A stretch of DNA of 64,000 nucleotides, taken from positions 37,283 to 101,282 of the forward strand of contig DASYUQ010000033.1 in the NCBI GenBank assembly GCA_036001065.1, read 5' to 3'. Of this stretch, positions 1 to 64,000 are shown one piece after another. The DNA is from Candidatus Methylomirabilota bacterium (GTDB taxonomy: Bacteria; Methylomirabilota; Methylomirabilia; Rokubacteriales; CSP1-6). The first letter of the stretch is position 1. Every line of letters starts with the position of its first letter. The translations under genes were made by a program, and so were the position numbers. Under the pieces are notes generated by a model. The model did not search any database. It saw nothing but the letters and a program-made list of their open reading frames with translations, and had not been told where the DNA came from.

Positions 1-519
1 ATCACCGCGGTCCGCTATGCGCGCGAGCGGGGCGTGCCATACTTCGGGATCTGCCTGGGCATGCAGTGCGCGATCATCGAGTTCGCCCGCAACGTCTGCA
101 CCCTGGCCGGCGCGAACTCCTCGGAGTTCGATCCCGGCTCCCCCCATCCGGTCATCGACCTGCTGCCGGAGCAGCGGGCCATCGCCGCCAAGGGCGGGAC
201 CATGCGCCTGGGCCTCTATCCGATCGTGCTCGCCGAGGGGAGTCTGGCGGCGCAGCTCTACGGCCGGTCCATCATCCACGAGCGCCACCGGCACCGGTAC
301 GAAGTGAACAACGAGTATCTACAGCAGCTCGAGAAGAACGGCCTCCGCGTATCGGGCGTCTGGGCCGAGAAGCAGGTCGTGGAGATGATCGAGCTGCCCG
401 AGCACCCTTACTTCGTGGCCGGACAGTTCCACCCCGAGTTCCGCTCGCGCCCGTGGGACCCGCACCCGCTCTTCGCCGGCTTCGTGCACGCGGCCCTGGC
501 GCACGCGGGCCTGGCATGA
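1..519 (+). CDS. pyrG: CTP synthase, C-terminal glutamine amidotransferase domain (5' partial, gene continues upstream of the window)
   Basis: Frame-1 translation from nt 1 ([22 protein letters not shown]...) carries the class-I GATase Cys (GICLGMQ) and the HPEF region. Stop is TGA 517-519. Confidence 0.9.
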
Positions 520-570
520 GCCGTCCTATGTTTATCGAAGAGTGGTATCGCGTCCAGAGCGCGCTCCTTC

Positions 571-700
571 GAGCGCCGGTTTTGCCGGCGCAATCCTTTG
601 GGGAGGTTCGGAGGGGGCCGCGCGGCCCCCTCCGACTTGGGGTCTCGGACGGGGCCGTCGCGCCCTGTGGGCGCGCCTGTGAAGGCGCCCCCTCCGACCT
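571..700 (+). repeat. GC-rich REP-like tandem-hairpin repeat, copy A (long form)
   Basis: CGCCGGTTTTGCCGGCG hairpin plus a GGAGGGGGCC-GCGC-GGCCCCCTCC hairpin plus a third GC hairpin, ending CCCTCCGACCT-ATG(kdsA). Between pyrG and kdsA. Confidence 0.75.
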
Positions 701-1546
701 ATGAGCGCGTCCACCCGGGAGGTGCGGGTCGGCTCGATCCCGATCGGCGGGGGTCATCCGCTGGTCCTCATCGGCGGCCCCTGCGCCATCGAGAACGAAA
801 AGCACGCACTCATGACCGCCGAGCGCCTCGCCACCATCGCCGCCGACCGCCGGGTCCCCTTCATCTACAAGTCCTCCTATGACAAGGCCAATCGCTCGTC
901 GGCGGACGGCTATCGCGGGCCCGGCCTGCAGGAGGGCCTGCGCATCCTTCGCCGCGTCCGGGACGGGGTGGGCGTGCCGGTGCTCTCCGACGTGCACCAG
1001 GTAGAGGAGGTGGCGCCTGCCGCCGAAGTCCTCGACGTGCTCCAGATTCCCGCCTTCCTGTGCCGGCAGACGGACCTGGTCCTGGCCGCGGCCCGTACGG
1101 GGAAGCCGGTCAACGTCAAGAAGGGCCAGTTCCTGGCGCCCCAAGACATGAAGAACATCGTGGACAAGGTGGTGTCGACGGGCAATCAGAGCGTGCTGCT
1201 GACCGAGCGCGGCACGACCTTCGGCTATCACAACCTCGTCGTCGACATGCGCGGGCTCATCCAGATGCGAGAGCTCGGTTTTCCCGTCGTCTTCGACGCC
1301 ACCCACTCCGTGCAGCGGCCCGGTGCCGGGGGCACGCGCTCGGGCGGCGAGCGCCAGTACGTGCCCGCGCTCGCGCGCGCGGCCATCGCCGTGGGCGTGG
1401 ATGCGCTCTTCATGGAGATGCACGAGGACCCCAACCGCACGCTATCAGACGGGCGCCCGCTGTCGGACGGGCCGAACATGCTGCGCATCGACGACCTGCC
1501 TCGGGTGCTCGATGAAGTGTGCGCGATCCGGGCCGCGCTGCGATGA
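701..1546 (+). CDS. kdsA: 2-dehydro-3-deoxyphosphooctonate aldolase (KDO-8-phosphate synthase)
   Basis: 281 aa ORF ([43 protein letters not shown]...) with DAHP/KDO8P-synthase family hallmarks. It sits in a kdsA-kdsD-lptCAB context. The ATG at 701 is the last bases of repeat copy A. Confidence 0.9.
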
Positions 1547-2511
1547 GCAAGCCGCGCCGCCTGGCCGAGCGGGTCTTACGATTGGAGGCCGAGGCAATCC
1601 TCGCCCTCATTCCCCGCCTGGACGAGCGCTTCGACCGGGCGGTCGACCTGCTCTTCCGCTGCACCGGCCGCGTGATCGTCACCGGCATGGGCAAGTCCGG
1701 GCTCATCGGGCGGAAGATCGCCGCCACCCTGGCGTCGACGGGCACCCCCGCGTATTTCCTCCATCCGGCGGAGGGCGTGCACGGCGACCTCGGCATGGTC
1801 GCCCGCGGGGACGTCATGCTCGCGCTGTCGAACTCCGGCGAGACCGACGAGGTCCTGGCGATCCTCCCGCCGCTCAAGCGGCTCGGCGTGCCCATCGTGC
1901 TCCTCACGGGCAACCCGCAGTCCACGCTCGCCCGCCAGTGCGAGGTCATCCTGGACGTCGCCGTGGCCGAGGAGGCGTGCCCCATGAATCTCGCGCCCAC
2001 CTCGAGCACGACGGCGGCCCTCGCCGTGGGCGACGCGATCGCCATGGTGCTGCTGGAGCTGCGCGGCCTGAGACCGGAGGACTTCGCCGCGCTACATCCG
2101 CGGGGCAGCCTGGGCTGGCGCACGCTCTTCCGCATCGCGGATCTCATGCACACCGGCGACGAGGTGCCCGTCGTTCGGGCGGAGGCGCTCATGAAGGACG
2201 TCATCGTCGAGATGACGCACAAGCGCCTGGGCATGACGACGGTGGTGGATACGGACGGTCGTCTGCTCGGCGTGATCACCGACGGCGATTTGCGCCGGAT
2301 GCATCTCCGTCCGGAGCCGGTCGCCAACCTCCGCGCTGGCGAGGTCGCCTCGCGCACGCCCAAGACAATCGCCGCCGAGGATCTGGCCGCCAAGGCGCTG
2401 GAGGTGATGGAGACCTTCGCGATCACCAGTCTCGTCATCGTCGACGAAGAGCGGCGACCGATGGGTGTCATCCACCTCCACGACATCCTCCGCGCCAAGA
2501 TCGACATGTAA
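1543..2511 (+). CDS. kdsD: Arabinose-5-phosphate isomerase, KpsF/GutQ family (SIS domain plus tandem CBS domains)
   Basis: [22 protein letters not shown]... GMGKSG SIS motif and a C-terminal CBS pair. The start overlaps the kdsA stop (ATGA). Confidence 0.85.
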
Positions 2512-2562
2512 TTGCGGCGCCAGGCGCTTTCCCCTTCCACGCTCTCCAGCCATGTGATAGGC

Positions 2563-2578
2563 TGGTATCGAAATTGCA
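2563..2578 (+). promoter_or_regulatory. Candidate sigma-54 (-24/-12) promoter element TGGTAT-N5-TTGCA immediately upstream of lptC
   Basis: The GG (2564-65) and GC (2576-77) dinucleotides are 11 nt apart, as in TGGCAC-N5-TTGCW. The predicted TSS falls at or next to the lptC ATG (2589). Confidence 0.3.
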
Positions 2579-2588
2579 GGGTGCCAAC

Positions 2589-3143
2589 ATGGATCGTCTA
2601 GCGCGCCGCATCCTAGTCGTCGTCGCCCTGTTCGTCCTGATCGTGGCGGGCATCCTCGTCGCCAGGAGCCGGACGGCCAGCATCGAAGCGCTCGGACCCC
2701 GGCCATCGAGCGCGGACATAAGCCTCAAAGAAGTCCAGCTTCAGGAGGAGTCCGCGGGTGGCGGGCGGTGGCAGCTCGTGGCGGATCAGGTCTCGGTGTT
2801 CGACCAGGAGGGGCGGACGGCTTTGCGCAGGGTCACGGTGCATGTCCAGGACCGGGATCGGGCCTGGACGATCGTCGGCGAGGAGGGGGACTTCTTCAAG
2901 GACACGAAGAACCTCGAGCTCCGCCGGAACGTGGTGCTGACGTCCGACGACGGGCTCCGGCTCGAGACGAGCGTGCTCCGCTGGCAGGGCACCGAGCGCC
3001 GGATGTGGACGGACGCACCGGTCAAACTCGTCCGCGAGGGGACGGTCATCGACGGCACTGCGCTCGACGTACGGATGGCCGACGAGGCCACCACGGTCAA
3101 GGGCCCGGTGCGGGCGACGTTCGGGCGCGGGCAGGGGCAGTGA
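2589..3143 (+). CDS. lptC: LPS export system protein LptC
   Basis: MDRLARRILVVVALFVLIVAGILVA... single N-terminal TM helix followed by an LptC/OstA-like beta-jellyroll region. It sits upstream of lptA-lptB. The annotated ORF 1323..3143 is longer only because of an out-of-frame upstream extension. Confidence 0.75.
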   Translation: MDRLARRILVVVALFVLIVAGILVARSRTASIEALGPRPSSADISLKEVQLQEESAGGGRWQLVADQVSVFDQEGRTALRRVTVHVQDRDRAWTIVGEEGDFFKDTKNLELRRNVVLTSDDGLRLETSVLRWQGTERRMWTDAPVKLVREGTVIDGTALDVRMADEATTVKGPVRATFGRGQGQ

Positions 3144-3724
3144 GGAGGCGCGCCCTGATCGGGCTCGGGTTGCTCGCCGCCGCGCTGGGGGCCGCCGCGG
3201 CCGCGCTGGCGCAGACGGGGCCACCTCCGCCGGCGACGCCGCCCCGGTCCGTCGAGGACCGGAATCAACCCGTGACCGTCGACGCCGACAGGATGGAGCG
3301 CTTCGGCAAGGAGAGCCTCGTCATCTTCATCGGAAACGTCGTGGCGCGCCAGAACAACTCCGTGCAGTACGCCGACCGCATGGAGGTCTATCTCGACGAG
3401 AAGGGCGACCGGATCTTGCGCACCGTATCAAGCGGGAACGTGCGCATCGTCACCAAGGACTGCCGGACGGGCACGGCCAAGCGCGCGGAGTACTTCGACC
3501 TCGAGCAGCGCATGGTGTTGATCGGCAACGCCCGCGTCTGGCAAGAGGACAACGTGGTGAGCGGCGACACGATCACCATCTTCCTCTCCCAGGACCGCAG
3601 CATCGTCCAAGGGGGACGCCAGGAGCGGGTCAAGGCGGTCTTCTACCAGAAGGAGCAGGCCAAGCCGGCCGACTCGACCACGACCGCGGCGGCGTCGAAA
3701 CCCCAGCCGGGCTGCCAGAACTGA
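3140..3724 (+). CDS. lptA: LPS transport periplasmic protein LptA (OstA-like)
   Basis: GTG start at 3140 overlaps the lptC stop (GTGA). It has a signal-peptide-like N-terminus (RRRALIGLGLLAAALGAAAAALAQ) and an OstA-like domain. Confidence 0.75.
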   Translation: MRRRALIGLGLLAAALGAAAAALAQTGPPPPATPPRSVEDRNQPVTVDADRMERFGKESLVIFIGNVVARQNNSVQYADRMEVYLDEKGDRILRTVSSGNVRIVTKDCRTGTAKRAEYFDLEQRMVLIGNARVWQEDNVVSGDTITIFLSQDRSIVQGGRQERVKAVFYQKEQAKPADSTTTAAASKPQPGCQN

Positions 3725-3728
3725 GCCG

Positions 3729-4451
3729 ATGGAAGGCCTCGTCGCTCTCGAGCTCACGAAGTGGTTCAAGCACCGCAAGGTCGTCGATCACGTGTCGCTC
3801 GACATCCAGCGGGGCGAGGTGGTCGGCCTGCTCGGCCCCAACGGCGCCGGCAAGACGACGTCCTTCTACATGATGGTCGGGCTCCTGCCGACGGACCGTG
3901 GCCGCATCTTCCTGGAGGGTGAGGAGATCAGCGCGCTGCCCATGTACCGCCGGTGCCGGATGGGGCTCGGCTATCTCCCGCAGGAATCGTCGGTGTTCCG
4001 GAAGCTGACCGTCGAGGAGAACCTCCTGGCGATCCTGGAGACGCTGGATCTCACGGCCGCCGAGCGGCGCGAGCGCTGCCATGAGCTCCTGGCCGAGCTG
4101 GACCTCACCCCGCTGGCGCCCTATCCCGCCGACACGCTCTCGGGCGGCGAGCGGCGCCGGCTCGAGATCACGCGGGCGCTGGTGACCTCGCCGCAGTACC
4201 TGCTCCTGGACGAGCCGTTCACCGGCATCGATCCGATCGCCATCGGTGACATCCAGGAGATCATCGCGCGGCTTCGCGATCGCGGCATCGGGATCCTCAT
4301 CACCGACCACAACGTCCGGGAGACGTTGTCGATCACCGACCGCGCCTACATCCTGTACGGTGGCAAGGTGCTGGTCTCCGGCACCGCCACCGAAATTGCC
4401 AACAACCCGACCGCCCGGGAGATCTACCTGGGCGAGCGGTTCTCTCTCTAG
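3729..4451 (+). CDS. lptB: LPS export ABC transporter ATP-binding protein LptB
   Basis: Walker A GPNGAGKTT, ABC signature LSGGERRR, Walker B LLLDEP. 240 aa. Confidence 0.92.
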   Translation: MEGLVALELTKWFKHRKVVDHVSLDIQRGEVVGLLGPNGAGKTTSFYMMVGLLPTDRGRIFLEGEEISALPMYRRCRMGLGYLPQESSVFRKLTVEENLLAILETLDLTAAERRERCHELLAELDLTPLAPYPADTLSGGERRRLEITRALVTSPQYLLLDEPFTGIDPIAIGDIQEIIARLRDRGIGILITDHNVRETLSITDRAYILYGGKVLVSGTATEIANNPTAREIYLGERFSL

Positions 4452-4468
4452 CCCGGAAGAGCTCCGCC

Positions 4469-5926
4469 ATGGCGATGGAAACCCGACTTTCCCTCCGGCA
4501 GAGCCAGCGGGTGGTCATGACCCCGCTGCTGCAGCAGGCGATCCAGCTCCTGCAGCTCTCCACGCTCGAGCTGCAGGAGGTGGTGCAGAAGGAGCTGCTG
4601 GAGAACCCGCTCCTGGAGGAGGTGCCGACCGAGGCGCCGGAGGCGCCGGAGACGCCGGACAGCCCGCAGGCGCCCGAGCCGCCCCCACCCGCCTCCCAGC
4701 CGGTCGAGCCGTCCCCCGTCGACAAGGAGCGGGCCACCGACGACCTGCCGTTCGACCTGCCCGCGGTGATGTTCGACGACGACCACCAGGAGCGCTCGCT
4801 CGTCGCCCAGGAGGAACGCGACGACCTGCCCTTCGAGAACATGGTGCGCTCCGAGTCGTCGCTCACCGATCACCTGGAGGAGCAGCTCCGCTTCTCCACC
4901 ACGGACCCCGTGATCCGCCGGATCGGCAACGAGATCATCGGCAACCTGGACGACGACGGCTACCTGCGCGCGGAGCCCAGCGAGATCGCCCAGCGCTGCG
5001 ACGTCTCCGTGGAGGAGGCCGAGCGCGTGGTGGCGATGGTGCAGGGCTTCGACCCACCCGGCGTAGCCGCCCGCTCCGTCCAGGAGTGCCTGCTGATCCA
5101 GCTCAAGAGCGACCCCAACCCGGATCCGGTCTCGGTCGAGATCGTGGAGCAGCACTTCGAGGACCTCTCGCGCCGCCGGTACCCCGACATCGCGCGGGCG
5201 CTCAAGCTGCCCCTGGACCGCGTGATGGAGTCGGTGGAAGAGATCATGGGCCTGGAGCCGAAGCCGGGCCGCCGCTTCGGGGGCAACGACTCGCGCTACA
5301 TCGTGCCCGACGTCGTCGTCCACAAGATGGGCAGCGACTACGTCGTCGTCCTCAACGAGGACGGCATTCCGCGCCTGCGGGTCAACTCGCTCTACCGGTC
5401 GCTGCTCCGCACCGCCGGCGACGAAGCGCGCCAGTACGTCGAGCAGAAGCTCCGCTCGGCGGTGTGGCTGATCAAGAGCGTGGATCAGCGGCAGCGGACG
5501 CTGCGGAAGGTGACCCAGTCGATCGTCAAGTTCCAGCGGGAGTTCCTCGACAAAGGACTGCCGTACCTGCGGCCGCTGTCCCTGCGCGACGTCGGCGAAG
5601 ATATCGGCATGCACGAGTCCACCATCAGCCGGGTGACCACGAACAAGTACGTGGAGACGCCTCAAGGGCTCTTCGAGCTGAAGTTCTTCTTCCACAGCGG
5701 CATCGCTTCGGACGGCGGCGACATGGTCTCGTCCGTGTCCGTCAAGAAGATGATCCAGGACCTGCTGGCCAACGAGGATCCCTCCAAGCCGCTCTCCGAC
5801 CAGGAAGTGGCCCAGATCCTGAAGGGCCGGGGGCTCGTGATCGCGCGGCGTACGGTAGCCAAGTACCGGGAGGAGCTGGGGATCCTGCCCTCCCATCAGC
5901 GCCGCCTCGCGCCCAAGCGGCGGTAG
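4469..5926 (+). CDS. rpoN: RNA polymerase sigma-54 factor
   Basis: 485 aa. It has the N-terminal Gln/Leu-rich region I, the acidic region and the C-terminal RpoN box (ARRTVAKYRE). Confidence 0.95.
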   Translation: MAMETRLSLRQSQRVVMTPLLQQAIQLLQLSTLELQEVVQKELLENPLLEEVPTEAPEAPETPDSPQAPEPPPPASQPVEPSPVDKERATDDLPFDLPAVMFDDDHQERSLVAQEERDDLPFENMVRSESSLTDHLEEQLRFSTTDPVIRRIGNEIIGNLDDDGYLRAEPSEIAQRCDVSVEEAERVVAMVQGFDPPGVAARSVQECLLIQLKSDPNPDPVSVEIVEQHFEDLSRRRYPDIARALKLPLDRVMESVEEIMGLEPKPGRRFGGNDSRYIVPDVVVHKMGSDYVVVLNEDGIPRLRVNSLYRSLLRTAGDEARQYVEQKLRSAVWLIKSVDQRQRTLRKVTQSIVKFQREFLDKGLPYLRPLSLRDVGEDIGMHESTISRVTTNKYVETPQGLFELKFFFHSGIASDGGDMVSSVSVKKMIQDLLANEDPSKPLSDQEVAQILKGRGLVIARRTVAKYREELGILPSHQRRLAPKRR

Positions 5927-5940
5927 GTGCGGCGGCCCCG

Positions 5941-6465
5941 ATGCAGGTGATCATCAGCGGCCGCGGCGTCATGCTCACGCCGGGGTTCAAGGCGCTAATC
6001 GAACGCAAGGTGACGAAGGTCGCCCGCGTGCTCCCGAAGATCCTCGACGCCCGGGTCGTGTGCGCGGCCGAGAAGTTCCGCCGGACGGCCCGGTTCACGC
6101 TACGGGCCCGGCGGCGGACCTTCTCGAGCGAGGCGACGGCCGGCGACCTCGTGGCGGCGGTGGACGACGCGCTCGAGGCCCTGGGCCGGCAGGTCCGCGA
6201 GGACAAGGACCGCCGCCAGCACCGGGGACGAGCCGGGCAGGCGCGCCTGCCGAGCCGTCCGCCGACCGGCCCCGACGCGGGAGCGGGGCCGGACCTGGTC
6301 CCGCGCCGCCTGGTCGCCAAGCCCATGTCGGTGGAGGAGGCAGTGATGCAGCTCGGCCTCCGCGACGGCCAGTTCCTCGTCTTCCGCAACGCCGAGACCA
6401 GCGACGTCAACGTGCTGTACCGCCGCCGCAACGGCGGCCTGGGCCTCATCGAGCCAGTGGCGTGA
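5941..6465 (+). CDS. hpf: Ribosome hibernation promoting factor, long form (sigma-54 modulation protein family)
   Basis: MQVIISGRGVMLTPGFKALIERKVTK... 174 aa with a C-terminal dimerisation extension. Its conserved position is directly after rpoN. Confidence 0.85.
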   Translation: MQVIISGRGVMLTPGFKALIERKVTKVARVLPKILDARVVCAAEKFRRTARFTLRARRRTFSSEATAGDLVAAVDDALEALGRQVREDKDRRQHRGRAGQARLPSRPPTGPDAGAGPDLVPRRLVAKPMSVEEAVMQLGLRDGQFLVFRNAETSDVNVLYRRRNGGLGLIEPVA

Positions 6466-7337
6466 CGGCGGCCGAGTCGATCGGGTTCGTCGTCATCACC
6501 GGCATGAGCGGGGCCGGCAAGAGCTTCGCCATCAAGTGCTTCGAGGACATGGGCTACTTCTGTGTCGACAACCTGCCGACCACGCTGATCCCCACCTTCT
6601 CGGACTTGGTGGCCCGCTCGATGCAGAAGATCCGCCGCGTCGCGCTGGGCGTGGACGTGCGGGAAGGGGAGTACCTCTCGCACCTCCTCGACGCGCTCCA
6701 GGCGCTCAAGGCGCGCCGCCACGCGGTGGAGGTCCTCTTCATCGAGGCCGGCGACGAGGCGCTCGTCCGCCGCTACCACGAGACGCGCCGACGCCACCCG
6801 CTGGCCGGCGACGGCCACGTGCTGGACGCGATCCGGGCCGAGCGCAAGGCGCTGGCCCACATGCGCGAGATCGCCGATCGGATCGTCGATACCTCGGCGT
6901 TGACCGTCCACCAGTTCCGGGATCTCCTCGTCGAGCTCTACGGGGCGCCGAAGGCGCGGGCGGGGCTGGCGACGATGCTGATCTCCTTCGGCTTCAAGCA
7001 CGGCATCCCGATCGATGCCGACCTGGTCTTCGACGTCCGCTTCCTGGCCAATCCCCATTTCGTCGACAATCTCCGGGCCCTGGACGGCCGGGACGCGCGC
7101 GTGCGGGAGTTCATCATGCGCCATCCCGAGAGCCGGGAGCTGCTGGCGCGACTTCAAGATCTGCTGCGCTTCCTCCTGCCCGCCTACGAGCGGGAGGGCA
7201 AGGCGTACCTGACGATCGCCGTCGGCTGCACCGGCGGGCGCCACCGCTCGGTCGCCGTCGTGGAGGAACTCAAGCCGTTCCTCGACGAGCTCGGTCTCGC
7301 GCCGAGCGTCGTGCACCGGGATCTGGATCGCGAGTAG
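6462..7337 (+). CDS. rapZ: RNase adapter protein RapZ (P-loop NTPase, YvcJ family)
   Basis: GTG start overlaps the hpf stop. VVITGMSGAGKS Walker A. The rpoN-hpf-rapZ order is the usual one, although ptsN and kdsC are absent here. Confidence 0.85.
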   Translation: MTAAESIGFVVITGMSGAGKSFAIKCFEDMGYFCVDNLPTTLIPTFSDLVARSMQKIRRVALGVDVREGEYLSHLLDALQALKARRHAVEVLFIEAGDEALVRRYHETRRRHPLAGDGHVLDAIRAERKALAHMREIADRIVDTSALTVHQFRDLLVELYGAPKARAGLATMLISFGFKHGIPIDADLVFDVRFLANPHFVDNLRALDGRDARVREFIMRHPESRELLARLQDLLRFLLPAYEREGKAYLTIAVGCTGGRHRSVAVVEELKPFLDELGLAPSVVHRDLDRE

Positions 7338-7342
7338 GGCTC

Positions 7343-9442
7343 GTGAGCGGTGGGCGGCTGGCGCTCGGCTTTGGCGTCCACAATCACCAGCCTGTCGGCC
7401 AGTTCGATCACGTTCTCGAGGAGGCCACGGCCCGGGCGTACCGGCCCTTCCTCGAGCGCCTGCACGCCCACCCCGAAGTCCGCCTGACCGCGCACTGGAC
7501 GGGAAGCCTTCTGGAGTGGCTGCGCGAGCGCTCGCCGGCCACGTTCGATCTGCTCGCCACCCTGGTCGGCCGCGGCCAGGTCGAGCTGCTCACCGGGGGG
7601 TTCTACGAGCCGATCCTGGCGATCCTGCCCGACCAGGACAAGGTCGGCCAGATCGAGCTCCTCACCGACTTCATCAAGTCGCACTTCGGCGTCCGCCCCC
7701 GCGGCATGTGGCTGGCCGAGCGCGTGTGGGAGCCCCAGCTGCCCCGGACCATCCGGGACGCGGGCGTCGAGTACGTGCTCGTCGACGACAGCCACTTCGC
7801 CCTGGCCGGCTTCGATCCCGATACGCTGGGTGGCTACTACCTCACCGAGGACCAGGGCGCCGTGGTCGGCGTCTTTCCCATCAACCAGCGCCTGCGCTAC
7901 CTGATCCCGTTCGCCGAGGTCGAGGCCACGGTCGAGTACCTCGAGAGTCGGCGGTCGCGGGTGGAAACGCTGACGATGGTCGACGACGGCGAGAAGTTCG
8001 GGGTGTGGCCGGGCACCTACGCGCTGGTCTATGAACGGCAGTGGCTCGACCGCTTCTTCGACCGCCTCCTCGCGCTCCCGTGGCTCGAGCTGACCACGTT
8101 CGCCGACGTCGTCGACCGGTTCCGCGCCGCCGGTCGCGTCTACCTGCCCACCGCCTCCTACCGAGAGATGGGCGAATGGGCCCTGCTGCCGGCGGCCGGG
8201 CGCCAGCTGGAGATCGCCAAGCGCGACGTGGGCACGCTCGCCGACGGGGCGCGGCTGCAGACGCTGCTGCGCGGCGGCTTCTGGCGCGCCTTCCTGGTGA
8301 AATATCCCGAGGTCGCGGACGTCTACTGGAAGATGCTCCGGCTGTCGCAGGCGATCCACCACGAAGCGGCTCGGCGCCCGGACGACGCCCGGATCGCCCA
8401 GGCCAGGACCGCGCTCTGGCGCGGCCAGGCCAACGACGCGTACTGGCACGGCGTCTTCGGCGGCTGCTATCTGCCGCATCTCCGGCGAGCCGTCAAGCAG
8501 TCACTGCTCGAGGCCGAGCGCCTGCTGGCCCGTGCGGTGGGCGCGCCCGAGGTGGCGTGGACACGCGCCGATGGCAACGGCGACGGGCGCGAAGAGATCC
8601 ACGTCCGCACGCGCGAGCTCGTGGTGACGCTCAATCCCGAGGCGGGCGGCACCCTCACGGAGCTGAGCCATCTCGGGCGCGCGCTCGATCTGGCGGACGT
8701 GCTGGCACGCCGGCCCGAGACGTACCACGACCAGCTCCGGCAGCAGGGCCGCGCCGCCGCCCCCGCGGCCGCCGAGGTGCGGACGATCCACGAGCCGCCC
8801 GTCGCCAAGGAGGCCGGACTCGGCGAGCTGCTGGCCTACGACGAGTTCCGTCGCGGATCCCTGCTCGACGGCCTCTTCCCCGCCGCCGGTGACCTCGACC
8901 CCGTCGCGCCCTGGAGCGCCGCCCGGGTGGCGCTCGGTCGGGCGCGTTTCGGCCCGCGCGTCGAAGAGACGCCGGACGGCGTCGCCGCGGTGCTCACGCT
9001 CGAGCCCGGGGACGACACGCCGCTCCGGATCGAAAAGCGCGTCCTGATCGGGCCGGCCACGGTCGAAGCCCGCTACCGGCTCCGGCCGACGGCGGCGGCT
9101 CTCCCGGGCCGCTGGGCGGTTCAGTGGAATCTCGCGCTCACCGCGGGCGACGGGCCCGACCGGTACTTGGCGCTGCCCGGCCGGCCGCCGCTCCGAGGCG
9201 CCGGGCGACGAGCCGACGTCTCGAGCGTCACGCTGGTCGACGAATGGATCGGCATCGAGGCGCGTCTCGGCTGGAGCCCGGCGGCCGAGCTCTCGTGGGG
9301 ACCCGTGGAGACGGTGTCGGTGTCGGAAGGAGGCTTCGAACGAATCTACCAGGGCACCGCTTTTCTCATCGTGTGGCCGCTGCCGGCCGTATCCTCTGAG
9401 GGGTGGGAGCTGACGACCAGCTTGAGCGTGAGCGCGCGGTGA
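7343..9442 (+). CDS. Glycoside hydrolase family 57 protein (alpha-amylase / 4-alpha-glucanotransferase / branching-enzyme type)
   Basis: GFGVHNHQPVGQF N-terminal GH57 signature with conserved Glu/Asp regions. About 699 aa, starting at GTG 7343. Confidence 0.8.
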   Translation: MSGGRLALGFGVHNHQPVGQFDHVLEEATARAYRPFLERLHAHPEVRLTAHWTGSLLEWLRERSPATFDLLATLVGRGQVELLTGGFYEPILAILPDQDKVGQIELLTDFIKSHFGVRPRGMWLAERVWEPQLPRTIRDAGVEYVLVDDSHFALAGFDPDTLGGYYLTEDQGAVVGVFPINQRLRYLIPFAEVEATVEYLESRRSRVETLTMVDDGEKFGVWPGTYALVYERQWLDRFFDRLLALPWLELTTFADVVDRFRAAGRVYLPTASYREMGEWALLPAAGRQLEIAKRDVGTLADGARLQTLLRGGFWRAFLVKYPEVADVYWKMLRLSQAIHHEAARRPDDARIAQARTALWRGQANDAYWHGVFGGCYLPHLRRAVKQSLLEAERLLARAVGAPEVAWTRADGNGDGREEIHVRTRELVVTLNPEAGGTLTELSHLGRALDLADVLARRPETYHDQLRQQGRAAAPAAAEVRTIHEPPVAKEAGLGELLAYDEFRRGSLLDGLFPAAGDLDPVAPWSAARVALGRARFGPRVEETPDGVAAVLTLEPGDDTPLRIEKRVLIGPATVEARYRLRPTAAALPGRWAVQWNLALTAGDGPDRYLALPGRPPLRGAGRRADVSSVTLVDEWIGIEARLGWSPAAELSWGPVETVSVSEGGFERIYQGTAFLIVWPLPAVSSEGWELTTSLSVSAR

Positions 9443-10491
9443 CGCTCGACGATCCGGCGGCCATTGCGCGGGGCGACGCCCACCGGACGCGGGAGGTGCT
9501 GGCGGCCTTCCCGGCCCAGTGTCGCGCGGCGGTCGGGTTGCGGCCGGAGCCGGGCGGCGCGTTCGTCCGGCCTCGCACGGTGATCGTCGCCGGCATGGGG
9601 GGCTCCGCCGCGGGCGGCGATATGCTCGCCGCCTGCGCCGCCGAGCGCCTCGACGTACCGGTCCTGGTCCACCGGGGCTACGGCCTTCCGGCGCTCGCCG
9701 GCAAGCGCGATCTCGTCGTCGTGGTGTCGTACTCCGGGGACACGGCCGAGACGGTATCGGCGGCGGAAGCGGCGCTCGATCGCGGCTGCGCGCTTGTCGC
9801 CGTCACCGCGGGCGGCCGCCTGGCCGCGCTGGCGGCGCGGCGGAACCTGCCGCGCGTGGCCCTGCCCACCGGGCTGATGCCGCGGATGGCCCTGGGCTAT
9901 CTCTTCTTCCCGTTGCTCGCGATCCTGAAATCGGCCGACCTGACGGTCGTGGAGGACAGCGAAGTGGACGAGGCCCTCGGCGCCCTGGACGCGCAGGCGG
10001 GGGCGCTCCGGCCCGAATGCCCGGCTGCCGACAACGAGGCCAAACGCCTGGCGCTCGCCCTGGGCGGCCGGCTACCGGTGATCTACGGCGGGCCGGTCAC
10101 CGGCACCGTCGCCTACCGGTGGAAGACCGACCTCGCGGAGAACGCCAAGACGTTTGCCGCGTCCGGCACGCTGCCCGAGATGAACCACAACGAGATCGAG
10201 GCGTGGGGCGGCCCCTTCGCGCGCCAGATGCACCTGGTCCTCCTGCGCGACCACGAGGAGACGCCCGAGATCGCCCGCCGCTTCGCGCTCCTGCGCGAGC
10301 TCATCGGTGCGGCCGCCGGGGGGATCAGCGAAGTGTGGGCGCGGGGCACGGGGGCCGTGGCGCGGCTGCTGTCGCTGATCACGCTCGGCCAGTGGACGAG
10401 CTTCTACCTGGCCATCCTCCGCGGCGTCGATCCCTGGCCGGTACCGACGCTCGACGCGCTCAAGGCCCGCTTGCGCGGCGGCGCGCCCTGA
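9439..10491 (+). CDS. Bifunctional phosphoglucose/phosphomannose isomerase (archaeal-type PGI/PMI, double SIS)
   Basis: VIVAGMGGSAAGGDM and VVVVSYSGDTAE SIS motifs. The GTG at 9439 overlaps the GH57 stop (GTGA). An alternative start is the ATG at 9403. Confidence 0.7.
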   Translation: MTLDDPAAIARGDAHRTREVLAAFPAQCRAAVGLRPEPGGAFVRPRTVIVAGMGGSAAGGDMLAACAAERLDVPVLVHRGYGLPALAGKRDLVVVVSYSGDTAETVSAAEAALDRGCALVAVTAGGRLAALAARRNLPRVALPTGLMPRMALGYLFFPLLAILKSADLTVVEDSEVDEALGALDAQAGALRPECPAADNEAKRLALALGGRLPVIYGGPVTGTVAYRWKTDLAENAKTFAASGTLPEMNHNEIEAWGGPFARQMHLVLLRDHEETPEIARRFALLRELIGAAAGGISEVWARGTGAVARLLSLITLGQWTSFYLAILRGVDPWPVPTLDALKARLRGGAP

Positions 10492-10568
10492 GGGACGCGC
10501 GCGCCTGAAAATGACTCGAAAGTCCGGCGGCTGCGTGCTACACTGACCCGAATTTTTCTGCAGGAGGG

Positions 10569-11729
10569 ATGACGAACATGGCGCGGGACGAGTACCTGTT
10601 CACGTCGGAATCGGTCACGGAAGGTCATCCCGACAAGATCGCCGATCAGATCTCCGACGCGGTCCTCGATGCGATCATCGCGCAGGATCCGATAGGACGG
10701 GTGGCCTGCGAATCACTCCTCACCACCGGCCTGGTGGTGGTGGCAGGCGAGATCACCACCGCGTGCTACGTCGACATCCCGCGTATCGCCCGCGAGACGA
10801 TCCGGCAGGTCGGCTACACCCGCGCCAAGTACGGCTTCGATTCCGACACGTGCGCCGTGATCACGGCCATCGACGAGCAGTCCTCCGACATCGCCATGGG
10901 CGTGGACAGCCTGGGCGCGGGCGATCAGGGGCTGATGTTCGGCTTCGCCTGCACGGAGACGCCCGAGTTCATGCCGCTGCCCATCACGCTGGCCCACAAG
11001 CTGGTGATGAGGCTGGCCCAGTTGAGGAAGTCCGGCGCCATCGACTGGCTGCGACCGGACGGCAAGTCCCAGGTCACCGTGCGCTACGTGGACGGCAAGC
11101 CGCGCGCGGTGGAGACGGTCGTCGTCTCGACCCAGCACGGTCCCGACGTGTCGAGCGAGCGGATCCGCGAGGACGTCATCGAGCAGTGCATCGTGCCGAC
11201 GATCCCCGCCGAGCTGCTGGACCGCAAGCAATGCGTCTTCCACGTCAACCCGACCGGACGGTTCGTGACCGGCGGCCCGATGGGAGACACCGGCCTCACC
11301 GGACGCAAGATCATCGTCGACACCTACGGCGGCTCCTGCCCGCACGGAGGCGGGGCCTTCTCCGGCAAGGATCCCACGAAGGTCGATCGCTCGGCCTGCT
11401 ACATGGCCCGCCATGTGGCCAAGAACATCGTGGCCGCCGGCCTGGCCGAGCGGGCGCTGGTGCAGGTGGCCTACGCCATCGGTGTGGCCGATCCGGTCTC
11501 GATCATGGTGGACACCTTTGGCACCGGGAAGGTGCCGAACGCGAGGCTGCAGGAGATGATCCGGCGCCACTTCGACTTCACGCCCGCCGGAATCATCAAG
11601 TACCTGAACCTGCGGCGCCCCATTTACAAAAAGACGGCGGCGTACGGGCACTTTGGCCGGTCCGAGCCGGAATTCACCTGGGAGCGGACAGATCGGGTGA
11701 AGGACCTGCGCGACGACGTCCGCGTCTAA
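10569..11729 (+). CDS. metK: S-adenosylmethionine synthetase
   Basis: [39 protein letters not shown] and [16 protein letters not shown] motifs. Confidence 0.95.
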
Positions 11730-11848
11730 TCGGATGGGGCGGACGTCACGGCCTCGCGGCCCCGTCCGGATCCATAGTCGGAGGAGGCCTCACGGACCCC
11801 TCCAAGCCACCCCAAAGGATGATTGCGCCGGCTTCGCCGGCGCTCGAG
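11728..11848 (-). repeat. REP-like repeat, copy C (inverted orientation)
   Basis: The reverse complement reads CGAGCGCCGGCGAAGCCGGCGCAATC..CCTTTGGGG..GGAGGGGTCCGTGAGGCCTCCTCCGAC..GGACGGGGCCGCGAGGCC...CGCCCCATCCGATTAG. It starts at the metK stop codon. Confidence 0.7.
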
Positions 11849-11884
11849 GCCGTTGATTCGAACCCGGCCGTGATCTTCGCTTGA

Positions 11885-13174
<1,290 letters not shown>

Positions 13175-13191
13175 CGGCTGGCCGCCCAGCG

Positions 13192-15906
13192 ATGAGACGA
13201 TCCCAAACAGCTGTCCTGCTCGTCCTGGTCCTCCTGGTCCTGGGCCTCGTCGGGCAGATCGTCCCCCTCTACACGGATTGGCTCTGGTTCCAGGAGGTCG
13301 GCTACGTCCAGGTCTTCCTGACGACCCTTTGGTACCGAGGCACGCTCTTCACCGCCGTCGCCCTCGGCGTCCTCGTGTTCCTTTACGCGAACCTGACCTT
13401 CGCCGCCCGCACGGCGCGTCCCGACGTGCTCTGGGAGCTGGAGGACCAGCTCGGCCTGCCCGGCCGAGTGGTGATCGAGCCGCTCCTCCGCCGGTTCCTG
13501 CCCATCGTGCTCGCGTTCATCTCGTTCACCTCGGGCCTGCGGGCCAGCGCCCACTGGGAAACCGTCCTCGGCTACCTCAACGCGGTGCCGTTCAACACCA
13601 CCGACCCGCTCTTCGGCCGGGACCTGGCGTTCTTCGTCTTCACGCTGCCGTTCTGGCGCCTGCTGAGCGGCTGGGCCACCGCGCTCGTCGTGGGCACGCT
13701 CCTGCTCACGGTCCTGGTCTACGTGCTCCAGCGAAGCCTGGTGCTGACGGCGCGCGGCCCGCGGCTGGCGGCCGGCGCCCGGGCGCATCTGCTGGTGCTG
13801 GGGGCGCTGCTGCTGGCGCTCGCCGGCGTCGGGTTCTGGCTGGACCGGTTCGAGCTGGTCTACTCCCCACGCAGCGTCATCTACGGGGCCGCCTACACCG
13901 ACGTCCACGCCTCGCTGCCCGTGCTCCAGGCGCTGGCGGTGCTGGCGGTCCTCTGCGCCCTGGCCTGCCTGCTGCAGCTCACGCGCACAGGCCTCAGGGT
14001 CGTCGGGGCCGGCGTGCTCGTGCTGGTCGCCGTCTGGGTGGTGGGCCTGGGCATCTATCCCGCGCTCCTGCAGCGCTTTCGGGTCGCCCCCAACGAGCTG
14101 GTCGCCGAGCGGCCGTTCATCGTCCACAACATCCGGATGACCCGCCAGGCCTACGGGCTCGATCGCATCGAGGAGCACGAGTTCCCGGCCGACGAGACGC
14201 TGGATGCCCGGGCGCTCGAGCGCAACGTGCTGACGATCAAGAACATCCGGCTCTGGGACCACCGGCCGCTCCTCCGGACGTTCGCGCAGCTCCAGGAGAT
14301 CCGCACCTACTACAAGTTCGTGGACGTCGACAACGACCGCTACACGCTGAACGGCGAGTACCGGCAGCTCATGCTGTCGCCGCGCGAACTGTCCTACCCC
14401 CACCTGCAGGGGGCGCGGAGCTGGATCAACGAGCACCTGACGTTCACCCACGGCTACGGCGTGATCGTGGGGCCGGTGAACCGGATCACGTCCGAGGGGC
14501 TCCCGGAGCTCCTGGTCAAGGACATTCCTCCCAAGAGCGACGGCTTCGCCAAGATCACGCGACCCGAGATCTACTTCGGCGAGATCTCCAACGACTACGT
14601 GCTGCTGCGCACCCGCTCCCAGGAGCTCGATTACCCGGCCGGCGACCAGAACGTGTACACGACCTACCGGGGAACGGGTGGAATCCCGCTCTCGTCGTTC
14701 CTGCGCAAGGCCCTCTTCGCCGCGCGCTTCGGCGAGATCAAGATGCTGCTCTCCCACGACCTGACGGCGGAGAGCCGGGTCCTGATGCACCGGGCGGTCG
14801 CCGAGCGGGTGCGGCTCATCGCGCCGTTCTTCCGCTTCGATCGGGACCCGTACATCGTCGTCACCGACGACGGACGCCTGGTGTGGATGCTCGACGGCTA
14901 CACCACTACCGACCGCTACCCGTACTCGGAGCCGGTCCGCAACGTCGGCAACTACATCCGCAACTCGGTCAAGGTCACGGTGGACGCCTACCACGGCGCC
15001 GTCGGGTTCTACCTGGCCGACTCGACCGACCCCATCGTGCGCGCCTACGCCCGCGCCTTCCCCGGTCTCCTCCGCCCGCTGGAGGAGCTGCCCGCCGACC
15101 TGCGCCGGCATCTCCGCTACCCGGAGGACTTCTTCGCCATCCAGGCGCGGAAGTACGCCGTCTATCACATGCTGGAGCCCCAGGTCTTCTACAACAAGGA
15201 GGACCTCTGGGCCGTCCCGCGGCGGACCGTCGACGGCCGCGACCGCGAGATGGAGCCCTACTACACGATCATGCGGCTGCCCGGCGAGAAGCGGGAAGAG
15301 TTCATTTTACTGACGCTCTTCAACCCCTCCCGCCGGGACAACATGATCGCGTGGCTGGCCGGTCGCTCGGATCCGCCGAACTACGGGCGCCTCGTCGTCT
15401 ACAACTTCCCCAAGCAGAAGCTCGTCTATGGGCCCCGCCAAGTCGACGCGCGCATCGACCAGGACCCCGTCATCTCCCAGCAGCTGTCGCTCTGGAACCA
15501 GCGCGGCTCGACCGTGATCCGCGGCTCGCTGCTGGCCATCCCGATCGACCAGTCGCTGATCTACGTCCAGCCGCTCTACCTGGCGGCGTCCGAGCAGGGT
15601 GCGCTCCCCGAGCTCCGCCGCGTGATCGTCGCCTACGGCAATCAGATCGCGATGGAGCCGACGCTGGAGCAATCGCTGGCCCGCGTCTTCGGCGGGCGGC
15701 TCGCCAGCCCCGCGGCCGCTGTCCCGGCGCTCGGTCCCGGTGGGCAGCGTGAGCCGGCGCCTCCGCTCCGCGCCCTGGGCCACCGCGCCTGGGAGATCTG
15801 GCAGCGGGCGCAGGACGCGCTGCGACGGGGAGACTGGACCCAGTACGGCGCGGAGCAGAAGCGTCTGGAAGAGACGCTGCGCGCCCTCACCGAAGCCAAC
15901 CGCTAG
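13192..15906 (+). CDS. UPF0182 family large membrane protein (about 900 aa, N-terminal multi-TM region)
   Basis: MRRSQTAVLLVLVLLVLGLVGQIVPLYTDWLWFQEVGY... resembles the actinobacterial UPF0182 family. The ORF-track entry 12568..15906 is longer because its frame runs open through the ahcY 3' end. Confidence 0.7.
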   Translation: MRRSQTAVLLVLVLLVLGLVGQIVPLYTDWLWFQEVGYVQVFLTTLWYRGTLFTAVALGVLVFLYANLTFAARTARPDVLWELEDQLGLPGRVVIEPLLRRFLPIVLAFISFTSGLRASAHWETVLGYLNAVPFNTTDPLFGRDLAFFVFTLPFWRLLSGWATALVVGTLLLTVLVYVLQRSLVLTARGPRLAAGARAHLLVLGALLLALAGVGFWLDRFELVYSPRSVIYGAAYTDVHASLPVLQALAVLAVLCALACLLQLTRTGLRVVGAGVLVLVAVWVVGLGIYPALLQRFRVAPNELVAERPFIVHNIRMTRQAYGLDRIEEHEFPADETLDARALERNVLTIKNIRLWDHRPLLRTFAQLQEIRTYYKFVDVDNDRYTLNGEYRQLMLSPRELSYPHLQGARSWINEHLTFTHGYGVIVGPVNRITSEGLPELLVKDIPPKSDGFAKITRPEIYFGEISNDYVLLRTRSQELDYPAGDQNVYTTYRGTGGIPLSSFLRKALFAARFGEIKMLLSHDLTAESRVLMHRAVAERVRLIAPFFRFDRDPYIVVTDDGRLVWMLDGYTTTDRYPYSEPVRNVGNYIRNSVKVTVDAYHGAVGFYLADSTDPIVRAYARAFPGLLRPLEELPADLRRHLRYPEDFFAIQARKYAVYHMLEPQVFYNKEDLWAVPRRTVDGRDREMEPYYTIMRLPGEKREEFILLTLFNPSRRDNMIAWLAGRSDPPNYGRLVVYNFPKQKLVYGPRQVDARIDQDPVISQQLSLWNQRGSTVIRGSLLAIPIDQSLIYVQPLYLAASEQGALPELRRVIVAYGNQIAMEPTLEQSLARVFGGRLASPAAAVPALGPGGQREPAPPLRALGHRAWEIWQRAQDALRRGDWTQYGAEQKRLEETLRALTEANR

Positions 15907-15985
15907 ATTAGTCGGAGGGGGCGGACGTTACGGCCCCCTCCGAGGCCTCCCCCAGGAAGGGATTGCGCCGGCGGAGCCGGCTCTC
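15904..15985 (-). repeat. REP-like repeat, copy D (short, inverted orientation)
   Basis: The reverse complement reads GCCGGCTCCGCCGGCGCAATCCCTTCCTGGGGGAGGCCTCGGAGGGGGCCGTAACGTCCGCCCCCTCCGACTAATCTAG. It begins at the stop of the UPF0182 gene. Confidence 0.7.
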
Positions 15986-16036
15986 AAAAGCCCGCGTCGC
16001 GCGCACCACCCTTCTCGATGCTGAATCCGGAGACCG

Positions 16037-16126
16037 CTAGTGCCGTTCCAACTATTCGCGCCTAGGAAGGCACCGTGTACGTCGTTCGTGGACAGATTTA
16101 GTATCAACAAGTTGGAACGGTACTAG
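16037..16126. repeat. 90-bp MITE/ERIC-like element with 16-bp terminal inverted repeats (copy E1)
   Basis: CTAGTGCCGTTCCAAC...GTTGGAACGGTACTAG. The right TIR supplies the TAG stop of lptFG (minus strand). It lies 33 bp after REP copy D. Confidence 0.7.
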
Positions 16127-18555
16127 GTGCGGGCGCGGAGGAAGAGGGAGGCGCCGAGTCCGAGGAAGATAACGTTGGCCGTCCAGGCCGCGAGCAGGGG
16201 CGGCAGCAGATCGGCGCGCGCGAAGGCCCGGGCGGAGTAGTCGACCACCATGTAGGCCGCCATGATGGCGATCGCCAGGGCGATGGCGTAGACGCGTCCG
16301 CCGCGCGGCGACTGGAGCGCGAAGGGAATGGCGACCAGCACCATGATCAGGTTCTTCAGCGGATCGGACAGCTTGGAGTACAGGTCCACCAGGTACTTCT
16401 TGACCTGAAACCCGGCTGACTCCAGCCGGGCAACGTACTCGCGCAGCTCCCGGTAGCTCATCGCCGACGGGGGCTTCTGGATCTCGGTGAAGTCCGTAAT
16501 GCTCTCCTCCAGCCCGAGCGCGGTCCGGGCGAACGGGATCGTGGTGACCCGGCCGTGCCCGTCGATCTCGCGGATCGCGCCGTTCCTGAACTCCCAGCCG
16601 GTGGGCGTCCAGTGGGCCTGGCGCGCGTCGAGCCGGCTGACAAGACGGAAGTCGGCGTCGATCTCGAGCACCGTCACCCCGTAGAGGTCCTGCGTCGCCG
16701 GGTTCAGCAGTTCCACCCGGTAGAACCGGGTGTCCGAGCTGCGGAGCCAGAGGCGCGTGCGCGACTGCAAGTGGCGGGGGAGCTGGCCCCTGATCTTGAC
16801 GCGATCCACCTCCTCGCCCCGCTCGTTGAGGATGGGGAGCAGGAACTCCTGAAAGAGGCCCGCTGCCACGGCGGCGACGAGCCCGCACAGCAGCACCGGC
16901 GCGCTGGCCCGGTACAGGCTGACGCCGGCGGCCTTCAGCGCCGTCAGCTCGTGCCACCGGGTGAGGGTCAGGAAGAGGAAGATCGTCGCCACCAGCATGA
17001 CGATGGGCAGCCCCTGATGGAGCGCTACCGGCAGCGCGAAGGCAAAGTGCTGGACGATGTAGGTGAACGGCGGCTTCACCCGCAGGTAGCGGTCGAGAGT
17101 CTGCAGCAGATCGACCACCACGAAGAGGGCGCCGGCCACCGCCAGGCCGATGCCGACGAAGGCCAGCAACCGCCGGAGCAGGTAGCGGTCGACGATGTAG
17201 GTCGTCTCGCGCCCGGTCCCGCTGAAGCGTTCCACGCGCCGCCCGCGCCGCCGCGGCAGGTGCTGCCAGGCGAAATCGAAGGCGCGCCAGAGGGCCCTCA
17301 GGCGCGGTGCCCGCCACTCCCGGGCGGTGGCTGTCAGCAGTGCGGCGCCCAGGATCGAGAAGAGGACGTTCGGCGTCCAGATCGCTGCCGCGATGGGCAG
17401 CCGTTCCCGAAGCGCCAGGCCCTCCAGCGTGGTCAGAATCAGATAATAGGTGACCAGGATGGCGAGCGTGCCGACCAGCGCCACGCTCCGCCCTCCCCGA
17501 TGGGACCGCACCGCCAGCGGAAAGCCCAGCACCGAGAAGACCAGCGCCGCCACCGGAAATGCGAAGCGCTTCTGGAACTCGACCTCGTACGGCCGCCGGG
17601 TGTAGGCGTCGTCTGGCAGCGCCTCGATCTTCTGACGCAGCTGGCGGAGCCCCAGATCCTTCTCCGGCTTGTCGAGCCGCACGGCTGCCTTGAGCGGCGA
17701 CTCCAGGGCCAGCGTCATGTCGTAGATGGAAAACGCCGTGTACCGGTAGCGGCGGGAGTCGGCGGCGCCGCCGGGTGGCGGCCCCTCCGTCACGATCTCC
17801 CTGGGCGGATCGACCGGATCCACGTCGGCCTCGTTGAGGCCGCCGTCGAGCAGGCGCAGGGTGATCCGGCGGCTGACCTCGTCGGTGAGCAGACGCCCCT
17901 CCCGAGCGGTGATGATGCGGGTGAGCTTCGGGTCCCGCTCGTCCGAGACGATCACGCCGCGCAGCCCGACCTGGGAGGCGCTGATATCCTCCACGTAGAT
18001 CGTCAGGTCCGCGAAGCTCGTGTTGAAGATCCGTTCTTTGAGCCCGCTGACCGCCCGCGCCTGCAGAATCTTGAACAGTTGCCCCTGGAACTCGCGATTG
18101 GCCAGCGGGTTCAGGACCAGGGTCAGGGCGGCGGTGGTCAGGGTGACGATGAGGGCGGCCAGCAACGCCGGACGGAACAACCGCAGCAGGCTCACGCCGG
18201 CGGCCTTGAAGGCCACGATCTCCAGGTCTCCCGCCATGCGGCCCCCGGCCAGGAGCACGGCGACCAGCAGCGCCATCGGCAGCGTATGGGCCAGGAAGGA
18301 GGGGAGCATGAAGATGAGGAGCTGGATCACCAGATGGAACGGCACGCCCTTGGTGATCACCAGCTCGGTCAGGTGGTAGATGCGATCGATGATGAGGAAG
18401 AACGTGAAGAGGGCGACGCCGAGCGCGAAGGGCGCCAGCAGCTCGCGCAGGAAGTACCGGTCCAGGACCGCCAGCCGCGGCAGCCTCACCGCTCTGTTGT
18501 ACCATAGGCCCGTGAGACGGACCTTGCTGGTGTCGCTGGCGATTCTCGCGCACAT
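16123..18555 (-). CDS. lptFG: LPS export permease, LptF and LptG (YjgP/YjgQ) modules fused in one uninterrupted frame
   Basis: There are two consecutive YjgP/YjgQ-type permease units (LDRYFLRELLAPF... and TYIVDRYLLRRLLAFV...) with no stop codon between them. The start is uncertain: the ATG at 18555 is used here, and GTG alternatives lie at 18654 and 18489. Confidence 0.6.
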   Translation of the reverse strand: MCARIASDTSKVRLTGLWYNRAVRLPRLAVLDRYFLRELLAPFALGVALFTFFLIIDRIYHLTELVITKGVPFHLVIQLLIFMLPSFLAHTLPMALLVAVLLAGGRMAGDLEIVAFKAAGVSLLRLFRPALLAALIVTLTTAALTLVLNPLANREFQGQLFKILQARAVSGLKERIFNTSFADLTIYVEDISASQVGLRGVIVSDERDPKLTRIITAREGRLLTDEVSRRITLRLLDGGLNEADVDPVDPPREIVTEGPPPGGAADSRRYRYTAFSIYDMTLALESPLKAAVRLDKPEKDLGLRQLRQKIEALPDDAYTRRPYEVEFQKRFAFPVAALVFSVLGFPLAVRSHRGGRSVALVGTLAILVTYYLILTTLEGLALRERLPIAAAIWTPNVLFSILGAALLTATAREWRAPRLRALWRAFDFAWQHLPRRRGRRVERFSGTGRETTYIVDRYLLRRLLAFVGIGLAVAGALFVVVDLLQTLDRYLRVKPPFTYIVQHFAFALPVALHQGLPIVMLVATIFLFLTLTRWHELTALKAAGVSLYRASAPVLLCGLVAAVAAGLFQEFLLPILNERGEEVDRVKIRGQLPRHLQSRTRLWLRSSDTRFYRVELLNPATQDLYGVTVLEIDADFRLVSRLDARQAHWTPTGWEFRNGAIREIDGHGRVTTIPFARTALGLEESITDFTEIQKPPSAMSYRELREYVARLESAGFQVKKYLVDLYSKLSDPLKNLIMVLVAIPFALQSPRGGRVYAIALAIAIMAAYMVVDYSARAFARADLLPPLLAAWTANVIFLGLGASLFLRART

Positions 18556-19561
18556 CGTGCTGGTCGCCGCGCCGGGGCGGGCCACCGACGCCTCCGATCG
18601 GCTGGACCGCTTCCGGACGCTGGCGGCGACGCGGCTCACCCTCGCCGAGGTCACCGATCCCGCGCGCGCCGGCGAGGCCTACCGCGAGATCTTCGCGCTC
18701 CTGGACGACGAGGTCGTCGAAAACCTCGCCAGTGGCGACGTCTTCGCCTCGCCGGCGTTCCTTCAGGATCGTCTGGACGCGTTCGCGGAAGCGTGGGGCG
18801 GCGCCTCGCTCCGCATCGCACGCATCGGCCGCCTCACCGTCGGCGCTTTTCAGGTGAGCGAGGGCGCGGGAAGCAGCTCGGTGCGCGTGTACGGCGCCCC
18901 CCGCGGCGAGGCGCAGCTCATCGCCGCGATGCAGCGCGAGGGGCGTCCCGGTCTCTACGAGCTGCCCCCGGCGGCCGCCGGTCCGCAGTTCCTCGTCGTG
19001 TGGGAGGGCCTGCTCACCGGGCGGGGGACACGCGCGCTCCGGTTCGACCTCGTCCGCCAGCGCGGCGACGACATCGCCATCGTCTGGAGCACGGCCGAGC
19101 TCTTTCCCGATGGCCTCATGGCCCGCGAGTACCGCGTGCGCGGGGGCGAGGTCCGGATCCGCTACGAGCTGCACTACCCCGGCTGGATCCCCGGCTGCGA
19201 TCAACAAACGGAGCAGGAGGATGTCTATCGCCTGGCCTCCGACGCCGGCACCTTCGTCCGCGTGGCCCGCCGGCAATACAACGCCTGGCACCTCGCGCTG
19301 CACCGTTCGGTGGCCGGGCTGCTGGAGGCGCTGGCCGCCGGCAATCGCGCCGCGCTGACGACCCTGGTGCCCGACGCCCAGCTCCGTCAGAAGCTGCCCG
19401 CTCGGCTCGAGCGGGAGCTGGCCTGCGACGCGCCCGACGGGGCGAATCCCGCGGCGGTGTCGGTGGCCGCGTCGGCGGGCGATCTCGGGCCGTGGGCGTT
19501 GACGTTCCATCGGAGCGGCGGTCAGTGGCGACTCACCGCCGCCACTCCGGTGCTACAATGA
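18512..19561 (+). CDS. Hypothetical secreted protein (signal peptide, no recognised domain)
   Basis: The GTG start gives VRRTLLVSLAILAHIVLVAAPGRA followed by 330 aa. GC3-rich coding texture. It is divergent from lptFG. Confidence 0.5.
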   Translation: MRRTLLVSLAILAHIVLVAAPGRATDASDRLDRFRTLAATRLTLAEVTDPARAGEAYREIFALLDDEVVENLASGDVFASPAFLQDRLDAFAEAWGGASLRIARIGRLTVGAFQVSEGAGSSSVRVYGAPRGEAQLIAAMQREGRPGLYELPPAAAGPQFLVVWEGLLTGRGTRALRFDLVRQRGDDIAIVWSTAELFPDGLMAREYRVRGGEVRIRYELHYPGWIPGCDQQTEQEDVYRLASDAGTFVRVARRQYNAWHLALHRSVAGLLEALAAGNRAALTTLVPDAQLRQKLPARLERELACDAPDGANPAAVSVAASAGDLGPWALTFHRSGGQWRLTAATPVLQ

Positions 19562-19571
19562 CGGCTCCTTC

Positions 19572-22216
<2,645 letters not shown>

Positions 22217-22220
<4 letters not shown>

Positions 22221-22954
22221 AAGGGGCCCGTCCCCCGGCCGCGTCGGCGCCGGCGATCGTCAGGCTCGGCGCCGTGGAATCGACGCAGGCCGTGGCCTTC
22301 GAGCTGGCCGAGCGAGGCGCGGCCGATCGCACCGTCGTCCTCGCCGATCACCAGACCGCCGGGAGAGGACGACGCGGCCGGGCGTGGAACGACGAGCCGG
22401 GCACGGGCCTTCTCGTCTCGATCGTGCTCCGCCCGCGCCTGGCGCTGCCGCGCCTGCCGCTGCTGTCCTACGCCGCCGCGATCGCCGTGGCCGAGGCACT
22501 GGACGGGGTCGCCGCGCTCCGGCCCACGCTCAAGTGGCCGAACGACGTCCTCGTCCGCGACCGCAAGATCGCCGGTATCCTCCTGGAGTCGCGCATCGGC
22601 GCGGCGGCCGCGACCGTCGTGGTCGGCATCGGCGTGAACCTCACCCAGCGGCGCTTCCCGGCCGAGCTCGAGGGGCGGGCGACATCGATCGCGCTGGAGA
22701 CCGGCCGCACGGTGGAACGGGAGCCGGTCCTGGGCGCACTCCTCGGCGCGTTCGACCTCTGGCGGGGCCGTCTGGAGGCGGACGGCTTCGCGCCCGTGCG
22801 CGAGCGCTGGCTCGCGCTGAGCGAGACCATCGGACGGCGGATCAGCGTCGACGGCCGGGCGGGCCTGGCGGTCGATGTCGATCTGGAGGGCGCGCTCCTG
22901 CTCCAGGACGGCCCGGGCCTCCGGCGCGTGCTCGCCGGCCCCATCGAAGGCTAG
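22217..22954 (+). CDS. birA: Biotin--[acetyl-CoA-carboxylase] ligase (group I, no HTH domain)
   Basis: GRGRRGRAWN biotin-ligase motif. The GTG start overlaps the valS stop. Its stop codon TAG lies inside the CTAG end of repeat E2. Confidence 0.8.
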
Positions 22955-23040
22955 TGCCGTTCCACCGATTCGCGCCGAGGGAGGCACCGTGTACGTCGTT
23001 CCTGGCCAGATGTAGTACCACCACGTTGGAACGGCACTAG
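22951..23040. repeat. 90-bp MITE/ERIC-like TIR element (copy E2), about 85% identical to E1
   Basis: CTAGTGCCGTTCCACC...GTTGGAACGGCACTAG fills the whole birA-coaX gap. The left TIR supplies the birA stop TAG. Confidence 0.7.
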
Positions 23041-23042
23041 CC

Positions 23043-23810
23043 GTGCTCCTGGTCGCCGACGTCGGCAACACCAACACCACGATCGGCGTCTTCGACGGCG
23101 CCCGCCTGCGCGTGTCGTGGCGGCTCACCAGCCGCCGCGAGCAGACTGCGGACGAGTACGGCGTCTTCATCGAGACGCTGCTGCGCACGCGGGGCATCCA
23201 GCCCCAGGACGTCACCGGCATCGCCATCTCGAACGTCGTGCCCCCGGTGCAGCAGATACTCGAGTGGATGTGTGAGAAGTACTTCGGGCGCGCCGCATTC
23301 TTCGTGGAGCCTGGCGTCAACACGGGCCTGGTGCTGGCGGTGGAGAATCCCCGCGAGGTCGGTCCGGACCGGATCCTCGGCGCCGTGGCGGGCGAGGCGC
23401 TCTACGGGGTGCCGCTGATCGTCGTCGATTTCGGGACGGCGACCACCTTCAACTGCGTCAACGCCCGCCGCGAATTCATCGGCGGCGCCATCGCGCCGGG
23501 GCTGGGGGTCTCGGTGGAGGCGCTGATCAGCCGCGCGGCGCGGCTCTTTCGTGTCGAGCTGGTGCAGCCGCCCCAGGCGATCGGCCGCGACACGATTACC
23601 AACATCCAGTCGGGGGTCGTCTACGGCTGGGCGGGCCTCGTGGACGGGATCGTCGAGCGGATGAAGCACGAGATGGGCGGCGCCCCCGCGGTGGTGGCCA
23701 CCGGAGGTCTGGTCTCGCTGATCGCCGGCGTGACGCGCTCGATCCAGCACGTCAACCCCGACCTGAAGCTGGAGGGGCTCCGGCTCCTGTACGAGCGGGC
23801 CGGCCGCTGA
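23043..23810 (+). CDS. coaX: Type III pantothenate kinase
   Basis: LLVADVGNTNTTIGVF N-terminal and DFGTATTF motifs. GTG start 3 nt after repeat E2. Confidence 0.88.
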   Translation: MLLVADVGNTNTTIGVFDGARLRVSWRLTSRREQTADEYGVFIETLLRTRGIQPQDVTGIAISNVVPPVQQILEWMCEKYFGRAAFFVEPGVNTGLVLAVENPREVGPDRILGAVAGEALYGVPLIVVDFGTATTFNCVNARREFIGGAIAPGLGVSVEALISRAARLFRVELVQPPQAIGRDTITNIQSGVVYGWAGLVDGIVERMKHEMGGAPAVVATGGLVSLIAGVTRSIQHVNPDLKLEGLRLLYERAGR

Positions 23811-23822
23811 GGGGCGCGCGCG

Positions 23823-23868
23823 TTGACACACCGGGGCGGGGCGGCTATACTACACTAAATCTAGTGTA
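23823..23868 (+). promoter_or_regulatory. Near-consensus sigma-70 promoter (TTGACA-17-TATACT) with an overlapping 18-bp palindrome TACACTAAATCTAGTGTA (putative operator)
   Basis: -35 element at 23823-28, -10 element at 23846-51, palindrome at 23851-68. A GGAGAAGGGG RBS precedes the ATG at 23939. Confidence 0.55.
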
Positions 23869-23938
23869 GGGATGAGCGGCGATCCCTATATACAGGGGCG
23901 CTGCGACGACTTCTAACCCGCGGAGAAGGGGGGCTCTG

Positions 23939-25099
23939 ATGGGGATGTGGGTCGGCCGAGGCCGTAAGGCGAGGGTGGCGTACGGGTTCGATGATATCGC
24001 GCTCGTCCCCGGGACCGTCACCGTCAATCCGAACGAGGTCGACATCTCCTGGGAGCTCTGTGGGCGCCGGTTCGACCTGCCCATCATCGCGGCAGCCATG
24101 GATGGCGTGGTGGGACCGCGCCTGGCGGTCGAGATGGGCCGCCTGGGCGGTCTGGCCGTGCTCAACCTGGAGGGCATCTTCGCCCGCTACGAGAATCCCG
24201 ACGAAGTGCTGGAACGGATCGTCTCGGCCAGCCAGGAGGAAGCCACCAAGATCATTCAGTCGATCTATGGCGAGCCGATCAAGGAGGAGCTGATCCACCG
24301 GCGGATCCAGGAGATCAAAAAGGGTGGTGGACCCGCGGTCGTCTCCTCCATTCCCCAGCGCGCGGAGCGCTTCGCGCAGATCGCGCAAGAGGCGGGGGCC
24401 GACGTCTTCGTGGTGCAGTCCACCGTGACCACGGCGCGCCACATCGCCACCGAGTACGCGCCGGTCGATTTCCGTCGTCTCAAGAAGCAGCTCGCCATTC
24501 CCCTGATCATCGGCAACGTCGTCACGTACGAAGCGTGTCTCGAGCTGATGGACTGCGGCGCCGACGCGCTGTTGATCGGCGTGGGGCCGGGCGCGGCCTG
24601 CACCAGCCGTGAGGTGCTGGGGCTGGGGGTGCCCCAGGTGACGGCCACAGCCGACTCGGCGGCCGCCCGCGACTTCTACTACAAGCAGACGGGGCGCTAT
24701 GTGCCCATCGTCACCGACGGCGGTATGACGACGGGCGGCGACGTCTGCAAGGCCCTGGCCTCGGGCGCCGACGCCGTCATGATCGGCTCGGCCTTCGCCC
24801 GCGCCATCGAGGCCCCGGGGCGTGGCTACCACTGGGGCATGGCCACGCCGCACCAGAACCTGCCGCGCGGCACGCGCATCCGCGTCGGCATCGCCGGGCC
24901 GCTGGAGCAGATTCTCTTCGGCCCGGCGTTCACAGAGGACGGCACGCTGAACCTCGTCGGCGCCATCCGCACGTGCATGGGCTCGGTGGGGGCGCGCAAC
25001 ATCCGCGAACTCCAGCTGACGGAGCTGATCATCGCCCCGGCGATCAAGACCGAGGGCAAGGTCTTCCAGCAGGCTCAGAAGCTCGGGCGCCCCCGGTAG
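23939..25099 (+). CDS. IMP dehydrogenase family protein lacking the CBS pair (GuaB3-like)
   Basis: Contiguous TIM-barrel IMPDH/GMPR-fold blocks ([54 protein letters not shown]) with no CBS insertion. 386 aa. Located immediately upstream of guaA. Confidence 0.75.
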
Positions 25100-25118
25100 C
25101 CCGGCCGCGGATCGGTCT

Positions 25119-26669
25119 GTGGACGCGGCCGACAAGATCGCAGTCCTCGATTTCGGAGGGCAGTACACCCAGCTCATCGCCCGCCGGATCCGGGAAATGT
25201 CCGTCTATTCCGAGATCTTCCCCTGCACCCATCCTCTCGACGCGCTGCTCGCCGACGCCTACCGGGGGATCATCCTCTCCGGTGGGCCCTCGAGCGTGTA
25301 CGAGGAGGGCGCACCCCTGCCGCCGAAGGCGCTCTTCGAGACGGGGGTGCCGATCCTCGGCATCTGCTACGGCATGCAGGCGATGGGCTACCTCCTGGGC
25401 GGCCACGTCGCACCCGCCCAGCGGCGCGAGTACGGGGCTGCCGAAGTGACGCTCCACGGCTCCAGCCGGCTGTTCGAGGGGATCGAGCCCGAGCACGAGG
25501 GACGGCTCAGCGTCTGGATGAGCCACGGAGACACCGTACTGCGACCTCCCAAGGGATTCGAGATGCTCGGCTCGACGCCGAACTGCCCCGTCGCCGCCAT
25601 GGCCGATGAGCATCGCCGGCTCTACGCAGTGCAGTTCCATCCGGAGGTGGCCCACACCCCCCAGGGGCGGAAGGTCCTTGAGAACTTTCTCGAGGTGTGC
25701 AAGGTCAAGCGCTCGTGGTCCATGGCTTCCTTCATCGACACGACGGTCCGGTCGATCCACGACCAGGTGGGGCGCGACCGCGTGCTGTGCGCCCTGTCCG
25801 GGGGCGTGGACTCCGCCGTCGCCGCGGTCCTGGTCCATCGCGCCGTCGGCGATCAGCTCACGTGCATGTTCGTGGACAACGGCCTGCTCCGGAAAGGGGA
25901 GCCGGAGTCCGTCGTCCACACCTTCCGTGACGCCTTCAAGATGAACCTCGTTCACGTCGACGCCTCCCGGCGCTTCCTCGACGCGCTGCGCGGCGTCACG
26001 GATCCCGAGCTGAAACGTAAGCGCATCGGGGCGGAGTTCATCGGGGTCTTCGAGGACGAGGCCCGGCGGCTCGGGGAGATCCCCTGGCTGGCCCAGGGCA
26101 CGCTTTATCCCGACGTGATCGAGTCGGTGTCCTTCAAGGGGCCGTCGGCCACGATCAAGACGCACCATAATGTAGGCGGGCTGCCGACGAAGATGACCTT
26201 CAAGCTGCTCGAACCTCTTCGAGAGCTGTTCAAAGACGAAGTTCGACGGGTCGGTGAGCTTCTGGGTCTTCCATCCGAGATCGTCTGGCGCCAGCCGTTC
26301 CCCGGTCCGGGCCTCGCCATCCGGGTGCTCGGCGAGGTGACGCCCGAGCGCCTCGACCGGCTGCGCGAGGCGGACGCCATCGTCCAGGACGAGGTGCGCG
26401 CGGCCGGGCTCGAACGCGAGCTGTGGCAGGCCTTCGCGGTCCTGCTGCCGGTGCGCACGGTGGGCGTCATGGGAGACTTCCGCACCTACGCGCAGGTGAT
26501 CGCGCTGCGGGCGGTGATGAGCCAGGACGCGATGACGGCCGACTGGGCGCGGCTGCCCTATGATCTCCTGGGCCGGATCTCCAGCCGGATCAGCAATGAG
26601 GTGAAGGGCATCAACCGGGTCGTCTTCGACGTCTCCTCCAAGCCGCCGAGCACGATCGAGTGGGAGTGA
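25119..26669 (+). CDS. guaA: GMP synthase (glutamine-hydrolysing)
   Basis: GATase Cys (GICYGMQ), the ATP-PPase SGGVDS motif and a C-terminal dimerisation domain. 516 aa. Confidence 0.95.
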
Positions 26670-26680
26670 CCCGATCTGAC

Positions 26681-29600
26681 ATGCAGCACAGCGAGTTCGT
26701 CCACCTCCACGTCCACTCCGAGTACAGTCTCCTCGACGGGGCGGCCCAGCTCGAAAGGCTCGTCCTCAGGGCGAAGGAGCTGCGCTTCCCGGCGCTCGCG
26801 CTCACCGACCACGGCAACCTCTTCGGCGCCATCGACTTCTACCTGGCCGCCCAGAAGGCTGGCATCAAGCCCATTATCGGCTGCGAGCTGTACGTGGCGC
26901 CCGGCAGCCGCAAGGAGCGCGGATCGCAGGACGGAGGCTACGAGGGCGCCAACCACCTGACCGTCCTCGTCCGGAACCTCACGGGCTACAAGAACCTCAT
27001 CAAGCTCGTGTCCCGGGCGTACCTGGAGGGCTTCTACTACAAGCCGCGCGTCGACCGGGAGCTGCTGGCCGCCCACGCCGATGGCCTGCTCGTCCTCTCC
27101 GGCTGCCTCAACTCCGAGGTATCGCGGCTCATCTCGGCGGGGGAGGCCGAGCGCGCCCAGGAGGCGGCGGGCTGGCACCGGGAGGTCTTCGGCAAGGATC
27201 ACTACTTCATGGAGGTCCAGGCTCACGGCCTGGACGAGCAGGCGAAGGTCACGGGAGAGACCCTCCGCATCGCCCGGGCCCTCGCCGCGCCCATCGTGGG
27301 CACCAACGACTCCCACTACCTCGAGGCCGGCCACGCCAAGGCCCATGAGGCGCTGCTCTGCATCCAGACCGGGACGACCCTGCTCGACGCCAAGCGCTGG
27401 CGGTTCGCGACCAACGAGTTCTATCTGAAGTCCGCCGAGGAGATGGCCGGCGTCTTCGCGGAGCTGCCCGAGGCCTGCCGGAACACCCTGGCCGTGGCCG
27501 AGCGCTGCAATCTGACGCTCGAGTTCGGAAGCTTCCACCTGCCGCGCTACGTCGTCCGCGACGGCCACACGCTCGAGAGCTACCTCGAGCACCTGGCCCG
27601 CGAGGGACTCCGCCGGCGCTACGGGTCGACGCCGGGCGACGGGGTCGAGGCCCGGCTGGGCCATGAGCTCAGCATCATCGAGAAGATGGGTTTCGCGGGG
27701 TACTTCCTGGTCGTCTGGGACTTCATCCGCTACGCGCGCGAGCAGGGGATCACCGTCGGCCCCGGGCGCGGCTCGTCGGCCGGCTCGCTCGTCGCCTACT
27801 GCCTCGGCATCACGAACATCGACCCCATTCGGTATGGCCTGCTGTTCGAGCGGTTCTTGAATCCGGAACGGATCTCGATGCCGGACATGGACATCGACTT
27901 CGCCGACGACCGCCGGGACGAAGTCATCCGCTACGTGGCGGACCGCTACGGGCGTGACCGGGTTGCCCACATCATCACGTTCGGCACGCTGGGGGCGAAG
28001 GCGGCCATCCGCGACGTGGGCCGCGTGCTGGGGATGACGTATGCGGACGTCGACCGGATCGCCAAGCTGGTGCCGGCCTTCCCCTCGAACATCACGCTGG
28101 AGGAGGCGTACCAGAAATCGCCGCCCCTGGCCGAGATGGTGCGGACCCAGGGGAACGTGCGCGAGCTGTGGGAGGTCGCCCGCACGCTCGAGGGGTGCAC
28201 GCGGCACGCCTCGGTCCACGCCTCGGCGGTGGTCATCGCCGACGACCCGCTCGACGAGTACATCCCGCTCTACAAGGACCCCAAGCGGCCCGAGCTGATC
28301 ACGGGCTACGCGATGGGGCCGATCGAGAAGCTCGGCCTCCTCAAGATGGACTTCCTGGGGTTGCGGACGCTCACCGTGCTCGCCAACACGGTGACGCTCA
28401 TCCGACAGTCGCGGGGGATCGAGATCGACCTCGACGCGCTACCGCTCGACGACCCCCGGAGCTACGCCATCCTGGGCGACGCCAAGACGTTCGGCGTCTT
28501 CCAGCTGGAGTCGGCGGGCATGCGGGACGCCCTCCGCGGCCTCCGCCCCGAGCGCTTCGAGGACATCATCGCCATCGTCTCGCTCTACCGGCCGGGGCCG
28601 ATGGATCTGATCCCCGACTTCATCAATCGCCGGCACGGCCGGGCCAAGATCACCTACGAGCACCGGGCGATGGAGACGGTCACCCGCGAGACGTACGGCA
28701 TCATGGTGTACCAGGAGCAGATCATGCAGATCGCCTCCGAGATGGCGGGCTTCACCATGGGCGAGGCGGACGCGCTCCGGCGCGCCATGGGCAAGAAGGA
28801 CCGTGATCTCATGGCCAAGCAGCGGGAGAAGTTCATCGCCGGCTGCCGCGAGCGCGGGACCGGGCAGGCCAAGGCCGAGCACGTGTGGGAGCTGATGGAG
28901 AAGTTCGCGGGGTATGGTTTCAACAAGTCGCATGCGGCGGCCTACGCGCTGGTCGCCTACCAGACGGCCTACTTCAAGGCGAACTATCCCGTGGAGTTCA
29001 TGGCGGCGCTGCTGACGTCGGAAATGGGCGACACCGACAAGATCGTGAAGTACATCGAAGAGTGCCGGGCGATGGGCATCCGGGTCGATCCGCCCGACGT
29101 CAGCGTGTCGACTGTGAGGTTCAGCGTCCGGGGCGAGGCCATCCGCTTCGGGCTGGCCGCGATCAAGAACGTGGGCGAAGCGGCGATGGAATCGATTCTG
29201 GCCACCCGCGACGAGGCCGGCCCCTTCAAGAGCCTCGAGGACTTCTGCGCGCGGGTCGATCTCCGGCTGGTGAACCGCCGTGTGCTGGACAGCCTCATCA
29301 AGGCCGGCGCCTTCGACTCCCTGGGGCTGCCGCGCGCCCACCTGATGGCCAACGCCGACACCGCGCTCGAGGCCGGCCAGCGACAGCAACGCGAGCGCGC
29401 CGAGGGCCAGGCCTCCTTCTTCGACCTGCTGCCCCCGGCGCCGGCCCAGCGGACCGCCGAGGCCGTGGCGCCCGTCCCCGAATGGGACACCGACCAGCGA
29501 TTGGCGTTCGAGAAGGAGGTGCTGGGCTTCTACGTCTCCGGGCACCCGCTGGCCCGCTACCAGCCGCTGGTGGAATCGCTCGGCATCACGCGCTCGCGAG

Positions 29601-30154
29601 AGCTGGTCGCCAAGAGCCCCGGCAGCCGCGTGCTCCTCTTCGGCCAGGTGGTCGGCCTCAAGGAGACGTCGACCAAGAGCGGCAATCGCATGGCGTTTCT
29701 CACGCTGGAGGACATTGACGGCACGGTCGAGGTGACCATCTTCCCCGAACCGTTCAAGGCCGCGGCGGAGTCGCTCCACGCCGGCGAGCCGCTGCTCATC
29801 CGGGGACGGATCGACGACAGTGACAAGGGACGCGTGGTGCTCGCCGACGACGTCCGGCCGCTCGAGCGGGCGCTGGCCAACGGACCTGCGCTGGCCGCCA
29901 CCGGAGAGCCGACCACGCTCCGGGTCCGCATCGGCGCGGTGGACGATCACAAAGCCCTGCTGGCCGCCGTCAAGCAGCTCTGCGCCGAGCACCCGGGACG
30001 TGTCCCCGTTTTCGTCCACCTCCTGTTGCCGTCCCAGGAGGTCGTCGTGAGGTCGCGCGGCCTCGCGGTTGATCCCCACCCCGAGCTGCTCGCCAAGCTG
30101 GGCGCGCTGCTCGGGCCCACCGCCGCCACCGTCGAGCATGCCGGAAGCGCTTGA
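26681..30154 (+). CDS. dnaE: DNA polymerase III alpha subunit
   Basis: PHP domain ([14 protein letters not shown]), polymerase core and OB fold. About 1157 aa. An alternative start lies at 26660. Confidence 0.93.
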
Positions 30155-31097
30155 GTTCGAGCAGCCGCTGCTGGAGCTGGAGGCCCGCATCGCGGAGCTC
30201 CAGGCTCAGGACGATCCCGCCCAGCGCGAGGAGATCGCCAAGCTCGAGGAGCGGCTCCAGCGCCTCCGGCAGAAGACCTTCGCCAGCCTCACGGCCTGGC
30301 AGACGACGCAGCTGGCGCGCTACCCGCGGCGCCCCCACACCCGCGACTTCTGCCGACTGCTCCTCGAGGACTTCATCGAGCTCCATGGCGACCGGCTCTA
30401 TGGCGACGACCCGGCGATCGTCGGAGGGCTCGCGCGCTTCGACGGCTACGGGGTCGTGGTGATCGGTCACCAGAAGGGGCGGGAGACGCGGGAGAAGATC
30501 GCGCGCAATTTCGGGATGCCCCACCCGGAAGGCTACCGCAAGGCGCGCCGACTCATGCAGCTCGCCGAAAAGTTCGGCAAGCCGGTCATCAGCTTCATCG
30601 ATACGCCCGGCGCCTACCCCGGCATTGGCGCCGAGGAGCGCGGCCAGGCCGAGGCGATTGCCCGGAATCTCCGCGAGATGGCCGCGCTCCGCACCCCCAT
30701 CGTCGCCGTCGTCACCGGCGAGGGGGGCAGTGGCGGCGCGCTGGCCATCAGCATGGGCAATCGCGTGCTCATGCTCGAGCACGCGGTCTACTCCGTCATC
30801 TCACCGGAGGGCTGCGCGGCCATCCTCTGGGGCGACGCGGCCAAGGCGTCGGAGGCCGCGGAGATCATGAAGATCACCGCGCGCGACCTCTTCCGGCTCG
30901 GCGTGATCGATGCCATCGTGCCCGAGCCGCCGGGGGGCGCCCATCGGGACTGGGAGGGGGCGGCGGCCAATCTACGGGCCGTGCTGACGGAGCACCTCCG
31001 GGAGCTGCGGGCCAAGAGCCCCGAGACGCTGGTCAGCGAGCGGTACGAGAAGTTCCGGCGCATCGGGACCTTCGAGGAGGAATCCCTCCCGCGCTAA
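30138..31097 (+). CDS. accA: Acetyl-CoA carboxylase carboxyltransferase alpha subunit
   Basis: The start overlaps the dnaE stop. [26 protein letters not shown] motif. Confidence 0.92.
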
Positions 31098-31252
31098 GCG
31101 GGCCGGCGGCGCGCCGGGCAGGGTCCGCCGACCCGTTCGCGCCGCCTAGGACTTCGCGCCAGACGGTGTATGGGAACGGCACAGCGGGGTGCCTGGCGCC
31201 AGAGCTCGTGGTCGCCGGATCCTGCCCGGCGCGCCGTCGGCCCGCTTAGCGC
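31091..31252. repeat. 32-bp inverted repeat (31/32 match) flanking a 98-bp spacer
   Basis: Left arm GCGCTAAGCGGGCCGGCGGCGCGCCGGGCAGG (31091-31122). The right arm (31221-31252) is its reverse complement with one mismatch. The arms embed the TAA stops of accA and sorC. Confidence 0.7.
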
Positions 31253-32236
31253 TTGAGGACCGCTTGGGCGACATCCTCGTCGGTCACCAAGACGTTCATG
31301 AACCGGCCCCGCAGCGCGCCGCGCACCGCCTCGATCTTCGACTTGCCGCCGGCCACGGCGATGACATAGCGGTCGTCACGGCGCGACAGCTCCTGCAGGC
31401 GCTCGCCCCCCACCGACAGGACCCGCCGCATCAGCGCCCGCAGTTCGGGCTCGTCGACGATCCGGCCCTCGGCGTCGAAGGGCTGGTAGTTGATCTCGCC
31501 CACGATCCCGAACTCCCGCAGCCGCTTGACGCTCACGCCGTAGGACTCGGCCAGGGAGCAGAAGCCCGGCGTCTGCTCGCCGATCTGGCCGACGCCGACC
31601 AGCGCGATGTCCACCGCCTGGGCCGCCTCGTAGATCTGCCGGACCTCGGGGTCGCGCAAGAGCCGTCGCCGCTCGCGCTCGATCTGCCGGAGGGAGACCA
31701 GGTGCTGCACCGGCAGGGCGTAGGCCGTCACGGGGGGACGGTACTTGGCCGCCATCATGCCCACCAGCGTGTTGGGCGACAGGTCCACCAGCTTCAGCGT
31801 GCTTTCTCCGGAGAGGGGATAGAGCGCCAGGTCGCGGACCCGGCGCTCCCGCAGGGCCCGGATGGTGTGATAGAGCGTGAAACCACAGGAGAGGCCCACC
31901 CGCATGCCGTTGGCGGCGACCTTCTCGAAGTAGGCCGCGGCGGCCACCCCCAGCTCTTCCTTCACGTCGCTGCGGCCGCCGGCGGCGATGACCACCACGT
32001 CGCGCAGGCCGAAGCGCTCGGTCAGGGCCGTCTCCAGCTCCTGGGTGCGGGGGAGATCCAGCTCCACGCGGACCAGGCCCTCGTCGAAGGCGCGCTTGAG
32101 CAGCCGGGAGACGGTGGCCGCCGACACGCCCAGGGCGCTGGCGATGTCCTTCTGGCTGCGCCCCTGGCGGTAGTAGAGCTCCAGGCACTGCACCATCTGC
32201 TTCAGCTCGCCGGGGCGGTGAGAAATTAATTTCATG
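31246..32236 (-). CDS. SorC/DeoR (CggR-like) family transcriptional regulator with a sugar-phosphate-binding domain
   Basis: N-terminal HTH (DIASALGVSAATVSRLL) plus a SorC sugar-binding domain. Divergent from the FBP aldolase/phosphatase gene. Confidence 0.8.
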
Positions 32237-32340
32237 GTCGTAAAGATCTTGCTTGACGGGGCCCAGTGTACCCCGCTATCCTCCGAACCGTCACGAGTTT
32301 GTTCAGCCCCCACACGCCCGACAGCAGAAGGAGGACTCGC

Positions 32341-33855
32341 ATGGCGGCCAAGCGATACGGCCCGGCCGACGGCAAGCTGCAACCCAAGATGGCCGACTAC
32401 CACCAGTCCAAGGACGAGCTGGCTGGCCTTCCCCAGACCGTGGCCGAAAAGATCCCCGTCACCAACTCGCCGAACATCTTCTCGTACAAGGCCTACGTCT
32501 TCGCCAAGAACCCGGCGCTCGTCCAGCGCTACATCAAGGCGACCAAGGCCGACGTGGGGGGCGTCGGTGGTCACGTCGTGGCCGCCGAGGAAGTGAAGTC
32601 GATCGTGGCCAAGTTCGTCCTCGACAACAACGCCTACCGGGGGCAGCCGATCTTCACGTCGCTGATCGTCACGCACACCGGCGACGACGTCGCCGTCACC
32701 GGGATCATGGCGGAGACGGTGGACATGAGCGTGGTCGACGAGCTGATGTGGGACGCCCTCCAGGAGGGCGCCCACAAGGCGGCCGAGCTGGGGCTCTACG
32801 GGCCGGGCCAGGACCTGGTCGCCGATGCGTTCACGGGAAATCTGCGCGGCGCGGGCCCGGCGACGGTGGCGTTGCCGATGCCGGTGCGCAAGGACAACGC
32901 CTCGCAGACGGTGCTCGTCTCCTTCGCCGACAAGACGGAGCCGATGGCATTCAACTACTACGCCACCGGCGCCTACCTGCTGCCCCGTTTCAACACCGGC
33001 CTCGTCATCGCCTCGTCGAAGATGAAGCGCGGCTATATCCTGGACATCGTCGACCTCGACACCAAGGCCCAAGCCATCGAGGCGGGCGCGCATCCGCGCG
33101 ACCAGCGCGCGCTGGACGGCAAGATGGAGGAGCTGGCCAAGGGACTTCAAGAGAAAGTAGTGAGGCTGCGCGCGCCCGAGGACCTCTACGACATCGAAGG
33201 CCTCTGCCGGTCGTCGCGCTTCGTGGTGGCGCGGATCTGGAGCCGCAACGACAAGGGCGAGGCGGACCAGCTCGGCTACATTTGCTCGGCCGAGCGGCTG
33301 CACAACATCAAGACCAAGAAGGGCTTCACCTACGGCGGCAAGGACGATCCGGTGCTGCTGGCCTTCGCCCAGGGTGACTGGCCGGCGCCCGGCGAGATCA
33401 CCTCCCCGTGGGCTGCCTGCCCGATGGTGGCCGGGGACTGCCGGGGCAGCCACTACCTGCACATCCTGCCGATGCCGATCAACTCCCAGACGTCTTTCTG
33501 GTCGGGGCCCATCATCTCGGCGGTCACGCTGTCCTGCAACATCCACACCGGCCGCATCGGCGCCATCTCCGACCAGTTCGCCCTGGGGACGCCCTGGGAC
33601 GAGGTGCGGCGGCGCGCCTCCGAGCTGGCGATCCAATTCCGCCTGGCGCACGGGATCAAGCAGCCGGCCACGCTGCCCGAGGACGAGCTGGAGTACCAGG
33701 AGGGCTGGAAGGAGCGGCGGGCCCGCCTGGAGCGGCAGTTCGAAGTGAAACCGCCTCTCACGTTCGGCACCAACGGCAACGGAGCCGCGGGCGGTGAGGG
33801 GGCGGGCGCGCGTGGCGCCGTCGGCCGCCGGGGCCGTCCCCAGGAGATCGATTAG
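32341..33855 (+). CDS. fbp: Fructose-1,6-bisphosphate aldolase/phosphatase (class V FBPase, archaeal type) with N-terminal extension and Gly/Ala-rich C-terminal tail
   Basis: Blocks recalled from memory for this family are present (THTGDD, GLYGPGQDL..FTGNLRGAGP, FADKTEP, GKDDPVLL, RGSHYLHILPMP). AGGAGG RBS 7 nt upstream of the ATG at 32341. Confidence 0.7.
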   Translation: MAAKRYGPADGKLQPKMADYHQSKDELAGLPQTVAEKIPVTNSPNIFSYKAYVFAKNPALVQRYIKATKADVGGVGGHVVAAEEVKSIVAKFVLDNNAYRGQPIFTSLIVTHTGDDVAVTGIMAETVDMSVVDELMWDALQEGAHKAAELGLYGPGQDLVADAFTGNLRGAGPATVALPMPVRKDNASQTVLVSFADKTEPMAFNYYATGAYLLPRFNTGLVIASSKMKRGYILDIVDLDTKAQAIEAGAHPRDQRALDGKMEELAKGLQEKVVRLRAPEDLYDIEGLCRSSRFVVARIWSRNDKGEADQLGYICSAERLHNIKTKKGFTYGGKDDPVLLAFAQGDWPAPGEITSPWAACPMVAGDCRGSHYLHILPMPINSQTSFWSGPIISAVTLSCNIHTGRIGAISDQFALGTPWDEVRRRASELAIQFRLAHGIKQPATLPEDELEYQEGWKERRARLERQFEVKPPLTFGTNGNGAAGGEGAGARGAVGRRGRPQEID

Positions 33856-33974
33856 CCGCTGACTGTTCGCCACCCGCCGCGGGCCGGGCGCCGTCGCGCG
33901 CTCGGCCCGCGGTCCGTTGACTTCACCCAGAGCGGGTGCTACGGTCAATTCGACGTCCAGATCTTCGGACTGCC

Positions 33975-35318
33975 ATGGCCAAGCTCCACCTGATCACGTA
34001 TGGCTGTCAGATGAACGAGTACGACTCGGAGCGCGTCGCCGGGCTGCTCAAGGCACACGCCTACGAGCTGACCGACAGCGAGACGGAGGCCGACCTCATC
34101 CTCGTCAACACCTGCGCGATCCGCGAGAAGGCCGAGGAGAAGGTCTTCTCGAAGCTGGGGCAGCTCCGCGCCCTCAAAGCCCGGCGGCCCGAGCTGATCG
34201 TCGGCGTCATGGGATGCATGGCCCAGCTCCACCAGGGGGAGATCCAGCGGCGCGCGCCGGGCGTCGACCTGGTCTTCGGCTCGCCCGCCATCGCCAGGGT
34301 CGGCGAACTGGTGGAGCGGGTGAAACGGGAAGGCCGCCCCGTGCTGGAGACCGGCGAGGCTCCGCTGGTGAAGATCACGGCGACGCCCGAGGGCACCTCG
34401 CGCCTGAAGTCCTACGTCACGGTCATGGAGGGATGCGAGAAGCACTGCACCTTCTGCGTCGTGCCCGTGACCCGCGGGCGCCAGCGGAGCCACTCGCCCG
34501 AGTCCATCCTGGCCGAGGTCGGCGGACTGGCCGCCGAAGGCTGCCGGGAGGTGACGCTCCTCGGCCAGACGGTGGAGATGTACGGCCGCGACCTCACGCC
34601 GCCCACCGATCTCGCCGCGCTGATGGAGCGCGTCGACGCGATCGAAGGCCTCGAGCGCATCCGCTTCACGACCTCGAATCCCTTCAACTTCACGACCCGG
34701 CTGATCCACGCGATCCGCGACATTCCCAAGGTGTGCGAGTACGTCCACCTGCCCCTGCAGTCGGCCGCCAATCGCGTGCTCGAGCGCATGAACCGCGGGT
34801 ACACCCGCCAGCGTTACCTCGAGCTGATCGCGGAGCTCCGCGAGGCGGTGCCCGAGGTGGCCCTCTCGACCGACCTCATCGTCGGCTTCCCCGGCGAGAC
34901 GGAGGATGACTTCGAGGCGACCCTCGACGTGGTCGAGCGCGTCGGCTACGACAACGCCTTCGTCTTCCGCTACTCCCCCCGGCCGGGCACGCCCGCCGCG
35001 ACGATGCCTGATCAGATTCCGCTCGAGGTGAAGGCCCAGCGCAACAGCCGTCTGCTGGAGGTCGCCGCGCGCGCGGCCGCCGAGCGCAGCCGCCGGCTCC
35101 AGGACCGGATCGTCGAAGTGTTCGTGGACGGCCGCTCCCGGAAGAACGCCCACGAGCTCCAGGGCCGCACGCGCTGCAACCGGGTCGTCAACTTCGAGGC
35201 GGATGGCCGCGCGGCGGTCGGCGACATCGTGGCGATTCAGATCACCGATGTGCTGCCCCACAGCCTGCGGGGGGCGCTCGCTTCGCTACCGGAGGAGACC
35301 GTATGTTTGTCGAGATGA
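33975..35318 (+). CDS. miaB: tRNA-2-methylthio-N6-dimethylallyladenosine synthase
   Basis: MTTase N-terminal domain (HLITYGCQMNEYDSE), radical-SAM CxxxCxxC (CEKHCTFCVVP), TRAM domain. Confidence 0.93.
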   Translation: MAKLHLITYGCQMNEYDSERVAGLLKAHAYELTDSETEADLILVNTCAIREKAEEKVFSKLGQLRALKARRPELIVGVMGCMAQLHQGEIQRRAPGVDLVFGSPAIARVGELVERVKREGRPVLETGEAPLVKITATPEGTSRLKSYVTVMEGCEKHCTFCVVPVTRGRQRSHSPESILAEVGGLAAEGCREVTLLGQTVEMYGRDLTPPTDLAALMERVDAIEGLERIRFTTSNPFNFTTRLIHAIRDIPKVCEYVHLPLQSAANRVLERMNRGYTRQRYLELIAELREAVPEVALSTDLIVGFPGETEDDFEATLDVVERVGYDNAFVFRYSPRPGTPAATMPDQIPLEVKAQRNSRLLEVAARAAAERSRRLQDRIVEVFVDGRSRKNAHELQGRTRCNRVVNFEADGRAAVGDIVAIQITDVLPHSLRGALASLPEETVCLSR

Positions 35319-35809
35319 AGGTGCGCGGGCTGGCGCTCGACCCACTGTCCAACATGCCGATCATCATTCTGCGCGATGAGGAGGACAAGCGCTCGCTCCC
35401 CATCTGGGTGGGCATCTTCGAGGCCAACGCCATCGCGCTCGAGCTCGAAAAGATCTCGACCCCCCGGCCCATGACCCACGACCTGATCAAGAACATCCTG
35501 GAGACGATCGACGCCCGCGTGCTCAAGGTCGTCGTCACCGATCTCAAGGAGAACACCTTCTTCGCGGTGCTCCACATCCAGGTCGGCGACACCGAATACA
35601 CGGTCGACTCGCGGCCCTCGGACGCCATCGCGCTGGCCCTCCGGGTGGCCGCGCCCATCTACGTGGACGAAGAGGTCGTCCGCAAGGCCAAGAGCCTCGA
35701 GGTCACGACGAAGGAAGCCGAGCCCGTGAAGGCCGATGATCCGGAACGGATCCGCGAGTGGCTCGGCAAGATCAAGCCGGAGGATTTCGAGAAGTTCAAC
35801 AAAACCTAG
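35303..35809 (+). CDS. Bifunctional nuclease (BFN/DUF151) family protein
   Basis: 168 aa. Family-typical N-terminal half (LSNMPIIILRDEEDKRSLPIWVGIFEANAIA). Overlaps the miaB 3' end. Confidence 0.7.
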   Translation: MFVEMKVRGLALDPLSNMPIIILRDEEDKRSLPIWVGIFEANAIALELEKISTPRPMTHDLIKNILETIDARVLKVVVTDLKENTFFAVLHIQVGDTEYTVDSRPSDAIALALRVAAPIYVDEEVVRKAKSLEVTTKEAEPVKADDPERIREWLGKIKPEDFEKFNKT

Positions 35810-35821
35810 CGGGTCGTCTCG

Positions 35822-36982
35822 GTGCGTGTCGCGCTCTTCACCAACAACTACTTGCCGTTCTGCGGGGGCGTCACGACGTCGGTCGAGACGCTCCGCCGGG
35901 GACTCGAGGTCCGGGGCCACGACGTCTGGGTCTTCGCCCCCCGCTTTCCCGGGGCCGCCGCCGGTGAGCCGCGCGTCGTCCGGTATCCGTCGATCCCCGC
36001 CGCCACCTATCCCGAGTTCTCGCTGGCGGTCCCGTTCTGGCCGGGGATGGCCGAGCGGATCCGACGGCTCGACGTCGACGTCTTCCACGCTCACCACCCC
36101 TTCCTGCTGGGGCCCGCCGCCCGCCGGCTCGCGCGCCGGCACCACCGCCCGCTCGTCTTCACCTATCACACGCGGTACGAGAAGTACGCTCATTACGTGC
36201 CGCTCCGCCGCAGCCTCGTGGAGGCGGCCGCGGTCCGGTTCAGCACGCGGTTCGCCGCGCGCGCCCACGCCGTCCTCGCGCCGTCCACGGTCATCCGAGA
36301 CGAGCTGCGCGCGCGCGGCGTGCCGACGCCGATCACGGTCGTGCCGACGGGGATCGATCTGGAGCGCTTCAGCCCGGGCGATCAGGCCGCCGCCCGGCGC
36401 ACGCTGGGCCTCGACCCCCGCGCCCTCGTGCTCCTCTACGTGGGGCGCCTCGACCGCGAAAAGAGCGTCGATCGTATCGTGCGGGCGTTCGAGCGGGTCG
36501 CGGGCACCATGGCCCGCGCGCGGCTGGTGCTGGTGGGGCAGGGGACCCGGGCCGACCACCTCCGCCGGCTCGCGGATTCGCTGGCGCTGCGAGACCGCGT
36601 CCACTTCCTCGGGGTCCGGCCCCACGACACCCTCCCCGCCTGCTATCGGGCCGCCGACCTCTTCCTGTTCGCCTCCGAGACCGAGACCCAGGGGCTCGTG
36701 CTGGCCGAGGCCGCGGCCTGCGGCGTGCCCGCCGTCGCGGTCGACGCGCCGGGATGCGACGAGGTGGTGCGTGACGGCGAGACGGGCCTGCTCACGAAGG
36801 CGGACCCCGCGGCGCTGGCCGAGGCCGCCATCGGGCTGCTGCTGGACACCGAGCGGCGAGGCGCGATGGGCCGCCGGGCCCGGGAGATCGCCCTACGCGA
36901 GTTCGACGCGCGCCTGCAGATCGACCGCACGCTCGAGGTCTACGCGGAGGCCGGTGACCACCTCGGGGGGAGTGTCCGCTGA
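35822..36982 (+). CDS. Glycosyltransferase family 4 (GT-B fold)
   Basis: N-terminal MRVALFTNNYLPFCGGVTT and a C-terminal EX7E-like region (FASETETQGLVLAEAAACGVP). Confidence 0.85.
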   Translation: MRVALFTNNYLPFCGGVTTSVETLRRGLEVRGHDVWVFAPRFPGAAAGEPRVVRYPSIPAATYPEFSLAVPFWPGMAERIRRLDVDVFHAHHPFLLGPAARRLARRHHRPLVFTYHTRYEKYAHYVPLRRSLVEAAAVRFSTRFAARAHAVLAPSTVIRDELRARGVPTPITVVPTGIDLERFSPGDQAAARRTLGLDPRALVLLYVGRLDREKSVDRIVRAFERVAGTMARARLVLVGQGTRADHLRRLADSLALRDRVHFLGVRPHDTLPACYRAADLFLFASETETQGLVLAEAAACGVPAVAVDAPGCDEVVRDGETGLLTKADPAALAEAAIGLLLDTERRGAMGRRAREIALREFDARLQIDRTLEVYAEAGDHLGGSVR

Positions 36983-37038
36983 TGCCGGAGCGCCGGTGAG
37001 CGCTCCTGTGTCAACCCAAAAGTCGCGCGCGCTTCCTC

Positions 37039-37144
37039 GCGCGCCGGCTTCGCCGGCGCAACCCTCCGGGGTGGTTGGGAGGGGGCCGCGAGGCCCCTTC
37101 CGACCAGGGATCTCGGAGGGGGCCTTCGAGGCCCCCTCCGATCT
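37039..37144 (+). repeat. REP-like repeat, copy B
   Basis: CGCCGGCTTCGCCGGCGCAACCCTCCGGGGTGGTTGGGAGGGGGCCGCGAGGCCCCTTCCGAC..GGAGGGGGCCTTCGAGGCCCCCTCCGATCT-ATG. Between the GT4 gene and the hypothetical 37145 ORF. Confidence 0.75.
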
Positions 37145-37513
37145 ATGAGCGCCCGCGGGGAGGGGCTGCGGCGTATCGAGAAGGACATCGTCGCCGAGAA
37201 GGCGGCGACCCTCGGCCGCGCCGGCGAGCGCCTGGAGCAGGCCCTGGCCGAGGTGACCGAGCTCGGCGCCCGGCTCGCTGCGGCCACCGATCCCCAGGAG
37301 CGTGCCCGCCTCGGTCCCGAGTACGAGCGCGCGCGCGCGCGCGCCGCCAGCGCGCGGCTCGGGCTCCTGATTCAGCGTGAGGCGATCGGCCTGCGCCATC
37401 ACCGGATCGTGGACCAGCAGTTTCCCGAACCGCCACCGCTCGAGGCGGGGCCTTGCAGCCGGGGGACGGCAGTCGCAGGGAGCGCATCGACCGCGCCGAC
37501 CCCGCTGCCATGA
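37145..37513 (+). CDS. Hypothetical 122-aa coiled-coil protein, translationally coupled (ATGA) to the PaaK-like ligase gene
   Basis: GC3-rich coding texture. Its ATG (37145) is supplied by the end of repeat copy B, the same CTATGAGCGC junction as kdsA. Confidence 0.45.
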   Translation: MSARGEGLRRIEKDIVAEKAATLGRAGERLEQALAEVTELGARLAAATDPQERARLGPEYERARARAASARLGLLIQREAIGLRHHRIVDQQFPEPPPLEAGPCSRGTAVAGSASTAPTPLP

Positions 37514-38817
37514 TCTGGAACACGGCGGCCGAGACGCAGCCGCGAGCCGAGCGCGAAGCGCTCCAGCTGGCCCGCCTGCGAGACACCGTAGCCTGGGCCG
37601 CCGAGCGCGTGCCGTTCTACCGGGAGCGCCTGTCGGGCGCCTCCCTACGTAGCCTCGACGACCTGGCGCGCCTGCCGTGCACGCGCAAGGACGAGCTCCG
37701 CGCCCAGTACCCCTTCGGGCTCTTCGCCGTCCCCCAGTCGGAGCTCGCGCGCCTCCACGCCTCCTCGGGCACGAAAGGCAAGCCCACGGTGGTCGGTTAC
37801 ACCGCGGCGGACCTCGACGTCTGGCGCGAGGTCATGGCCCGCGTGATGGTGGCCGCCGGAGCACGGGCGGGTGATCTGCTGCACGTCGCGTTCGGCTACG
37901 GCCTCTTCACGGGCGGCCTCGGATTCCACCAGGGCGCCGAGCGCATCGGCCTGACCGTGGTGCCGGCTTCCTCGGGCAACACGGCGCGCCAGTGTCTGCT
38001 GCTCCGTGACCTCCGGCCCTCCGGCATCGCCGCGACGCCCTCCTTCGCCCTCCATATCGCCGAGACGCTGGCCGAGCAGGGGAGCAAGCCGGGGGAGACC
38101 GGGCTCCGCTACGGGATGTTCGGCGCCGAGCCCTGGAGCGAGGGCCTGCGCCACGCGATCGAGGCCGGGCTCGGCTGCCGCGCCTGCGACATCTACGGCC
38201 TCTCGGAGATCATCGGCCCCGGGGTGTCGGGAGAGTGCGAGGCGCGCGAAGGGCTCCACATCTGTGACGACCACTTCCTGCCCGAGGTCGTCGATCCCGC
38301 GTCCGGGGCCCCGCTGCCGCCGGGACGTCAGGGAGAGCTCGTCCTCACGACGCTCACCAAGCGCGCCATGCCCCTGATCCGCTACCGCACCGGCGACATC
38401 ACCGCGCTGACACTCGAGCCCTGCCGCTGCGGGCGGAGCTCCGCGCGAATGGCGCGACTCATCGGCCGGGCCGACGATATGCTTATCATCAAGGGAGTCA
38501 ACGTCTATCCCTCGGAGGTCGAGCAGGCGTTGCTGGACCTGGAGGACTTGGTGCCGCAGTACCGGCTGGTGGTCGACCGGACCGGGACCCTGGCGCGGGT
38601 CGAGGTGCAGGTCGAGCCGGCGCGGGCGTTCCTGGAGCGGTGCGGCAATCTGGAATCCGGCGGCCCGGCGGTGGCGGCGCTGCGCGAGCGGGTGGCCGGC
38701 CGCCTGCGCGCGGCCCTCGGGCTGAGCGTGGACGTAACGCTCCTGCCGGCCCGGACGCTTCCGCGCTCGGAGGGCAAGGCGGTTCGGGTCGTCGAACGAA
38801 CGGAGGGCAAGCGATGA
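37510..38817 (+). CDS. paaK: Phenylacetate-CoA ligase family (PaaK-like adenylate-forming enzyme)
   Basis: SSGTKGKPTVVGYT AMP-binding motif. YGLSE.. and C-terminal blocks of the PaaK/CapK/F390-synthetase family. 435 aa. Confidence 0.8.
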   Translation: MIWNTAAETQPRAEREALQLARLRDTVAWAAERVPFYRERLSGASLRSLDDLARLPCTRKDELRAQYPFGLFAVPQSELARLHASSGTKGKPTVVGYTAADLDVWREVMARVMVAAGARAGDLLHVAFGYGLFTGGLGFHQGAERIGLTVVPASSGNTARQCLLLRDLRPSGIAATPSFALHIAETLAEQGSKPGETGLRYGMFGAEPWSEGLRHAIEAGLGCRACDIYGLSEIIGPGVSGECEAREGLHICDDHFLPEVVDPASGAPLPPGRQGELVLTTLTKRAMPLIRYRTGDITALTLEPCRCGRSSARMARLIGRADDMLIIKGVNVYPSEVEQALLDLEDLVPQYRLVVDRTGTLARVEVQVEPARAFLERCGNLESGGPAVAALRERVAGRLRAALGLSVDVTLLPARTLPRSEGKAVRVVERTEGKR

Positions 38818-39635
38818 GCGACCTCGAGAAGGACATGATGGCGAAGATCGGGAGCGGCATCCGGCTGGAGTCGCCCGACGAAATGACGCCGGAGTATCGC
38901 GAGCACCTCGTGCACCTCATGACGATGCAGGCGGACTCGGAGCTGGCGGGCGGCTACGGCTACGTGCCGTGGATCACCAAGGCCCCGATCGTCGAGGAAA
39001 AGCACGTCGTGGCCCAGATCGTGAAGGACGAGCTCCGCCACGCCACGGTGCTGTACGGGCTGCTGGCCGATCTGGGTGTCGACGTCGAGCACCACGTGAG
39101 CGCCCACGACGAGATCTTCACGATGCGCATCGACCGCGATGCCGACCTCGGCACTAAGCGAATCACGAGTGACAAACGCGTGAACATTTTCTATTACCCA
39201 ATAGAGACATGGGCGGATTTCATATTCTTCAACTTCTGCATGGACCGCGGCGCCGGCCACCAGCTGGAGGACGTGCGCCACTGTTCCTACGGCCCCTGGG
39301 TCCGGGCCATCGAGGGCATCTTCAAGGAAGAGAAGTTCCACATCCGCCACGGCGAGTTCTGGGTGAAGAAGCTCGCGGACGACCCGGCGACGCACGACGA
39401 GGCCCAGGCTACCTTCAACAAGTGGTACATCCGGACGATGAATATCTTCGGGCGGCCGGGCTCGCCGAAGAACCGGCGCTACCGCGAGCTCCGGCTCAAG
39501 GCGCGCGACAACGACCAGGTCCGCCAGGCGTTCGCCACCGAGGTGAAGGCGCTCGGCGAGAAGTTCGGTCTGCAGGTGCCGGAGTGGAAGCCCAGGTGGG
39601 CGGACCTGCCGGAAGAAGCCCACATTCCCGGGTGA
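38814..39635 (+). CDS. PaaA/PaaC-family ferritin-like di-iron oxygenase subunit
   Basis: Two ExxH di-iron motifs (VKDELRH, QLEDVRH). PaaA-like blocks (WITKAP, YYP..TWADFIFF, SYGPW). The start overlaps the paaK stop. Confidence 0.7.
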   Translation: MSDLEKDMMAKIGSGIRLESPDEMTPEYREHLVHLMTMQADSELAGGYGYVPWITKAPIVEEKHVVAQIVKDELRHATVLYGLLADLGVDVEHHVSAHDEIFTMRIDRDADLGTKRITSDKRVNIFYYPIETWADFIFFNFCMDRGAGHQLEDVRHCSYGPWVRAIEGIFKEEKFHIRHGEFWVKKLADDPATHDEAQATFNKWYIRTMNIFGRPGSPKNRRYRELRLKARDNDQVRQAFATEVKALGEKFGLQVPEWKPRWADLPEEAHIPG

Positions 39636-39638
39636 CCC

Positions 39639-40121
39639 ATGACACCTCGTTACGGCGCGCCCGCTCCCGACTTCGCGCTCCCCTCCAGCCAGGGCGGGGA
39701 GGTCACCCTCGGAAGCTTCCGCGGCCAGGCCGACGTCGTGCTGGCCTTTTACTGCTACGACTGGGGCGGGATCTGAACTCCCGAGCTCACCGGCCTGGGC
39801 CAGGCCGCCGACCGCCTGCGTGAACGGGGGGCCGTCCTGCTGGCCATCAGCGGCGACAGTCCCTTCTGCCACACCGCCTTCGCCCAGGCCCGCAAGTTTC
39901 CGTTTCCGCTCCTGAGCGACGTGCACCGGACCGCGATCCGGGCCTACGGAGTGCTCGACGAGGACCGTAACGTGGCCTATCGCTCGACGTTCATCGTGGA
40001 CCGCGACGGGATCCTTCGCTGGGGGCAGGCCGGCGAGCGCCAGATGGTCCGGGAGGGGACCGAGATCCTCCGGGTCCTCGACCTCGTCGCCTCGCTGCGC
40101 CAGTCGGGGTCCAACGCATAG
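39639..40121 (+). CDS. Bcp/PrxQ-type peroxiredoxin with an in-frame UGA (39774-39776) at the peroxidatic-Cys position: candidate selenocysteine-containing peroxiredoxin
   Basis: Read-through translation is MTPRYGAPAPDFALPSSQGGEVTLGSFRGQADVVLAFYCYDWGGI-U-TPELTGLGQAADRLRERGAVLLAISGDSPFCHTAFAQARKFPFPLLSD... It aligns to E. coli Bcp ([33 protein letters not shown]...FTLLSD), so the U falls on Cp. Callers report only the 66-aa tail ORF (39921..40121). Confidence 0.7.
39791..39807 (+). promoter_or_regulatory. SECIS-like hairpin (CGGCCUG-GGC-CAGGCCG) 14 nt downstream of the Prx UGA
   Basis: A perfect 7-bp GC stem with a G-rich 3-nt loop. Spacing and loop G residues are compatible with bacterial SECIS elements. 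Confidence 0.45.
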
Positions 40122-40149
40122 TTGACATAATACCTCTTATCGGAAGTAC

Positions 40150-40171
40150 GCCCGCCGCGCTACGGGCGGGC
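40150..40171. terminator. GC hairpin (GCCCGCC-N8-GGCGGGC) between the convergent prx and TPR genes; possible bidirectional terminator
   Basis: 7-bp perfect stem. The TPR gene's stop lies in the loop. An AT-rich stretch (TTGACATAATACC) sits just upstream. Confidence 0.4.
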
Positions 40172-40783
40172 GCCGAGGCTGGCCAGCCGGCTGCGGACGT
40201 CATCGGCGCGCAGGCTGCCCGGCACGTCCCTGAGCACCCGCCGGTAGGTCGCGATGGCCGCCGCCGGGTTGCCGCTTAGCTCCTGGATGCGGGCCACGTC
40301 CACGAGCAGCTCCTCGTAACAGAACTCCCCGGGACGAAGCTCGGCCAGGCCCGCCTGGAATGCCTCGAGGGCCTTCGGGAAATTGCGCTCGGCCTCCCAC
40401 GTATAGCCGATCCCCGCGCGGGCGAGCGTCCGCAGCGTACGCGGAGCTCCCCGCGCGATGGCGACCTCATACACGCCCCGGGCGCCAGCGTAATTGCGGT
40501 CGGCGTAGCGGAGGTTGCCCAGCTCGTAGGCGGCCTGGGGAGCGAGGGCGGCGGACGGATGCCGGACGAGCGCGGCCTCGAGGTCCCGCACCGCAGCGGC
40601 CCGGACGTCGGGCGAGGGTTGCGGCCCGCGGCTCGACCCCAGGCGCGCCAGGGCGTCGGCGTAGGCCTCGGTCGCCTGGCGGTGCTGCGCCTCCGACCAC
40701 AGCCACGCGCCGCCCGCGACCCCGGCCAGCAAGACGACGGCGACCCCGACCCCCGCCGCCAGACGCCACGACGGCCACGTCAT
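40160..40783 (-). CDS. Membrane-anchored tetratricopeptide-repeat protein
   Basis: MTWPSWRLAAGVGVAVVLLAGVAGGAWLW TM anchor followed by TPR-like helices. Confidence 0.6.
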   Translation of the reverse strand: MTWPSWRLAAGVGVAVVLLAGVAGGAWLWSEAQHRQATEAYADALARLGSSRGPQPSPDVRAAAVRDLEAALVRHPSAALAPQAAYELGNLRYADRNYAGARGVYEVAIARGAPRTLRTLARAGIGYTWEAERNFPKALEAFQAGLAELRPGEFCYEELLVDVARIQELSGNPAAAIATYRRVLRDVPGSLRADDVRSRLASLGARP

Positions 40784-40977
40784 CGCACCCGCAGCCCTTT
40801 CCGGTACTGGCGCCCGCACGAGGTACACCGCAACCAGCCCTGGGACATGGCGCGGCGCACGATGTGGCCGCAGTGCGGGCAGCGCTGATATCTCTGCAGC
40901 CCGTAGAAGAAACCGAGGCCGACGACGATCACCGCGATGGCCATGACGATCTGCGACGGAGAGAAGACCGCCTCCAC
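40780..40977 (-). CDS. Small (65 aa) membrane protein with a C-terminal zinc-ribbon (CPHCG...CTSCG)
   Basis: One TM helix plus a CxxC-N12-CxxC motif. Its stop overlaps the start of the TPR gene. Confidence 0.5.
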   Translation of the reverse strand: MEAVFSPSQIVMAIAVIVVGLGFFYGLQRYQRCPHCGHIVRRAMSQGWLRCTSCGRQYRKGLRVR

Positions 40978-41165
40978 GGCTTCTTCATGCTAGCAGCGGG
41001 TCCCGCGGCTCGCGAGAAATCTTTTCTCACCAGTTCGGTGAAGAATTTCTCCTCGGCCGGCCGGCGGGTGTGGTAAAAGCAACGACCGTAACGGGCGTCC
41101 TCGCGCGGGAGCTCCCCGGCACGGCGCTTGCCGGCTTCTTCGCGGTTTCAAAAGGAGGCCTAGCG

Positions 41166-41366
41166 ATGCGGAGCGACCTGAACACACGCCTCACCGTCGA
41201 GGTTCGGCTGCTGCCCGACCCCTGCCTCTGGTGTTGGGAGATCCGGGACGCCGAGCGCGGCGACCTCGTCGAGAGTAGCTGGACCGGGGAGTGGACGGCC
41301 TACGACTCCGCCGATGAGGCGTATAGCGCCGGCCGCCGACGTCTGACCCGGCTGGCCGGTCGCTGA
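41166..41366 (+). CDS. Hypothetical small protein (66 aa)
   Basis: Strong RBS AAAGGAGG 8 nt upstream of the ATG. MRSDLNTRLTVEVRLLPDPCLWCWEIRDAERGDL... Confidence 0.45.
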   Translation: MRSDLNTRLTVEVRLLPDPCLWCWEIRDAERGDLVESSWTGEWTAYDSADEAYSAGRRRLTRLAGR

Positions 41367-41417
41367 GGCGGCGGGCCGGGCCACCCCGCGCGGGGCTGCC
41401 CGGCACGCCCACGGACC

Positions 41418-41676
41418 TACATCTTCACGCCCAGCATCTCCCGAGCGTCCTTGGCGACCTTCTCGGATTCCGCGTGCTTGCCGTCTGCGTGGAGCTTCTG
41501 GGCCTCGGCGGCCCTCATTTTCGCGCTGTAGCTCGCGTTGTCGAACCGCTTCCCGGCTTCGTTGTTGATCGCCGCGATCAGCTTCGGGCACTGGAACGCC
41601 AGCGCCGGCCCCGCGACGAGCAGCGCGCGGCCACGGCGACAACGGCGGACGTGAGGACGAGTCGATCCGTACGCAT
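41418..41676 (-). CDS. Small secreted protein gene interrupted by an apparent 1-nt frameshift inside its signal peptide (not in ORF track)
   Basis: ATG at 41676 gives MRTDRLVLTSAVVAVAAR, then the frame shifts within a (GC)n run. The -1 frame continues ALLVAGPALA/FQCPKLIAAINNEAGKRFDNASYSAKMRAAEAQKLHADGKHAESEKVAKDAREMLGVKM to TAG 41418-20. Confidence 0.4.
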
Positions 41677-41758
41677 GTGAGTCACCGCCCTTGGGCTGGC
41701 ATGAGAGCGTATAAGCGCAGTCGACAGAGGCGCGGTCGCGTCGGCTCAGCGGGTCGCC

Positions 41759-42073
41759 TCACTGCGGAATCTCGACGAAGACCACGCCGTTCTCCACGAT
41801 GACCGGGAAGCACGCGACCTTGAGACCGGGATTGTTGGCGTTGGCCCCGGTGGCCACGTCCCAGCGCCAGCCGTGCCACGGGCACGCGACGATGCGGCCT
41901 TCCAGATCGCCCTCACCCAGCGGGCCACCGCGGTGCGCGCACGTGTTGTCGAGGGCGTAGAACCGGCCTTCGATGTTGAACAACGCCAGGGTGTGGCCGC
42001 CCGCCTGGACGACCCGGCCCTCGCCGACGGGCACCTCGCTGACCGCGGCTACTTTCACCCGTGATTGTCCCAC
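41759..42073 (-). CDS. Rieske [2Fe-2S] domain protein (NirD-like small Rieske ferredoxin)
   Basis: CAHRGGPL...CPWHGW Rieske ligands. GTG start with a GGGAGGAGG RBS. Confidence 0.85.
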   Translation of the reverse strand: MGQSRVKVAAVSEVPVGEGRVVQAGGHTLALFNIEGRFYALDNTCAHRGGPLGEGDLEGRIVACPWHGWRWDVATGANANNPGLKVACFPVIVENGVVFVEIPQ

Positions 42074-42129
42074 CGCGTTGCCTCCTCCCTGCCCGGAATG
42101 CCCCTATAATAAGCGCGGAGGGCCCCTCG

Positions 42130-43500
42130 ATGATCTTCCACCAGCTGCAGAACGAGGAGTCGGGGTGCCTGTCGTATCTGATCGGCTGCGGCCAGGCGGG
42201 CGAGGCGGTCGTGGTGGATCCCGGGCGTGATCGGGTGGACGAGTACATCCGGCTGGCGCGGAAGAAGGGGCTGAAGATCACCCGGATCATCGAGACCCAC
42301 ACCCACGCCGATCACATCTCGGGCAACCGCGACCTGGCCGCGCTCACCCAGGCGCCCATCCTCCTCCATCACGCCAGCAAGGCCATCTTCGACCACCTCA
42401 CGGTGAGGGACGGCGACGAGGTCCGGATCGGCACCGTCTCGCTCAAGGTCCTGCACACGCCCGGGCACACGCCCGACAGCCTGTGCCTGCTGGTGACCGA
42501 CCGCGGCCGGGGCAGCGACCCCTGGTTCGTCCTCACCGGCGACACGCTCTTCATCGGCGACGTCGGGCGCCCCGACCTGGGTGGCGAGCAGGCGGCGGCC
42601 GACCTCTACGAGAGCCTGCACACGGCGCTCTGGCCCCTCCGCGACAGCGTCGAGGTGTATCCGGCGCACGGCGCGGGCTCGCTCTGCGGACGCGCGATGT
42701 CCTCCAAGTCGGCCTCGACCATCGGCTTCGAGCGGCGCTTCAACCCGGCGCTGGCGGCCCCGAACAAGGACGAGTTCGTGCAGCTCGTGATGAGCGGCCT
42801 GCCGGCGAAGCCGCCCTCCTTCGAGACCATCGTCGGCAAGAATCAGGGGACCATCCCGCTGGCCAGCGCGAAGCCCCGCCCCTACACCGCGCGCGAGGCG
42901 TGGGAGGCGGTGCAGCACGGCGCCTGCGTCGTCGACCTGCGCGAGCCCTCCACGTACGGCGAGGGCCACGTGCCTGGGGCGATCAACGTCTGGATCGAGA
43001 GCCCGCAGTTCGCCGACCGCGTGAGCTGGTTCGTGCCGGCGGGGGCGCCGCTGATCCTCGTGGCCTCGGGCCCCTCCGACCTCGACCGCGCGCTCGGCGG
43101 ACTGACGCGGGTGGGCGTCGACCAGGTCGCGGGGTTCCTCCAGCGCGGCATGATCGAGTGGCGCAGCGACGAGCTCCCGGTGGAAACCGTCCCCCAGATG
43201 ACGGTGTACGACCTGGCCGAGTGGCTGGAGGAACGGCGCGATGTCGTGGTCGTCGACGTGCGGGAGCCGTTCGAATGGCGCGAGGGCCACATCGACGGCG
43301 CTCTGCACTTGCCCATGCTGGAGGCCGCCCGCCGGCTGGACGAGGTCCCGCCCGACCGTCCCAAAGCCGTCCTCTGCGCGGGGGGCTTGCGCTCCAGCAC
43401 GGTGATCAGCGCGCTGAAGCGTCGGGGAATCGGGAACTGGTATAACGTCGCGGGCGGGATGACGGCGTGGCTGAAGGCGGGCCATCCGGTCAGGCGTTAG
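42130..43500 (+). CDS. MBL-fold persulfide dioxygenase fused to two rhodanese domains (CstB/ETHE1-rhodanese type)
   Basis: HTHADH metal motif. Two rhodanese modules, the second with an active-site CAGGLRS. Perfect TATAAT at 42105-10. Confidence 0.8.
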   Translation: MIFHQLQNEESGCLSYLIGCGQAGEAVVVDPGRDRVDEYIRLARKKGLKITRIIETHTHADHISGNRDLAALTQAPILLHHASKAIFDHLTVRDGDEVRIGTVSLKVLHTPGHTPDSLCLLVTDRGRGSDPWFVLTGDTLFIGDVGRPDLGGEQAAADLYESLHTALWPLRDSVEVYPAHGAGSLCGRAMSSKSASTIGFERRFNPALAAPNKDEFVQLVMSGLPAKPPSFETIVGKNQGTIPLASAKPRPYTAREAWEAVQHGACVVDLREPSTYGEGHVPGAINVWIESPQFADRVSWFVPAGAPLILVASGPSDLDRALGGLTRVGVDQVAGFLQRGMIEWRSDELPVETVPQMTVYDLAEWLEERRDVVVVDVREPFEWREGHIDGALHLPMLEAARRLDEVPPDRPKAVLCAGGLRSSTVISALKRRGIGNWYNVAGGMTAWLKAGHPVRR

Positions 43501-43524
43501 CCGGAGCCCGCCGGCCGCGACCGC

Positions 43525-45417
43525 TTACTCGGAGGTGACCCTCAGGACCTCCTCGACGGTGGTGACGCCCTCGATCACCTTCCTGAGCGCGGCCTCGCGG
43601 AGGGTCTTCATGCCCTGGTCGCGCGCCACCTTGCAGATCTCGGTCGTCGGCGCGTTGTGCATGACGAGGTCGCGGATCTCCCGGGTCACCGGCATCACCT
43701 CGTAGACGGCGATGCGGCCCCTCGTCCCCGTGAAGCTGCAGGCCTGACAGCCCCGCCCCTTGTAGAACGTGCACTTGCGGAGGCCCTGGGGCGTGTGGCC
43801 GTAGGGCACCAGGCTCTCCTCCTCGCTCTCGTAGGGCTCCTTGCACTCGCTGCACACCTTGCGGACGAGGCGCTGGCCCGCCACCAGGCGGAGCGATGAG
43901 GACAGCAGGAAGGGCGGGACGCCCATGTCGAGGAGGCGCGCGATCGTCGAGGCGCAATCGTTCGTGTGGATGGTGCTCAGGACCAGGTGGCCCGTCAGCG
44001 AGGCCCGGATCGCGATCTGGGACGTTTCGATGTCGCGCATCTCACCGACCAGGATGATGTCGGGATCGTGGCGCAGGAAGGAGCGGAGCCCCGCCGCAAA
44101 GCTGAGCCCGATCTCCTCGTTGACCTGGATCTGGGTGACCCGGGCCAGGTTGTACTCCACCGGATCTTCGAGCGTGAGGATGTGGATGTCCGGCGTGTTG
44201 ACGGTCTGCAGCGCCGAGTAGAGCGTCGTGGTCTTGCCCGACCCGGTGGGGCCCGTGATCAGGATCATCCCGTACGGGCTCCGGATGGCCTTCTGGAAGT
44301 GCTCGAGGCTCCAGGGATCGAATCCCAGCTGGGTCAGATCGAGCTTGAGCGCGCCCTTATCGAGGAGTCGGAGCACGATGCTTTCGCCGAAGATCGTGGG
44401 CAGCACCGACACGCGGAAATCGATCTCCCGGGCATCATCGCGGAACTTGATCCGGCCGTCCTGGGGCAGCCGCCGCTCGGCGATGTCCAGGCTCGCCATG
44501 ATCTTGAGGCGGGAGACGAGGGCCGGCTCGAGCCCGCGGGGCGGCGCCATCACGTCATGCAGGATCCCGTCGATCCGGAACCTGACGTGGAAGCCGCGCT
44601 CGTCGGGCTCCAGATGGATGTCGGAGGCTCCCTTCTGGATCGCGTCGAGGAGGATCAGGTTCACGAGCCGGACGACGGGGACCTGGTCGGCCGACGTCCG
44701 CAGCTCCACGGCGCTCAGGGCGCCAGCGCGTTCGCGGGTTTCCGTGGCCGCGATCCGCGCGGCCAGCGCCTCCGCCTCGCCCATGACGTTGGCCAGCGTC
44801 GAGCTCTCCGGCTCGTAGGACTCCTCGATGGCCTTACGGATCCCCGACGCTGGCGCGATCACGGGAACGACCCTGAGCCCGGTTCGGAACGCCACGTCGT
44901 CCAGCGCCGAGAGGTTCGACGGGTCCGACATGGCCAGGACGAGCGAAGTCGGCGTGCGTCGGGCGACCGGGATCACCTCGTACTTGCGGGCCACGCTGGC
45001 CGGCACGAGCTTGAGAAGCTCCGGCGCGATCTTTCCTTCGGGGAGGGTGACCACGGACACCCGGTACTGACGTGACAGCAGGTGGACGAGATCGTCTTCC
45101 GCGATGAAGCCGAGCCGAACGAGGACCGTCCCGAGCTTTTCGTTGGTTCGCTTCTGCTCGGCGACGGCCTGGACCAGCTGCTCGTTGGTCACCAGCCCAT
45201 CGGCCACGACGACGTCGCTGAGGCGGCGGCCCACGGGCGTGGAATCCTCGGCTTTCGGTCGCAACTCCACGGTCCTCGATCGACCGCGCTCGCGCGCTGC
45301 GGCTGGCGCGTCCGACTCGAGAAAGCGGTCCCGGAGCGGTTGAGCCAAGTCGTTCTCCTCGTCTTCGGCAGTCCGCCGTCTGGGCAAAGGAATGCAAGCG
45401 CAGAACCAAGGCCGCAT
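43525..45417 (-). CDS. Type II/IV secretion system ATPase (GspE/PilB family) with N-terminal GSPII_E_N domain
   Basis: Walker A GPTGSGKTT, Asp box, His box and a C-terminal tetracysteine (CSECK...CQAC). Start uncertain: ATG at 45417 abuts a TATATA element, and an alternative GTG lies at 45270. Confidence 0.8.
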   Translation of the reverse strand: MRPWFCACIPLPRRRTAEDEENDLAQPLRDRFLESDAPAAARERGRSRTVELRPKAEDSTPVGRRLSDVVVADGLVTNEQLVQAVAEQKRTNEKLGTVLVRLGFIAEDDLVHLLSRQYRVSVVTLPEGKIAPELLKLVPASVARKYEVIPVARRTPTSLVLAMSDPSNLSALDDVAFRTGLRVVPVIAPASGIRKAIEESYEPESSTLANVMGEAEALAARIAATETRERAGALSAVELRTSADQVPVVRLVNLILLDAIQKGASDIHLEPDERGFHVRFRIDGILHDVMAPPRGLEPALVSRLKIMASLDIAERRLPQDGRIKFRDDAREIDFRVSVLPTIFGESIVLRLLDKGALKLDLTQLGFDPWSLEHFQKAIRSPYGMILITGPTGSGKTTTLYSALQTVNTPDIHILTLEDPVEYNLARVTQIQVNEEIGLSFAAGLRSFLRHDPDIILVGEMRDIETSQIAIRASLTGHLVLSTIHTNDCASTIARLLDMGVPPFLLSSSLRLVAGQRLVRKVCSECKEPYESEEESLVPYGHTPQGLRKCTFYKGRGCQACSFTGTRGRIAVYEVMPVTREIRDLVMHNAPTTEICKVARDQGMKTLREAALRKVIEGVTTVEEVLRVTSE

Positions 45418-45600
45418 GATATATAAATAGCTGAAAAGACTAGTTGTTTTCTGGCAAAGGGGCGGACGGTCTTCGCCCGACGGATGAACTCCAGGGAGAA
45501 TGTCACGGGGCGTGGGAGGAACTGGCTAGCCGGGCCCCGCGCTGGTGGGCCCCCTTTCCCCACGTGCTACCATCGGAGCGGACGCACCCAGGAGGACGCC

Positions 45601-46497
45601 ATGCCGACCCGCGTCGAGAGCGAGTTCACGCGTCGCGCCCGCTACTTCTCCTCCGCCGAGGGGTTCAACCTCAAGCGTCCGCGTGTGCCCGCGCAGGTCT
45701 TCGCGGCCGAACGCGAGACCGCGCTCGATCCCTCCACGCCCACGGGCCTCATCCCGCTCGATCTGAGTGGCCAGCTCGAGATCGACTTCCCGGCGACGAC
45801 CCCGCTGATCCTGGCGCGCTACGCGAAGCTCCGCGCCGGCGAGAAGCTCGAGACCCACTTCGCGGCCAGCGGCGAGATCTACTACGTCATCACCGGCGGC
45901 GGCGAGAGCGCCTGGGGCGCCGAAGCGCTCGCGTGGGAGGCCGGCGACATCTTCTGCCTGGGCGGCAGCCAGGCCGTCACCCATCGGGCCCGCGAGCGCG
46001 ACTGCCTGCTGTGGATCGTCACCAACGAGCCAGAGCTGGCCTTCGAGCGCGCCCGGCCCCCGGCGCCCGGCGACGCCCCGATCCAGCCTGTTCACTACCC
46101 CGCCGCCGAGATCTGCCGCCAGCTGGAGCTGGTCCATCGCCTGCCGCCGGACAGGACGATGACCGGCAAGGCCGTCACCTTCAGCAGCCTCGCGCTCGAA
46201 CGGCAGCGCACGTGCCTGCCCACCCTGGCGCTGGCCATGAACTCGCTCCTGCCGGGCGAGTCTCAGCGCCCGCACCGCCACAACGCCGTGGCGGTGACGC
46301 TGGTGGTGGCGGGCACGAAGTGCCACTCGCTGGTCGGCGACAGGCGCATCGACTGGCAGCCACACGCCGTCATAATCACGCCGCCGGCCGACGTGCATTC
46401 GCACCACAACGAGGGCGATCGTCTGGCGCTGTTCCTCATCGTCCAGGACGGCGGGCTCCACTATCACTGCCGCACGATGGGGTTCAGCTACGCGTAG
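45601..46497 (+). CDS. Bicupin-domain protein (gentisate/1-hydroxy-2-naphthoate dioxygenase-like)
   Basis: Two cupin modules with His-containing motifs (HFAASGEIYYVITGGG; HRHNAVAVTLVVAG...HSHHNEG). AGGAGG RBS. Confidence 0.65.
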   Translation: MPTRVESEFTRRARYFSSAEGFNLKRPRVPAQVFAAERETALDPSTPTGLIPLDLSGQLEIDFPATTPLILARYAKLRAGEKLETHFAASGEIYYVITGGGESAWGAEALAWEAGDIFCLGGSQAVTHRARERDCLLWIVTNEPELAFERARPPAPGDAPIQPVHYPAAEICRQLELVHRLPPDRTMTGKAVTFSSLALERQRTCLPTLALAMNSLLPGESQRPHRHNAVAVTLVVAGTKCHSLVGDRRIDWQPHAVIITPPADVHSHHNEGDRLALFLIVQDGGLHYHCRTMGFSYA

Positions 46498-46501
46498 GCC
46501 G

Positions 46502-47056
46502 CTGATCGCGGTCCTCGTCGCGTCGCTCCTCGGCGGATGCGCCACGCCCTCCCTCCAGGGCGCCGCCGCGTATCGCCAGGGCCGCTACGACGAGGCGGCG
46601 ACCCGTTTCGAGGCCGCGCTCGGCGACGATCCGCAACGGCTCGACGCCCTCGTCGGCCTCGGGCTGTCGCGCTACAAGCTCGGCGACTACGACGCCGCCA
46701 TCGACGCCCTGGAACGGGCGGTGGCGCCAGCCCCGCGGCACGCGGCGGCGCGGCTCTTCCTCGGGCTCGCCTACCTCCAGCGCGGCGAGGACGGTCGTGC
46801 CGGCGAGCACCTCACCGCCCTCCGCGACCTGCGCCCAGACCCCCGCGCGGTCGCCCTGGTGGATCGGGTCCTCGAGCTCCTGCGGGGCGATCCGCTGACC
46901 ACCGAGCTGCGCGGCTTCATCGGGGCCAGCCTGGAGACCGCCACGGAATGGCAACGCGAGGTCCGCGCGACGCGCCAGGCGCTTCAGGACGAGGAGCTGC
47001 GGCGCCTGTCACGCGAGCGCGCCATCTTCGTCATCCCGCGCGGCTGCCGCTGCTGA
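46502..47056 (+). CDS. TPR-like lipoprotein (lipobox SLLGGC) with no canonical start codon in frame
   Basis: ...RRPLIAVLVASLLGGCATPSLQGAAAYRQGRYDEAATRFEAALGDDPQRLDALVGLGLSRYKLGDYDAAIDALERAV... The frame is open from the cupin stop, and CTG 46502 is the first plausible initiator. Confidence 0.4.
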   Translation: MIAVLVASLLGGCATPSLQGAAAYRQGRYDEAATRFEAALGDDPQRLDALVGLGLSRYKLGDYDAAIDALERAVAPAPRHAAARLFLGLAYLQRGEDGRAGEHLTALRDLRPDPRAVALVDRVLELLRGDPLTTELRGFIGASLETATEWQREVRATRQALQDEELRRLSRERAIFVIPRGCRC

Positions 47057-47183
47057 TCCGGCGCGCTCCGGGCGACCGGCCCGGGGCGAGTGACCTCTAT
47101 CTGAATCTCAGTGCTTGGATCTTAACCGATCATCAACATGAGGAAGTCAGCGCATTGCCTGCGGGCAGGCTGCGTACCACCGC

Positions 47184-47897
47184 ATGAGGCTCGAGGATGC
47201 GGGGCCCACCGCAGACGTCGTGCCGTTCGTGCTCGAGCCGACCGGCGGCCCAGCGGTTCGTGGGTCCCTCCACCGCCCGGCCCTATTCTCCGGCGATGCG
47301 CTCGTGCTCACTCACGGGGCAGGCTCGAACTGCCGGGCCCCTGTCCTGGTGGTGGTGGCGACTGCGTTGGCCGCGAAGGGCGTCGCCGTGCTGCGCTGCG
47401 ATCTTCCGTTTCGTCAGGCGCGGCCGACGGGACCGCCGCGCAGGGCGGACGCCGAACGCGACCGCGCCGGACTCAGGCAAGCGGTCCTGGCGCTCCGGCA
47501 GGCGGTGGGGGGCCGGGTGTTCCTCGGCGGGCATTCCTATGGAGGCCGCCAGGCCAGCGTGCTGTCCGCGGACGAGCCCGGGCTTGCCGAGGGACTCCTG
47601 CTCCTCTCCTACCCGCTTCACCCTCCACGACGGCCCTCAGGGCTCCGGACCGCTCACTTCCCCAGGCTGCATACCAGGGCGCTGTTCGTCCACGGCGCCC
47701 GCGATCCTTTCGGATCGATCGAGGAGATGCGGCGGGCACTGGCGGTGATTCCGGGCCCGAGGGAGCTGATCGAGATCGCGGGCGCTGGCCATGACCTGTC
47801 CGGTCGCCCGCAGACGGTGACTGGCCAACCCTCCGTCGCCGAGACCGTGGCGCGGGCGTTTGCCGCCTTCTGCGGACGAGCATCGCGGTGCTCTTGA
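47184..47897 (+). CDS. Alpha/beta-hydrolase fold protein (dienelactone-hydrolase-like)
   Basis: GHSYGG nucleophile elbow with downstream Asp and His candidates (ARDPFG, GAGHDL). Confidence 0.65.
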   Translation: MRLEDAGPTADVVPFVLEPTGGPAVRGSLHRPALFSGDALVLTHGAGSNCRAPVLVVVATALAAKGVAVLRCDLPFRQARPTGPPRRADAERDRAGLRQAVLALRQAVGGRVFLGGHSYGGRQASVLSADEPGLAEGLLLLSYPLHPPRRPSGLRTAHFPRLHTRALFVHGARDPFGSIEEMRRALAVIPGPRELIEIAGAGHDLSGRPQTVTGQPSVAETVARAFAAFCGRASRCS

Positions 47898-47961
47898 CGC
47901 GTCCCGCACTCCCGGCATACGTTCACGACGCGCCAGCCGTCACAGCGAAGTGGGGGAGGAG

Positions 47962-48237
47962 ATGTCGGGCGACAGAATGAAGCTCGGCGAAAATCTCGAG
48001 ATGGCCGGCGCCCGGATCGTGTTCATCGTCTCCCGGACGGAGCCCTACCTCTACGGGTATGTCAGATCGGCGTTTGCCGAGGTCCAGGCGGTCGACGTCA
48101 TCCTGGATCGGCGTCAAGGCGAGCGTCGCCACGGCGATGCTCCGCCCCGAGTGAACCGCCGGCGCAGCGAGCGTCGCACCCAGGACGTCAGCACGGCGCT
48201 GCAGCGGCTCGGTTGGGCGGTGATCGTGAGGCGCTAG
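47962..48237 (+). CDS. Hypothetical small basic protein
   Basis: ORF with moderate GC3 bias (MSGDRMKLGENLEMAGARIVFIVSRTEPYLYGYVRSAFAEVQAVDVILDRRQ...). No recognised domain. Confidence 0.3.
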   Translation: MSGDRMKLGENLEMAGARIVFIVSRTEPYLYGYVRSAFAEVQAVDVILDRRQGERRHGDAPPRVNRRRSERRTQDVSTALQRLGWAVIVRR

Positions 48238-48262
48238 AGCTTCGGCGCCCCCCAGGCGTTCT

Positions 48263-48823
48263 TCACCGCGAGGGCCCGGGAGGAGGTGGGGGCGGAGTGC
48301 CAGCCGGCGGAGCGGGAACTCCCGCCGGAATGTTGGTGGCAGGTGGCGCAGCCCCAGGCTGCGAAGAGTACGCCGGCTGAGAGCCCCGGGTGACAGGGAT
48401 CTGATTGCCCTTGGCATACATGCACTGCATGTAGGTCATGTCGTAGCGCCGCTGCACCGACCTCTCGGCGCCCTGGGCACTGCTCGCCCCGATCGCCGTT
48501 CCACCGAGCAGGCCGCCGCCCGCGCCCACCGCCGCTCCCGTCCCCGGGCTGCCGGCGGCCGCGCCGACCGCAGCGCCGACGGCCGCGCCGACGGCGGTCC
48601 CGATGGCCGCGCCGCTCACCGCGCTCTCCGTCGACGCTCGCTTCCCCGTCGTTCCAGTCCGCTGCGCCGCCCACTCGCGGCAGACCACGTCATCGACCTG
48701 AAACTGCTCGAAGCTCTTTCCCGACCCGGGCAGGACCATCACGCTCGGTCCGGTGGGTACCGTCGCGCAAGCCGTCAGGAGCACGGCAGTCGCGATGACG
48801 AGAGTGCCGGATCTCCTCCCCAT
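48263..48823 (-). CDS. Lipoprotein with glycine-zipper (Gly-zipper 2TM/SlyB-like) segment
   Basis: Signal peptide plus LTAC lipobox. AIGTAVGAAVGAAVGAAAG...LLGGTAIGA glycine zipper. Pro-rich C-terminus. Confidence 0.6.
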   Translation of the reverse strand: MGRRSGTLVIATAVLLTACATVPTGPSVMVLPGSGKSFEQFQVDDVVCREWAAQRTGTTGKRASTESAVSGAAIGTAVGAAVGAAVGAAAGSPGTGAAVGAGGGLLGGTAIGASSAQGAERSVQRRYDMTYMQCMYAKGNQIPVTRGSQPAYSSQPGAAPPATNIPAGVPAPPAGTPPPPPPGPSR

Positions 48824-48839
48824 GGTTCTCCCTCGACTT

Positions 48840-49199
48840 CTACTCGGTCCGCTGCGGCACCCTGATCCAGGCCTCGGGGCACGTCGGGACCGCAGGGTAA
48901 TAGGCTTTGGCGCTCGAACAGTAGTACCAGAACGACGAGGGTGCGGAAGCCGGCGGCTGCTGGATATACACCGGCGGTTCTTCTACGACGACCGGTGGCG
49001 GGGAGTAGACGTAATAGGGCGGCGGGTAATACCAGTACGGATACGGGGGGCCCCACCAGAACGACGGCCCAAAGCCGACGAACACGCGGGTCCGGACGCC
49101 GGGATGCCGGTGCCGGCCCGCATGCCAGGCGTCACTCGGTACAACCGCGACGAGAAGGAGCGTGACCGCCAGGAGCGAAACCGCCGCCGCCTTTCTCAC
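48840..49199 (-). CDS. Secreted Pro/Tyr/Trp-rich small protein
   Basis: GTG start with a GGGAGGAG RBS. Signal peptide VRKAAAVSLLAVTLLLVAVVPSDA, then GPPYPYWYYPPPYYVYSPPP and two Cys. Confidence 0.5.
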   Translation of the reverse strand: MRKAAAVSLLAVTLLLVAVVPSDAWHAGRHRHPGVRTRVFVGFGPSFWWGPPYPYWYYPPPYYVYSPPPVVVEEPPVYIQQPPASAPSSFWYYCSSAKAYYPAVPTCPEAWIRVPQRTE

Positions 49200-49304
49200 G
49201 GGTCTCCTCCCGTTCGTTTGGATGCGCTCGGCCTCATGGGTATTCAGCATAGCGCGCTCGCCGGGTGGACGTCGAGGCGTCCTCGGCCCGCTCGGCGCCG
49301 CTCG

Positions 49305-49775
49305 CTACTGACTGCCCCCGCGGAGGCCCCTCATCTCCTTGCTGAGCTCGATCAGCCGCTGCCGCGTCTGGGCGGCCTTCGCCAGTTGCTCGGGCGTCAG
49401 GACGCCGCGGATTTCCAGGGCCACCTGCAGTCTCTGCTGGGTCAGTTGGCCTTGCAGCCGGGCGATCTGCTCGGCGAGGGGGACAAGGTCCGTCGGACCG
49501 ACAGGGTTGGACGCGTAGAGCTTGGCGCTCAGCGCCTCGCGCGCCGACCGGATCTCCCCGGCGAGCCGGTGAAACTCCGGACGATGGTTCGCCATGATTT
49601 GCCGCACTTGCGCCTGCTGGTCCTCGGTCAGGCCCAGCCCGCGCAGAGGAAACGGGAAGTCCCCCGTACCGCCGTAGCCGCCGCCCTCGAACCCGCGATA
49701 CCCGTGGGCGTACGCCGGAGCCGTGACAGCCAGCGCCATGATCGCGACCGCTCCAAGTCTCGATAGCCACTTCAT
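49305..49775 (-). CDS. Periplasmic stress chaperone/adaptor of the Spy/CpxP family
   Basis: Signal peptide and two LTxxQ motifs (LTEDQQAQ, LTPEQLAK). AAGGAGGG RBS. Confidence 0.7.
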   Translation of the reverse strand: MKWLSRLGAVAIMALAVTAPAYAHGYRGFEGGGYGGTGDFPFPLRGLGLTEDQQAQVRQIMANHRPEFHRLAGEIRSAREALSAKLYASNPVGPTDLVPLAEQIARLQGQLTQQRLQVALEIRGVLTPEQLAKAAQTRQRLIELSKEMRGLRGGSQ

Positions 49776-49951
49776 CTTCCTGGCCCTCCTTCAGCCGAGT
49801 CTATTGAATCCTCGGCCCCTACCCACATAGACGGAGCAGGCCGTGCTTCAGTTGACATACCCCGACGACCTGCCCGCGCCAAACTGGGACTCCCTTCGAC
49901 GGGGCCCCCGGGCCGTCCATCTTTTACAGCCCCGGTCGCGGGGGCGAAGGG

Positions 49952-52900
49952 TCACCGAGGGCCGACGGCGGACACGGGGCGGGTCGGTCGACGGCGGACA
50001 CCGAACAGGCGACTGAGGCGAGGCCTGGCCGAGCCGAGCGCGCCCTGGAGCGACTCCATGTAGATGTAGACGACCGGCGTGATGTAGAGCGTCAGGAGCT
50101 GCGAGAGGAGGAGACCGCCCACCACCGCCAGCCCGAGCGGACGGCGGGCATCGGCGCCCGCCCCCCACCCCAGAGCGATGGGAAGGGTTCCCAGGAGCGC
50201 CGCCATCGTGGTCATCATGATCGGACGGAAGCGCAGGAGGCACCCCTGGTAGATCGCGTCCGCCGGCCGGGCCCCTCCCCGCTCCGCCTCCAGCGCGAAG
50301 TCGATCATCATGATGGCGTTCTTCTTCACGATCCCTACCAGCATGATGATCCCGACGAAGCCGTACACGTTGAGCTCGGCGCCGAAAAGCATCAACGTCA
50401 AGAGCGCCCCCACGCCCGCCGACGGCAGGCCGGAGAGGATGGTCAGCGGGTGGACGAAGCTCTCATAGAGCACGCCCAGCACGATGTAGATGACGAGCAG
50501 CGTGACGAGGAGCAGGAGGCCCTGCCCCTTCAGGGAGGCCTGAAAGGCCTGGGCCGTGCCCTGGAAGCTCATGTTCAGCGTTGCCGGCGGCCGCAGCTCC
50601 TGCCGCAGGCGGTCGACCTGGGCCACCGCCTCGCCCAGGGACACGCCGGGCTTCACGTTGAAGGAGATCGTGACCGACGGCAGTTGCCCCAGGTGCGTGA
50701 CGGTGAGGGGCCCGACGCCCAACCGGAGGGCCGCCACCGCGTCGAGTGGAACCAGCGCGCCGCTGGCGGAGCGGATGTAGAGGCGCGACAGCGCCGTCGG
50801 ATCCCGCTGGTACTGCGGGTGGAGCTCGAGAATCACCCAGTACTGGTTGGACGGCGTGTAGATCGTCGAGACCTGCCGGGAGCCGTAGGCATTGTAGAGC
50901 GCGCTCTCCACCTGGTCGGCGGTCACGCCGAGCGCGGAGGCCTTGTTCCGGTCGATGTCGACGATCACTTGAGGACTCGTGATCTGCAGATCGGTGTTGA
51001 CGTCTTGGAGACTGGGCAGTCCGCGGATCTTCTCGAACAGGATCGGCGCCCAGCGGTAGAGCTCCTGGAGATCCGTGTCTTGCAGCGTGTATTGGTACGG
51101 CGCCTTCGTGAGCTGCCCGCCGATGCGGATGGTCGGCAGGTTCTGGGGATACACGTTGATCCCGGGCACGCCGGCGAGCTGCGACCGTAAGTCTTGGATG
51201 ACCTGCTCCACGGGCGGCCGCTGGGTGCGGGGTTTCAGCCTGATGAACATCCGGCCGGTGTTGGGGACGATGTTCGAGCCGCCGGCGCCGATCGACGACA
51301 TGAACTGGTCGACGTAGGGCTGCCGGCGGACGATCTCGGCGACCGCCTGCTGGCGCTCCCGCATGGCCTCGAAGGAGATGTCCTGGGCGGCCTCGGTGAA
51401 GGCGAAAATCTGTCCCGTATCCTCGTTGGGAATGAAGCCCTTGGGGATGACCACGAAGAGGTAGGCCGTGAGGAGAAGCGTTCCCAAGAGCACGGCCATC
51501 GTGGTGCGCGGATGCCGGAGCACCCACTTGAGGCTGCCGTCATAGGTCTTCAGCATCCCCTGGAAAAAACGCTCCGACAGTCTGTAGAGCCGGCCGTGCG
51601 ACTCTCCGGGCGATCTCAAGAATCGGCTGCACAGCATCGGCGTCAGCGTCAGCGACACCACCCCGGAGACGAGCACGGCGACGCCGATCGTCACCGCGAA
51701 CTCGTGGAGGAGGCGGCCCACCACCCCGCCCATGAAGAGGACGGGGATGAAGACGGCAGCCAGGGAGAGCGTCATCGACAGGATGGTGAAGCCGATCTCC
51801 CGCGCGCCCTTGAGAGCCGCCTCCATCCGGCCCTCACCGGCCTCCATGTGCCGCACGATGTTCTCGAGCATGACGACGGCGTCGTCCACGACGAAGCCCA
51901 CGCACAGGGTGAGCGCCATCAGCGAGAGGATGTCGATCGTGTAGCCGAGCAGGTACATTGCGCCGAAGGTGGTGATGATCGAGAGCGGCACCGCCAGGCT
52001 GGGGATGACGGTGGCCGACAGGTTCCGAAGGAAGACGAAGATGACCAGGACGACCAGCGCGATGCTCAGGAGCAGCGTGAACTCGACGTCGTGGACCGAC
52101 TCGCGGATGCCCACCGAACGGTCGTAGAGCACCGACAGGCGCACCGAGGCCGGGAGCTGGAGGCGGAAGCTGGGCAGGAGGGCCTTGATGGCGTCCACCA
52201 CCTCCACCGTGTTCGTTCCCGGCTGGCGCTGGATGGCGAGGATGACGGCCCGCTCGTCGTTGTACCAGCTCGCCACCTTGTCGGTCTGCACCCCGTCGAT
52301 CACCCGGCCCAGCTCCTCCAGTCGCACCGGAGAGCCGTTGCGGTAGGCGACGATGAGCCGGCGGTAGGCGGCGGCATCCATGAGCTGCCCGGTGGCCTGA
52401 ACGCTGTAGGCCTGGCGGGCGCCGTAGAGCGTGCCCGTGGGGCGGTTCACGTTGCCCTGCGCGATGGCCTGCTCCACCTCGTCGATGCCGATGCCGCGGC
52501 CGGCCAGCGCGCGCGGGTCCACCTGCACCCGGACCGCGTATTTCTGGGACCCGAACACTTGCACCTGGGCCACCCCGCTGATGGTGGAGATGCGCTGGGC
52601 GAGGTACGTCTGGGCGTACTCGTCGACGGTGTAGAGGGGAAGCGTCGGCGAGCTGAGTGAGAGGTAGAGCACCGGCTGATCCGCAGGGTTGACCTTCTGA
52701 TACGTCGGAGGCGTCGGCATCCCCGGTGGCAGGAGCGGCAGGGTCTTCGTGATCGCGGCCTGGACGTCCTGCCCCGCCGCGTCGATGCTCCGATCGAGCG
52801 TGAACTGGATGGTGATCTGCGTGAGGCCCTGGGCGCTGGTCGACGTCATCGAGTCGATGCCCGCGATCGTCGTGAACTGGCGCTCGAGCGGCGTCGCCAC

Positions 52901-53083
52901 CGCGGAGGCCATGGTCTCCGGGCTGGCGCCCGGCAGCGAGGCGGACACCTGGATCGTCGGGAAGTCGACGTTGGGCAGATCGCTGACCGGCAGCAGCCGG
53001 TACCCCAGGGCGCCGGCCAGCAGCAGCGCCGCCATGAAGAGCGTGGTGAGGACGGGCCGGCGGATGAAGAGATCGGTGCTCAC
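49952..53083 (-). CDS. RND efflux transporter permease (HAE1/AcrB-type)
   Basis: 1043 aa with 12 TM helices and two large periplasmic loops. AcrB N-terminal motif MSTDLFIRRPVLTTL. Confidence 0.93.
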   Translation of the reverse strand: MSTDLFIRRPVLTTLFMAALLLAGALGYRLLPVSDLPNVDFPTIQVSASLPGASPETMASAVATPLERQFTTIAGIDSMTSTSAQGLTQITIQFTLDRSIDAAGQDVQAAITKTLPLLPPGMPTPPTYQKVNPADQPVLYLSLSSPTLPLYTVDEYAQTYLAQRISTISGVAQVQVFGSQKYAVRVQVDPRALAGRGIGIDEVEQAIAQGNVNRPTGTLYGARQAYSVQATGQLMDAAAYRRLIVAYRNGSPVRLEELGRVIDGVQTDKVASWYNDERAVILAIQRQPGTNTVEVVDAIKALLPSFRLQLPASVRLSVLYDRSVGIRESVHDVEFTLLLSIALVVLVIFVFLRNLSATVIPSLAVPLSIITTFGAMYLLGYTIDILSLMALTLCVGFVVDDAVVMLENIVRHMEAGEGRMEAALKGAREIGFTILSMTLSLAAVFIPVLFMGGVVGRLLHEFAVTIGVAVLVSGVVSLTLTPMLCSRFLRSPGESHGRLYRLSERFFQGMLKTYDGSLKWVLRHPRTTMAVLLGTLLLTAYLFVVIPKGFIPNEDTGQIFAFTEAAQDISFEAMRERQQAVAEIVRRQPYVDQFMSSIGAGGSNIVPNTGRMFIRLKPRTQRPPVEQVIQDLRSQLAGVPGINVYPQNLPTIRIGGQLTKAPYQYTLQDTDLQELYRWAPILFEKIRGLPSLQDVNTDLQITSPQVIVDIDRNKASALGVTADQVESALYNAYGSRQVSTIYTPSNQYWVILELHPQYQRDPTALSRLYIRSASGALVPLDAVAALRLGVGPLTVTHLGQLPSVTISFNVKPGVSLGEAVAQVDRLRQELRPPATLNMSFQGTAQAFQASLKGQGLLLLVTLLVIYIVLGVLYESFVHPLTILSGLPSAGVGALLTLMLFGAELNVYGFVGIIMLVGIVKKNAIMMIDFALEAERGGARPADAIYQGCLLRFRPIMMTTMAALLGTLPIALGWGAGADARRPLGLAVVGGLLLSQLLTLYITPVVYIYMESLQGALGSARPRLSRLFGVRRRPTRPVSAVGPR

Positions 53084-54366
53084 GACGCCTGGGCTTTGAT
53101 GTCGACCTTCGTCCCCGGGGCCAGCCGCAGCTGCCCCTCGGTGACGACCTGCTCACCGGCCGCCAGCCCCTTCTCGACCACCGTCTCGCGCTCCAGTCGC
53201 CGGCCCACCTCCACCGGGCGCGACTCCACCGTGAGATCCGGCTTCACCACGAAGACGAAGCTTCCCTGCTGCCCGGGCTGGATCGCCTGCGAGGGCACGA
53301 CGATCGCGTTCCGCCGCGTGGTCAGCGTGAGCACGGCGTCCAGGAACTGCCCCGGCCAGAGCGCGTTGTCGGCGTTGGGGAAGGTGGCCTTCAGCTGGAT
53401 GGTGCCGGTGGACGGGTCGACGGTGTTGTTGACGAAGGTCAGCTCGCCCCGGGCGGGAGGCCGGGCCCGGTCGGGATACGCCTCCACCCGGAGGGGGCCG
53501 GCGGCGGCGAACCGCTTGATGTCGCCGAGGTACTGCTCTGGCACCGCGAACGAGACATAGATCGGGTGCACCTGGGTGATGGTAACGAGAGCGCCGTCAT
53601 CGTTCCCCTTCACCACGTTGCCAGGCTGGACGAGGATGTTGCCCGTCCGCCCGTTCATGGGCGCCCGGATGGTCGTGTAGCCGAGCTGTAGACGCGCGTT
53701 GTCCACCATCGCCTCGTCGGCGGCGATCACGGCCCGGGCGTTGTCCACGGTGGCCTGGGCCGCCTGCGCCGACGCCTTGGCGTTGTCCACCGCCGCCCGG
53801 TCGGCCTGGATCGTCGCCTCCAGGGCGGCGGCGTTGGTCCGGAACTGGTCGTACTGCTCGCGGGCCACCAGCTCTTTCTCGACGAGCGTCCGGTACCGCT
53901 GCTCCTGCACGCGGGCGTTCTCCAGCTGCGCCATGTCGCGGGCGAGGTTCGCCTCGGCCTGCTGGACCTCGGCTCGCCGCTGCCCGTGGGCCGCCTCCGC
54001 CTGGCGGAGCTGGGCGATATCACGCGCGACGTTGGCCTGGGCCTGGCGCAGGGCTGCTTCGAGGGGCCGCGGATCGATCGTGAACAGCAGCTGCCCCTTC
54101 TCCACCTCTTGCCCCTCGCGGAAGTGGACCTGAAGGACCTGTCCCGCGACCTGCGACTTCACCGCCACCGTCGTGTAGGCCTGCACGTTGCCCACGGCGA
54201 TCACCTGGATTGGCACGTCCTTCTCGACCGCTTCGCCGACCGTCACCGGGACCGCCGGGGCCGCCCCCTGGCGTGCCGGCGTCCCCCCGGCCCGGTCGGA
54301 GCAGCCCGCCAGCGCCAGCGCGGCCAGCGCCAAGACGACGAGCGGCGCTCCGATGTTCGTTCTCAT
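53080..54366 (-). CDS. RND efflux periplasmic adaptor (membrane fusion protein, HlyD/AcrA family)
   Basis: Lipoprotein-type signal (LALAGCS), a long coiled-coil hairpin and beta-barrel domains. Overlaps the RND permease start. Confidence 0.9.
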   Translation of the reverse strand: MRTNIGAPLVVLALAALALAGCSDRAGGTPARQGAAPAVPVTVGEAVEKDVPIQVIAVGNVQAYTTVAVKSQVAGQVLQVHFREGQEVEKGQLLFTIDPRPLEAALRQAQANVARDIAQLRQAEAAHGQRRAEVQQAEANLARDMAQLENARVQEQRYRTLVEKELVAREQYDQFRTNAAALEATIQADRAAVDNAKASAQAAQATVDNARAVIAADEAMVDNARLQLGYTTIRAPMNGRTGNILVQPGNVVKGNDDGALVTITQVHPIYVSFAVPEQYLGDIKRFAAAGPLRVEAYPDRARPPARGELTFVNNTVDPSTGTIQLKATFPNADNALWPGQFLDAVLTLTTRRNAIVVPSQAIQPGQQGSFVFVVKPDLTVESRPVEVGRRLERETVVEKGLAAGEQVVTEGQLRLAPGTKVDIKAQAS

Positions 54367-54845
54367 GACTTCATCCTCCGAGGCTTCGCCAGCGCCGCAC
54401 CCACGAGCGCCTCGAGTCCCTTGATGACCTGCTGGCGATCGTCGGCGGACATTCGCGCCACCACCCGCTCCAGCCCACGCATCCGGATGGCCTGGAGCTC
54501 ACCAGCAACGTGCGTGCCCTTGCGTGTGAGCTCCAGGACGTAGACGCGACGGTCGGCCGGGTCGTCGGCGCGCAGGAGGAACCCCTTTTGCTCGAGGCGG
54601 TCCACGATATGGGTCACCGCCGGCAGCGTCACGGCGAAGGCCTTGGCCACATCGCCCATGTGGCAGCCCGGATGCGCCCCGACGTAGAACAGCACCTGCG
54701 ACTGGGCATAGGTCAGCTCGAGCTGCGACGACTTCTGCCACAGGAGCTGCCGGAAGGTGGTGCTTCCCAGCGCGTTGAGCAGGTCGAGGAGGCGTTCGGT
54801 GTCCCGGGTGACCCCCGCGGAGACGTGGGCGCGGCGCGTGCTCAT
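54363..54845 (-). CDS. MarR family transcriptional regulator, first gene of the RND operon
   Basis: 160 aa winged HTH (LTYAQSQVLFYVGAHPGCHMGDVAKAFAVTLPAVTHIVDRLEQKGFL). The long ORF 54363..55844 is an out-of-frame extension. Confidence 0.85.
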   Translation of the reverse strand: MSTRRAHVSAGVTRDTERLLDLLNALGSTTFRQLLWQKSSQLELTYAQSQVLFYVGAHPGCHMGDVAKAFAVTLPAVTHIVDRLEQKGFLLRADDPADRRVYVLELTRKGTHVAGELQAIRMRGLERVVARMSADDRQQVIKGLEALVGAALAKPRRMKS

Positions 54846-54876
54846 GCGGCCAAGGTACAGCCACTTAATAGTTAAG

Positions 54877-55185
54877 TCAATAAAGTGTCTCGGCGGGTGC
54901 CCGCCGGGCGATGTCGGCGGGACGGCTGCCATCCCGCCGGGCTTCGGCCTCGCTGGCGTAGCAGCGCTCGGGACTCGCCTCTTCGTAGAACCGACTCCCG
55001 GGCACGTAATACACGCGTCCCGACTCCTCGGTGACGTAGCCCTTGATGGGATGGGTCGGCGGGCACGCCCAGGGAGTCTCGGCAGCCACGCCGGGTCGCT
55101 CGACCGCGCGCGTCGATGACGGGACCACGGCAGCGTCTGCCGTCCAGACGAGCAGGCGTCGGAGCCGTGCCCGATTGAGGGGCAA
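54877..55185 (-). CDS. Hypothetical small protein with a KGYVTEESGRVYYVPGSRFYEEASPERCYASEAEARRDG module
   Basis: 102 aa ORF. The conserved-looking C-terminal module resembles small secreted-domain repeats. Start uncertain. Confidence 0.3.
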   Translation of the reverse strand: MPLNRARLRRLLVWTADAAVVPSSTRAVERPGVAAETPWACPPTHPIKGYVTEESGRVYYVPGSRFYEEASPERCYASEAEARRDGSRPADIARRAPAETLY

Positions 55186-55246
55186 ACTCGTTGCCCGCAG
55201 TGGGTCTCGACGGCGTTCGAGGGCGATCGGATCGTCGCCCGCGCAG

Positions 55247-55663
55247 TCAGGTCCCCGCCACCACCTCGATCTTCACCTCGGTCGCGCCCGCGACCGTGCG
55301 GTAGAGGGGTCAACGCGCGCGATACGTCTCGACCAGCGCCTCCGCCTGAGGCTGGCTCACCCCGGCGATCTCGAACCGCATGGTGATGCGGGAGAATCGC
55401 GCGGGCTCGGCGGCGGTGCGGACGCCCTCGATCGTCACCGCCATGCGCGTCACCGGAATGCCGGCCTGCTGAGCGTGCATCTCGATCAGCGTGACGCCGC
55501 ACGACGAGATGCCGGCCAGGAACGCCTCGCTGTTCGTCAGGGCATCGGGCTGGGGACGCGATGACGAGTCCAGGACGAGGCGCTGGCCGCGGACCACGCT
55601 GTGCGCGCGGCCGAGGACGCCGCCGCTCGACGACCGGATCGTCTCGATCTTCGCGTCGCTCAC
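55247..55663 (-). CDS. OsmC/Ohr-family peroxidase with an in-frame UGA (plus 55310-55312) at the C-terminal resolving-Cys position: candidate selenoprotein
   Basis: GTG 55663 (RBS GGGAGG) gives VSDAKIETIRSSSGG...FLAGISSCGVTLIE...QAEALVETYRAR-U-PLYRTVAGATEVKIEVVAGT, ending at TGA 55247-49. The tail matches the OsmC C-terminus (E. coli ...AKAGCPVSQVLKAEITLDY). The ORF track stops at the internal UGA. Confidence 0.65.
55279..55296 (-). promoter_or_regulatory. SECIS-like hairpin (CGGUCGC-GGGC-GCGACCG) 13 nt downstream of the OsmC UGA
   Basis: Perfect 7-8 bp GC stem with a GG-containing loop. Same spacing and architecture as the hairpin after the Prx UGA. Confidence 0.45.
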
Positions 55664-55680
55664 GACGGCCTCCCGCGCGG

Positions 55681-56286
55681 CTACTTCTTGGCCGCCAGAC
55701 CCAGCCGCTGCTCCAGCACCAGGCGCACCTCGCTGGCGGCGGCGCGCCAGAGGGGGCCACCGGGAACGTCGTACTCGGCCTGGACCTGCTTCCGGTACTC
55801 GGCCATCGCGGCGTCCTGCTTGTCCTTCGCCGGTGGAGCCGCATCGACCGTGCGCGCGCGGATCCCGGTGGCCTTGGCCGTCGCCGCGTGGGCCCGCTCG
55901 ATCCAGCGCCCGATCTCGTTCCAGTCTTTGTCGAAGAAGACCACGACCGGGATGGACTGGTAGCCGTTGTTCAGGAAGGTGTCTCGCAGGTCGGGGTTCT
56001 GGTCGCGCAAGAACACGCGCAGGTCGCAGTTCGGCATCGCTTCGCAGATGTGGGCGATCAGCGGCGAGTTGCGGTGGACGTCGCCGCACCAGTTCTCGGC
56101 GAGCATCAGCGCGTTCCGCACCTGGCTGATCCCGCTGAAGAATTCCCGCTCTTCCTCGGTCAGGCCCGACTTCTGGTAGTTGTGCTCGGTCCGGGCCTGG
56201 GTGTCGCCCATCTGGGCGAGATAGTCCTTCCAGGTCAGGCCTTTGGCGAAGCGCTGCGCGTCCAGGGGAATCCTCAGCTGGGCCAT
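55681..56286 (-). CDS. Thioredoxin-fold protein with monothiol WCGDVH motif, 17 nt upstream of and co-oriented with the OsmC(Sec) gene
   Basis: AENWCGDVHRNSP replaces the canonical WCGPC, and the thioredoxin-like beta-alpha-beta core continues (IPVVVFFDKDWNEIGRWI). 201 aa. Confidence 0.6.
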   Translation of the reverse strand: MAQLRIPLDAQRFAKGLTWKDYLAQMGDTQARTEHNYQKSGLTEEEREFFSGISQVRNALMLAENWCGDVHRNSPLIAHICEAMPNCDLRVFLRDQNPDLRDTFLNNGYQSIPVVVFFDKDWNEIGRWIERAHAATAKATGIRARTVDAAPPAKDKQDAAMAEYRKQVQAEYDVPGGPLWRAAASEVRLVLEQRLGLAAKK

Positions 56287-56386
56287 GGGTCCTCTCCTCC
56301 TGTGGGGGCTCGACGTCGCCGTCCGTCCTTTGTACACGAAGCGGGGCCGAACGCCAAGGCGCCCCTCATACGCTACAATCCGGCCA

Positions 56387-57555
56387 TGGACGAGCGGAGG
56401 GAGCGGGACCAGATCCTCACGCGGCGGCAGTTCCTATCGACGGCGGCCGCGGCGACGGCGGCCCTGGCGGGGAGCGGGCCGGCGCTGGCCCAGGCGCCGT
56501 CGCAACCCACCCGTGTCCACGCCAAGCCGGCGCCGGCCGAGATCTTCATCGACCACGGCATCAACCAGGAGACCCGGCTGGAAACACTCCGCGGCTACCT
56601 GACCCCCGGCAGCCACTTCTTCATTCGCAACCATGCGACCACCCCCGCTCTCGACCTCCGCACGTGGCGACTGCGCGTCGAGGGAAACGCGGTCGAGCAG
56701 CCGCTCGAGCTGACCTTCGAGGACCTGCTGCGTCTGCCCTCGCGCTCGGTCATCTGCTTCGTGGAGTGCGCCGGCAACGGCCGGGGCTTCTTCAAGGAGT
56801 TCATGGGGCGCGTCGCCTCGGGGACCCAGTGGCGCCTGGGCGCCATCGGTGTCGCCGAGTGGAGCGGCGTTCCGCTGGCCGCGGTGCTCGACCTGGCCAG
56901 GGTGAAGCGCGACACGCCGCGCGACGTGCTCAACGTGCTCATCGAAGGCCTCGACTCGGTCAAGGTGAACCGGCCGATCAGCCTCGAAAAGGCCCGGGAG
57001 GATGGGACCCTGCTGGCGTACGCGATGAACGGGCAGCCCTTGTTGCCGGACCACGGCTTTCCGGTACGGGCCGTCGTCCCCGGCTGGGTCGGGATCAACA
57101 ACATCAAGTGGGTGGGGCGGATCGAGGTGCGCGACGGCAGCATCGACGTGCCGACCACCACGACGACGTACGTGCTGGAGGGGCCCGATCACCCGACGAA
57201 GGTGCCCCTCCGGCTCCAGACGCTCAAGAGTGCCGTCGCGCTGCCGTGGGGGGCGACGTTTCCGGCCGGTCGGCACACGGTGAGCGGCTTCGCCTGGTCG
57301 CCGGTCGGCCGCATCAGCCGCGTCGACTACAGCCTGGACCGCGGGGCCACCTGGCGGCCGGCCAACCTGCGCGAGCCGAACCTCCCCAGGGCCTGGGCGC
57401 GCTGGGACTTCGAGTGGGACGCCCGACCCGGCGAGCACGTGATCCTGACGAGGGCCACCGACGGCCAGGGGAACACCCAGCCGACGAGCATCCCGTGGAA
57501 CCGCCAGGGCTACGGCTACAACGTGCCGGTGCCCCACCCGGTGAAGATTACCTAA
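56387..57555 (+). CDS. Sulfite-oxidase-family molybdopterin oxidoreductase with Tat signal
   Basis: RRQFLSTAAAATAALAGSGPALA twin-arginine signal. Moco-binding Cys motif ICFVECAGNGR. A C-terminal Ig-like dimerisation domain. TACAAT lies 9 nt before the ATG. Confidence 0.85.
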
Positions 57556-58253
57556 ATCGTCAACCCGCCCGTCAGGCCCCCCAGCACACCGAGGAGTTGG
57601 TTAAGCAGACCGACCACGTTCTCCACCGCCCCGGTGAGGGTGCCGAGGATCCGGCAGACGAGGGTGCCGAGCAAGTTTGTCCCGCCCGTCTCACCGGAGA
57701 TATCGAGCGAGATGGGGCCTGTCGTGAAGTTGACGATGGCCCCCAACACGTCGAGCACGAGCGGAATCGGACCGAGCTCGAGATTCAGCACTCCGCACGT
57801 CTCTTGGGCGAGTATGACGTCGTCCGGAGGCGCCAGTGGTTCGGCCTCGCCAACCGGTCTGGCCGCCTGCCCCGACGGGGCCAGGCCAGTGGACACGCGC
57901 TGGCTGACCGTGACCGGTATCTCGACGGGGCCCTTGAGGAATGAACTGAGGGGGGTCCCGTTCGCGTCCACCACGGTCCCGGTGATCATCGCCACTGCGA
58001 CGGCCTGGGGGGATCCGTCAGCATTGGTTCTCGAGGCGAAGCGCTGCACGCTCAGCGTGCCGCGAAATGTTTGTCCCGAAGTGGCATCCGCCTTCCCCAC
58101 CACGGGAAGGACGAGGGCGGCCGGCGCCCCGCGGCGCGGCTCGGGGCCCGGCGTCTGCGAGGGGGGGCCCTGCACTTGGGCGGCGGCCTGGCTCGCCACG
58201 AAGACGGCGGCCATGACAAACGCGAACAACCGTGCGCCAACGTGAACTTTCAT
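57552..58253 (-). CDS. Hypothetical secreted protein with Gly/Leu-rich C-terminus
   Basis: Signal peptide MKVHVGARLFAFVMAAVFVASQAAAQ, then 233 aa. No recognised domain. Convergent with the sulfite-oxidase gene. Confidence 0.45.
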   Translation of the reverse strand: MKVHVGARLFAFVMAAVFVASQAAAQVQGPPSQTPGPEPRRGAPAALVLPVVGKADATSGQTFRGTLSVQRFASRTNADGSPQAVAVAMITGTVVDANGTPLSSFLKGPVEIPVTVSQRVSTGLAPSGQAARPVGEAEPLAPPDDVILAQETCGVLNLELGPIPLVLDVLGAIVNFTTGPISLDISGETGGTNLLGTLVCRILGTLTGAVENVVGLLNQLLGVLGGLTGGLTI

Positions 58254-58430
58254 ACTCCTGCGCTCCTTTCCTCCGCTGCTCGGGCGCTGCCGAGCGCGGC
58301 ACCGGTCGGACGGTGCGCTTTACGCGCCGAAGCCGCGGAGCCATCGCGGTCTCGTCGGAGCGAAAGAGGTCAGCAAGAGGCATACCGTCGGCCCGACGGC
58401 AGCTCGGGTAAGATTTGCAACCAGAGCGAC

Positions 58431-58571
58431 GTCAGAACCAGGCGCTGGCCCGTATGGTCACCAACGGGCCGTCCGCGACGTCGAGACGATTGTCGCGGCG
58501 GTCGTCGTAGAGCCCGTTCGGCTGGAGCGACAACGTCGTGTTGATGCGCGTCGACCCCGAGGCGATGTACG
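58431..58571 (-). pseudogene. Remnant of an outer-membrane beta-barrel gene (C-terminal 46 codons only)
   Basis: ...YIASGSTRINTTLSLQPNGLYDDRRDNRLDVADGPLVTIRASAWF* has the alternating pattern and terminal Phe typical of OMP last strands. It is preceded by a stop and has no upstream body. Confidence 0.35.
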
Positions 58572-58658
58572 CCTACGCGCCCCAGGCGGAGCGGTTCCCG
58601 GAGGGCACCATGCTGCCGTCCGCGCGCGCGTGAATCCGGACACGCTGGGGCGGCCGAC

Positions 58659-59909
58659 ATGGCGGGTGACCGGGGTCGGGTGCACTGCTGCATCGCGGGT
58701 GGCGGGCCAGCCGGGATGATGCTCGGACTGTTGCTGGCGCGCGCCGGGGTCAGCGTCCTCGTTCTCGAGAAGCACGCGGACTTCCTGCGGGATTTCCGCG
58801 GCGACACGATCCACCCGTCGACGCTCGAGGTCATGCACGAGCTCGGATTGCTGGACAGCCTCTTGCGGCTGCCGCACCAGGAAGTTCGCGAGCTGACGGC
58901 GCAGATCGGCGACGTGGCGGTGCCGATCGCCGACTTCACTCACCTGCCGACGCGTTGCCGGTTCCTCGCCTTCATGCCGCAATGGGACTTCCTCGACTTC
59001 CTGGCCCGTCAGGCCGCCCGCTACCCCACGTTCCGATTGCAAATGCAGGCCGAGGTGACCGGGCTCCTCGAGGAGTCGGGGCGCGTGGCCGGAGTGCAGG
59101 CGGTGAGCAGGAACGGCCCGATCGCGATCCGCGCCGATCTCGTCGTCGCCGCCGACGGCCGGCACTCCGCGGTCCGCGAAAAGGCGGGCCTGCCGGTGAC
59201 GGAGCTGGGTGCCCCCATGGACGTCCTCTGGTTCCGCCTCCCCCGCGCGCCGGACGACACCGGCCAGACCATGGGCCGTTTCGAGCTCGGGCAGATCTTC
59301 ATCATGATCAATCGCGGCGAGTACTGGCAGTGTGGCTACGTGATCCCCAAGGGCCAGTTCGACGAGATTCGCGCGGCGGGGTTGGAATCCTTCCGCCAGA
59401 GGGTGGCGCGATTGGCGCCGTTTGCGAAGGGCCAGGCGGGCGAGCTCCGGGCCTGGGACGATGTGAAGCTGCTCACGGTGCAGGTGGACCGGGTCTCCCG
59501 CTGGTATCGTCCGGGCCTGCTCTGCATCGGCGATGCCGCTCACGCGATGTCCCCGATCGGCGGGGTCGGCATCAACCTGGCGATCCAGGACGCGGTCGCC
59601 GCCGCCAATGTCCTGGCGGCGTCATTGTGCGAGCGCCGGGTGACGGTCCACCACTTACACCAGGTGCAAAGGCGCCGCCAGCTGCCTACGCGACTGACGC
59701 AGCGGATCCAGGTGGTGATTCAGAACCGGGTCATCAAGTCAGTGCTGGGCAGCACGAGGCCGTTGAAGCCGCCGCTGGCACTCCGTCTCATCGGAATCAT
59801 CCCGCTGCTGCGACGGATCCCGGCTTGGCTCGTCGGGATCGGCATCCGCCCCGAGCATGTGAAGTCACCTGTGGCTCCGGTGGCGACCGTCGACCGATGC
59901 CGGTCCTGA
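58659..59909 (+). CDS. FAD-dependent monooxygenase (UbiH/COQ6/PheA-type flavoprotein hydroxylase)
   Basis: VHCCIAGGGPAGMMLGLLLARAG dinucleotide-binding motif. DG (ADGRHSAVR) and GD (CIGDAAHAMSPIGGVGINLAIQDA) motifs. Confidence 0.85.
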   Translation: MAGDRGRVHCCIAGGGPAGMMLGLLLARAGVSVLVLEKHADFLRDFRGDTIHPSTLEVMHELGLLDSLLRLPHQEVRELTAQIGDVAVPIADFTHLPTRCRFLAFMPQWDFLDFLARQAARYPTFRLQMQAEVTGLLEESGRVAGVQAVSRNGPIAIRADLVVAADGRHSAVREKAGLPVTELGAPMDVLWFRLPRAPDDTGQTMGRFELGQIFIMINRGEYWQCGYVIPKGQFDEIRAAGLESFRQRVARLAPFAKGQAGELRAWDDVKLLTVQVDRVSRWYRPGLLCIGDAAHAMSPIGGVGINLAIQDAVAAANVLAASLCERRVTVHHLHQVQRRRQLPTRLTQRIQVVIQNRVIKSVLGSTRPLKPPLALRLIGIIPLLRRIPAWLVGIGIRPEHVKSPVAPVATVDRCRS

Positions 59910-60023
59910 GCTGAGGCCCTCGGACGGAAGCGGCGCGCCGTCCCGCAGGCTCCCGCGGAAGGATGCTTCACGCCGGTGAGTGTGTTAATCGTTGACGGGC
60001 AGCGGCTCGGGGGAGGCGGACCG

Positions 60024-60491
60024 ATGGGCGAGCGAGATCCCGAAATCATCGTTCCCGGTCAAGGGCGGCGGGAGTCAGGGGAGTTCGTCTCCCAGCCGGC
60101 GAAACTGCTCCGGATCGCGTCGATGATCCGAGAGCTGTTGCAAGAGGTCCGGCAGTCTTCTCTGGACGAGGCCGGTCGGAAACGCCTGCGCGAGATATAC
60201 GACCGGGCGCTGGCGGAGCTGAAGGAGGGCCTGTCGGAGGATCTGCAGCAGGAGCTCGGCACGCTCGCGATCCCCCTTCAAGGGACGCCCAGCGAGTCGG
60301 AAATCCGCATCGCCCAGGCCCAGCTGGTGGGGTGGCTGGAAGGGCTGTTCCACGGAATTCAGGCCGCCCTGTGGGCGCAGCACATGCAGGCCCGGGCCCA
60401 GTTCGAGGAGATGCGTCGCCGAGGATTGCCCCCGGGCTCCCCGGGGGCGCCGGGCGAAGCCGAGGCATCCGGGCCCGGCCAGTATCTGTAG
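60024..60491 (+). CDS. bpa: Bacterial proteasome activator (Bpa/PafE)-like protein ending in GQYL
   Basis: Helical about 155 aa protein whose last four residues are GQYL, the 20S-proteasome docking motif of Bpa. GGGGGAGG RBS before the ATG at 60024. An alternative GTG lies at 59976. Confidence 0.55.
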   Translation: MGERDPEIIVPGQGRRESGEFVSQPAKLLRIASMIRELLQEVRQSSLDEAGRKRLREIYDRALAELKEGLSEDLQQELGTLAIPLQGTPSESEIRIAQAQLVGWLEGLFHGIQAALWAQHMQARAQFEEMRRRGLPPGSPGAPGEAEASGPGQYL

Positions 60492-60496
60492 GGTAG

Positions 60497-61780
60497 TCAA
60501 AACTTGATCAGGCTGGGCAGCCAGAGCGAGAGGGCGGGGAGGTATGTGACCAGCAACAACGCGAACAGCATGGCAGCGTAGAACGGCCAGAGCTCGCGCG
60601 ACACCTCCTCGATCGTCACCCGGCCCAACGCGCAGCCCACGAAGAGGGTGGGCCCCACCGGCGGCGTGATCAGCCCGATACCGCCGTTGACCAGCAAGAT
60701 CATGCCGAAGTGCACCGGATCGACCCCCAGCTTGACCACCACCGGGAGCAGGATCGGCGTGCAGATCAGAATCATGGGGGCCAGGTCTAGGAATGTGCCC
60801 AGGCCCAGCAGGAGAACGTTGACGAGAAAAAGCATCGCGTACTTGTTCGTGGTCAGCGTCAGGAAAAATTCGGTCGCCCGCGTCGGGATTTGCATGATCG
60901 CCATCATGTACCCGAACGCCGCCGAGAAGCCGATCAGCATCATGACCATTGCCACCGTCTTCACCGTGCGGTGAATCAGCCGGGGCAGGTCGTGCCACTT
61001 GTAGTCGCGATAGATGAAGATGGTGACGAAGAAGGCGTACACGCAAGCCACCGCGGCCGACTCGGTGGCCGTGAACACGCCCCCGAGGATCCCGCCCAGG
61101 ATGATGACCATGGTGATGAGGCCCCAGACGGCGTCGAGGGCGATCTTGAACGCCTGTCGCAGCGGGACGGGCTCCGACTTCGGCAGGCCGCGCCGGTAGG
61201 CCGTCATCAAGATCAGCCCGATCAGGCAGAAGCCGAACAGCAGCCCCGGGAAGACGCCGGCCAGGAAGAGGTGGGCGATCGAGATCGTGCCGCCGGCCGC
61301 CAGCGAGTAGATGACCGCGTTGTGGGAGGGGGGGATGAGCACCGCCTGCACCGAGCCGCATATAGTGACGTTGGTGGCGAACACGCGGGAATAGCCGGCC
61401 TTCACCATCTGCGGGATCATGACGGTGCCGATCGAGGCGGTGTCGGCCACCGACGAGCCGGAGACGCCCGCGAAGAACGTGGAGGCCAGCACGTTCACCA
61501 CCGCCAACCCGCCCCGGATGAAGCCGACCAGGACCTTCGCGAGGTTGACCAGCCGGGTGGCCATGCCGCCCTCGGCCATGATGGCACCGGCCAGCACGAA
61601 GAACGGGATGGCCAGCAGCGCGAAATCGTCGGTGCCATCCGAGATCTTGAGCATCACCGCTTCCAGCGGGATGTCGACCCAGAGCGCGGCGATCAGGCAG
61701 GACAGGCCCAGGGTGTAGGCGACCGGCATGCCCATCGCGCAGAGAGCCGAGAACGAGCCGAGGAGGACGAGCGCATCCAC
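60497..61780 (-). CDS. dctM: TRAP transporter large permease subunit
   Basis: 427 aa, 12-13 TM helices, DctM family N-terminus MDALVLLGSFSALCAMGMPVAYTLG. Confidence 0.9.
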   Translation of the reverse strand: MDALVLLGSFSALCAMGMPVAYTLGLSCLIAALWVDIPLEAVMLKISDGTDDFALLAIPFFVLAGAIMAEGGMATRLVNLAKVLVGFIRGGLAVVNVLASTFFAGVSGSSVADTASIGTVMIPQMVKAGYSRVFATNVTICGSVQAVLIPPSHNAVIYSLAAGGTISIAHLFLAGVFPGLLFGFCLIGLILMTAYRRGLPKSEPVPLRQAFKIALDAVWGLITMVIILGGILGGVFTATESAAVACVYAFFVTIFIYRDYKWHDLPRLIHRTVKTVAMVMMLIGFSAAFGYMMAIMQIPTRATEFFLTLTTNKYAMLFLVNVLLLGLGTFLDLAPMILICTPILLPVVVKLGVDPVHFGMILLVNGGIGLITPPVGPTLFVGCALGRVTIEEVSRELWPFYAAMLFALLLVTYLPALSLWLPSLIKF

Positions 61781-61790
61781 CGCCCCCCTC

Positions 61791-62315
61791 CTACTCCAGC
61801 GCCTCGGCCTGGTCGCGGTACATCACGGAGGTCGGCGGCGGGTCGCCGATCCACACACGCTCGACGATGAAGAGCAGCGTCACCATACCGCCGAGCGGCA
61901 GCGGAGCGTAGGTGACGCCGACCGACAACAGCGGGAACTCCGCGATCACCTGGTGCCAGGTCGCGCGCACGAGCTGGACGCCCCACACGACCATGAAGAG
62001 ACAGGTCACCGTCATGGCGGCGTCCACCAGCCACGACAACCCCCGGCGGATGCGCGCGTCCACCGAGTCCACGATCGCCCGCACCGCCATGTGGATGTTG
62101 GCGCGGTACACTGCCGCGCCGCCCAGGAACGAGAACACGATCATCAGAAGGACGGCGGCCGGCTCGGGCCAGGAGGCGGCGGCGTTCAGCACGTAGCGCA
62201 TGAAGACGCCGTAGGGAATGATCAGCGTGATGACGACCAGGCTCACGCCGGAGATGACGACGCAGGCCACGTACAGCCCTTCCATGGCCGCGGCATAGTG
62301 AGCCTTGACACCCAC
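61791..62315 (-). CDS. dctQ: TRAP transporter small permease subunit
   Basis: 174 aa with 4 TM helices, between dctP and dctM. Confidence 0.85.
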   Translation of the reverse strand: MGVKAHYAAAMEGLYVACVVISGVSLVVITLIIPYGVFMRYVLNAAASWPEPAAVLLMIVFSFLGGAAVYRANIHMAVRAIVDSVDARIRRGLSWLVDAAMTVTCLFMVVWGVQLVRATWHQVIAEFPLLSVGVTYAPLPLGGMVTLLFIVERVWIGDPPPTSVMYRDQAEALE

Positions 62316-62316
62316 G

Positions 62317-63315
62317 TCACCGGGTCTCCTCGATGCGCTTGACCAGCGCCGTCCACTTCGACCCGTACTTGTCGCGCACCGGCCGGGTGGCCTCGTAGAA
62401 CGCCTTCTTGTCGACCTCCACGAACTGCACGCCGGAAGCTTTCAGCTTCTGTACCGACTGGGTGACCATCTTGTCCCACAGCTCGCGCTGCTCCGACTGG
62501 GCTTCGCGGGAGACCTTCTTGACGAGCGCCTGATCCTCCCTGGACAGCGTGTCCCACGTCCGGCGCGAGAACACGAAGATCTCCGGGATGATGAGGTGGC
62601 CGGTGAGGCTGTAGTACTTGCTGACCTGGTAGTGGTTGTGGGTGAGCAGCGTGGGAGGGTTGTTCTCGGCGCCGTCCACCACGCCCGTTTGCAGCGCGCT
62701 GTACAGCTCGTTGAACCCCATCGAGATGCCGTTGCCACCCATGGCGTTCATGGTCTCGACGAAGATCGGGTTGCCCATCATGCGGATCTTCTGGCCCTTC
62801 AGGTCCGCGGGGGCCTTGAAGGGCTTCTTCGCGTAGACGCTGCGGGTGCCGGCGTCCATCCAGCCGAGGCCCACCAGGCGCGAGTTGGGCGCGTTGGTGA
62901 TCTTCTCGATGAGCTCCTCCCCGATGGGGCCGTCGATCACCTTCCGCATGTGCGCCTCGTCGCGGAAGACGAACGGCAGGTTGAACACATTGAGCTCGTC
63001 GACGATCGTGCCGACCGGGCCGACGCTCACCCGGCAGATCTGGAGCGCCCCCACCTGGGTCTGCTCGAGCATCTCCTTCTCGCCGCCCAGCTGCATGGCC
63101 GGGAACATCTGGACGGAGAGGCGGCCGTTGGTGGCGCCCTCGAGCTTCTTGCCCATGCGGACGACGGCTTCCACCGTCGGGTAGCCGAGCGGGTGCACGT
63201 CGGAGGCCTTGAAGACCATCTTCTGCTGGGCGCTGGCCGACCCGGACACGCCAAAGACGGCGGCGCCGGCCAGCAGGGACCCGGACTGGCGGAGGAAGTC
63301 ACGTCGCTCGTTCAT
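62317..63315 (-). CDS. dctP: TRAP transporter solute-binding protein (DctP family) with Tat-like signal
   Basis: MNERRDFLRQSGSLLAGAAVFGVSGSASA signal, then a DctP fold. A spurious N-terminal extension in the ORF track was ignored. Confidence 0.88.
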   Translation of the reverse strand: MNERRDFLRQSGSLLAGAAVFGVSGSASAQQKMVFKASDVHPLGYPTVEAVVRMGKKLEGATNGRLSVQMFPAMQLGGEKEMLEQTQVGALQICRVSVGPVGTIVDELNVFNLPFVFRDEAHMRKVIDGPIGEELIEKITNAPNSRLVGLGWMDAGTRSVYAKKPFKAPADLKGQKIRMMGNPIFVETMNAMGGNGISMGFNELYSALQTGVVDGAENNPPTLLTHNHYQVSKYYSLTGHLIIPEIFVFSRRTWDTLSREDQALVKKVSREAQSEQRELWDKMVTQSVQKLKASGVQFVEVDKKAFYEATRPVRDKYGSKWTALVKRIEETR

Positions 63316-63397
63316 GTCTGTCCACCTCTCCCGGCCGATTCTCGAAGGAGTGCGACATCGTAACGAATTCCCCGCGTCTTCTGCAAACGCCATCCTC

Positions 63398-64000
63398 TTA
63401 TTTTCCGGAGAGCGGCTCCGGAACGGCCCCCCTGCCGCCGAGGTGGCGGGCGAGGAACCGCTCGACGGCTTCGAAGAGCTTGACGTTGTTGCGCCAGTCG
63501 AAGCTGCCATGCCCCTCGTCGGCGAACACGATGTACTCGACCTCCTTGCCCACCCGGCGGAGCGCCTCCACCATCTGATCCGACTCCTGCAGCTTGACGT
63601 TCGGATCGTTGGCCCCGTGCACGATCAGGAGCGGACGCTGTACGCGTTCGGCGCCGAAGAGCGGTGACTTGGCCTCCAGGCGCCGGCGGTCCTCGGCTCG
63701 GGCGGGATCGCCGGCGTACTTGTGCCAGTACGAGCGGAGCGCGTGCCACGTCCAGTAGGTATGTCGCGTCTCCAGCATCGAGACCAGATTCGAGGGCCCG
63801 ACGATGTCGACGCCGCAGGCGAACACGTCAGGCGTGAAGGTCAGGCCCACCAGCGTCGCGTAGCCACCGTAGCTCCAGCCCATGATGCCCACCCGGCGCG
63901 CCTCCGCGACGCCGCGTCGCACGGCCCAGTCGACCGCGTCGAGGAGATCGGCGTGCATCTTGCCGGCGAACTCCCCGACTGCCGCCTCCCGGAAGCGGCG
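63398..64000 (-). CDS. S9 family serine peptidase (prolyl oligopeptidase / acylaminoacyl-peptidase type), C-terminal catalytic domain; N-terminus lies beyond the window end
   Basis: GWSYGGY nucleophile elbow with downstream Asp/His ([13 protein letters not shown]). The frame is open to position 64000. Confidence 0.8.

What the first reader, a model, noticed from the sequence alone, without database searches (positions are those of the whole stretch)
55247..55663. Candidate selenoprotein of the OsmC/Ohr family with Sec at the C-terminal (resolving) cysteine position
The minus-strand OsmC-like gene (GTG 55663, GGGAGG RBS) is annotated as ending at TGA 55310-12 (…ALVETYRAR). The 20 in-frame codons after that TGA read PLYRTVAGATEVKIEVVAGT before a second TGA (55247-49). 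Together this reproduces the conserved OsmC C-terminus (E. coli …AGCPVSQVLKAEITLDY), with U where the second conserved Cys (C-P) belongs. The first conserved Cys (GISSCGVTLIE, versus AACFSMALSL) is retained. A 7-8 bp perfect GC hairpin with a GG loop begins 13 nt after the UGA. Spacing and architecture match the hairpin after the Prx UGA, which lies 16 kb away. A truncated OsmC without its last strand and second Cys would be non-functional, which argues for read-through. Sec at the resolving rather than the peroxidatic position would be unusual for a peroxidase.
Basis: partly seen in the sequence, partly recalled or inferred. Interest (0 to 1): 0.85.

Follow-up and report, generated by a model that had tools for sequence, protein, structure and literature searches.

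The report
OsmC-type selenoprotein, selenocysteine at second cysteine
This small antioxidant-type gene does not end at its apparent stop codon: the TGA almost certainly encodes selenocysteine at the second of two catalytic cysteine positions, the opposite position from the known OsmC-like selenoproteins, and the gene is annotated as truncated in the public records seen here.

Summary
The minus-strand OsmC-family gene (GTG 55663) has an in-frame TGA at 55312-55310, 20 more codons, and a true stop at 55249-55247. All 40 independent orthologues examined (35-96% protein identity, mostly Rokubacteria/Methylomirabilota) keep TGA at this codon, followed by a conserved tail (PLYRTVAxAT...) that completes the OsmC domain. 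A 7-bp hairpin 13 nt after the TGA is nearly invariant, including its four-fold-degenerate codon positions. It shows compensatory changes and meets all four published bacterial SECIS criteria. True Cys-form homologues have TGC and no hairpin, although they encode almost the same peptide. The codon aligns with the second (resolving) Cys of Ohr/OsmC, and the first Cys is invariant. The known OsmC-like selenoprotein family (NCBIfam NF041052, motif UxxT) has the opposite arrangement, with Sec at the first Cys, and this protein is not a member (22 bits against a cut-off of 95). It is therefore a new variant of a known kind. No Sec machinery lies in the sequence available. A second TGA-interrupted gene (a peroxiredoxin) in the window and literature on the phylum support Sec use. 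Whether the Sec resolves or attacks peroxide is inferred, not shown.

The parts
55669..55674 (-). Shine-Dalgarno-like GGGAGG, 5 nt upstream of the GTG start
   Evidence: Read directly from the sequence. The start is supported by homologues that begin MSDxKIETIRSS.
55313..55663 (-). First 117 codons of the OsmC-family gene (GTG start to ...YRAR), the part that databases call as the whole gene
   Evidence: Pfam OsmC 37.4 bits, profile positions 4-80 of 100 only. Nearly all close homologues are annotated at 117 aa.
55499..55501 (-). TGC codon of Cys55, the first conserved cysteine (peroxidatic position in Ohr/OsmC)
   Evidence: Invariant in 39/39 family members. Aligns with Ohr Cys60/61. Aligns with the Sec of the Sargasso OsmC-like selenoprotein.
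55310..55312 (-). In-frame TGA, proposed selenocysteine codon (residue 118), at the second conserved cysteine position
   Evidence: TGA in 40/40 orthologues. Cys in 27 of 28 full-length family members in A2. TGC in L039, L040 and L045. Aligns with Ohr Cys124/125 in the vCPYs motif.
55279..55296 (-). Bacterial SECIS-type hairpin: 7-bp stem (55296-55290 with 55285-55279) and GGGC loop (55289-55286) whose outer G:C pair covaries. It overlaps codons T-V-A-G-A-T.
   Evidence: 99.1% of cells paired in 40 sequences, compensatory changes at two pairs, covariation score 0.090 against 0.032 in shuffles (0/500). Synonymous sites are frozen. Consensus energy -13.0 kcal/mol. Meets all four bSECIS criteria of PMC13188914. 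Absent from true Cys forms.
55250..55309 (-). 20-codon read-through tail PLYRTVAGATEVKIEVVAGT, the last helix and terminal beta-strand of the OsmC fold
   Evidence: Conserved in all orthologues, with variation concentrated at third codon positions, and conservation collapses after the true stop. Completes the Pfam profile. In the AlphaFold model of the Cys form the region is helix 119-127 plus strand 129-137 at pLDDT of about 98.
55247..55249 (-). True stop codon (TGA) of the 138-residue product
   Evidence: Orthologues stop 19-26 codons after the Sec codon with TGA, TAG or TAA, and no conservation follows.

Best explanation
The gene encodes a 138-residue OsmC-superfamily selenoprotein. During translation the UGA at 55312-55310 is not read as stop. 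The conserved hairpin, which starts 13 nt after the UGA with its loop 20 nt after it, acts as a bacterial SECIS element that recruits SelB carrying Sec-tRNA(Sec), so selenocysteine is inserted as residue 118. Translation then continues for 20 codons, which form the last helix and beta-strand of the fold. The mature protein carries the invariant Cys55 and Sec118 side by side at the two catalytic positions of Ohr/OsmC hydroperoxide reductases. The most likely chemistry is this: Cys55 attacks a hydroperoxide to give a sulfenic acid; the Sec118 selenolate resolves it to an intramolecular selenenylsulfide; a thiol reductant then reduces that bond. Shown here: the recoding signature (conserved TGA, coding tail, SECIS hairpin tied to TGA, Cys homologues) and the homology of the two positions. 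Inferred: actual Se insertion, peroxidase activity, and which of the two residues attacks first. I put the selenoprotein reading at about 0.9. Given that, I put the 'Sec resolves' assignment at about 0.5, against about 0.35 for a role swap.
For: - TGA is conserved at the same codon in 34/34 GTDB species representatives and in 6 more metagenomic orthologues down to about 35% identity.
- The downstream tail is conserved as protein, with third-position variation, and then collapses after the real stop.
- Pfam OsmC rises from 37.4 to 56 bits and becomes full length.
- The AlphaFold model of the Cys form P0012 has pLDDT 96.3, with the tail as helix plus terminal strand. Its fold matches OsmC-family structures at TM 0.82-0.85.
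- Hairpin: 7-bp stem, 99.1% paired, compensatory changes at two pairs including C:G to U:A in L043, and covariation above all shuffles.
- Four-fold-degenerate sites in the hairpin are frozen, at 0-0.39 bits against a gene mean of 1.12.
- All four published bSECIS criteria are met.
- The hairpin is tied to TGA. True Cys forms (L039, L040, L045) have TGC and non-complementary codons while encoding T-L-A-G-A-T.
- TGA is an ordinary stop for many genes in the window. A scan found coding-like sequence on both sides of an in-frame TGA only here and at the peroxiredoxin gene.
- The peroxiredoxin has its TGA at the peroxidatic Cys position.
- Methylomirabilota are reported as Sec users, with the largest predicted bacterial selenoproteome (PMC13188914) and Sec-type hydrogenases (PMC13582414).
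- U118 aligns with the Ohr second Cys and C55 with the first, and Glu45 lies 10 residues before C55, at the position of Ohr's PEQLF glutamate.
Against: - No selA, selB, selD or tRNA-Sec was found in the window or in 45 related loci, 402 kb in all, so the machinery is unverified for this genome.
- There is no experimental evidence of Se incorporation.
- The stem is almost invariant, so most support for the structure comes from suppressed synonymous variation rather than abundant covariation. Compensatory changes occur at only two pairs.
- Two close relatives carry a non-TGA codon with the hairpin intact: TGC in L035, which is a gene remnant, and CGA in L036. Hairpin and TGA are therefore not perfectly coupled over short evolutionary distances.
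- On the chemistry: the Arg of the family's conserved GR motif aligns three residues after the Arg of the GGRDG motif in the Ohr-type chain 4mh4. From memory, that GGRDG Arg is the catalytic one.
- The nearest structures are the poorly characterised MPN625/YhfA group, so transferring the 'peroxidatic' and 'resolving' labels is uncertain.
Confidence: 0.85

Rival explanations
1. Role swap: the protein is a selenoprotein as above, but Sec118 is the primary nucleophile that attacks the peroxide or other oxidant (forming a selenenic acid), and Cys55 resolves it. Under this reading the 'resolving' label from Ohr/OsmC does not apply to this subfamily.
For: In catalogued peroxidase-type selenoproteins, Sec replaces the attacking residue, as in Prx TxxU and the known OsmC-like UxxT. 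The family is not Ohr or OsmC proper: TIGR03561 scores 28 bits against a cut-off of 89. Its nearest structures are MPN625, AQ1549 and YhfA, whose catalytic cycle is, to my knowledge, not characterised. One cluster representative (P0163) has Ser at the first Cys and keeps the second Cys. The conserved GR motif does not align with the GGRDG Arg of the Ohr-type chain 4mh4.
Against: Cys55 is invariant in 39/39 members, and Glu45 occupies the position of Ohr's activating Glu relative to it. From established Ohr/OsmC structures (my own knowledge), the second Cys is the more buried of the two. P0163 is a single unverified sequence.
Confidence: 0.3
2. The UGA is read through or recoded without selenium. 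Either a near-cognate tRNA (Trp, Cys or Arg) is stimulated by the downstream hairpin, or the lineage reads UGA as a sense codon.
For: Sec machinery is not demonstrated for this genome. JGI gene callers translated the codon as W. Stable hairpins downstream of stop codons can stimulate read-through (general knowledge).
Against: TGA ends many ordinary genes in the window, for example the RND pump, the membrane-fusion protein and the PaaK-like ligase. In-frame TGAs with coding sequence on both sides occur only at two catalytic-Cys positions. The position is a redox-active Cys column with Cys in non-TGA homologues, which is the signature of Sec and not of Trp or Arg. Loop sequence, stem length and spacing fit the SelB-type bSECIS model. 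The phylum is documented as Sec-using (PMC13188914, PMC13582414).
Confidence: 0.05
3. The TGA is a genuine stop. The gene encodes a 117-residue truncated OsmC-like protein (as annotated), or it is a pseudogene or sequencing error.
For: Database annotations in this family mostly end at 117 aa. The truncated product still passes the Pfam threshold, at 37.4 bits against 27.5.
Against: 40 independent assemblies share the TGA, so it is not an error. The 20 codons after it are conserved as protein in all of them, and conservation stops at the next stop codon. The truncated protein lacks the second catalytic residue, a helix and the terminal strand that are modelled at pLDDT of about 98. Frozen synonymous sites downstream of a real stop would have no explanation.
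Confidence: 0.02

Closest known systems
OsmC-related (seleno)protein, NCBIfam NF041052 (the 'OsmC-like protein' selenoprotein family of Zhang, Fomenko and Gladyshev 2005, motif UxxT; e.g. Sargasso Sea AACY01145085)
   Same: Same Pfam superfamily (PF02566). Both are selenoproteins with one Sec and one Cys at the two conserved cysteine columns, with a bSECIS directly after the UGA. In both, Cys homologues outnumber or equal the Sec forms.
   Different: The arrangement is reversed. The known family has Sec at the first column (AGIGFuLLTQ) and Cys at the second (AKQGCFAEN). Here Cys is first (SSCGVT) and Sec second (RuPLYRT), and a profile alignment confirms the columns correspond. The window protein scores 22.3 bits against a cut-off of 95 on NF041052, while the Sargasso protein scores 157. 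Its motif is UxxY rather than UxxT. The known family comes from marine plankton and symbionts, whereas this one is mainly in Rokubacteria/Methylomirabilota MAGs.
Ohr / OsmC two-cysteine organic hydroperoxide reductases (TIGR03561; PDB 1n2f, 6mjn, 4xx2, 1nye)
   Same: Same fold (TM 0.6-0.75). Both catalytic cysteine columns are present. The Glu 10 residues before the first Cys and the C-P motif at the second are conserved. This is the best sequence-level match in the PDB.
   Different: Below the family cut-off, at 28.3 against 88.85 bits. The second Cys is replaced by Sec. The Arg of the GGRDG motif is not aligned with this family's conserved GR. The physiological reductant is unknown.
MPN625 / AQ1549 / Ta0195 / YhfA-type OsmC-like proteins (PDB 1lql, 2egt, 2onf, 1ml8)
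   Same: These are the closest structural neighbours of the modelled Cys form, at TM 0.80-0.85 and rmsd 1.7-2.8 A. They are single-domain proteins of similar size with two cysteines.
   Different: Only 14-19% sequence identity. None is a selenoprotein. To my knowledge their functions are largely uncharacterised.
Bacterial SECIS consensus (bSECISearch model; E. coli fdhF-type hairpin)
   Same: The hairpin lies inside the coding region just after the UGA. It has a 7-bp upper stem and a small apical loop with G in its first two positions, closed by a base pair. The UGA-to-loop spacing is 20 nt and the energy is -13 kcal/mol, so it meets all four published criteria. From memory, the fdhF loop GGUC is similar to the GGNC loop here.
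   Different: The loop is one nucleotide shorter than the most common N1-G-[G/U]-N-N2 pattern. No bulged U is evident. Binding by SelB is untested.
Selenocysteine peroxiredoxins (PrxU, motif TxxU)
   Same: They are thiol/selenol peroxidases with Sec encoded by UGA plus a bSECIS. A related candidate lies in the same window (39639-40121).
   Different: Unrelated thioredoxin fold. Sec is at the peroxidatic position.

Membership tests
Bacterial selenoprotein gene (Sec-UGA plus bSECIS) | In-frame UGA conserved among orthologues | tested here: met
   TGA at the same codon in 34/34 genome loci and in L037, L038, L041, L042, L043 and L044.
Bacterial selenoprotein gene (Sec-UGA plus bSECIS) | Homologues with Cys aligned to the UGA | tested here: met
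   27 of 28 full-length members in alignment A2 have Cys at the column. TGC is confirmed in the DNA of L039, L040 and L045. Of the 150 best 50%-identity cluster representatives, 73 read through the column and 52 end at it.
Bacterial selenoprotein gene (Sec-UGA plus bSECIS) | Protein-coding conservation continues downstream of the UGA to a later stop | tested here: met
   The tail PLYRTVAxATxVK is conserved with third-position variation, and conservation collapses after the true stop. The Pfam profile is completed. The region is modelled as helix plus strand at high confidence.
Bacterial selenoprotein gene (Sec-UGA plus bSECIS) | bSECIS model: 3-9 nt apical loop, 4-16 bp upper stem, G in the first two loop positions, 16-37 nt from UGA to loop, MFE of -7.5 kcal/mol or lower (PMC13188914 Fig. 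2A) | tested here: met
   4-nt loop GGNC, 7-bp stem, loop begins 20 nt after the UGA, consensus energy -13.03 kcal/mol. Conservation and covariation.
Bacterial selenoprotein gene (Sec-UGA plus bSECIS) | selA, selB, selD and tRNA-Sec present in the same genome | not testable with these tools
   None found in the 64-kb window or in 45 related loci: ARAGORN, Rfam, and tblastn with E. coli SelA/SelB/SelD over 402 kb. The rest of the genome is not available. Indirect support comes from a second TGA-interrupted redox gene in the window and from literature on the phylum.
Bacterial selenoprotein gene (Sec-UGA plus bSECIS) | Selenium actually incorporated at the UGA | not testable with these tools
   This needs 75Se labelling or mass spectrometry.
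OsmC/Ohr superfamily (Pfam PF02566) | Profile match above the gathering threshold, and the OsmC fold | tested here: met
   56 bits against 27.5, profile positions 4-100 of 100. Foldseek TM 0.84 to 1lql and probability 1.00 to many OsmC/Ohr structures.
OsmC/Ohr superfamily (Pfam PF02566) | Two conserved catalytic cysteine positions | tested here: met
   Cys55 is invariant. The second column is Sec or Cys followed by Pro.
Ohr subfamily (NCBIfam TIGR03561) | Score above the curated cut-off | tested here: not met
   28.3 bits against 88.85. P0012 scores 24.1 bits.
Known OsmC-like selenoprotein family (NCBIfam NF041052, motif UxxT) | Score above the curated cut-off | tested here: not met
   22.3 bits against 95 for the window protein, and 17.1 and 18.5 bits for the Cys forms P0012 and P0135. 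The Sargasso reference scores 157.4.
Known OsmC-like selenoprotein family (NCBIfam NF041052, motif UxxT) | Sec at the first conserved Cys column (UxxT) | tested here: not met
   Here the first column is Cys (C-G-V-T) and Sec is at the second column (U-P-L-Y). Column correspondence was checked by hhalign.

The most novel reading that the evidence does not exclude
This is a natural peroxidase in which selenocysteine serves as the resolving residue rather than the peroxide-attacking one. Cys55 forms the sulfenic acid and the Sec118 selenolate captures it as a selenenylsulfide. That would show that selection for Sec can act on the resolution and re-reduction half of the catalytic cycle (speed of resolution, protection from over-oxidation, ease of reducing S-Se) and not only on peroxide attack. 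The mirror-image NF041052 family, with Sec at the first Cys, would serve as a built-in natural comparison within one fold.
Probability: 0.4. Interest if true: 0.72.

Novelty: new variant of a known kind. Interest (0 to 1): 0.58.

Why it matters
1. **Annotation.** Every close homologue named in the protein search is called as a 117-residue 'OsmC family protein' or 'hypothetical protein'. About a third of the 150 best 50%-identity cluster representatives end at the Sec column, and some callers print W there. A dedicated profile would correct a whole clade of records in abundant soil bacteria and add a family to selenoproteome counts.

2. **Biochemistry.** Two OsmC-fold families now carry Sec at opposite members of the same catalytic pair. 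This natural reciprocal experiment bears on the old question of why cells pay for Sec instead of Cys: nucleophilicity in peroxide attack, or better behaviour as a resolving or leaving group and resistance to irreversible oxidation. The proteins are small and soluble, and Cys forms are available, so the question can be tested directly.

3. **RNA-protein overlap.** The SECIS fixes the peptide T-V-A-x-A-T in the Sec forms, while the Cys forms vary there. This is a clean example of an RNA element constraining protein sequence.

Tried and rejected
1. I guessed that the genes at 42.0-46.5 kb (479, 630 and 337 aa) were selA, selB and selD because of their sizes. NCBIfam shows an MBL-fold/rhodanese fusion, PilB and a cupin dioxygenase.
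2. A second apparent in-frame TGA at 41759-41761 (minus strand) is an ordinary stop of a Rieske-type protein.
3. The 94-nt 'tRNA-Thr' in L031 was suspected to be a tRNA-Sec. It has no Rfam match at E of 0.01 or lower.
4. A search with only the C-terminal 49 residues, meant to enrich full-length forms, returned just two fragments. The exhaustive representative search was used instead.
5. I considered a conserved operon with the upstream Thioredoxin_9 gene as the reductant partner. Adjacency is kept only in the nearest relative L001, so it is not a defining part.
6. The apparent 'Trp form' P0121 is really TGA in the DNA. The close 'Cys form' P0122 lies in what looks like a gene remnant, and the 'Arg form' P0003 is a single 1-kb contig. 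None is good evidence about Sec loss.
7. The long lower stem of the single-sequence MFE fold is not conserved and was dropped.
8. The window's own 117-aa product is not on record in the assembly index, so its source contig could not be extended.
9. tblastn with E. coli SelA, SelB and SelD found nothing in 402 kb.
10. Deng et al. 2026 (the Methylomirabilota MAG with 63 predicted selenoproteins) is not held in the library, so I could not check whether its list already includes this form.
Full report
**1. The observation**

On the minus strand a GGGAGG (55674-55669) precedes a GTG at 55663. The frame runs for 117 codons (...GVSQPQAEALVETYRAR) to TGA at 55312-55310. It continues in frame for 20 codons (PLYRTVAGATEVKIEVVAGT) to a second TGA at 55249-55247.

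The hairpin is present as described. C17-G34 through C23-G28 (numbering from the T of TGA) form the stem, and G24-G25-G26-C27 form the loop. This occupies 55296-55279 and starts 13 nt after the UGA.

**2. The tail is coding**

- The truncated product matches Pfam OsmC (PF02566) at 37.4 bits over profile positions 4-80 of 100. With the tail (U written as C) the match is 56 bits over positions 4-100.
- In a search of 5.8 billion proteins, almost all of the best 120 hits (73-96% identical) are annotated at exactly 117 residues, the same truncation point.
- I fetched DNA for 34 species-level genome representatives, nearly all Rokubacteria/Methylomirabilota MAGs at 51-95% identity. All 34 have TGA at this codon, followed by PLYRTVAxATxVK... 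and a real stop 19-26 codons later. Similarity vanishes after that stop.
- In the tail, variation is concentrated at third codon positions.
- AlphaFold2 on the Cys-form homologue P0012 (70% identical), with a 39-sequence family alignment, gives mean pLDDT 96.3. The residues after the Sec/Cys position form helix 119-127 and terminal strand 129-137 at pLDDT of about 98.
- The model matches OsmC-family crystal structures: 1lql at TM 0.84, 2egt at 0.85, 1ml8 at 0.82, then Ohr and OsmC.
- A 117-residue product would lack a catalytic residue, a helix and an edge strand.

**3. The hairpin is a conserved RNA element tied to the TGA**

The loci were selected by homology to the first 117 residues only, so conservation downstream is an independent observation.

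- In 34 sequences the 7-bp stem is essentially invariant, and RNAalifold recovers only this apical hairpin, at -13.0 kcal/mol.
- The invariance is not codon bias. Among 57 conserved four-fold-degenerate codons of the gene, third-position entropy averages 1.12 bits outside the hairpin, with one invariant site out of 52. It is 0, 0, 0.39, 0, 0 bits for the five hairpin codons.
- The loop-closing pair covaries (G:C, A:U, C:G, G:U). The middle codon is always GNC, although the amino acid varies (Gly, Ala, Val, Asp).
- I then obtained DNA for five much more divergent truncated representatives (35-53% identity): L038, L041, L042, L043 and L044. All end in TGA, continue P-L-(Y/W)-R-x-V-A-V-A-T, and keep the hairpin at the same distance. 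L043 has a compensatory C:G to U:A change inside the stem.
- Over 40 sequences, 99.1% of cells are paired, two pairs show changes on both sides (7 cells), and the covariation score is 0.090 against 0.032 for shuffles (0 of 500 reach it). Slid registers pair at only 13-50%.
- In contrast, the true Cys forms have TGC and no hairpin. L039/L040 (P0135) is the closest Cys relative of the Sec form P0145. It encodes T-L-A-G-A-T with ACG CTT GCG GGC GCC ACA, which cannot pair. L045 (P0125) has diverged in the peptide as well.
- At the protein level this segment is fixed as TVAxAT in Sec forms and is variable in Cys forms. This indicates that the RNA constrains the peptide.

**4. Fit to the bacterial SECIS definition**

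The published consensus model (PMC13188914, section 5 and Fig. 2A) has four requirements:

| Criterion | Required | Observed here |
|---|---|---|
| Apical loop | 3-9 nt | 4 nt (GGNC, with a covarying closing pair) |
| Upper stem | 4-16 bp | 7 bp |
| G in loop | within the first two positions | present |
| UGA-to-loop spacing | 16-37 nt | 20 nt |
| MFE | -7.5 kcal/mol or lower | -13.0 kcal/mol |

All four are met. From memory, the E. coli fdhF SECIS loop (GGUC) is similar. I did not test that here.

**5. Which residue is replaced**

HMMER alignments to solved Ohr/OsmC structures (6mjn, 4mh4, 1lql, 6ecy) place the TGA on the second conserved Cys (vCPYs motif) and Cys55 on the first (aaCF motif). 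Glu45 lies 10 residues before Cys55, aligned with the PEQLF glutamate of Ohr.

In a 39-member family alignment:
- Cys55 is invariant.
- 27 of 28 full-length members have Cys-Pro at the second column.
- All 11 truncated members end one residue before that column.

An exhaustive HMMER search of 1.84 billion cluster representatives finds a modest family of 223 clusters at E of 0.001 or lower. Of the 150 best, 52 end at the Sec column and 73 read through it. All five of the 52 that I sampled were TGA plus hairpin.

**6. Comparison with what is known**

OsmC-like selenoproteins have been known since 2005, with motif UxxT: 3 sequences in the Sargasso Sea, 5 in GOS and 3 in the Olavius symbiont data. 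A 2026 catalogue still lists a single OsmC-like form, UxxT.

- The deposited Sargasso sequence AACY01145085 reads ...AGIGFuLLTQ...AKQGCFAEN.... It has Sec at the first Cys column and Cys at the second.
- It is a bona fide member of NCBIfam NF041052 'OsmC-related (seleno)protein', at 157 bits against a cut-off of 95.
- The window protein and its Cys-form relatives score 17-22 bits on that model.
- A profile alignment shows that the Sargasso Sec aligns with this family's invariant Cys55, and the Sargasso Cys111 aligns with this family's Sec column.
- The window protein is also below the Ohr cut-off, at 28.3 against 88.85 bits.

It therefore works like a two-residue OsmC/Ohr-type redox protein and is a selenoprotein of the OsmC superfamily. 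It is not a member of the known OsmC-like selenoprotein family or of Ohr, and it carries Sec at the other catalytic position.

I found no description of this form in the searchable literature. I could not read Deng et al. 2026, which predicted 63 selenoproteins in a Methylomirabilota MAG, so a prior listing cannot be excluded.

**7. Does this organism use Sec?**

- The window has no tRNA gene and no Rfam match. tblastn with E. coli SelA, SelB and SelD finds nothing in the window or in 45 loci, 402 kb in all. This key check remains open.
- TGA terminates many ordinary genes in the window, so the code is standard.
- A scan for TGA codons with coding-like sequence on both sides finds three: this one, an ordinary stop at 39633-39635 that is followed in frame by the peroxiredoxin start, and one inside that peroxiredoxin gene (39639-40121, TGA at 39774-39776...YDWGGIuTPEL...). 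That last TGA is at the peroxidatic Cys position and has a GC hairpin 15 nt downstream.
- With read-through, the peroxiredoxin matches AhpC-TSA over profile positions 2-123 of 124. Its close homologues are mostly called as C-terminal fragments, or with 'W' at the site. In the OsmC case, that 'W' proved to be TGA in the DNA.
- Methylomirabilota are reported to include the largest predicted bacterial selenoproteome (PMC13188914) and Sec-type hydrogenases (PMC13582414).

**8. Mechanism**

*Shown:* the recoding signature and the homology of the two positions.

*Inferred:* SelB bound to Sec-tRNA(Sec) recognises the hairpin as the ribosome reaches the UGA, Sec118 is inserted, and the 138-residue protein folds as an OsmC-type protein with Cys55 and Sec118 adjacent.

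I commit to a hydroperoxide-reductase cycle in which Cys55 is oxidised to a sulfenic acid, the Sec118 selenolate resolves it to a selenenylsulfide, and a thiol reductant regenerates the enzyme. The reasons are that Cys55 and Glu45 are retained in the Ohr positions, and that the second Cys is the more buried of the two in Ohr/OsmC structures. That second point is from my own knowledge and was not tested here.

The alternative is that Sec118 is the attacking residue and Cys55 resolves. It is a serious rival for three reasons. Sec usually occupies the attacking position in peroxidase selenoproteins. The family is not Ohr proper. The Arg of the conserved GR motif aligns three residues after the GGRDG Arg of the Ohr-type chain 4mh4. 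I could not obtain model coordinates to measure distances.

**9. Context**

The gene is preceded by a Thioredoxin_9 gene (PF14595, one-Cys WCGDV motif) whose stop lies 17 nt upstream. It is followed by a small unassigned ORF, a MarR-family regulator and an RND efflux operon. The thioredoxin adjacency is kept only in the nearest relative L001, and other loci have different neighbours. The gene therefore behaves as a stand-alone unit.

**10. Verdict**

This is a robustly predicted selenoprotein gene that is annotated as truncated in the records seen here. It defines a second, mirror-image form of OsmC-fold selenoprotein, so it is a new variant of a known kind rather than something categorically new. 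Interest is moderate to high for selenium biochemistry and for annotation. The main gaps are the unverified Sec machinery in this genome and the absence of any experimental test of Se insertion or of the roles of the two residues.

Noticed in passing
window 39639-40121 (+), TGA at 39774-39776: A second candidate selenoprotein. It is an AhpC/TSA peroxiredoxin with an in-frame TGA at the peroxidatic Cys position (...AFYCYDWGGIuTPELTGL...). Read-through gives a full-length Pfam AhpC-TSA match (positions 2-123 of 124), and the best NCBIfam hit is PrxU, below its cut-off. A GGCCUG-GGC-CAGGCC hairpin lies 15 nt after the UGA, but the fold z-score is not significant. Most close homologues are called as 90-108 aa C-terminal fragments, and JGI full-length calls print W at the site.
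   Followed up: partly
window 55681-56286 (-): A Thioredoxin_9 family gene (PF14595, 108 bits) with a one-cysteine active-site motif WCGDV. It ends 17 nt before the OsmC start, so it is probably co-transcribed. The adjacency is conserved only in L001, and the gene is 5 kb away in L034. It is a possible reductant partner but not a fixed one.
   Followed up: partly
L037 1-138 (protein P0121); also P0187 and P0273-P0282: Some JGI gene calls translate the Sec-TGA as tryptophan. For P0121 the DNA is TGA. 'W' at a catalytic Cys column in metagenome protein sets can therefore hide a Sec codon.
   Followed up: partly
L036 384-833 (protein P0003): A close relative (80% identity) has CGA (Arg) instead of TGA, with the hairpin still intact, and a Tyr-to-Cys change four codons upstream (ETCRTRRPLY). 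This could be a genuine recent Sec loss with a nearby replacement Cys, or an assembly error on a 1-kb contig. It is unresolved.
   Followed up: no
L035 167-346 (protein P0122): TGC (Cys) with an intact hairpin, in what looks like a C-terminal remnant of the gene. The sequence upstream of AGVSQ is unrelated to OsmC.
   Followed up: no
L031 4579-4672: ARAGORN calls a 94-nt 'tRNA-Thr (cgt)', which is unusually long. No Rfam family matches at E of 0.01 or lower.
   Followed up: partly
proteins P0126, P0180, P0185, P0190, P0197, P0226 (500-714 aa): Long proteins with two to four OsmC-like stretches appear among the family's distant relatives. These are multi-domain fusions of unknown function.
   Followed up: no
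window 42061-43497 (+) and about 56389-57555 (+): A metallo-beta-lactamase-fold / C-terminal rhodanese fusion (persulfide-dioxygenase-like). A sulfite-oxidase-type molybdoenzyme (Oxidored_molyb plus Mo-co_dimer) with a twin-arginine-like signal lies divergently next to the thioredoxin/OsmC pair. Together they suggest a sulfur-oxidation and redox-stress neighbourhood.
   Followed up: no
window 54877-55185 (-): A 102-aa ORF between the OsmC stop and the MarR gene (motif ...HPIKGYVTEESGRVYYVPGSRFYEE...) has no Pfam match. Whether it is a real gene is unknown.
   Followed up: no
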